A DNA stretch of 29,859 bases, from positions 1 through 29,859 of the forward strand of contig JBGAGQ010000075.1 of assembly GCA_044226625.1 (NCBI GenBank), given 5' to 3'. The translations under genes and the position numbers were made by a program. The stretch comes from Thermoanaerobaculia bacterium (GTDB lineage: Bacteria > Acidobacteriota > Thermoanaerobaculia > Multivoradales > UBA5704). Below the pieces are notes generated by a model. That model saw only the letters and a list, made by a program, of their open reading frames with translations. It did no database searches and was not told where the DNA came from. Positions within the stretch are counted from its first letter, which is position 1. Each line of letters begins with the position of its first letter. Below are positions 1 through 29,859 of this stretch, in pieces.

Positions 1-519
1 GATCTCCGTCGGGGGAGGTTCGAAATTTCCGCCGATCGGGACTTTCCCGCCGTGATTCGGGCCTGCGCGGCCAAGAACCGGCCCGGCCAGGGGGGAACCT
101 GGATCAACCGCGAGATGATCGCCGGCTACGTCGAGCTCCACCGTCGAGGGCTCGCCCATTCGATCGAGGCGCGACGGGGAGGGACCCTCGTGGGAGGCCT
201 GTACGGCGTCTCGCTCGGCGGCGTCTTCTTCGGCGAGTCGATGTTCGCGGATGAAACTGGGGCGTCGAAGGTCTGCTTCGCGACCCTTTTGGGGAACCTG
301 GCCCATTGGGGTTTCCCGCTGGTCGACTGTCAGCAGGAGACCCGGCATCTTGCGAGCTTCGGCGCCGAGCCTTGGCCGCGGTCGCGCTTCCTCGCCGCGC
401 TTCGCCGGGCCCTGGCAATGCCGGATCGGCGAGGTCCGTGGAGCTTGGACCTCGGCCCGGCCGAGGCGGCTCAGGTCCTCGCGGCCGAAGATTCGTCCGA
501 AGCTCCGACCGACGCGTAG
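1..519 (+). CDS. aat: Leucyl/phenylalanyl-tRNA--protein transferase (5'-truncated by window edge)
   Basis: Frame open from base 1 (DLRRGRFEISADRDFPAVIRAC...); motifs GTWI, AHSIE, LVGGLYGV, FFGESMF, ASKV, LVDCQ, HLASFGA. Confidence 0.95.
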   Translation, partial: DLRRGRFEISADRDFPAVIRACAAKNRPGQGGTWINREMIAGYVELHRRGLAHSIEARRGGTLVGGLYGVSLGGVFFGESMFADETGASKVCFATLLGNLAHWGFPLVDCQQETRHLASFGAEPWPRSRFLAALRRALAMPDRRGPWSLDLGPAEAAQVLAAEDSSEAPTDA

Positions 520-643
520 ATAGCTCGGTGGAGGGGCGGGGTTCCGTGGCCGGGAATCTCCGGCTCCAATGGCGGCGTTACCACTTATTCAGCCACGAAC
601 GGTTCACCTGAGAAGAAAGAAGATTTGAGAGGATTCTTTCCGA

Positions 644-1240
644 ATGAGCTCCTTCGGCTTTCCCCTGGTTTATATGGCCACGCTCTGGCTCGCCGCGGCG
701 CCGCTCCACGGCCGACCGGGAGACGGCCCCCCGCCGGAAGGCTTCTCCCGGCCGCGGACCGCCCTCGGCCTGTCGCTCGATCCCGAGAGCGTGGGCTTGA
801 GCCTGGGCGGAGCCGATGTCTTTGATGACGGCGACCGGGGCGAGGCCTCCTGGGAGGTTCAGTTTCCCAGCCGCCGCCTTCCGCTCTGGCCGCGCCGTTG
901 GCCGGCGCCGCACCCGATCGGGGGGGTGCTCGCGACGACGGACGGATCGATCTACCCCTACCTGGGATTGGGGGTTCGGTTCCCGCTCTCCCCCCGTTTT
1001 TGGTTCACTCCGTCGGTCGCCGCGGGCGCTTACCTCGAGGGGCATCGCGTCGATCTCGGCGCTCCGATCGAGTTTCGATCGCGAGCGGAGATCGTCTACC
1101 AGATCTCGCCTCGCGCACGGCTCGGCCTGGCGTTCAGCCACCTGTCGAATGGCGGAATCCGCCGACGCAACCCGGGGACCGAGACGCTCTCGTTCACCTT
1201 CTACTCGAGCCTCAAGAGGAAGGGGTGGGGCGTCGAATAG
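644..1240 (+). CDS. Acyloxyacyl hydrolase / PagL-like lipid A 3-O-deacylase (outer-membrane beta-barrel)
   Basis: Hydrophobic N-terminus, amphipathic strands, DLGAPIEFRS and catalytic FSHLSNGGI..NPG.E motif of the PagL family. Confidence 0.85.
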   Translation: MSSFGFPLVYMATLWLAAAPLHGRPGDGPPPEGFSRPRTALGLSLDPESVGLSLGGADVFDDGDRGEASWEVQFPSRRLPLWPRRWPAPHPIGGVLATTDGSIYPYLGLGVRFPLSPRFWFTPSVAAGAYLEGHRVDLGAPIEFRSRAEIVYQISPRARLGLAFSHLSNGGIRRRNPGTETLSFTFYSSLKRKGWGVE

Positions 1241-1282
1241 GCGCGAGAAGGGCGTGGTATCCTCTCGGGTCGGAGAGCCCCC

Positions 1283-1534
1283 ATGGCCGTCGATCCCGAT
1301 CTGCTCGAAATCCTGGTCTGTCCCAAGACGAAGGGCCCCTTGCAAAAGGTCGAGCTGCCCGCCGCCGTCCGCGCCCAGATCGCCGAGAAGTACCGCGAGC
1401 ATTTCCGCGACGAGGAGCCGGTCGTCACCGAGGGGCTGTTCGCCCCAGATTCCGGCTTGGTCTATCCGATCGTCTCGGACATCCCGATCATGTTGATCGA
1501 AGAGGCGCTCCCCGCCTCGGTTCTGGGGCGCTGA
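1283..1534 (+). CDS. Trm112/YcaR family protein
   Basis: LLEILVCPKTKGPL ... YPIVSDIPIMLIEEA pattern with an internal insertion. Confidence 0.9.
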   Translation: MAVDPDLLEILVCPKTKGPLQKVELPAAVRAQIAEKYREHFRDEEPVVTEGLFAPDSGLVYPIVSDIPIMLIEEALPASVLGR

Positions 1535-2883
1535 GCCACCCCACCGCCTCGCCCGAAGCAAGCCGACGCGGCCGGTTCGGCCGGTGGCTCGACCCGCGCG
1601 CGCCCGGTTTCGCCTCCCCTCTTCCCCGGGTCCTGTTCGCCGCGCACCTGTTGCTCGCCTGGAGCATCGCGGTGTCGAACGTCTTCCTGGGCGCCGCCGT
1701 GCTCGCCCTCTGGTTTCCCTTCGGTCGGGAAGGGCGCTCTCCCCTCGCGCATTGGCGAGCGACCGCCCGATCGATCCGGGAGGCGGGCGCACCGTTGCTC
1801 GCCGCGCTCGGCGCCTACATCCTCTGGCTCCTCGCCCCGACCGTCGCGTCCTACGATCCGCGCACCAGCTTGAACGGCATGGGCGAGCTGTTCAACGTCC
1901 TGGTCGTGCCGATCGCCCTCGCCGTCGTGGTCGGCGAGCGCCAGGTGCGCCGACTGGTCGATCTCCTGGTCGGCGTCGGCGCGATCCTCGCCTGCGCCGG
2001 CCTCGCGCAGTACCTGATGGGCTACGGCGATCTCGACCGGCGCATCCGCGGTCCCTTCTCGCACTACATGACGTTTTCCGGCTTTCTGCTCCTGTGCGAC
2101 CTGCTGCTGATCGCGGCGCTGGTGTTCGGGCCGGAACGGAGGGAGTCCGAAGCGGACGGCCCGAAGCGGCTGGCGTTCCTGGCCGGCCGGCCGTGGCGGC
2201 TCTTCGCCCTGGCTGCGATCAACGCGGGGCTCCTCGGCAGCTATACGCGGAACGCCTGGGTGGCCCTCGCGGTCGCCGTGACCGCGCTGCTCTTGATCCG
2301 GGCGCCCCGGCTGCTTCTCGCCTACATGCCGGCCGCCCTGCTCTTCGTCTGGCTCGCGCCGACGCCGATCCTGACCCGCGCCCTGTCGATCGCCGACCTG
2401 TCCGACTCCTCGAATTACGACCGGCTCTGCATGCTGGTCGCCGGCGGCCGGATGGTCGCGGAGCGGCCGGTGTTCGGTATCGGACCCGAAATGGCCGAGC
2501 GTCGTTACGCGCTCTACCGCGTGCCGACCGCGCCGCGCTACCAGGTGCCGCACCTCCACGACAACCTGATCCAGATCGCCGCGGAGCGCGGGCTGCCGGC
2601 GCTCGCCGCCTATCTCTGGCTGATGGGGGCCGCGGCGTGGCGCGCGTTTCGTGGTCTGCGCGAGGAGGGGGGGCGGCGCGGCCCGCGGGCCGACCTCTGG
2701 CTCGGCGTGCTGCTCGCGCTGCTGGCCTTCAACGTCGCCGGGCTGTTCGAGAACAACTGGGGCGATACGGAGGTCCAGCGCCCCGTCCTCTTCCTGCTCG
2801 CCTTGCCGTTCTGTCTGGCGCGCCGGCAGGAGAGCCAGCCGGCCGGCGCTGGGTTATATTCGGCAAGCCCGGAAGTGCCTTAA
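1531..2883 (+). CDS. O-antigen ligase family (Wzy_C) membrane protein
   Basis: Multiple TM segments; [41 protein letters not shown] motifs. The start is inferred as CTG overlapping the upstream stop (CTGA); the ORF-track start at 898 overlaps two real genes. Confidence 0.85.
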
Positions 2884-2902
2884 CCCACGGGTTTTGCCGC
2901 TC

Positions 2903-3763
2903 ATGACGACGGTTTCCCCCAGCCACCGCCGCCCTGCCGAGATCGACGCCGCCCCGCAGCGGTCGGAAGCGCGGCTCGGGAAATCCGGGACCTGCCGATT
3001 GGACCAGCTGCTCGCCGACCGCGGCCTGTTCGCCAGCCGCGAGCAGGCACGCCGGGCGGTGATGGCGGGCGCGGTCGAGGTCGCCGGGCGGAAGGTCGAC
3101 AAGCCGGGGACGGCGGTCGCGCAAGACGTCGAGCTCTCGGTCCTCGCGGGAGAGCCGTTCGTCTCGCGCGCCGGCCGCAAGCTCGCGGGAGCCCTCGACG
3201 ATTTCGCGCTCGATCCGGCGGGATGGACCTGCCTGGACGTCGGCGCATCGACGGGCGGCTTCACCGACTGCCTGCTCCAGCGCGGAGCCTCCCGGGTCTA
3301 CGCGATCGACGTGGGATACGGCCAGTTGGACGAGCGCTTGCGCCGCGACCCCCGGGTCGTGGTGATGGAGCGCGTCAACGCGCGCAACCTCGCGCCGGAC
3401 GCCCTGCCGGAGCGGGCTCACCTCGCGGTCTTCGACGTCTCGTTCATCTCGCTCGCCAAGGTCGTGCCCGCGGTCCTGCCGCACCTCCTGCCTGGGGCGC
3501 GCTTGCTCGCGTTGATCAAGCCGCAGTTCGAGGCCGGCCGCGGGGCGGTGGGCAAAGGGGGCATCCTGCGCGACGAATCGGTGCGCCGGGCCGCGATCGA
3601 CCGATGCGTCGCCGCCCTCGCCGAGCTTGGGCTCGAACCGCTGGGGCAGGTCGAATCCCGCGTAGCCGGGACCGGGGGAAACCGCGAGGCGTTCGGCCTC
3701 TTCGCCGTTCCGGGAGGTCCCGCCGAACGCCGCGAGACCGAGCGGGCCGAGGAGCGGCGGTGA
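2903..3763 (+). CDS. tlyA: TlyA family rRNA 2'-O-methyltransferase (S4 + FtsJ domains)
   Basis: [60 protein letters not shown]; directly upstream of NAD kinase. Start approximate. Confidence 0.95.
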
Positions 3764-4701
3764 GGCGAGAGCGGATCCGCTCGGTCGGCATCGTCACCAA
3801 GGAGGGGAGCCGTGAGGCGACGGAGCTCGCCTACGAGCTCGCCGAATGGCTTCGCCGCCGCGGCATCGACGCCTTGTATGGGAACTCGTTCGATCCGGCG
3901 AACCCGGGCGATCTCGTGGTCGCCCTGGGCGGCGACGGCACCCTCCTCTCGGTCGCCCGCGGGCTCGACGCGGAGGTCCCGGTCTTCGGGGTGAACCTCG
4001 GAACCCTCGGTTTCCTCACGGAGATCCAGCGCGCGGAGCTCTATCCCTCCCTGGTGGAGGTGCTCGACGGCGAGTGGGAGGCCGAGCCGCGCGCCCTCTT
4101 CGACGTCGAGATCTTCCGGCGCGGCGAGGGGGAACCGGAGCATCGCTTCCGCGCGCTCAACGACGCCGTGATCACCAAGAGCGCCCGCGCCCGCATCATC
4201 GAGCTGACCTTACGGGTCGACGCCCAGGTGGTGGCCAACTTCCGATCCGACGGGTTGATCATCTCCACCCCGACCGGCTCGACCGCCTACAACCTGTCGG
4301 CCGGCGGCCCGATCCTCGACCCCCGCCTGGGCGTCGCCGTCCTCACGCCGATCTGCCCGCACGCCCTGTCGTTGCGCCCGATCGTGGTTCCCGACTCGAC
4401 GCGGATCGAGGTGACCCTCGAAAGCGACCGAGGCGACAAGGTCTACGTCACGCTGGACGGCAACGAGGGGGCGTCGCTCGGCCCGGGCGACTTCGTTCGG
4501 GCGACGCGCAGCGCCCGGTCGATCCACCTGGTCAAGGTGAGCGGCCGCAGCTTCTACGACAGCCTGCGCGCCAAGCTCCGCTGGGGCGGTCTCGCGCTCT
4601 CGGAAGGCGGCGGTGAAACGCCGAGCGCCCCCATTCGTGAGGCAGCCCGCGAGGCGCGCCGCGCGGGCTCCGGCGGGGCACCGGAAGGTTCTTCGGGGTG
4701 A
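3760..4701 (+). CDS. nadK: NAD(+) kinase
   Basis: [48 protein letters not shown]; GTG start overlaps the tlyA stop (GTGA). Confidence 0.96.
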
Positions 4702-7700
4702 GCGCCGTCGAGGATCGATCCCTTCCGGCTTCGGGCGGCGGGGACGAGGTCCCCCCCTCTCCCAAGCCGGCCCAAAAACGGCCGAAACCGACCCGCCCCG
4801 GCCGCCTGCGGCGGTTCGTGCTCCGGCCGCTGATCTGGGGCAGCGCGCTGTTCCTCTTCCTCCTCGCCGGTGTGCTCCAATTCAGCGAGAGCTCGTTCGC
4901 CCGCTCGCGCCTCGCGGCGCTGGTCAAAGCGCGCCTGTCCGAGGCGCTGGGGCGCCCGGTCCGCCTGGGCGAGGCGCGGCTCGGTCTCCTGCCGCTCGAG
5001 CTCACGCTCCGCGACCTGGTGATTCCCGGCCCGCGCCCGAAGGATTCTCCGTTCGCCGAGGTACCTCGGCTTCGGGTGCAGATCTCTTGGCGGGCGCTGC
5101 GCCAGAGGGTGCTCGACCTCGAGCAGATCGAGGCGGAGCGGCCGATCGTCCGCCTCGTCTTCAACCCGGACGGGTCGACCAACCTGCCTAGCTTCGGCGG
5201 CGGAGCGTCCGGAGGGGGCCGATCCCGATTTCGCCTCTCGATCGACCGAGTGCTGGTCGAGCGGGGAACCCTCGTCCTCGACGAGCGGTCGGTTCCCTTC
5301 TCCTTCGACGCGCGTGGCGTCTGGGGACGCCTTTCCGGACCCGACCCCGACCGCCTGGCGGCGCTCGCCACGGTGCAGGAGCTCGAGCTGCGGCTCCCCG
5401 ACGCCCGCCCGTACCTCCTGGCGGCCTCGGTCAAGGGAGTCCTCGAGCCCTCGCAGGTGACGATCTCCAGCTATCGGCTGGCCGGTCCGGACCTATTGGC
5501 GCGGGGCGCCGGGAGCTACGTCTGGAAAGGCCGGAAGGACGCGCTCGATCTCGGGGTCGAAGGGGAGGGCGACGCGGCGTTGGTGGGACGACTCGGTTAT
5601 CTCGCCGAGCCGCTGTCCGGTCGCTTCACCTTCGCCGGCAAGGTAGGGACCGGAGAGGTCGTCGGCAAGGCCTGGGGCTTCGACGTAGCGGTCCAGGCGC
5701 CGCGGGTCCTCTACGGGACGGGCAAGGCCGCGGGCCAGCCGCGCGAGATCCAGAACGCGACCCTGCGCGCCACGGGTGGACCGAAGAGCGTCGACGTCGC
5801 GATCGAGCAGGCGTCCTACGCCGGAGGGAAGGTCGCCGGCCGGGTCGAGGTCGATCTCACCACGCGAGGGGCGAATAAACCGGTGGCGATCGACCTCGAT
5901 TTCGACCAGCTCGACGTCGCGCGCTTCCTCGCCGCCGAGGGACTCGACCTCGCGATCGCGAGCCGCGGCACCGGATCCTTCGCCTACCGCGCGCGGGCCA
6001 ACGAGCTGCTCGCCGGCAGCGGGGAGATCGGGGTACGGCTCGCCGCCGTGCCGCAGGGGGGGCCGCGCGGCCCGCTTCCGGTCGCCGGCGACCTTCCGCT
6101 CGCGATCGAACGGGGGATTCTGTCGTCGCCTGGATTCCAGCTCACCGCGCCGTCGGTCGCCGCGACCGGGACGGCGAGCTACGACCTCGAGCGATCGACC
6201 GGAAAGGTCTCGGCGCGGCTGTCGACCGCTGATCTCGCCGCGGCGGCGCGCCTCATTCCTCCTACCGCCGAGACCCCCGAGGTCTGGCGTCCGACCGCGG
6301 GGCGTGGCGACGCGCGGCTCGAGCTCGAGCTCGCCGGCGGGCGGACCCGAGCGGCGGTCGCGTTCGACCTCGCCCAGGTGGCCGCGCCGGCGCTCGAGGC
6401 CGACACGCTTTCGGGGGCCTTGACCTGGGCGGCGGATGGGAACGGCGCGAACGCGCGGATCGAGAACCTCGCCGCAGAGGCTCGACGGGGCGGCGCGCGC
6501 CTCGCCGCGAGCGGGACGATCCCTCTCGGCTCCGCGGCGAGCGGTACCCCCCTCGCCCTCGCCGTCGAGGCCGAGTCGTGGCCTGCCGCGGAGCTCGCGC
6601 GGCTCGGCCCGGAGCTCGGAGCCCCGACTCTGCCGAAGCTCGAAGGGCGGGTGAGCGGTCGCCTCAATCTGGGTGGGAGCTTCGCCGCGCCGACCGGTCG
6701 GACCGATCTCGCGATCGCCGACCTCGCCGTAGCCGGTCGTCCCATCGGCCGGGCGGAGGCCGGCGTGGCCTTCGGGGTCGAGGCGATCGAGATCGAGCGG
6801 CTGCTCCTCACCACCCCGGCGGGAGAGCTGACGGGCGGCGGCCGGATCGACCGCCGATCCGAGGCGATCCAACTGGCTGCCGCCGCCCGTTCGCTCGACC
6901 TCGCCGCCGAGCCGTTCGCGAGCCTGCTCGGCGACACCGGACTCGCCGGCCGCGGCTCGGTGAACGCCTCGGTCACGGGCACGCTCGCCTATCCGGAAGC
7001 CGTGCTCACCACCCGGGCCGAATCGCTCACGCTGGACGGCAAGCCGCTCGCCAGGGGAGGCTCGAGCGAGCTCGTGGCCCACTGGGACGGCGAGACCGTC
7101 GAGGCTCACGGCTCCCTGCTCGGCCTCGCGACGTTCGCGGGGGGAGGGCGGCTCGACACCCGGGGCGCCGACGTCGATCTCTCGATCGAGAGCGCAAACT
7201 TGAAGGCCGTGGCCGAGATCGCGGGAGACGACGCCGCGCTTCCCGCGATCTCGGGCAGCGCCTCGGGGCGCTTGCGCCTCGGCGCCGATTTCGCCTCGGG
7301 CGCGATGCGCGCCGAGGTCGACCTGCCGAAGCTCGACGCGCAGATCGCGGGCCACCGGGTCAAAAACCTCGAGCCGATCGTCGCGCGCTTCGACGGGCAG
7401 CGCGTGGAGATCGCGTCGCTCTACCTGGGCGAGGCGGCGTCCGGCAGCGATCTGTTCGCCGCGGGGACGATCGGTTTGACCGCGGATCGGCCGCTCGACC
7501 TCAAACTGCAGAGCACGCTCGCGGCCGATTGGCTCGCGCTGTTTTCCCCCGGCCTCGACCTCACAGGTTACGTCGACGCGATCGCCACGGTCCGCGGCAC
7601 GCTCGACCGCCCGGCGATCCGCGGTGAGGGCGAGATCCGCGACGCACGGCTGATCCTTCAGGCGCAGGGGATCGGCCTCGAGCAGATGGCGGGCACGATC

Positions 7701-8801
7701 CTGTTCAACCGCGACCAGATCGTCCTCGACAATCTGCGCGCGCAGGTGGGCGCGGGCACTCTCCGCGCCTCGGGCCGGGTCTCCGTTCCGGCGGCGGGCT
7801 CGGAGCTCTCCTACTCCTTTCAAGGGGTGGCGAACCGCATCTCCCTCCGCTTTCCCGAAGGGTTCCTCTCGCGCGGCGACGCGCAGTTTTCGGTCGCTTC
7901 GACCCGGGAAGGGCGCCAGGTCTCGGGCGAGATCCGGCTAGACCGCGCCTTTTATCTCGACGACGTCGCGGTGGGCACGCTCGACCTGCTCGCGAGCGCT
8001 TTTCGCCGCAGTCGCCTGGAGGTCGAAGAGGCCGATCCGCTGCTCGCCTCGACCGCGCTCAATCTGCGGGTGGTGGGCCCCGGCGCCCTGCGAGTCCGCA
8101 ACAACGTGGCCGACCTGCGCGGCGACGTCGACCTGTCGATCCGGGGCAACGCGGCGCGCCCCGTGGTCTTCGGCGCGGTCGAGATCGCGGAGGGAGGAAA
8201 GCTCGTCTACGCCGACAACGAATACCGGGTCGAGCGCGGCCGCGTGACCTTCGACAATCCGAACCGGATCGACCCGGTGATCGACCTCACCGCGAAGACC
8301 GAGGTGCGCAGCTACGAGATCGCGCTCGACCTGTCCGGAACCGTCGATCGCCTGACCGCGCATTTCCGAAGCGAGGACGGGCTCGCCGACCTGGACATCC
8401 TCTCGCTGCTCGCGACCGGCCGTGAGATCGATCCGGGCTCGCGCGAGATCGGCCTGAGCGCCGAGACCAACACGGCCACTCCGGGGCAGAGCTTCGCCGC
8501 CGAATTTCTCGCTTCTCAGGCCGCGTCGGCCGTTTCTAAACGGGTGCGGAACCTGTTCGGATTCGACCGTTTCCGCATCGATCCGCTCGCTGGCGGCAGC
8601 GGGTCGATCTCGAACGTGCAGCTGACGGTCGGCAAGCGCCTGTCGAAGAAGCTGTTCGTCACCTACACCACGACCCCGTCGGCCTCCGAGACGACCGTGC
8701 TCCAGGCCGAATGGCAGGTCGGCCAGAACGTGGTCGTCCTGTTTACCAGCAACGGCAGCGACCGTTACTCGGTGGACGTCCAATGGGAGAAACGGCGTTG
8801 A
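4698..8801 (+). CDS. tamB: Translocation/assembly module TamB (AsmA-like) protein
   Basis: 1367 aa; N-terminal TM anchor, beta-rich repeats, C-terminal DUF490-like region (FDNPNRIDP.IDL.A, LTVGKRLS..LFVTY); next to an Omp85 gene. Confidence 0.88.
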   Translation: MSAVEDRSLPASGGGDEVPPSPKPAQKRPKPTRPGRLRRFVLRPLIWGSALFLFLLAGVLQFSESSFARSRLAALVKARLSEALGRPVRLGEARLGLLPLELTLRDLVIPGPRPKDSPFAEVPRLRVQISWRALRQRVLDLEQIEAERPIVRLVFNPDGSTNLPSFGGGASGGGRSRFRLSIDRVLVERGTLVLDERSVPFSFDARGVWGRLSGPDPDRLAALATVQELELRLPDARPYLLAASVKGVLEPSQVTISSYRLAGPDLLARGAGSYVWKGRKDALDLGVEGEGDAALVGRLGYLAEPLSGRFTFAGKVGTGEVVGKAWGFDVAVQAPRVLYGTGKAAGQPREIQNATLRATGGPKSVDVAIEQASYAGGKVAGRVEVDLTTRGANKPVAIDLDFDQLDVARFLAAEGLDLAIASRGTGSFAYRARANELLAGSGEIGVRLAAVPQGGPRGPLPVAGDLPLAIERGILSSPGFQLTAPSVAATGTASYDLERSTGKVSARLSTADLAAAARLIPPTAETPEVWRPTAGRGDARLELELAGGRTRAAVAFDLAQVAAPALEADTLSGALTWAADGNGANARIENLAAEARRGGARLAASGTIPLGSAASGTPLALAVEAESWPAAELARLGPELGAPTLPKLEGRVSGRLNLGGSFAAPTGRTDLAIADLAVAGRPIGRAEAGVAFGVEAIEIERLLLTTPAGELTGGGRIDRRSEAIQLAAAARSLDLAAEPFASLLGDTGLAGRGSVNASVTGTLAYPEAVLTTRAESLTLDGKPLARGGSSELVAHWDGETVEAHGSLLGLATFAGGGRLDTRGADVDLSIESANLKAVAEIAGDDAALPAISGSASGRLRLGADFASGAMRAEVDLPKLDAQIAGHRVKNLEPIVARFDGQRVEIASLYLGEAASGSDLFAAGTIGLTADRPLDLKLQSTLAADWLALFSPGLDLTGYVDAIATVRGTLDRPAIRGEGEIRDARLILQAQGIGLEQMAGTILFNRDQIVLDNLRAQVGAGTLRASGRVSVPAAGSELSYSFQGVANRISLRFPEGFLSRGDAQFSVASTREGRQVSGEIRLDRAFYLDDVAVGTLDLLASAFRRSRLEVEEADPLLASTALNLRVVGPGALRVRNNVADLRGDVDLSIRGNAARPVVFGAVEIAEGGKLVYADNEYRVERGRVTFDNPNRIDPVIDLTAKTEVRSYEIALDLSGTVDRLTAHFRSEDGLADLDILSLLATGREIDPGSREIGLSAETNTATPGQSFAAEFLASQAASAVSKRVRNLFGFDRFRIDPLAGGSGSISNVQLTVGKRLSKKLFVTYTTTPSASETTVLQAEWQVGQNVVVLFTSNGSDRYSVDVQWEKRR

Positions 8802-11800
8802 GCGGCTCGCGCACGCGCCGCGTGGGACTCGCCGGGAGCCTGCCGATCCTTGCGGTCGGGGCATGCCTCGCACTGCTCTTAAGCGGATTGTCGGGCGTTG
8901 CCCAGGCGCAGCCCGCACCACGCGTGGAAGAGGTGTCTGCGGCGCGGACCGCCGCCGCGGGGTCGGGCACCTCTGCCGCACCGGAGACTCCGGAGCTGCC
9001 GGCGGCCACCGGGCCGATCGTCCGCGCGATCGAGATCCGGAGCGAGACCCCCCTCGAGCGTCCCGAGGAGATCGAGGCGCTGCTCGCGACCGAGGTCGGC
9101 CAGCCGCTGTCGGACCTCGCGATCCGCCGCACCCTCGCCAATCTCCAGGCGAGCGGCGCGATCGCCCACGCGGCCATCTATTCGCGCCCGGCCAACAGAT
9201 CCCGAGGCGGTGATGGAAACGCCGCGGGCGGCGACCCGAGCATCCCGGAGGGCGAAGGGGTCGTAGCGATCGTCGCCCTCTGGCAGAGCGTGCGGGTCGA
9301 GTCGGTGCGCCTGGAAGGCAAGCTCGGCTTGAAGGCGGCCGACCTCCGGGGCCAGGTGGTTCAGCGCGAGGCCGAGCCGCTCTCCGAAGGTGCGGTCGTT
9401 CGCGGCGTCTACCGGTTGGAGGATTACCTGGTCGGCCAGGGCTTTCGAACCCCGAGCGTCCGCGTCCGCGTGGCGCTGCCGAACGCCGGGACGGCGAACG
9501 TCGTCTATCAGATCGACGCCGGCCCTCGGACGGAGGTGTCCACGGTCGATTTCGACGGCCCCCTGGGACCGTGGAAAGGGGACGACCTGCGCGCCCAGCT
9601 GCGCACCCGCGCGGGCGAGCCCTACCGCCCGTCGAGCTTGGACGACGACGTGGAGCGGCTGCAGCGGTATCTCGCCCGCGGACGGTACGGCCGTGCGCGA
9701 CTGGGGACGCCCAGGGTGGAGGACCTTCCAGCGAAGGCCGCTTCCCCCGCCGTGGGCACGAAGGTGACCGCCAGCGAGAGCGGAAAAGAACGCGGAAAGC
9801 CGAAGGAGGACGACGGGCCGCCCGCCCCGGAAGTCCGCGTCGTCTTTCCTCTCGACGTCGGGCCAAAAATCGAGGTCGAGGTGGCCGGCGGGGATCTCAC
9901 GAAGCTCAAGAACAAAGGGCTCCTCCCGTTTCTCGGCGAGACCGGCTATGACGAGGCTCTGGTCCTCACCTCGGTCGCCAAGATCAAAGACGAGTACCAG
10001 CGGCAGGGGCATTACCACGTCAAGGTCGAGCACGACGAAAAGCTCGAGGGCGACCGCTACGTGTTGCGCCTCACGATCGAGCCGGGCCCCGTCTATACGT
10101 TGCGCGACGTCCGGTTCACGGGGAATGCCGCGTTTCCCGCCAAGGACCTCGACGAGCTCACGGTCGTTTCGAAGCGCCGGCTGCTCGCGATCGGCAGCGG
10201 CCGTCTGATCGAGTCGGAGCTCGCCCAGGACGTTCGCAACGTGCGCGCCTTTTATCTGCTGCAGGGATTTCCCAACGCCGAGGTCGGCCCGCCGAAGATC
10301 GAGGAGCAGGGTGAAAATCTCTCGGTCGAGATCCCGATCCGCGAGGGGCGTCGCGAGCGCATCGGCGCGGTGACGTACACCGGGTTCGATCCCGAGCACC
10401 TCGAACCCGGACGGCTCTCCCCCCCGCTCAAGCTCGGCGAAGGGGACCCCTACCACCCTCAGATCGTCGAGGCCGCGGTGGAGCGGTTGCGGGGCGAGCT
10501 TTCGGCCGCGGGCTTTTCCGAAGCGCGGGTCTCGGCCGAGGAGATCTGGAACCCCGAGCACGATCGCGTCGACCTCGAGATCTCCGCGCTCGAAGGGCCG
10601 CGCGTCACGGTGGATCGGATCATCGTCCGCGGCAATCGCCACACCGACTCCGAGGTGATCCGCCGCACCCTGGGTTTGAAATCCGGCGACGCCGTGAGCG
10701 ACGCGAAGCTGCTCGAGGTCGAGCGCACGCTCTACAAGCTCAACATCTTCTCGCGGGTCGAGGTCGAGCGCGTCCGCTCGGCGCTCGACGACACGACCCG
10801 AGACGTTCTGGTCCGCGTCCAGGAGGGCAAGCCGATCACTCTGACGTACGGTTTCGGCTACGACTCGGACGACGGCTGGCGCGGACTGCTCGGCTTCAAC
10901 CACTCGAACGTCGGCGGCCAGGCCTATGCGCTACGGAGCGACTTTCGGCTCTCGAGTACCTCCAGCCGATTCCGGCTGCTGTTCGACCAGCCGTACGTCT
11001 TCCATCTCGCCCAGCCGCTCACGACCTCGGTCTTCTACGAGAGGGGTCTCGCCGCGCAGAAGGCGTTCGAGCTCACCCGCTACGGCGCGCGGACAGAGAC
11101 AACCGACGCGGTCGGCAAACACGGTCGATTCGCGCTCGGTCTCGACTACCGCGTGGTCGAGGTCGACAAGCTCGCCGCCGGGGTGGGGCTCTCCGACCTC
11201 GAGCGCGACGCCCAACCGGTGCAGCTCGCGAACCTCTATCCGAGCTTCCTCTATGATCGCCGCGACGACCCGGTCCTGCCGTCCCGCGGCTTCTCGAGCC
11301 TCGCGCAGCTCCAGTATTCGTTCCCCCTGCTCGGTGCGCAGGGAGACTTCCTCAAGGTCTTCCTCCAGCACACCCAGCTTTTCCCTTGGCACGTCGGCAA
11401 GCGAGGACGCGAGCTAGTGGTCGCCGCCTCGGTTCGCGCGGGAGGGATCGAAGCGTTCCGAGAGCTCGCCTCGGCCGATCTCTCGAGCGATCTGGCGAGC
11501 CGGAACATCTTCATCTCCGAGCGGTTCTTCTCGGGCGGCTCGACCACCCACCGCGCCTTCTCGCGCGACGAGCTCGGCATCCCGGGCGAGACCTTGATCC
11601 TGCCCGAAGGGAAGAGCTCCTACGTCCCGATCGGCGGCAACGGGCTGCTGCTCGCCAACCTGGAGCTCCGTTTTCCGCTCGCCGGCGCGCTGGGCGGCGT
11701 GGTCTTTGCCGACAGTGGGAACGTCTGGGCCGACTGGCGCGACATCGATCCGTCAGAGGTGCGCAATGGCGTGGGCGTCGGCCTCCGGTACCTCTCGCCG

Positions 11801-11899
11801 ATTGGCCCGTTGCGCATCGACTTCGGTTGGAAGCTCGACCGCGAGCCGCGCGAAAAGAAGGGGGTCCAAGTATCCTTCACCTTCGGCAATCCGTTCTGA
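8798..11899 (+). CDS. Omp85 family (BamA/TamA-like) outer-membrane assembly protein with multiple POTRA domains
   Basis: Signal peptide, repeated POTRA-like segments, DRRDD...PSRG, GG..LL.NLELRFP, GVGLRYLSPIGPLRIDFG, terminal Phe. The TTG start overlaps the tamB stop and has GGGAGA upstream. Confidence 0.9.
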   Translation: MSGSRTRRVGLAGSLPILAVGACLALLLSGLSGVAQAQPAPRVEEVSAARTAAAGSGTSAAPETPELPAATGPIVRAIEIRSETPLERPEEIEALLATEVGQPLSDLAIRRTLANLQASGAIAHAAIYSRPANRSRGGDGNAAGGDPSIPEGEGVVAIVALWQSVRVESVRLEGKLGLKAADLRGQVVQREAEPLSEGAVVRGVYRLEDYLVGQGFRTPSVRVRVALPNAGTANVVYQIDAGPRTEVSTVDFDGPLGPWKGDDLRAQLRTRAGEPYRPSSLDDDVERLQRYLARGRYGRARLGTPRVEDLPAKAASPAVGTKVTASESGKERGKPKEDDGPPAPEVRVVFPLDVGPKIEVEVAGGDLTKLKNKGLLPFLGETGYDEALVLTSVAKIKDEYQRQGHYHVKVEHDEKLEGDRYVLRLTIEPGPVYTLRDVRFTGNAAFPAKDLDELTVVSKRRLLAIGSGRLIESELAQDVRNVRAFYLLQGFPNAEVGPPKIEEQGENLSVEIPIREGRRERIGAVTYTGFDPEHLEPGRLSPPLKLGEGDPYHPQIVEAAVERLRGELSAAGFSEARVSAEEIWNPEHDRVDLEISALEGPRVTVDRIIVRGNRHTDSEVIRRTLGLKSGDAVSDAKLLEVERTLYKLNIFSRVEVERVRSALDDTTRDVLVRVQEGKPITLTYGFGYDSDDGWRGLLGFNHSNVGGQAYALRSDFRLSSTSSRFRLLFDQPYVFHLAQPLTTSVFYERGLAAQKAFELTRYGARTETTDAVGKHGRFALGLDYRVVEVDKLAAGVGLSDLERDAQPVQLANLYPSFLYDRRDDPVLPSRGFSSLAQLQYSFPLLGAQGDFLKVFLQHTQLFPWHVGKRGRELVVAASVRAGGIEAFRELASADLSSDLASRNIFISERFFSGGSTTHRAFSRDELGIPGETLILPEGKSSYVPIGGNGLLLANLELRFPLAGALGGVVFADSGNVWADWRDIDPSEVRNGVGVGLRYLSPIGPLRIDFGWKLDREPREKKGVQVSFTFGNPF

Positions 11900-12017
11900 G
11901 GCGGCCGCCGAGGGACTCGCAAACCATCTCGCAACAGGCCTCGCGATAGGCCTCTCGCAAGGCCTTGGACGAGGGTGCGCCCTCAGGGCTCGGACCTGCG
12001 CTATCGTTCGCGCGCCC

Positions 12018-13322
12018 ATGAGAGACCTCACCCCGCAAGCTTTCGCCTCCGCCCTTCTCGGCGCCGGCCTCCGCCGCGCTTTCCTCGTCTGGGACGCCGC
12101 TTCCGGAACGGTCCGCGCGTCCCATCCGCTGCTCGAACCGCTCGCCCGGATGCTCGCCGACGACCGTCGCGACTTCGATCACCACGAGGGGATCTTCCTC
12201 GAGGTCGCTCCAGAAACCGGAGCGCTCCTGGCCGCGTTCGTCCATCGGACCTGCCGCGGCCAGGGGTCCGGTGGGCTCCGGTTCTGGCGCTACGACACGA
12301 TCGAGGATTTCCTCCGCGACGGCTTGCGCCTGTCCCGTGGGATGACCCACAAGAACGCCCTCGCCGGCATCTGGTGGGGAGGGGGCAAAGGGGTGATCGC
12401 GCGCGAGACCGGCCGAGCGGAGGATCCCGCCGCGCGGCGGCGGCTCTTCGAGGAGTACGGCGCGTTCGTGACCAGCCTGCGCGGCTGCTACATCACCGCG
12501 GAAGACGTGGGCACGGTTCCGGCCGACATCGCGACGGTCTTTTCCGCCAGCCGCTTCGTCACTTGCATCCCCCCGGCGGTTGGCGGGAGCGGCAACCCGT
12601 CCGCCCCGACCGCCCGCGGCGTCGTCCGCGGCATGGAGGCCGCCCTGGCGCATCTCGGGCTCGGCTCGCTGTCGGGCAAGAGCGTCGCCGTCCAGGGTCT
12701 CGGCCACGTCGGAGACGCCCTGATCGGGTTCCTCGCCGAGCGCGGCGTCCGTCGCATCGTCGGCTCGGACGTCTCGGCGGAACGGGTGACGGCGCTGGTC
12801 GAGAAAACCGCCGGCCATCCGGACCTGGAGCTCGATCTCCGGGTGGTTGAGCGCGGGGACGACTCGATTCTCGCCGCCGAGGCCGACGTGTTGGCTCCGT
12901 GCGCGACGGGAGGGGTTCTGGGCCCCCGCACCATCCCGACGATCCGGGCGAAGGTGGTCTGCGGCGCCGCCAACAACCAGCTCGAAGATCCGGAGCGCGA
13001 CGACCTCGCGCTCGCCGAGCGGGGGATCCTCTACCTTCCCGATTTCCTGGTGAATCGCATGGGGATCGTCAACTGCGCCGACGAGGCGTTCGGCTCTCTC
13101 CCTCACGACCCGCGGATCGAGGCGCACCTGGGCGACGCCTGGGACAACAGCATCTACAACCTCTCGCTCGCGGTCCTCAAAGAGGCGAACGCCAGCGGCA
13201 AGACGCCCGCCCGCGTGGCGCTCGAGCTGGCCGAAAAGCGCTCCTTCGAGCTCCATCCGATCTGGGGCCACCGCGGCGCCCAGATCGTCGCGAGCCTGGT
13301 CGCCGACGGCTGGGCCGGTTAG
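12018..13322 (+). CDS. Glu/Leu/Phe/Val dehydrogenase family protein
   Basis: GGLRF, LSRGMTHK, GGGKGV, TAEDVG, TARGV, QGLGHVG, GAANNQL, PDFLVN.GI motifs. Confidence 0.92.
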   Translation: MRDLTPQAFASALLGAGLRRAFLVWDAASGTVRASHPLLEPLARMLADDRRDFDHHEGIFLEVAPETGALLAAFVHRTCRGQGSGGLRFWRYDTIEDFLRDGLRLSRGMTHKNALAGIWWGGGKGVIARETGRAEDPAARRRLFEEYGAFVTSLRGCYITAEDVGTVPADIATVFSASRFVTCIPPAVGGSGNPSAPTARGVVRGMEAALAHLGLGSLSGKSVAVQGLGHVGDALIGFLAERGVRRIVGSDVSAERVTALVEKTAGHPDLELDLRVVERGDDSILAAEADVLAPCATGGVLGPRTIPTIRAKVVCGAANNQLEDPERDDLALAERGILYLPDFLVNRMGIVNCADEAFGSLPHDPRIEAHLGDAWDNSIYNLSLAVLKEANASGKTPARVALELAEKRSFELHPIWGHRGAQIVASLVADGWAG

Positions 13323-13357
13323 CGCGTCCCGGTCCCCGGCGTCCTGCGCCGGGTTCG

Positions 13358-14056
13358 TCAGGTATGCCGTACGCGGAAGAGGAAGAGATGCTGGGTCGGC
13401 AGCGTCTCGATCCGCTCGACCAGCTCGAAGCCGGCGGGCTGCCATTCCCGCAGCACTTGCTCGACCGACATCCGGTGATCGAGATAGATGTTCTTCGCCG
13501 AAGTTCCTTCGAGCCGGTACTCGACCAGCGCCACCCGCCCCCCCGGGGCGAGCGCGCGGCGCAGGTGGGCGAGCATCTGCTGCGGCTTCTGGAACTCGTG
13601 GTAGACGTCGACCAAGAGGATCAGGTCGATCCCGCCGGCCGGCAGCTTCGGATCGGTCTCCGTCCCCAAAATCGTCCGGATGTTGGTGATTCCGTCCTCC
13701 GCGGCGCGCGCCTTCACCCGTTCGAGCATCTGCGGCTGGATGTCCTCGGCATAGACCACGCCGCGCGGTGCCACCCGCCCCGCCATCCGCCGGGCGAAGT
13801 AACCCGTCCCGCACCCCACGTCGGCCACTCGGTCGCCGTCCTTGAGCGCGAGGATCTCGAGCAGCTCGTCCGGCCGCTCTTCCGCCTCCCGGCTCTCCCG
13901 TTCGAGCCATTCCTGCCCGGTATAGACCTGGGCCGGCTTTCGATGGGGAATCGAGCGCTCCGCGCAGCCGCCGCACGCGACCAGCAACGAAGAGAGCAGG
14001 AGGACGAAAACGGCAGCCGAACGGGAGGCGAAAGGGAAAGAGCGGCGCACGTCCAT
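13358..14056 (-). CDS. Class I SAM-dependent methyltransferase with N-terminal signal/lipobox
   Basis: VADVGCGTGYF, VYAEDIQPQML, DLILLVDVYHE, LAPGGRVALVEYR; N-terminus MDVRR...LLVAC. Confidence 0.9.
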   Translation of the reverse strand: MDVRRSFPFASRSAAVFVLLLSSLLVACGGCAERSIPHRKPAQVYTGQEWLERESREAEERPDELLEILALKDGDRVADVGCGTGYFARRMAGRVAPRGVVYAEDIQPQMLERVKARAAEDGITNIRTILGTETDPKLPAGGIDLILLVDVYHEFQKPQQMLAHLRRALAPGGRVALVEYRLEGTSAKNIYLDHRMSVEQVLREWQPAGFELVERIETLPTQHLFLFRVRHT

Positions 14057-14170
14057 GCAAGGAGTGTACTCGGCCGGGGGTAGCGCGCCGATCGCGAGTA
14101 CCTCGCGAGGCGAGAGGGGAAGCGTCCGCCGCGAGAACCGAAGCGCCGCCTTGGAGGTACTGTATCGGCC

Positions 14171-14656
14171 ATGAAGACCGCGATCGCCCTGCTCTGGCTC
14201 GGCTCCCTCCCTCTGGAGGCCGCCACCGACCGGGACCGCCTCGTCGGCACCTGGCTGTTCGAAAAGGAGGTCGACCGCCGCGCCGACGGCTCGCCCGCTC
14301 CGGCCGGGACGTCGGCACCCGCGTATGACGGTTTCCTCACCTACACGGCGGACGGCTACGTCTCGGCGGTCATCATGCCCAAGGGCCGAACATGGGATAC
14401 CGACCGGGCGACGCTCGAGGAGCTTCGCGACACGGTCTCGAACGGCACCGCATACGCCGGGCGTTACGAGGTGGACGAGGCGAAGCACACGGTGACGCAC
14501 ATTCCGTCGGTCAGCCTGGAGTCCTATTACGAAGGAAAGCGGCTGGTCCGAACCTACGAGCTGAGCGGCGACAAGCTCAGGATCTCGGGGACTTTCGATT
14601 ACCAAGGCGAGACGATTCGCTTCGAGATCACCTGGGCTCGGCCCACGAAGCCGTAG
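14171..14656 (+). CDS. Secreted lipocalin-like domain protein
   Basis: Signal peptide; LVGTW, GFLTYTADG..SA, AYAGRYEVDE..TVTH, C-terminal W-x-R (Lipocalin_5-like pattern). Confidence 0.8.
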   Translation: MKTAIALLWLGSLPLEAATDRDRLVGTWLFEKEVDRRADGSPAPAGTSAPAYDGFLTYTADGYVSAVIMPKGRTWDTDRATLEELRDTVSNGTAYAGRYEVDEAKHTVTHIPSVSLESYYEGKRLVRTYELSGDKLRISGTFDYQGETIRFEITWARPTKP

Positions 14657-14752
14657 AACCGATCGGTCACGAGGCTCGCACGGATCTTACGGTCGGCGGG
14701 AGCAGGAGCCGTTCAAAAGGATTCTCTCGTGCGCCCCGGCCTTTGGAGAGCC

Positions 14753-14768
14753 GGGCATCCATCCTGCA
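14753..14768 (+). promoter_or_regulatory. Putative sigma54 (-24/-12) promoter
   Basis: GGGCATCCATCCTGCA = GG-N10-GC; the predicted start site falls at or near the ATG at 14781, which has no SD. Confidence 0.45.
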
Positions 14769-14780
14769 CAGCCGGGCGGC

Positions 14781-15311
14781 ATGAAAGACAAACTCCAGCG
14801 GTTCTACGACATGGTAGAAGACATCGAGACGGCGATGTTCACGACGCGCCGTCGGGACGGCCTGCTGGTCTCGCGTCCGATGGCCAATCAGGCGGCGGCA
14901 AGCGGTGCCGATCTCTGGTTCGTGACCTCCAAGGGCTCCTCAAAACTTGCCGATCTGGAAGGCGATCCGCACGTCAATCTCTCGTACTACAAGGACCGGA
15001 CGAAGGAGTGGGTTTCCGTCTCCGGCGTCGCGACGGTCTCCACGGATCGCGACAAGATCCGCGAGCTCTATCGGCCGGATTGGAAAATTTGGTTCGGCGA
15101 CGAGGGAAACGAGAAGGACGGCACCGCCGAGGATCCGCGGATGGTCCTGATCGGAGTCGAGATCGAGCTGGCCTCCTTCATGGAGGTGACGAAGCCGCAG
15201 CCCGTGGTCCTCTACGAGATGATCAAGGGACTGATCACCGGGGACGCGCCCGATCTGGGAAAAACCGAAGTTCTGAGCGAAGTCGAAACGGGACGACGGC
15301 CGACCGGCTAG
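14781..15311 (+). CDS. General stress protein, pyridoxamine 5'-phosphate oxidase-like FMN-binding (YdaG/GSP26 type)
   Basis: AMFTT...LVSRPM, LWFVT...S.K, VNLSY, WVSVSG.A, W..WF...DP motifs. Confidence 0.88.
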   Translation: MKDKLQRFYDMVEDIETAMFTTRRRDGLLVSRPMANQAAASGADLWFVTSKGSSKLADLEGDPHVNLSYYKDRTKEWVSVSGVATVSTDRDKIRELYRPDWKIWFGDEGNEKDGTAEDPRMVLIGVEIELASFMEVTKPQPVVLYEMIKGLITGDAPDLGKTEVLSEVETGRRPTG

Positions 15312-15413
15312 GGCGTTCGGTGGGCAGCTGAGCGCCGACTTCACGGCGCTCACCCTGGCGCCGGTGAACTCTCTCGGCTGGTTCGTGAATCGGATGGGGG
15401 GAGCGAGCCGTGG

Positions 15414-15449
15414 AAAGCCGGCGAGCGGAAGCCTGTTGCGCTCGCCGGC
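15414..15449 (-). terminator. Putative intrinsic terminator after the peptide gene
   Basis: Perfect 11-bp stem GCCGGCGAGCG/CGCTCGCCGGC followed by a short T run on the minus strand. Confidence 0.55.
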
Positions 15450-15461
15450 GGACAGCCTAAC

Positions 15462-15656
15462 TTAGTTTGCGTGGGTGCACCCCGAAGCTACGCAGCTCGG
15501 GCCGTTCGTTTGGCTGCAGTCCAGCGTGCAGGGGCAGGTGGCGAAAGTTCCCCCGCAACCGGCGGTCAATGCGCCGGCCACGCGAGTGAAGTTCGCATCG
15601 CTCAAGAGCACCAAGGTCTCTTTTCCGAGTTGAAGTTTCTTTCCGTTCCTTTTCAA
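15462..15656 (-). CDS. RiPP (lanthipeptide-like) precursor peptide
   Basis: SD GGAGGAGG before TTG; leader KKLQLGKETLVLL..VAGA; 35-aa core with 6 Cys, 6 Thr, 3 Ser. Confidence 0.8.
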   Translation of the reverse strand: MKRNGKKLQLGKETLVLLSDANFTRVAGALTAGCGGTFATCPCTLDCSQTNGPSCVASGCTHAN

Positions 15657-15722
15657 GGGGGTCCTCCTCCTGGAAGTGGGTTGAACCAGCGGGTCGACCT
15701 GCTGCGACAGATCTACTCGAGA

Positions 15723-16043
15723 TCACTTTCCCTTTGCCAGAACCGGCACGGCCCCCGCACAGGGAGAGCCGCCGATTGCCAGGTTCGCGCTCTGCTCGGT
15801 ACCGCCCCAGGTGCTCAGGTTCTCGTTGCACTGCCCCGTGTCGCCGCAGGTGCCGGACACGATCTCCCCCCAGCAGCCGCCGCCATATTCCCAGAGCCCC
15901 GGGCCGCCGCGCCCCTCGACGCAGTGCTCGCAGGTCCACCAGCAGGGGTAATACGCCTGGCAGAGCCCGCAAGGCTCGGCCGAGGCAGCTTGAGCCAACA
16001 AGAATGCCACGCCCACGATCACTCCCACGCACAGCTTCTTCAT
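15723..16043 (-). CDS. Small secreted Cys/Gly/Trp-rich protein
   Basis: Purine-rich SD (GAGAGG), signal peptide ending ASA, 9 Cys in the mature part (CxxC-x5-C-x3-CxxC...TCG..G.C). Confidence 0.75.
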   Translation of the reverse strand: MKKLCVGVIVGVAFLLAQAASAEPCGLCQAYYPCWWTCEHCVEGRGGPGLWEYGGGCWGEIVSGTCGDTGQCNENLSTWGGTEQSANLAIGGSPCAGAVPVLAKGK

Positions 16044-16157
16044 GGCACACCTCTCCCTCTCCCCGTGCCCCCTGGAGCGAGGGCACCGGCCTCCTGTTTC
16101 CTGAAGGGACCTCCTACCCTGGTACGGTGCAAATCAGGGCCGCCGCGGGACAAACCG

Positions 16158-16192
16158 AAAAAGAAAGGGGTGAGGCCCGCGACGCCTCACCC
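16158..16192 (-). terminator. Rho-independent terminator
   Basis: Minus strand GGGTGAGGC-N7-GCCTCACCC followed by CTTTCTTTTT. Confidence 0.8.
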
Positions 16193-16271
16193 TCAATGCT
16201 TTCTTCGACCTTTACCTTTCAAACCCTCGTCGGGTCCGCCGTGCCTGCAATCCGTGGGAGCTCCCCGGGAC

Positions 16272-16293
16272 GGTGCGCACGGCGCGCCCTACG
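16272..16293 (-). repeat. Single GTAG-type REP-like palindrome
   Basis: Minus strand CGTAG-GGCGCGC-CGT-GCGCACC: GTAG foot plus a GC stem with one mismatch, just after a stop codon. Confidence 0.5.
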
Positions 16294-16296
16294 AGG

Positions 16297-16659
16297 TTAC
16301 GACTGCGCCGGAAGGGGCTTCGACTTCGACTTCCGGCCGCGCTTCGAGCGGTGTTCGGACCGGATGTTGAAGGACTCGATCATCGGGTTGTCGAAGCCAT
16401 ACTTCGCTCGCACGACGGCCGCGAGCTGGCGCAGCGCGATGCTCGCCTCCCGGTTCCGGTCTTGGCGAACGACGACCGCGTCGGTCAACTGACCGCGCAG
16501 CGCCTGCACGTTCTCCTGGGAAGCCCGGAGCGCCTCGACCCGCTGCCGCACGTCGGCGACATAGGTTTCGGCGCCCGGAATGTTGGGCAGCTCGGGCGCG
16601 AGGCTCTGCAGCGTGAGCTCGCAACGGTTGATCTTGTCGGCGAAACTGGTGTCTTTCAT
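16297..16659 (-). CDS. Hypothetical alpha-helical/coiled-coil protein with basic C-terminal tail
   Basis: SD AAGGAG before the ATG at 16659; amphipathic helices, VRAKYGFDNP motif, tail RSKRGRKSKSK. Confidence 0.8.
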   Translation of the reverse strand: MKDTSFADKINRCELTLQSLAPELPNIPGAETYVADVRQRVEALRASQENVQALRGQLTDAVVVRQDRNREASIALRQLAAVVRAKYGFDNPMIESFNIRSEHRSKRGRKSKSKPLPAQS

Positions 16660-16769
16660 GGCGTGACTCCTTGGTTGTGAGGCGGGACGCGTCATGCGGC
16701 CCGGTACGACTTTGTTTTGATCGGTTCGATTCTCACGTCGAATGTCAGCCCAGATCCGAACGGTGGTCC

Positions 16770-17040
16770 ACGGGGTTTTCCGGACGAGCGGAGCGCTTTT
16801 CTCAGCGCCGAATTCGCTTTGCGGAGGAAAACCTCGTGTTCTCGTCGAGCTGAGGGGTTTTCTCGTCCAGCGAAGGGGTTTTCGCGGAGAGCCGAGAGGT
16901 CTTCCCAAACGGAAAACCCCTCGCGCCCCTCGCGAAACCCCTTGGCCGGTCGCCCCGCGGCTTCCGCGGTCCCGAAAACGAATTCGGCGTTCAGAAAAGC
17001 GCTCCGCTCGGTGAGCCGAGCGAATTCGGCATCCGAAGAA
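16770..17040. repeat. Degenerate 21-bp-periodic array folded into a ~226-bp imperfect palindrome
   Basis: 16785-16816 vs 16979-17010 inverted, 30/32 identical; inner pairs 16853-60/16935-42 and 16874-83/16912-21 share the same centre (16897.5). Confidence 0.8.
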
Positions 17041-17462
17041 CCCATCGCGGCACCCGAGCGCTGGAGTCTCGAGGTCATCCGGAAGGAGAGCGCGATCGTC
17101 GCGTCGTTCATCACGGGAGAAACCCTACAGAACGAGACGATGCGATTTCCAGTGCGTTTTCGAGCATAGGCCCTTTGCTCGTTTTTGCCCTGGATTTGCC
17201 ACGACGCTTTCGTGTAGGCTTCGCAGCTTTTCAAATCGGGCCTGGCAATGAGCGATTCGGCGCCGCCGTCGCGGGCCGTCCGGACGCCAAAGTGAACGGC
17301 CGTCGGGGCTTGCGCCGTCGCCTCGGTGACGAAGAGGAGAGCAGGCCTCCGCCCGCCGAGGCTGCAAATCCGGTCGGAGCCAAGCTCTGCGCCACAAAAA
17401 GCTCAGAATATTTCGAAGACGGGAAGGGGCCGCCGACCGCCCGGTCAGGCACAACTCAGTTC

Positions 17463-18044
17463 CTACGGCGTCGCCCCGCCGCTCGAAAGGCAAGTCATCC
17501 GAGCGGCCTGATCCGCGATCGTCCGAGCCTTTTCGTTCGCGTCTTTCCCCGGTGGGACCGCCTGAACCACACAAATGCCCTCGTCCGAGATCTTGGCGAC
17601 GACCAGGAAGGACGTCTTCTTCCCCTCCGCGTCGGAAGCGTCGAAGCGGACGATCAGAGCAATCGGATCTCCGGAGGGTGAGATCCGCCACTCCGCTTTG
17701 CGTCCCAAGCTCGAGAACCCGGTGCTCACCGTGCTCCAAAGCTCCAACGAGTGCTCCTTCCCCGCGGGATCCTCGACCGTGACGCTCATACCAGAGTCGT
17801 CGTCGAGCACCTGCAACCGATACCCCGCCACGCCGGGGCAACGCTGCTGGGAGTAGGCGCCTTCCTCCCCGGACACCAGGGTCTGGCACTTGTCTTCGGC
17901 GAGGTCCGAGAAGACGCTGGTCGGTGATTTTGCCGAGGCGGCACGGCTTGGGCTGGCGGCGAACGGTAGGAGGAGCACCGGCACGATGGCGGCGAGCTTG
18001 AGGGCTCGGCGTGGAATGAGCCAGGGATTCATCAGGGTGCCCAT
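17463..18044 (-). CDS. Secreted hypothetical protein (4 Cys)
   Basis: Signal-like N-terminus (RRALKLAAIVPVLLLPFAA); globular part with C..RCPGVAGY.L, KAEWR, PIALIVR, LVVAKI..ICV. Start 18044 or 18032. Confidence 0.75.
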   Translation of the reverse strand: MGTLMNPWLIPRRALKLAAIVPVLLLPFAASPSRAASAKSPTSVFSDLAEDKCQTLVSGEEGAYSQQRCPGVAGYRLQVLDDDSGMSVTVEDPAGKEHSLELWSTVSTGFSSLGRKAEWRISPSGDPIALIVRFDASDAEGKKTSFLVVAKISDEGICVVQAVPPGKDANEKARTIADQAARMTCLSSGGATP

Positions 18045-18153
18045 CGTAGTTTTTCGAACGTGTGAGCTACGTTTAGGCCACCTACGAATCCAGCGATCGC
18101 GTTTGCGCATGCTGAGCGGAAGGCGGCAGGCGCTACGGATTCCACCGTAGAGA

Positions 18154-18462
18154 TCAGCACCGCCGGCGAGGATTCGGGATCTCACAGTGGCAGAGGCAGG
18201 CGAGTGTGCTCTGACAGACCGAAACACACGGCGCCGGTCCGCAGTCACACTTGGCCACGCACTGGGCCAAGGTGCAGGAAGTTGCGAAGAATAGCGATTC
18301 GGCCGGCGGCAGGTCGGCCGGGGTGAGAGTTGCCAAGAATCCAACCAGCTCGGAAGTGGCCTGTGAGGTCTTGGGCAGAGCCGGAGGTGCGGCCTGAAGA
18401 GTTGAGCCGACGGCCGCCAGGATGCTCAGAAGGCAGAAGACGCAAACCCAATGCTTTTTCAT
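18154..18462 (-). CDS. Small secreted pre-pro-peptide with a 10-Cys core (defensin-like spacing)
   Basis: SD GGGAGG; signal peptide (..LQA), Pro/Ala/Thr linker, core SCTLAQCVAKCDCGPAPCVSVCQSTLACLCHCEIPNPRRRC. Confidence 0.75.
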   Translation of the reverse strand: MKKHWVCVFCLLSILAAVGSTLQAAPPALPKTSQATSELVGFLATLTPADLPPAESLFFATSCTLAQCVAKCDCGPAPCVSVCQSTLACLCHCEIPNPRRRC

Positions 18463-18523
18463 GAGCGTGATCCTCCCGAAGATTTCTGGTAGCACCAGCG
18501 CCGGTGTTCTCATCGCCGCCGAG

Positions 18524-18623
18524 TGGCGGAAGCGCATGGGAATCGAACCCACCCCCGACGCCGAAACCGGCGCCGGACAACGGTTTTGAAGACCGCAGAA
18601 GGCACCAGCCCCCGAGCGCTTCC
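18524..18623 (-). tRNA. selC: tRNA-Sec (anticodon UCA)
   Basis: 8-bp acceptor stem GGAAGCGC/GCGCTTCC, G73-CCA, 6-bp D stem with TGGT loop, anticodon loop CTTCAAA, long variable arm, T loop TTCGATT; 100 nt. Confidence 0.95.
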
Positions 18624-18804
18624 GGACGGGATCTTATCGAAGGGCGCGGTCCATCGGCGAGGTGATGTCGCAGTAGCCGCCGGCTGGCGACTCAAAGGAT
18701 TCGGCGCCGCTTGCCCCCTGAGGCTCTGCTCAATCCGGTCGACAGATCGGAGCATCCGCTCGGCAAAAATCGCCGACGAGTGCGCGAAACGCTTCCTCCG
18801 CGAA

Positions 18805-18820
18805 CGGCATCTGCCTTGCA
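18805..18820 (+). promoter_or_regulatory. Putative sigma54 (-24/-12) promoter
   Basis: CGGCATCTGCCTTGCA matches GGCA-N6-TTGCA, ~65 nt upstream of the DUF2383 gene. Confidence 0.6.
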
Positions 18821-18883
18821 AAGTCGAGGGGGCGTCCAAGAGGTGAGTCACACACCATTGGGATTACATCTAGGAGACTCGAC

Positions 18884-19324
18884 ATGGCGACGACAACGAC
18901 CACAACGACCGACGTAGACGCCCTCAACTCTCTGCTGCGGGGCGAGATGTCTGCCATCGAAACCTATCGGCAAGCCCTGGCGAAAGCCGAATCCGGGACC
19001 GGGGACCTCCAACGGTTCGCAAAGGACCATCGCGACGCGGCCGACCAACTTTGGCAGCACGTCGAGCGACACGGCGGCAAGCCGTCGGAAGGCTCCGGAG
19101 CCTGGGGCTCGTGGGCTCAGGCGGTGGAGGGCACGGCGAAGCTGTTCGGCACCGCCGCCGCGCTCAAGGCTCTCAAGGAAGGCGAGGAGCACGGGCTCAA
19201 GGAGTACGAGAGCGCTCTCGAGAACAAGGAGATGGCCCCCGAGTGTCTGACGCTCCTCCGCGACTTGGCGGCCAAGCAGCGCGAGCACATCAGCGGTCTG
19301 GATCGGATGATTGCGCAGGCTTGA
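18884..19324 (+). CDS. DUF2383/PA2169-family ferritin-like four-helix-bundle protein
   Basis: LNSLLRGEMSAIETY, H......L...V..HGGKP..GSGAWG, LKEGEEHGL..YE.AL; SD AGGAGA. Confidence 0.88.
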   Translation: MATTTTTTTDVDALNSLLRGEMSAIETYRQALAKAESGTGDLQRFAKDHRDAADQLWQHVERHGGKPSEGSGAWGSWAQAVEGTAKLFGTAAALKALKEGEEHGLKEYESALENKEMAPECLTLLRDLAAKQREHISGLDRMIAQA

Positions 19325-19516
19325 CGGGCGGCGGCGGAATCTTCCGGATCCGCTGTAAATCGGAGCAGCGATTGGGCGAAAGAGCCGGCCGTTCAAAGAA
19401 ACGTGCCGGCTTCGATCCGGTTTTCGTCCGTGGAGCCGTCTTCGAGCTTTCGGCGTCAGCGCGGAGGATGCCGAAGGCGGTAGGCGGGATCGAGATCAGA
19501 GACTTCGCCGCAGGCT

Positions 19517-19921
19517 TCAGCCTGCTAGGACTACGAAGTCAGCCACCTTGGCTCCTGCCTTCTCAAAAGTGGCAACAGTCGCCGCACCGGTTCGGAGATA
19601 GTTTCGCTGGATGACTCGGTCGATAAATCCGGGTTTGGCGGATTCGAGGTTTGGGGTGGCCAGGACTTCCACCATTTCTCGGGAGCCGTCAACGCCTGGT
19701 GTGCTGAGAAAATCTCGGAAGGCCTCTAAAGCCTCTTTCTTGGATACTCCATAGTGGTGCTGAAGAGCGAAGTAGGCCTCAAGGATGACGAGATCGGATA
19801 CGAGCACCCGATCACCCGCTAGCCGCCTGTCGAGCAGGAAACGCAGCGCCTCCCTAGCGAGGTCCTCGGGATCTCCCGAGAGCAGGCGCACGAGGACCGA
19901 AGTATCAAGGCCTATGTTCAA
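19517..19921 (-). CDS. vapC: PIN-domain (VapC-like) toxin
   Basis: IGLDTSVLVR, VILEAYFAL..HY, GFID, ATFE; the TTG start overlaps the antitoxin stop. Confidence 0.88.
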   Translation of the reverse strand: MNIGLDTSVLVRLLSGDPEDLAREALRFLLDRRLAGDRVLVSDLVILEAYFALQHHYGVSKKEALEAFRDFLSTPGVDGSREMVEVLATPNLESAKPGFIDRVIQRNYLRTGAATVATFEKAGAKVADFVVLAG

Positions 19922-20205
19922 AGACCGAGGTCCTTGGCGATTCCTGCTGCAACACTTTTGCGGATCGACTCCATGTCATGTACTGGAACCTTGTCGGCGT
20001 ATTTTTTGAAAACACCGAACCAAGTGGGCGTCGGCTCGTCCTGGGAAGAACGAACCTTCTTTTCTGACTCGGCCTCCACTTCGTCGGATCCGACGTAGCG
20101 TCGAAAGAGCGCCTCCGTCACCTCCCTGACGGGCCGACCTTCTAGAGCGCTCTTCGCCTTAACTTGTCGGTAGAGATCGTCGGGAATCTCGATCGTTGCT
20201 TTCAT
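19918..20205 (-). CDS. Ribbon-helix-helix antitoxin
   Basis: MKATIEIPDDLYRQVKAKSALEG..V....EA RHH pattern, upstream of the PIN gene. Confidence 0.82.
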   Translation of the reverse strand: MKATIEIPDDLYRQVKAKSALEGRPVREVTEALFRRYVGSDEVEAESEKKVRSSQDEPTPTWFGVFKKYADKVPVHDMESIRKSVAAGIAKDLGL

Positions 20206-20211
20206 GAGCCC

Positions 20212-20240
20212 AGTTAACCGTATTCCTGTATTGCCGTCAA
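20212..20240 (-). promoter_or_regulatory. sigma70-type promoter of the TA operon with 8-bp tandem operator-like repeats
   Basis: TTGACG-N17-TTAACT, 6 nt before the ATG; overlapping repeats ACGGCAAT/ACAGGAAT/ACGGTTAA. Confidence 0.6.
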
Positions 20241-20253
20241 CTTGCCGCGTGAG

Positions 20254-21468
20254 TTAGGCAGCGTTAGCCTCCACTACTCTCGCCGCCCGTGCCTCGATCG
20301 CATCCCCCAGCCGATCGAAATCCGCCAGATCGTTGTAGATCTGAGCGGCGATGCGGATGAAAAGCCGGCCGTTCAGGGAGAACGGGGGCACCTCGATTCG
20401 GTCTTCGTAGAGAAGCGCATCTTTGAGCCCTCCGGCGTCGGCTCGGGTGCTGCCGAGGGGGGCGGGGAGCGGGATCGAGATCATCGAGCCGATCATCGAC
20501 TCGGGCGTGCTCACCTCGACGCCCCAGCGCTGGGCGAGGCGGTGGCCGCCCTTCCAGGCGAGGTCGTGGATGTAGGTCTGGACCGCTTCGACGCCCAGAT
20601 CGCGCAGGAAGGCGATTCCTTCCGGCGCCGCGAGATAGGGCGTGGGATCGTGGGTTGGGATCCACTCGAACTCCTTGCGGAATCCTTGCTCGAAGCCCCA
20701 CGAGGTGACCGACGGCCGGAGACCCTCCTGCCGATCCGGCGCGGCCCAGAGGATCGCGGAGCTGCGGGGTGCGAAGGCCCATTTGTGCAGGTTGGCGACG
20801 TACCAATCGACGCCCAGCGAGGGGATGTCGACCGGAATCGCCCCTGGGGCGTGGGCTGCGTCCACCAGCACCGCGACGCCGCGCGAATGGAGCGCCTTGG
20901 CTATCTCGCGGACGGGGAGGATGAGGGCGGTCTCCGCCGTGATCGCATCGACCACCGCCAGGCGGGTGCGCGGGCCGACCGCGGAGAGGAAGGCGTTCAG
21001 GATCGGCTCGGGTCCCGTAACGGGGAACGGCAGGTCGACCGGACGGACCATCGCCCCGCGCTCGTGGGCGACGAATTGCGCCGTGCGCGCGACGGCGCCG
21101 TAGGCGAGGTTCGCGACCAGGATCTCGTCGCCCGGACGGAAGTCGAAGGAGCGGAGCACGGCGTTGATGCCGGTGGTCGCGTTTTGGACGAACACCAGAT
21201 CGGACGGCGAGGCTCCGACGAATTCCGCAATCGGCTCGAGCGCCGTTTCGAGCCGCGATTGGGCCAGGTCGTGCCGTCCGCTCGATGAGGAAAGCTCTCG
21301 CAGGACGAACCGGGCGGGCTGGCGCTCCATCTCGTCGCGGAGCTTTTGTTGGACGTCGAGCACCCGCCGCGGGGTCGCGCCGACGGTGCCGTGATTCAGG
21401 TAGGTGATCTCGGGATCGAGGAGCCAATGCGACAGGTAGGACCGGCCGAAGGGTGGGGTCGCGCTCAT
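20254..21468 (-). CDS. Class V PLP-dependent aminotransferase-fold enzyme (isopenicillin N epimerase / EgtE-like C-S lyase family)
   Basis: YLNHGTVGATP, FVQNATTGIN, LVDAAHAPG, ANLHKW (PLP lysine), THDPT, IRIAAQIYN. Confidence 0.9.
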   Translation of the reverse strand: MSATPPFGRSYLSHWLLDPEITYLNHGTVGATPRRVLDVQQKLRDEMERQPARFVLRELSSSSGRHDLAQSRLETALEPIAEFVGASPSDLVFVQNATTGINAVLRSFDFRPGDEILVANLAYGAVARTAQFVAHERGAMVRPVDLPFPVTGPEPILNAFLSAVGPRTRLAVVDAITAETALILPVREIAKALHSRGVAVLVDAAHAPGAIPVDIPSLGVDWYVANLHKWAFAPRSSAILWAAPDRQEGLRPSVTSWGFEQGFRKEFEWIPTHDPTPYLAAPEGIAFLRDLGVEAVQTYIHDLAWKGGHRLAQRWGVEVSTPESMIGSMISIPLPAPLGSTRADAGGLKDALLYEDRIEVPPFSLNGRLFIRIAAQIYNDLADFDRLGDAIEARAARVVEANAA

Positions 21469-21564
21469 GGGGCGCGACGATAGCGCAGGGCGGGTGGATC
21501 GGGCGGGCCTTGGTTCCCAGGGAACCAGGCGGGCGGTCGGCGCGCGACGGATGACGACAGTGGA

Positions 21565-22007
21565 GTCGCCCCGGCGACGGGGCGGCGGTTCAGGATGGGT
21601 CGGGCCTTCAGCCCTTGGAAACTAGATCGCCGCTTCTTCCTAGGGCGTTGCCCTAGGCTATTATGGGTCGCGCCTTTGGCGCTAAATATTTGGTTTCAAA
21701 GGGCCAAGGGCCCGAGGCAGTAGCAACGTCTCAGGCGACTGGCGCCAACCTGGGCTCGACGGGGGCGTTCTCGGCCCGCAGGGTCGCTCCGGCGACCGGG
21801 CGGTGGTTCGGATGGGGCGGGCTTTCAGCCCTTGGACATCGAGAACGGCGCTTGTTCCTAGGGCGTTGCCCTAGGCTATTAAGGGCCGCGCCTTTGGCGC
21901 TAAGCATCTGGTTTTAAAGGGCCAAAGGCCCGACGCAATAATAGCCTGGGGCAACGCCCCAGGCTATCGAGCCAACCTCACGGGAAGGGCTGAAGGCCCG
22001 CCCTATA
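21565..22007. repeat. Cluster of three-hairpin REP-like elements (two direct copies, one inverted copy, one fragment)
   Basis: ~155-bp direct repeat with 218-bp period (21565/21783). Each unit has GGGC..TCAGCCC, CCTAGGGCGTTGCCCTAGG and GCGCCTTTGGCGC hairpins. 21919-22006 is an inverted copy of 21812-21900. Confidence 0.85.
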
Positions 22008-22020
22008 AAGCCTCTCGGCC

Positions 22021-24357
22021 TTACCGAACGTGTACGGGCGGCGCCTCCGGTGCTTCGGGGGCCTCTTCCGGTTCGGGAAGGTCGGCGACGGCCGGCGGAT
22101 CGGGAACCGGGGTCGGCAAAGCCCTCGGAGCGCGTGCGGGCCGGGGGAGGGGAGCCGGCGTGCCCGGGGTGGGAGCGACCATCGGCGCGGGTGCGCCCGG
22201 CGCGAGTGCGGGTCGCGCCGGAAGGGCCGGAGTACCCGGAGCAGGGGTGGGCAAAGCCCGAGGAGCCATCGGCGGCATGGGTGCCATGGGGGCGAGGGCG
22301 GCGCGGGGTGACGGGGCTGGAGAGCCCGGGAGAGCGGGAGGCTCGGGCGTCGGCGCGAGCGCCGGGCGCGGGGAACGGGGCGGGCGTGGGGTTCGTGGAG
22401 TCCGAGGGCGGTGAGCCTGGTCGCGAAGCCCTTGCTCCTCGCCTTCTAGGCTCCGCTCGATGTCTTCCCGCAGCCGCTCCCGCATCTCCTCGAGCTGTTG
22501 GCGCATCTCGCGCTGGGCCTTCTCGATCTCGCCGCGATGCTCCTCGACGATCCGTCGCGCTTCCCGCTCGTATTCGCGGGAACGCTCCTTGATGGTCCGG
22601 AGCTCCTCGTCGCTCGGCCGGTGCGCTTCGGCGTAACGCTTCGCGTCCTCGGCCATCCGGCGGATCTCTTCAGCTCGGGGCGCGAGCTCACGGGCGCGCT
22701 CGGTGAGCTTGCGGATCTCCTCCTCGCTGGGCCGGATGCCGGCGACCAGGCGGCCGACCTCGGCCGAGATTCGCTCGCGCTCCTCGCGGGAGAGGCCCGG
22801 ATCGGCGAGCCGGGAGGTCGCCGCAGTCAGTCGAGCGAGCGACTGCGGATCGGGCACCGTGCGGGCGACCAGGGCGTCGATCTCCCCTTCGAGCTTCGCG
22901 CGATCCGCCTCCGGCAGCTCGAACCCCTTGAAGCTCTCGGTGAGCTTCTCCATCTCGGCCTCGAACTTTTCGGAGTCCCACTCCTTGCCCATCCGGGCGA
23001 AATCGGCCGCCAGATCTTCGGCGTGCTCGCCGAGCTCCCGCTCTTCGTCTTCGGTGAGAGGCGGGATCTCGTCGGCGCTCGGAGTTTCATGGACGTAGGT
23101 GTCGGCCGGCTGCGAGCTTCGATAGCTCTCGCGATCGGCGCGCCCCGCCTCGGCGGAATCCGCCTCGGTCGCTTCGGGAGCGGAGACCGCGGCGTCCGGC
23201 TCTTGCCGGCTGCGGGCGGAAATCGCTGGGGCGACCGCGGCGAACGCTACCAGGACGACGCCGCAGGCCGGGAGCGCCCAGGCCGGCAGGCGACGCGACG
23301 GGCGGATCTCGCCGAGCAGTCGGCGGATGCGGTGGCCGAGCGGCGAGGAGGCCTCGGCCATGCTCGGCACCGGCAGGCGGCGCTCGGGCATCGACCAGCA
23401 AGCGACTTCGGCGAGGCAACGGGCGAGCGAAAGCGGGCGGCCGGTTCGGCCGATCGCCCAATCGTCGGCGAGCAGCTCGGACAGGTCGTAGAGCTTCCGC
23501 CGCGCGACCCAAACCAGCGGTTGGATGAAGAAGAGGCTTGCGGCGATCTGGGTCAGGTTGAGCGCCGCAGGATCCCGCCGCGCGAGATGAGCGAGCTCGT
23601 GGGCGAGCAGGCTCTCGGCCTCGCGCTCGTCGAGGTGCGAGAGCGCGCGCGGCGGCACGCAGATCTCCGGCCGGGTGTGTCCGAGGGCGATCGGCACCGA
23701 CAGGCGATGCGCGCAGGTGAGGCGGACGTTGGGGTCGAAGCCGGCCTCCCCGCGCAGGCGGCGGAGGGTGCGGAAGAGCGTCCCGTCGACCACTTCCAAC
23801 CGCGGCCGCAGGCGCCGCGACAGGGCGGCGTGGGCGGCCCCCCAGCGCAGCAGGAGCGCGGCGGCCCCGGCGCCCCAGAAGAGAGCGATCCACGGCCAGA
23901 CCGGCGGCTTGGCCGATCGGGTCGAGGCGGTGGTCACCGCGGAAGACACCTGAGAGGAGGGCGGCACGAACGCGATGGCCGCCGGTAACGTCGACCGGCC
24001 AATGTCGGGGGTTGCTTCGGTGGCGCCGACCGGGGTGGACGCTGCGACCAGCTCGACGTTTGCCGCGGGTTCCGTGGCGGGACCGGCCGTTCCGGAAAAG
24101 ACGGCGAAAGCTCCGCCGAGGGGCTGCCATCCGGTAACGAGTTGGAGGGTCGCGGTGAGGATCGATCCGAACAAGGCCGTGCGCCAGATCGCCTGCTCGG
24201 CGAGCGGGTGACGTCCGCGCAGCCGTGCCGAGATCGCCCAGGCGAGACCGAGCAGCAAGGTGCTGTGGAGGAGGTAGGTCGCGAGCCAGGAGAAGAGCCC
24301 GGCGGAGGCCGCGGTGACTGCGGACGACGAAGCCGGATCCAGTTGGAACGGATTCAT
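22021..24357 (-). CDS. M56 family (BlaR1-like) metallopeptidase with coiled-coil and Pro-rich C-terminus
   Basis: TM segments, LLAHELAHLARRD, FFIQPLVW..RR.L..LSELLADD; downstream of BlaI with an ATGA overlap. Confidence 0.92.
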   Translation of the reverse strand: MNPFQLDPASSSAVTAASAGLFSWLATYLLHSTLLLGLAWAISARLRGRHPLAEQAIWRTALFGSILTATLQLVTGWQPLGGAFAVFSGTAGPATEPAANVELVAASTPVGATEATPDIGRSTLPAAIAFVPPSSQVSSAVTTASTRSAKPPVWPWIALFWGAGAAALLLRWGAAHAALSRRLRPRLEVVDGTLFRTLRRLRGEAGFDPNVRLTCAHRLSVPIALGHTRPEICVPPRALSHLDEREAESLLAHELAHLARRDPAALNLTQIAASLFFIQPLVWVARRKLYDLSELLADDWAIGRTGRPLSLARCLAEVACWSMPERRLPVPSMAEASSPLGHRIRRLLGEIRPSRRLPAWALPACGVVLVAFAAVAPAISARSRQEPDAAVSAPEATEADSAEAGRADRESYRSSQPADTYVHETPSADEIPPLTEDEERELGEHAEDLAADFARMGKEWDSEKFEAEMEKLTESFKGFELPEADRAKLEGEIDALVARTVPDPQSLARLTAATSRLADPGLSREERERISAEVGRLVAGIRPSEEEIRKLTERARELAPRAEEIRRMAEDAKRYAEAHRPSDEELRTIKERSREYEREARRIVEEHRGEIEKAQREMRQQLEEMRERLREDIERSLEGEEQGLRDQAHRPRTPRTPRPPRSPRPALAPTPEPPALPGSPAPSPRAALAPMAPMPPMAPRALPTPAPGTPALPARPALAPGAPAPMVAPTPGTPAPLPRPARAPRALPTPVPDPPAVADLPEPEEAPEAPEAPPVHVR

Positions 24358-24743
24358 CGGGCGTCCTCCTCGTGGGAGCGCGCGGCGATCAGGCCCTGGA
24401 GCTCGGCGAGCTCGTCGGCCGAGATCGGATGCTCGGCGAGGAGATGATGGACCAGGGCGCCGACTTCTCCCTGGAAGAGCTGCGAGGTGAGGCCGGCCAC
24501 CATCGAGCGGCGCACCTCTCCTTCGCTCACCTTCGGCTCGTAGATGAAGCGGCGGCCCTCGCTCCGGTGGGCGACGATCCCCTTCTTCTCAAGCTTCGTG
24601 AGCATCGTGGCGATGGTCGTTGGAGCGAGCCCGCGCTCTGCCTCGAGCGCTTCGTGGACGTCGGTCACGGTCGCCTCGCCGTGCGCCCACAGGACGCGCA
24701 AGATCGCGAGCTGCAGGTCTCCGAGTTTCTGGGGTGATTCCAT
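24354..24743 (-). CDS. BlaI/MecI/CopY family repressor
   Basis: LGDLQLAILRVLW, TTIATML..LEKKG.V....EGR.F.Y; SD GAGGAGG. Confidence 0.94.
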   Translation of the reverse strand: MESPQKLGDLQLAILRVLWAHGEATVTDVHEALEAERGLAPTTIATMLTKLEKKGIVAHRSEGRRFIYEPKVSEGEVRRSMVAGLTSQLFQGEVGALVHHLLAEHPISADELAELQGLIAARSHEEDAR

Positions 24744-24766
24744 GGACGATCCTCCTCGTTGCCGCC

Positions 24767-24804
24767 TACTACCGAAATAGTACTACCGCGGTAGTAGATG
24801 TCAA
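24767..24804 (-). promoter_or_regulatory. sigma70 promoter overlapped by tandem palindromic BlaI-type operators
   Basis: TTGACA-N16-TACTAT on the minus strand; perfect palindrome TACTACCGCGGTAGTA (24781-24796) and an imperfect copy TACTACCGAAATAGTA (24767-24782). Confidence 0.85.
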
Positions 24805-24849
24805 CCCCCAGCTCGCATCCGTGTTTCGGTCGCGGGACCTCCCGCTAGA

Positions 24850-26061
24850 TTACGCGAGATCGAGGAACAGGTTCTCCATCCGCCGGGCGATCGCCGCCCA
24901 GGAATACGCCTCGCTCCGCTCCCGGGCGGCCCGGGAGAGGCGCTCGCGCTCCCCCTCGTCCGTTAAGAGTCGGGATATAGCCGATGCGAGGGGCTCCGGC
25001 TCAGGCGCCGTCGAGATCCCCTCCCCCCCGTCGCGGACCAGCTCGGGAAGGGCGCTTTCCGGCGATTCGCAATAGACCACCGGCAGGCCCGCCGCCATCG
25101 CCTCGAGCGGAAAGAGGCCGAACCCCTCGCGGGAGGAAGGCTGGACCGCGATCTTCGCCCGCCCCAGCTCGCGCCAGACGTCGGCGCTGGTCGGCAGGTG
25201 GCCGCGAAAGACGACCCGGTCGGTCAACCCGACCTCCCCGACCTGCCGCTCCAGCCGCTCGCGCTCCGGTCCGGTGCCGAGGATCGAAAGCCAGGGGCCC
25301 TGGGACGGGAGCGCCTTCCGATCGACCCGCGCGAGCGCCTCGACCAGCAGGTCGACCCGCTTCTCCTTGAGCAGCCGGCCGGCGTAGAGGAGCGGCGCCG
25401 CCGGGGGCGCGTCCGGTTCGGCCGGCGAGGCGGCCGCGGCACGGATCGCTTCGATCGGTATGCCCACCGGCACGACCGGCACCGCCTCCCCGCGGCGCGC
25501 CTCGACCCGCTCGGCGGCGAGGCGGCTGTCCGCGATCGCCCTCCGGCCGAGCGGGACGGCGAGGCGCTCGATCGCCCTGTAGGGCAGCGCGCGGAGAGGG
25601 CCGAAATACTCGCGCCAGTAGGGTCCCCAGTATTCGTACCAGGTGACCAAGAGCGGCTTTCCCGCGAGGCGGCAGCGTAGCGCGAGCGGAAAGAGGTGGA
25701 CGTAGGGGATGTTCGCGGTCTCGACCAGGTCGTACGGGGAGAGGTCGAGCGAGGCGACCTTCGCCGCGAAACGCAGCGCTTGGCCGGTGCTCCGTTTGCC
25801 GCCCTCGGTGTAGAGCTGGCCGCGTGGGCCGAGCGGGAGGATCGTCATCCCCATCGCGGGAGGGGCGGTCGGCACGGTGAAGCCAGCGAGCGTCACCTCG
25901 TGGCCGCGGACGGCGAGCGCACGGGCCAGCTCGTAGTTGCGGTGCTCTACACCGCCGACCGAGCCGGGGTAGATGCAGTCGTAAAGGAGGAGGATCGAGA
26001 GCGGCCGAGGGCTTGGGGCGCACGCATCCGCTCGATCGCTTCGCCCGTCCGGGGCGCTCAT
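24850..26061 (-). CDS. Glycosyltransferase family 4
   Basis: GGVE, LAVRGHEV, YAGRL..EKR, EGFGLFPLEAMAAGLPVV (EX7E). Confidence 0.93.
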   Translation of the reverse strand: MSAPDGRSDRADACAPSPRPLSILLLYDCIYPGSVGGVEHRNYELARALAVRGHEVTLAGFTVPTAPPAMGMTILPLGPRGQLYTEGGKRSTGQALRFAAKVASLDLSPYDLVETANIPYVHLFPLALRCRLAGKPLLVTWYEYWGPYWREYFGPLRALPYRAIERLAVPLGRRAIADSRLAAERVEARRGEAVPVVPVGIPIEAIRAAAASPAEPDAPPAAPLLYAGRLLKEKRVDLLVEALARVDRKALPSQGPWLSILGTGPERERLERQVGEVGLTDRVVFRGHLPTSADVWRELGRAKIAVQPSSREGFGLFPLEAMAAGLPVVYCESPESALPELVRDGGEGISTAPEPEPLASAISRLLTDEGERERLSRAARERSEAYSWAAIARRMENLFLDLA

Positions 26062-27053
26062 CGGCCCGGCTCCTCAGCCCCCTCCCGGGCTGCCGCAACG
26101 GCGGTCGGATCGGCGGGGACGGCCGAATCGGCCTCCGGCGCCATGTTCGCCGTGGCGAGCGCGGGAATCCCCCGCCGCTTGAGCAGGGCGAAACAGACCG
26201 CGCCGACGGCGACCTGGCCGGCGAGGCCGAGCGCGTGGTGGACCAGGCTGAAGCCGAGCAGGGTGGCCGAGCGGGCCGCCGGGGTGGCGGCGTGGACGAA
26301 CGGGGCGAACAGGAGCACCTGAAGCGCCTGCGCGGTGCCGAGACCGGACGGGGTGATCGGCAGCGCGGCGATCAGGACCACCGCGGGCAGCGCGGCGAGC
26401 CCGACACCGAGGGGGACCTCGATCCCCCAAACCCGGAACGACCCCCAGAGAACGAGCAGCAGGACCGCGACGTGGGGAACCCGCGCGGCGGTCGCCTTCA
26501 AGTGCCCGAGCAGCCCGGCACGGGCGAGCGTCGCGACCGGCTCCTTTTCGAGGTGGGTCGCGATCCAGCGCCCGAAGCGGGTGCGGGAGAAGATCCCCCG
26601 CGCGGCGAGCGCGGTGAGGTAGGTCTTCACGCCGTAGAGCACGACGCCGATCGCGATCGCCGCGCGCGCGTCGGTCCTCTGGGCAAAGGGGTGCGCCGCG
26701 GCGGCGACCAAGGTGAGCGAGATCGCGTTCGTCGCGAGCAGGAGCAGGACGATCCCCGCGCTGCGGGCGGCGCCCACGCCGGTTCGCGCGAGGTAGACGC
26801 CGAGCCCCCCTTGGCCCACCGCGTAGCTCAGCACGTTCAGCAGATAGGTCGAGCCGCGGACCAGGAACAGCTCGGAGAACGGCCGTTTCACCCCGGCGGC
26901 CGAGAGCGTGACCTGGGTCGCCCAGGCGTCGGCGGGAAGGACGGCGATCGCCTCGAACAGGGCGTAGAGGGCGAGCCACGCGACGGGACCGCGGCCGACG
27001 GCGGCGAGCACCTCGTCGAGCGGGATGCGCCAGAGCAGCAGCGCGAGGACCAC
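26058..27053 (-). CDS. Lysylphosphatidylglycerol-synthase TM / flippase-like (UPF0104) membrane protein
   Basis: Multi-TM; LPITPSGLGT motif. The frame stays open upstream to 27140, so the true start is probably earlier than this GTG. Confidence 0.8.
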   Translation of the reverse strand: MVLALLLWRIPLDEVLAAVGRGPVAWLALYALFEAIAVLPADAWATQVTLSAAGVKRPFSELFLVRGSTYLLNVLSYAVGQGGLGVYLARTGVGAARSAGIVLLLLATNAISLTLVAAAAHPFAQRTDARAAIAIGVVLYGVKTYLTALAARGIFSRTRFGRWIATHLEKEPVATLARAGLLGHLKATAARVPHVAVLLLVLWGSFRVWGIEVPLGVGLAALPAVVLIAALPITPSGLGTAQALQVLLFAPFVHAATPAARSATLLGFSLVHHALGLAGQVAVGAVCFALLKRRGIPALATANMAPEADSAVPADPTAVAAAREGAEEPGR

Positions 27054-27140
27054 GACGGCTGCGAGCCAGGGGAGCCAACGCAGCCAGCGGTTCGGAGCGG
27101 GGCGCGACGCTTTCGTCGAGGGCTCGATTTCGACCTCGGT

Positions 27141-28289
27141 CTACCGGCGTTGGATCAACATCAGGCTGACGAGGAACGAAGCGAAAATCGCCTGCGCGCC
27201 GATCACCATGGCGGTCATGCCGAGCGCGACGCCGCGCACCGCCATCAACGGGCCGCGGCCGGTGCTCCACCACTGGGCGACGATCTCGACCTCGGTACCC
27301 AGGCCGATCAGGAAGAGGAGGCCGCCCACCAGCAGGCCCTTTTCGAGCGAGAACCAGCGGGGGAGCTTGGCGAGCCACTGCCCGGGCCGGGCGAAACCCG
27401 CGCCCATCGAGAAGGTCTTCGCGATCACGTCGAACGTCACCAGGCTCGTCCCGAGGATCAGGGCGAGCGCGCCGAACAGGAGGACGTGGAAATCCCAGGT
27501 TCGGCCGAACAGCTCGCGCGGCCCGCCGGCGAGCCAGGCGACCAGCGTGCCGCCCAGGAGCATCAGGACGAAGCCGGGGAGCTGGAACAGGTAGGACGGG
27601 GAGAACATCAGCATGAACCGGACGTGGCGCCAGGCGTCGCGCACGCCGTTGAGCTTCGACTCGCCGATCCGCGGGTGGTAGGTGATCGGGATCTCTTCGA
27701 TCTTGAGCTGCTCGCGCAGCGCGTTGACCACCAGCTCGGAGGCGAACTCCATGCCGGTCGTCCGCAGGTGCATCCGGTCGTAGGCCTCGCGCGTGAACGA
27801 GCGCATGCCGCAGTGCGAATCCGAGATGCGAGTGCGGAACAGGATCTTGAGCATCCCCGAGAGGATCGGGTTGCCGATCCAGCGGTGGCTCCAGGGCATC
27901 GCTCCGGGGAGGATCTTGCCGCCGAGCCGCGTGCCCATGACGAGATCCTTCCCCTTTCGGAGCGGCTCGATGAAGCGCGCGATGTCGAGGAAGTCGTACG
28001 AGTCGTCTGAGTCGCCCATTACCAGGTAGCGCCCGCGCGCCTCGGCGAAGCCGCGCAGATAGGCCGACCCGTATCCTCGCCGCGACTCGCGCACCACCCG
28101 AGCGCCGGCCTTCTCAGCGATCTCCGGCGATCCGTCGGTCGAGCCGTTGTCGACCACGACCACCTCGCCGGACGCCCCCATCGCGGCGAGCGCCCGGAGC
28201 GCCTTCTCGACACAGATTCCGACCGATCCCGCCTCGTTCAAGCAGGGCATGACGACGGAAATCTCGGGGGCTTCGGAGAGAGATGCCAC
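27141..28289 (-). CDS. Glycosyltransferase family 2 (DPM1-like) with C-terminal TM helices
   Basis: SVVMPCLNEA, VVDNGSTDGS, GYGSA, MGDSDDSYD, DSHCGMR, GMEFASE, R.GESKL. Confidence 0.93.
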   Translation of the reverse strand: MASLSEAPEISVVMPCLNEAGSVGICVEKALRALAAMGASGEVVVVDNGSTDGSPEIAEKAGARVVRESRRGYGSAYLRGFAEARGRYLVMGDSDDSYDFLDIARFIEPLRKGKDLVMGTRLGGKILPGAMPWSHRWIGNPILSGMLKILFRTRISDSHCGMRSFTREAYDRMHLRTTGMEFASELVVNALREQLKIEEIPITYHPRIGESKLNGVRDAWRHVRFMLMFSPSYLFQLPGFVLMLLGGTLVAWLAGGPRELFGRTWDFHVLLFGALALILGTSLVTFDVIAKTFSMGAGFARPGQWLAKLPRWFSLEKGLLVGGLLFLIGLGTEVEIVAQWWSTGRGPLMAVRGVALGMTAMVIGAQAIFASFLVSLMLIQRR

Positions 28290-28388
28290 GGGAAAAGGCC
28301 TCAGGGTTAGGTGCTCAAAAGCGGGCGGATGATAGCACTCCCCGAACCTCTCCTCGGCGCGTTTCTCCCGGGCGCGCCCCGAGGAAGG

Positions 28389-29573
28389 TCAGGCGAGTGG
28401 ACGGACGCCGGAGAGCTCGGCGAACAGCGCCTCGTAGCGGCTCGCGATCGCCTCCCAGGTGAAGCACTCTTCGACCAGCGTCCGGCCGCGGCGGCCGGTT
28501 TCGGCCAGGCGGGCGTGGTCCCGGATCAGATCGAGGAGGGCGGCGCCGAGCGCCTCGGGGTCGGCGGGAGGAACGAGGACTCCCGAGCTCGCCCGGTCGA
28601 TGTCGCGGGACATGCCGACCACCGGGGTGGTGAGAACGGGCCGGCCGCAAGCCATCGCCTCGAGCAGGACGAGGCCGAAACCCTCCTGGCTGCCGTCGGT
28701 CGAGGGAAGCGCAAACAGGTGGCAAGCGCGGAAGAAGTCGACCAACTCGGCGTGCGGTATGAAGCCGAGGAAATCGACCCGGTCGGCGACGCCCAGCTCG
28801 GCGGCGAGCGCGCGATAACGGGGTAGCTCCTCGCCGGAGCCTCCGACCCGGAGACGGATCGGCGGATCCGTGGGGGCGCTTCCCTTCTTGGCGAGGGCCA
28901 GCGCCTGGAGCAGCTCGTCGAGCCCCTTGTAGCGATGGTGGCGGTCGAGCAGCGCGAGAAAGCCGACGATTCGCTCGGGACCTTCGGGGAAAGGGGCCGG
29001 GGAGAACAGCTCGGCGTCCACCCCCCAGGGGATGTGCTCGACTTTCGAGCGGAACGGCCGGAGGTGCAGGGAGAAATCGCCGTAGCCGGGGTTCGAAGTG
29101 ACGATCCGGGCCGAACGCCGGAGCAGCCCCGGCAGGAAGAGCCGATTGTAAGCCGCGCCGATCAGGCCCTTGATCCCCGGCCCGACCAGGTCGTTGTTAT
29201 AGGAAAAAACTAGCGGAATCCCCTTCTCCTCGGCGACGATCCCCGCGGCGTCGGCAAACCAGGCGGTCGGCATGTGGGTATGGATGACGTCCGCCTCCTC
29301 GCGCCGGAGCGCTTCGAGCAGGCCCCAGGAGAGGTTGGTGTTGCCGATCTTTCCTCGATACGGCAGGCGCACGACCTCAATCCCTTCCACCTCCGCCGGT
29401 CCGCCAGCCGGCTCGTCGGCGCAGACGACCCTGACGCGGTGCCCACGGCTCACCAGTTCGCGGCTCAAATGGAGGACGGTATTCTCGACCCCGCCCACGT
29501 ACGGGAAGAACCGGACCGCGACCTCGAGGACCCGGAGAGGCGTCTCGGGCCTTCGGAGCCCCTCAGCCGCCAT
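28389..29573 (-). CDS. Glycosyltransferase family 4
   Basis: FFPYVGGVE, DVIHTH, YKGLD, EGFGLVLLEAMACGRPV. Confidence 0.93.
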   Translation of the reverse strand: MAAEGLRRPETPLRVLEVAVRFFPYVGGVENTVLHLSRELVSRGHRVRVVCADEPAGGPAEVEGIEVVRLPYRGKIGNTNLSWGLLEALRREEADVIHTHMPTAWFADAAGIVAEEKGIPLVFSYNNDLVGPGIKGLIGAAYNRLFLPGLLRRSARIVTSNPGYGDFSLHLRPFRSKVEHIPWGVDAELFSPAPFPEGPERIVGFLALLDRHHRYKGLDELLQALALAKKGSAPTDPPIRLRVGGSGEELPRYRALAAELGVADRVDFLGFIPHAELVDFFRACHLFALPSTDGSQEGFGLVLLEAMACGRPVLTTPVVGMSRDIDRASSGVLVPPADPEALGAALLDLIRDHARLAETGRRGRTLVEECFTWEAIASRYEALFAELSGVRPLA

Positions 29574-29859
29574 AGACGATCCAGACGACCGCGAGCCCCC
29601 AGAGCGCGATGTTGATCAGGAAGGGCGGGTCGCGCAGGATCGCATCGGTCGGGCTCCGCCGGTCGGCGAGCTGGTACATCAGGTAGAGGTAGCGGAAGAT
29701 CCCGAACAGCACGAGCGGCACGGTGTAGACCAGGTGCTCGGAGTGGTACTTCTCGACCGTCTCGGGCGCCACGGCATAGAGCGCGTAGGAGACGACGGTC
29801 GAGGCGGTGACCACGTTGATCATCTGATCGAGGAACGCCGGGCTGTACTGGTCGAGCAC
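29563..29859 (-). CDS. UbiA family decaprenyl-phosphate phosphoribosyltransferase-like protein (C-terminal part only)
   Basis: L..YS..FLDQM, SYALY, TVP.V.FGIFRYLY, SPTD..L.D C-terminal pattern; 5' part lies outside the window. Confidence 0.85.
   Translation of the reverse strand: MLDQYSPAFLDQMINVVTASTVVSYALYAVAPETVEKYHSEHLVYTVPLVLFGIFRYLYLMYQLADRRSPTDAILRDPPFLINIALWGLAVVWIVYGG

Follow-up and report, generated by a model that had tools for sequence, protein, structure and literature searches.

What is a long palindromic stretch with a 21-bp period doing directly upstream of a gene for a small helical protein? This question is raised by one locus of the window, i.e., the whole stretch of 29,859 nucleotides that was analysed. 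The best explanation we can offer is that the palindrome in the window is a copy of a cognate module, composed of a protein and its array. The distribution of gene and array within and between genomes points to an undescribed protein family paired with private repetitive DNA; within the terms searched, no paper on 20/21-bp arrays or on this protein family was found. The features of the locus are collected in Table 1.

Table 1. Features in and around the gene and its upstream element (positions refer to the window).
Feature	Position	Strand	Details and basis
Intrinsic-terminator-like hairpin and T-run behind the gene	16168..16192	-	9 pairs, 7 of them G-C; tail CTTTCTTTTT
Family gene, 120 aa, all-helical with basic disordered tail	16297..16659	-	ORF, translation, homologs, AF2 model
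Shine-Dalgarno-like AAGGAG	16668..16673	-	8 nt before the ATG (ATG at 16659)
Non-coding element, ~280 bp	16760..17040	.	~13 units x 21 bp; inverted symmetry about 16897/16898
Outer arms of the element	16785-16825 / 16970-17010		41 nt, 88% identity, inverted
Promoter-like extended -10 (TGTAGGGT)	17122..17129	-	putative; alignment of 9 orthologous upstream regions
Conserved box with short hairpin flanked by T-runs	17145..17231	.	stem 17161-17166 / 17176-17181

The window protein carries a VRAKYGFDNP motif and a Lys/Arg tail. Its translation and AF2 model agree with the earlier note on this DNA, which had described a helical protein of 120 aa with a VRAKYG.D.P motif and such a tail. In the model (pLDDT 85.6), helices span residues 6-26, 30-87 (58 residues), 92-97, and 102-107, such that a long coiled-coil helix is combined with a disordered Lys/Arg tail. 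Homologs of 118-122 aa are annotated as "hypothetical proteins" in metagenome bins of Thermoanaerobaculia/Acidobacteriota. Pfam gave no family for the window protein at E <= 1, and no relative of the protein family was found in Pfam, PDB sequences, PHROGs, PADLOC, or NCBIfam. Foldseek searches of the model against the PDB returned no match at E <= 0.001, a wide fold search with VIA only generic coiled coils (Z <= 6), and a scan of 25 family members at E <= 10 neither a transposase family nor PF05635. In the ESM Atlas, unnamed Acidobacteriota clusters were hit, with DUF6261 (0.76) as a lead only. The window protein shows no recognisable DNA-binding motif; judged from the model, the 58-residue helix with its basic tail would make a plausible oligomerising nucleic-acid binder.

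The same note had likened the protein to a widespread uncharacterised family, and in this point it has to be corrected, as the family was found in one bacterial family only. A sequence-cluster search with the window protein yielded 15 representatives at E <= 0.001 among 1.84 billion. The family profile detects 3-42 copies in 23 of 24 other genomes of the same bacterial (Acidobacteriota) family and none in 16 genomes from other families of the order. Within the bacterial family, one genus lacks the gene in all six genomes tested. The genome of the window itself (G000, 6.6 Mb, 133 contigs) holds 19 paralogs according to an iterated profile search over all ORFs.

Upstream of the gene, the 60 nt nearest to the ATG are kept in all nine orthologous loci. 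The box holding the TGTAGGGT -10 is conserved in orthologs both with and without the element, and similar TGTAGGGT/TATGGT sequences occur in boxes upstream of other paralogs; a strict sigma-70 scan gave no site. If the TGTAGGGT promoter is used, the element would sit in a leader of ~455 nt. The second box (17145..17231) is 80% identical to a box upstream of the paralog at C123:4573, and orthologs show a different hairpin at its position; it may represent the terminator of the neighbouring gene or the site of a regulator. A possible sigma-54 promoter, read by eye in the 17190 box, was dropped because it is not kept in the C123 paralog.

The element is set apart from random sequence by both its symmetry and its period. 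Its arms at 16785-16816 and 16979-17010 are inverted and identical at 30 of 32 positions. About the centre at 16897.5, the two 115-nt halves agree without indels at 64 positions, compared with 30.5 +/- 5.2 matches (maximum 45) in 500 dinucleotide shuffles. Identity at lag 21 within 16760-17040 amounts to 0.446 (z 6.2 versus 500 dinucleotide shuffles); the maximum of the shuffles across lags 2 to 69 is 0.384, and none of the 500 attains the observed value. Lags 42 and 61 reach z 4.4 and z 5.8, and a direct-repeat family, D1, shows spacings of 61, 21, and 21 bp. The palindrome and its 21-bp period are thus real, above shuffled controls. This holds for the arms, the centre, and the period as first described, including the lag-21 autocorrelation, for which a comparison with shuffled controls had been proposed. 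The recurrence at 42 bp described there was recovered as well, in the form of CGAATTCGGC at 16979 and 17021. Its pairing of inner blocks about a common centre stood in part: some GGGGTTTTC/GAAAACCCC blocks pair about 16897.5, others about centres ~10 bp off. Further motifs of the element are TTTTCTGA / TCAGAAAA and CGCCGAATTCG. Four DNA runs compared over the element differ by SNPs only, with contigs breaking in the repeat and no indels in steps of 21 bp. The array is traversed by at least four open frames: 16297-16908(-), 16692-17234(-), 16717-17169(+), and 16742-17014(+). Their translations are of low complexity and without Pfam match at E <= 1, in line with the earlier reading that none is a normal protein.

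The suggestion that the array acts with the adjacent protein had come with two proposals, a search of this genome for paralogous units of gene and array, and a check of the flanks of homologs for periodicity. Both were positive. An array was counted when it was at least 60 bp long, belonged to the 20/21-bp period class, and lay within 500 bp of a gene. Upstream arrays were found at 13 of 19 family genes versus 44 of 3496 other genes (odds ratio 170, Fisher p 3e-20), and downstream arrays at 0 of 19 versus 83 of 3496; six of the 19 paralogs have no upstream array. According to TRF, the arrays upstream of the paralogs have a period of 20, 21, or multiples thereof (42, 63, 84, 126), each with a different unit sequence, and many sister arrays of the window element show periods of 20, 40, or 80. 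In sum, this genome contains about 20 units of a small gene with its own 20/21-base repeat array. Among 28 loci from other genomes, TRF reported a 20/21-class array upstream in 13 and downstream in one; in a further four of the 28, a window-type element missed by TRF was found by alignment. Including the loci of the C125/C13 subfamilies (5 of 8 with array), an array lies upstream in 22 of 36 loci (28 + 8) of other genomes, again on the 5' side. As 13 of 19 paralogs and 22 of 36 loci elsewhere carry an upstream array, joint action of array and adjacent protein is supported.

Each paralog lineage has unit types of its own, and these persist from species to species. GGAAGTC(A/G)CTTCC units at 20 bp precede the gene both of the C125 protein and of a relative with 80% identity in G003, while GATAGCCGCTATC units accompany the sister C13 subfamily in five genomes. 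The cores of the two differ at the mirror positions 2/12, 3/11, and 6/8; their CCAG...CC(A/G)G linkers are alike. Members of the C11 clade in this genome, G001, and G006 have GAAATCGA(A/T)TT-type units in common. In the window clade, the window-type element occurs at six of nine loci, and the remaining three are cleanly without it, with one CCGAGCTCG unit left. It should be kept in mind that shared flanks between orthologs are predicted by linkage alone. Within this genome, the 14 gene-linked arrays are all of different types, most of which, under looser clustering, also occur as gene-less arrays. The abundant types GTCCCGTATTCTGGA, GATCCCGCGCGAAGGA, and GGAATCGTTTTTTAAC have no linked family gene here. 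A permutation test for one type per paralog, comprising the six linked arrays with strict solo relatives, was not significant (P = 0.23). Concerning specificity residues, a comparison of the C125 and C13 subfamilies was uninformative, with only ~8 fixed differences.

The window-type element is dispersed in its own right. Gene-less copies are located at C119:3772-3999, C132:60640-60898, and C36:9096-9330, and six of eight genomes of the genus contain the element, with 1 to 11 matches each; in G005 and G006, which are without it, there is no window-clade gene among the matches listed. An alignment of 13 copies, drawn from six genomes, spans ~280 bp with hardly any indels (76% mean column identity); the copies have diverged to 66-71% identity with the window copy, but length and phase are kept. 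In this alignment, an A/T tract recurs every 21 bp, and TTTTCTGA motifs of the left half mirror TCAGAAAA motifs of the right half. The convergent spacer filled by the C36 copy measures ~6 bp and ~90 bp, respectively, in two congeners; no target-site duplication was recognisable between the filled and the empty site. The window element had initially been set apart from REP sequences. This distinction is valid for its structure but not for its distribution, which is REP-like, with copies scattered over intergenic DNA, also where the gene is absent.

A third of the family genes are preceded by a gene for a DCoH/PCD-like protein. In this genome, all six genes of one DCoH/PCD-like subfamily lie directly upstream of a family gene and on the same strand. 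The gap amounts to 69-74 bp without and 414-601 bp with an array in between, the latter being the case in four of the six pairs. In other genomes, 14 of the 36 loci have a DCoH-like gene upstream, always on the same strand; in ten of these 14 the gap exceeds 400 bp, and six of the ten hold an array detected by TRF. The window gene has no DCoH-like neighbour. Foldseek matches the DCoH-like protein to PCD/DCoH structures (E 4.6e-5 to 1e-3, TM 0.66-0.85; PDB 1f93 among the matches), while its sequence scores are 25.8 bits against a cut-off of 26 for Pfam Pterin_4a and 21 bits against 80 for NCBIfam NF002017. PCD/DCoH enzymes carry the catalytic histidine motif HHP...H, and none of the six aligned DCoH-like proteins of this genome has the His-His-Pro motif. 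They thus appear to be proteins of the PCD/DCoH fold that are catalytically dead by motif loss, and may act as partners of the family protein.

The 5' polarity, the recurrence with unrelated units, the conserved pairing, and the phyletic pattern together argue that array and protein work together. As to how, we tentatively favor the reading, quite possible though short of probable, that each protein is a putative binder of its own helically phased array on DNA. The unit would then be monocistronic, consisting of a promoter-like box, a ~455-nt leader with the 21-bp-phased array, the gene, and a terminator, and its product would be a small coiled-coil protein with a basic tail. This protein would oligomerise along its own array on double-stranded DNA, where units two helical turns apart would place all sites on one face of the helix. 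The gene-proximal array could serve as an autoregulatory operator, a roadblock, or a loading site, and gene-less arrays of matching type could offer additional sites for binding or derive as copies from the array at the gene. Paralogs would have diverged jointly with their unit sequence, and in a third of the units the co-encoded, catalytically dead DCoH/PCD-like protein would be a possible partner. Binding along a phased DNA array appears the most likely mode because the period equals two helical turns regardless of the unit sequence; it is further favored by the fact that copies tolerate no indels and that in some cores the palindrome is perfect up to the centre. The generic coiled-coil fold, the palindromic units being non-universal, the six paralogs without array, and the small share (11 of 96) of long arrays beside a family gene count against binding, as do the effect of linkage, the non-significant permutation test, the abundant types without linked gene, and the few residues by which the C125 and C13 subfamilies differ. 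Against an operator role in particular counts the preference of solo arrays for convergent spacers.

The solo arrays give room to a rival explanation, according to which the protein is uninvolved and minisatellite-like 20/21-bp arrays are spread by slippage, recombination, or a trans-acting factor. Their location would then reflect a permissive or fragile spacer ahead of family genes, or a joint duplication of gene and spacer. TRF reports 964 arrays in this genome, most often with a period of 21 (216 arrays), and next with 18 (86) and 20 (83). Merging of the 20/21 class resulted in 297 loci, 96 of them at least 100 bp long; the class is impure and includes two CRISPR-like arrays on C121 as well as some coding repeats. 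A rough gene map based on GC3 places 87 of the 96 long arrays between genes. Only 11 of the 96 adjoin a family gene, yet this is the largest group of neighbours, and no second small protein family was found among 31 small neighbours of solo arrays. A total of some 300 arrays, most of them gene-less, is what a passive satellite would leave behind. The same applies to the preference for convergent spacers, known from REP/MITE-type repeats: 71 arrays with both neighbours known comprise 25 convergent, 12 divergent, and 34 tandem cases, whereas 15.9, 13.9, and 41.2 are expected from spacer length (p 0.03). Being enriched in convergent spacers, the solo arrays do not behave as promoter operators. 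Type abundances are species-specific, with 56 occurrences of the two-unit GGAAGTSACTTCC pattern in this genome, three and one in two genomes of the same genus, and none in 58 other genomes of the bacterial family. Arrays have homogenised centres and degenerate edges, both filled and empty sites occur at orthologous positions, and the one-to-one test mentioned above was not significant; all of this would fit the satellite as well.

It is hard, however, to obtain a 170-fold enrichment with strict 5' polarity (13 of 19 versus 0 of 19) from permissiveness, and the association recurs in distant genera with unrelated unit sequences. Furthermore, where the gene family is missing, as in one genus of the same bacterial family, the sampled genomes have few arrays. 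In the presence of the gene family, arrays of at least 100 bp reach 14.5 per Mb in this genome (counted as a whole) and 33.3, 20.0, and 20.0 per Mb in three genomes of other genera; in its absence, the values are 3.6 and 2.8 (two genomes of the genus lacking the family) and 6.7 (a genome of another bacterial family). Sampled genomes without the gene family hence have 2-12 times fewer long arrays, on the basis of seven genomes that are not independent of each other, all but this one covered by evenly spaced samples of 280-360 kb. Both the spread without the protein and the location by permissive spacers or joint duplication are, in our judgement, unlikely.

The second rival transfers the action to RNA. 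The array would be part of the transcript, either in the leader of the gene or in a spacer between the DCoH-like and the family gene, and form a structured RNA whose hairpin or hairpins attenuate transcription, block the ribosome-binding site, or set mRNA stability, possibly with the protein bound. In favor of this, the element is flanked by the conserved promoter-like box on one side and the Shine-Dalgarno sequence on the other, and the arrays between DCoH-like and family genes, both in this genome and in the long gaps of other genomes, would equally be transcribed. On the gene strand, hairpin-plus-U-run motifs are present in the element. On either strand, the predicted fold of the window copy is much more stable than that of shuffled sequences (-154.7 and -163.6 kcal/mol, z -6.8 and -8.8), but these z-scores are not diagnostic, given that stable folding is expected of every palindrome. 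Across the 13 copies, RNAalifold pairs only the sequence-conserved outer arms, and the covariation term contributes -0.3 of -27.9 kcal/mol. Because covariation is limited to this value, we attribute the strong single folds to the palindrome rather than to a selected RNA structure; the long structured RNA that had been offered as an option in the earlier note thus receives little support.

Palindrome centres speak to both sides of this question. Among 24 gene-linked arrays, seven contain three or more palindromes with a 0-1-nt centre, eight have only hairpin-compatible centres of 3-8 nt, and nine have few palindromes. The idea that units are always palindromes of 0-1-nt centre, and hence act as DNA and not RNA, fails in general across these arrays: palindromes with 0-1-nt centres show no overall enrichment in gene-linked arrays, and those with 3-7-nt centres, as RNA hairpins would have, are 2-2.7 times enriched. 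In several types, on the other hand, the units are perfect palindromes of 0-1-nt centre with co-variation at the innermost mirror positions, where a hairpin would impose no constraint. Solo copies in convergent spacers occur in either orientation, which likewise tells against RNA. At gathering score, Rfam 15 yields three matches in the window (tRNA-Sec and two Acido-Lenti-1), none of them within 16297-17240. Taken as a whole, the RNA model seems improbable to us.

A third rival assumes a dependence as between REPINs and RAYTs, such that each array type relies for its copying, expansion, or maintenance on its own protein, which may act by itself or together with the DCoH-like partner. Among described systems, REPIN-RAYT comes nearest in its logic; Bertels and Rainey (2011; PMC3116915) describe a different REPIN cluster beside each RAYT. 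By that account, the likeness consists in the presence, within one genome, of several repeat families that are scattered between genes and have one cluster each next to a single-copy gene of their own, in species-specific repeat populations, and in an apparent co-divergence of gene and repeat (PMC3116915). Dispersed extragenic palindromic repeats with one cluster per cognate gene are indeed found here; each linked array is a distinct type with solo copies in the same genome, expansions are species-specific, and gene family and arrays co-occur across genomes. The repeat architecture differs, with tandem 20/21-bp units or a 280-bp phased palindrome in place of the paired ~20-nt REP hairpins of that study, and the array is located on the 5' side only. 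In contrast to the IS200-like HUH tyrosine transposase described there, the gene here encodes a 120-aa coiled coil; an adjacent transposase of this kind was found neither by Pfam, nor among 25 family members, nor in the all-helical model, and nuclease or recombinase folds or families are likewise absent from these results. No target-site duplication or defined ends were seen. Five GGAAGT-type copies have ~220 bp of left flank, including the end of the neighbouring gene, and ~40 bp of right flank in common, which looks like segmental duplication rather than transposition. Such a dependence of the arrays on the protein is very doubtful. Somewhat more room, though still with the weight leaning against it, may be given to a transposase-free counterpart of REPIN-RAYT systems, a kind of bacterial satellite DNA coupled to proteins. 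Here each paralogous protein, partly with a dead DCoH-like cofactor in the manner of HNF1-DCoH, would nucleate on, maintain, and expand its own 20/21-bp array with a unit length of two turns, and the arrays would form a lineage-specific layer of chromosome organisation or co-evolving selfish pairs.

That the array is a coding heptad repeat, i.e., a CDS such as 16692-17234 on the minus strand, which had been named as the alternative that would overturn the first reading, or an N-terminal extension of the 120-aa protein, has a negligible chance: 21 bp equal seven codons and at least four frames are open, but it is ruled out by sister arrays with periods of 20, 40, and 80 and by homologs of 118-122 aa that start at the conserved ATG (16659) after AAGGAG, besides the low-complexity translations without Pfam family, the three orthologs lacking the whole element, and the symmetry of the units on both strands.

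Under the favored reading of a protein binding its own DNA array, plasmid systems offer parallels in layout. In iteron/Rep and parC/ParR systems (R1, pSK41), tandem units of ~20 bp lie directly upstream of a gene for a ~120-aa protein; the iteron/ParR-type proteins bind cooperatively and repress their own promoter, with units spaced in helical phase. The array and gene described here share the ~20-bp tandem units and the position upstream of a ~120-aa gene. They differ in being chromosomal, with 3-42 paralogs per genome and many gene-less arrays, and the predicted fold shows no ribbon-helix-helix. Around the window gene, neither the ORFs nor the Pfam matches revealed a ParM/ParA or Rep partner. 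In the type III toxin-antitoxin system ToxIN, tandem direct repeats of 34-36 nt units immediately precede a small gene within one transcription unit. The array is similarly placed immediately 5' of a small gene here; its units, however, measure 20-21 nt, and arrays also occur without a gene. For three family members, PADLOC gave no match to a ToxN/AbiQ-type protein at E <= 0.01, and the model is helical. A further parallel concerns the neighbour, since the dimerisation domain of HNF1 pairs with DCoH as a cofactor. Along this line, a DCoH-fold protein is co-encoded here with a helical, probably dimerising protein and possible symmetric DNA sites. Unlike HNF1-DCoH, the pairing is confined to a third of the units, the window gene not among them; the catalytic histidines are missing from the bacterial protein, and the interaction is putative.

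Repeats such as REP, BIME, MIRU, or heptamer arrays abound between bacterial genes, and for the majority neither a function nor a protein that acts with them is known. In the present case, a whole set of repeat families can be matched, family by family, with the paralogs of one undescribed protein family of one bacterial lineage, which provides about 20 natural protein/array pairs per genome for testing whether and how a protein specifies a tandem repeat. If the binding is true, the proteins would form a new family of nucleic-acid-binding folds in which changes of specificity can be read off (GGAAGTSACTTCC vs GATAGCSGCTATC in sister proteins), the 20/21-bp period would be explained, and the arrays would correspond, in bacteria, to satellite DNA that has binding proteins of its own. 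The DCoH-like protein, non-catalytic and conserved in its pairing, would be a further, bacterial example of DCoH acting as a cofactor.

Two minor observations concern repeats of other kinds. The element was already held not to be a CRISPR, and this reading is borne out by its abutting units, which leave only 7-8 variable linker bases and no unique spacers; two true CRISPR-like arrays elsewhere in the genome (C121:99455 and C121:101931) look unlike it. Finally, the only PF05635 gene of the genome, which is not a member of the protein family, lies between ATP-synthase genes at C14:6121-6429 and is flanked by short GAATGGCGA-type repeats.

Genes for proteins of the pterin-4a-carbinolamine dehydratase (DCoH/PCD) fold recur beside the family gene, which encodes a coiled-coil protein of about 120 aa and has 19 paralogs in the window's own genome (G000). 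The proteins form a subfamily without the catalytic histidines (motif HHP...H), and in G000 each of the six genes lies immediately 5' of a family gene and shares its strand. The same arrangement was found at 14 of the 36 family-gene loci in other genomes.

Coordinates of the features discussed (C, contig of G000)
Feature	Location	Strand	Remarks
DCoH/PCD-fold subfamily gene	C46:21717-22094
DCoH/PCD-fold subfamily gene	C125:66613-66948
DCoH/PCD-fold subfamily gene	C57:6393-6710
DCoH/PCD-fold subfamily gene	C13:6319-6645
DCoH/PCD-fold subfamily gene	C109:47897-48223
DCoH/PCD-fold subfamily gene	C76:30686-31000
GGAAGTSACTTCC array	C121:32141-32381
GGAAGTSACTTCC array	C126:45048-45237
GGAAGTSACTTCC array	C44:5278-5498
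GGAAGTSACTTCC array	C14:76625-76885
GGAAGTSACTTCC array	C84:184926-185211
Abundant array, example	C29:5498-5732		no linked family gene
Abundant array, example	C33:47972-48322		no linked family gene
Abundant array, example	C81:84042-84316		no linked family gene
CRISPR-like array	C121:99455-99618		period 60-63
CRISPR-like array	C121:101931-102281		period 60-63
PF05635 gene	C14:6121-6429		sole one in G000
tRNA-Sec gene	window 18528-18623	-	RF01852 (Rfam), 70.9 bits
Acido-Lenti-1 RNA motif, copy 1	window 21639-21683	+	44.2 bits (gathering score 37)
Acido-Lenti-1 RNA motif, copy 2	window 21857-21901	+	42 bits (gathering score 37)
Small Cys-rich ORF	window 15462-15656	-	no Pfam match
Small Cys-rich ORF	window 15723-16043	-	no Pfam match
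Small Cys-rich ORF	window 18154-18552	-	no Pfam match

Three abundant array types of G000, GTCCCGTATTCTGGA, GATCCCGCGCGAAGGA and GGAATCGTTTTTTAAC, are non-palindromic, and none is linked to a family gene within this genome. Five GGAAGTSACTTCC arrays have flanks in common, about 220 bp on the left and about 40 bp on the right. By eye, the left flank resembles the 3' terminus of a restriction-modification gene; the C121 array lies just 5' of an hsdM-like start, likewise identified by eye. Owing to their period, the class of 20/21-bp tandem arrays also takes in two arrays that look like CRISPRs, with repeats ending in GGATTGAAAC. Short inverted repeats of the GAATGGCGA type border the gene for the 23S rRNA intervening-sequence protein (PF05635), which is flanked on both sides by ATP-synthase genes.

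Within the window, the two Acido-Lenti-1 motifs are spaced 218 bp apart and both exceed the gathering threshold. One of the three small Cys-rich ORFs (64 aa) combines a leader-like N-terminus (KLQLGKETLVLLSD) with a Cys/Thr/Gly-rich core and resembles a modified-peptide precursor; the remaining two have signal-peptide-like N-terminal starts.
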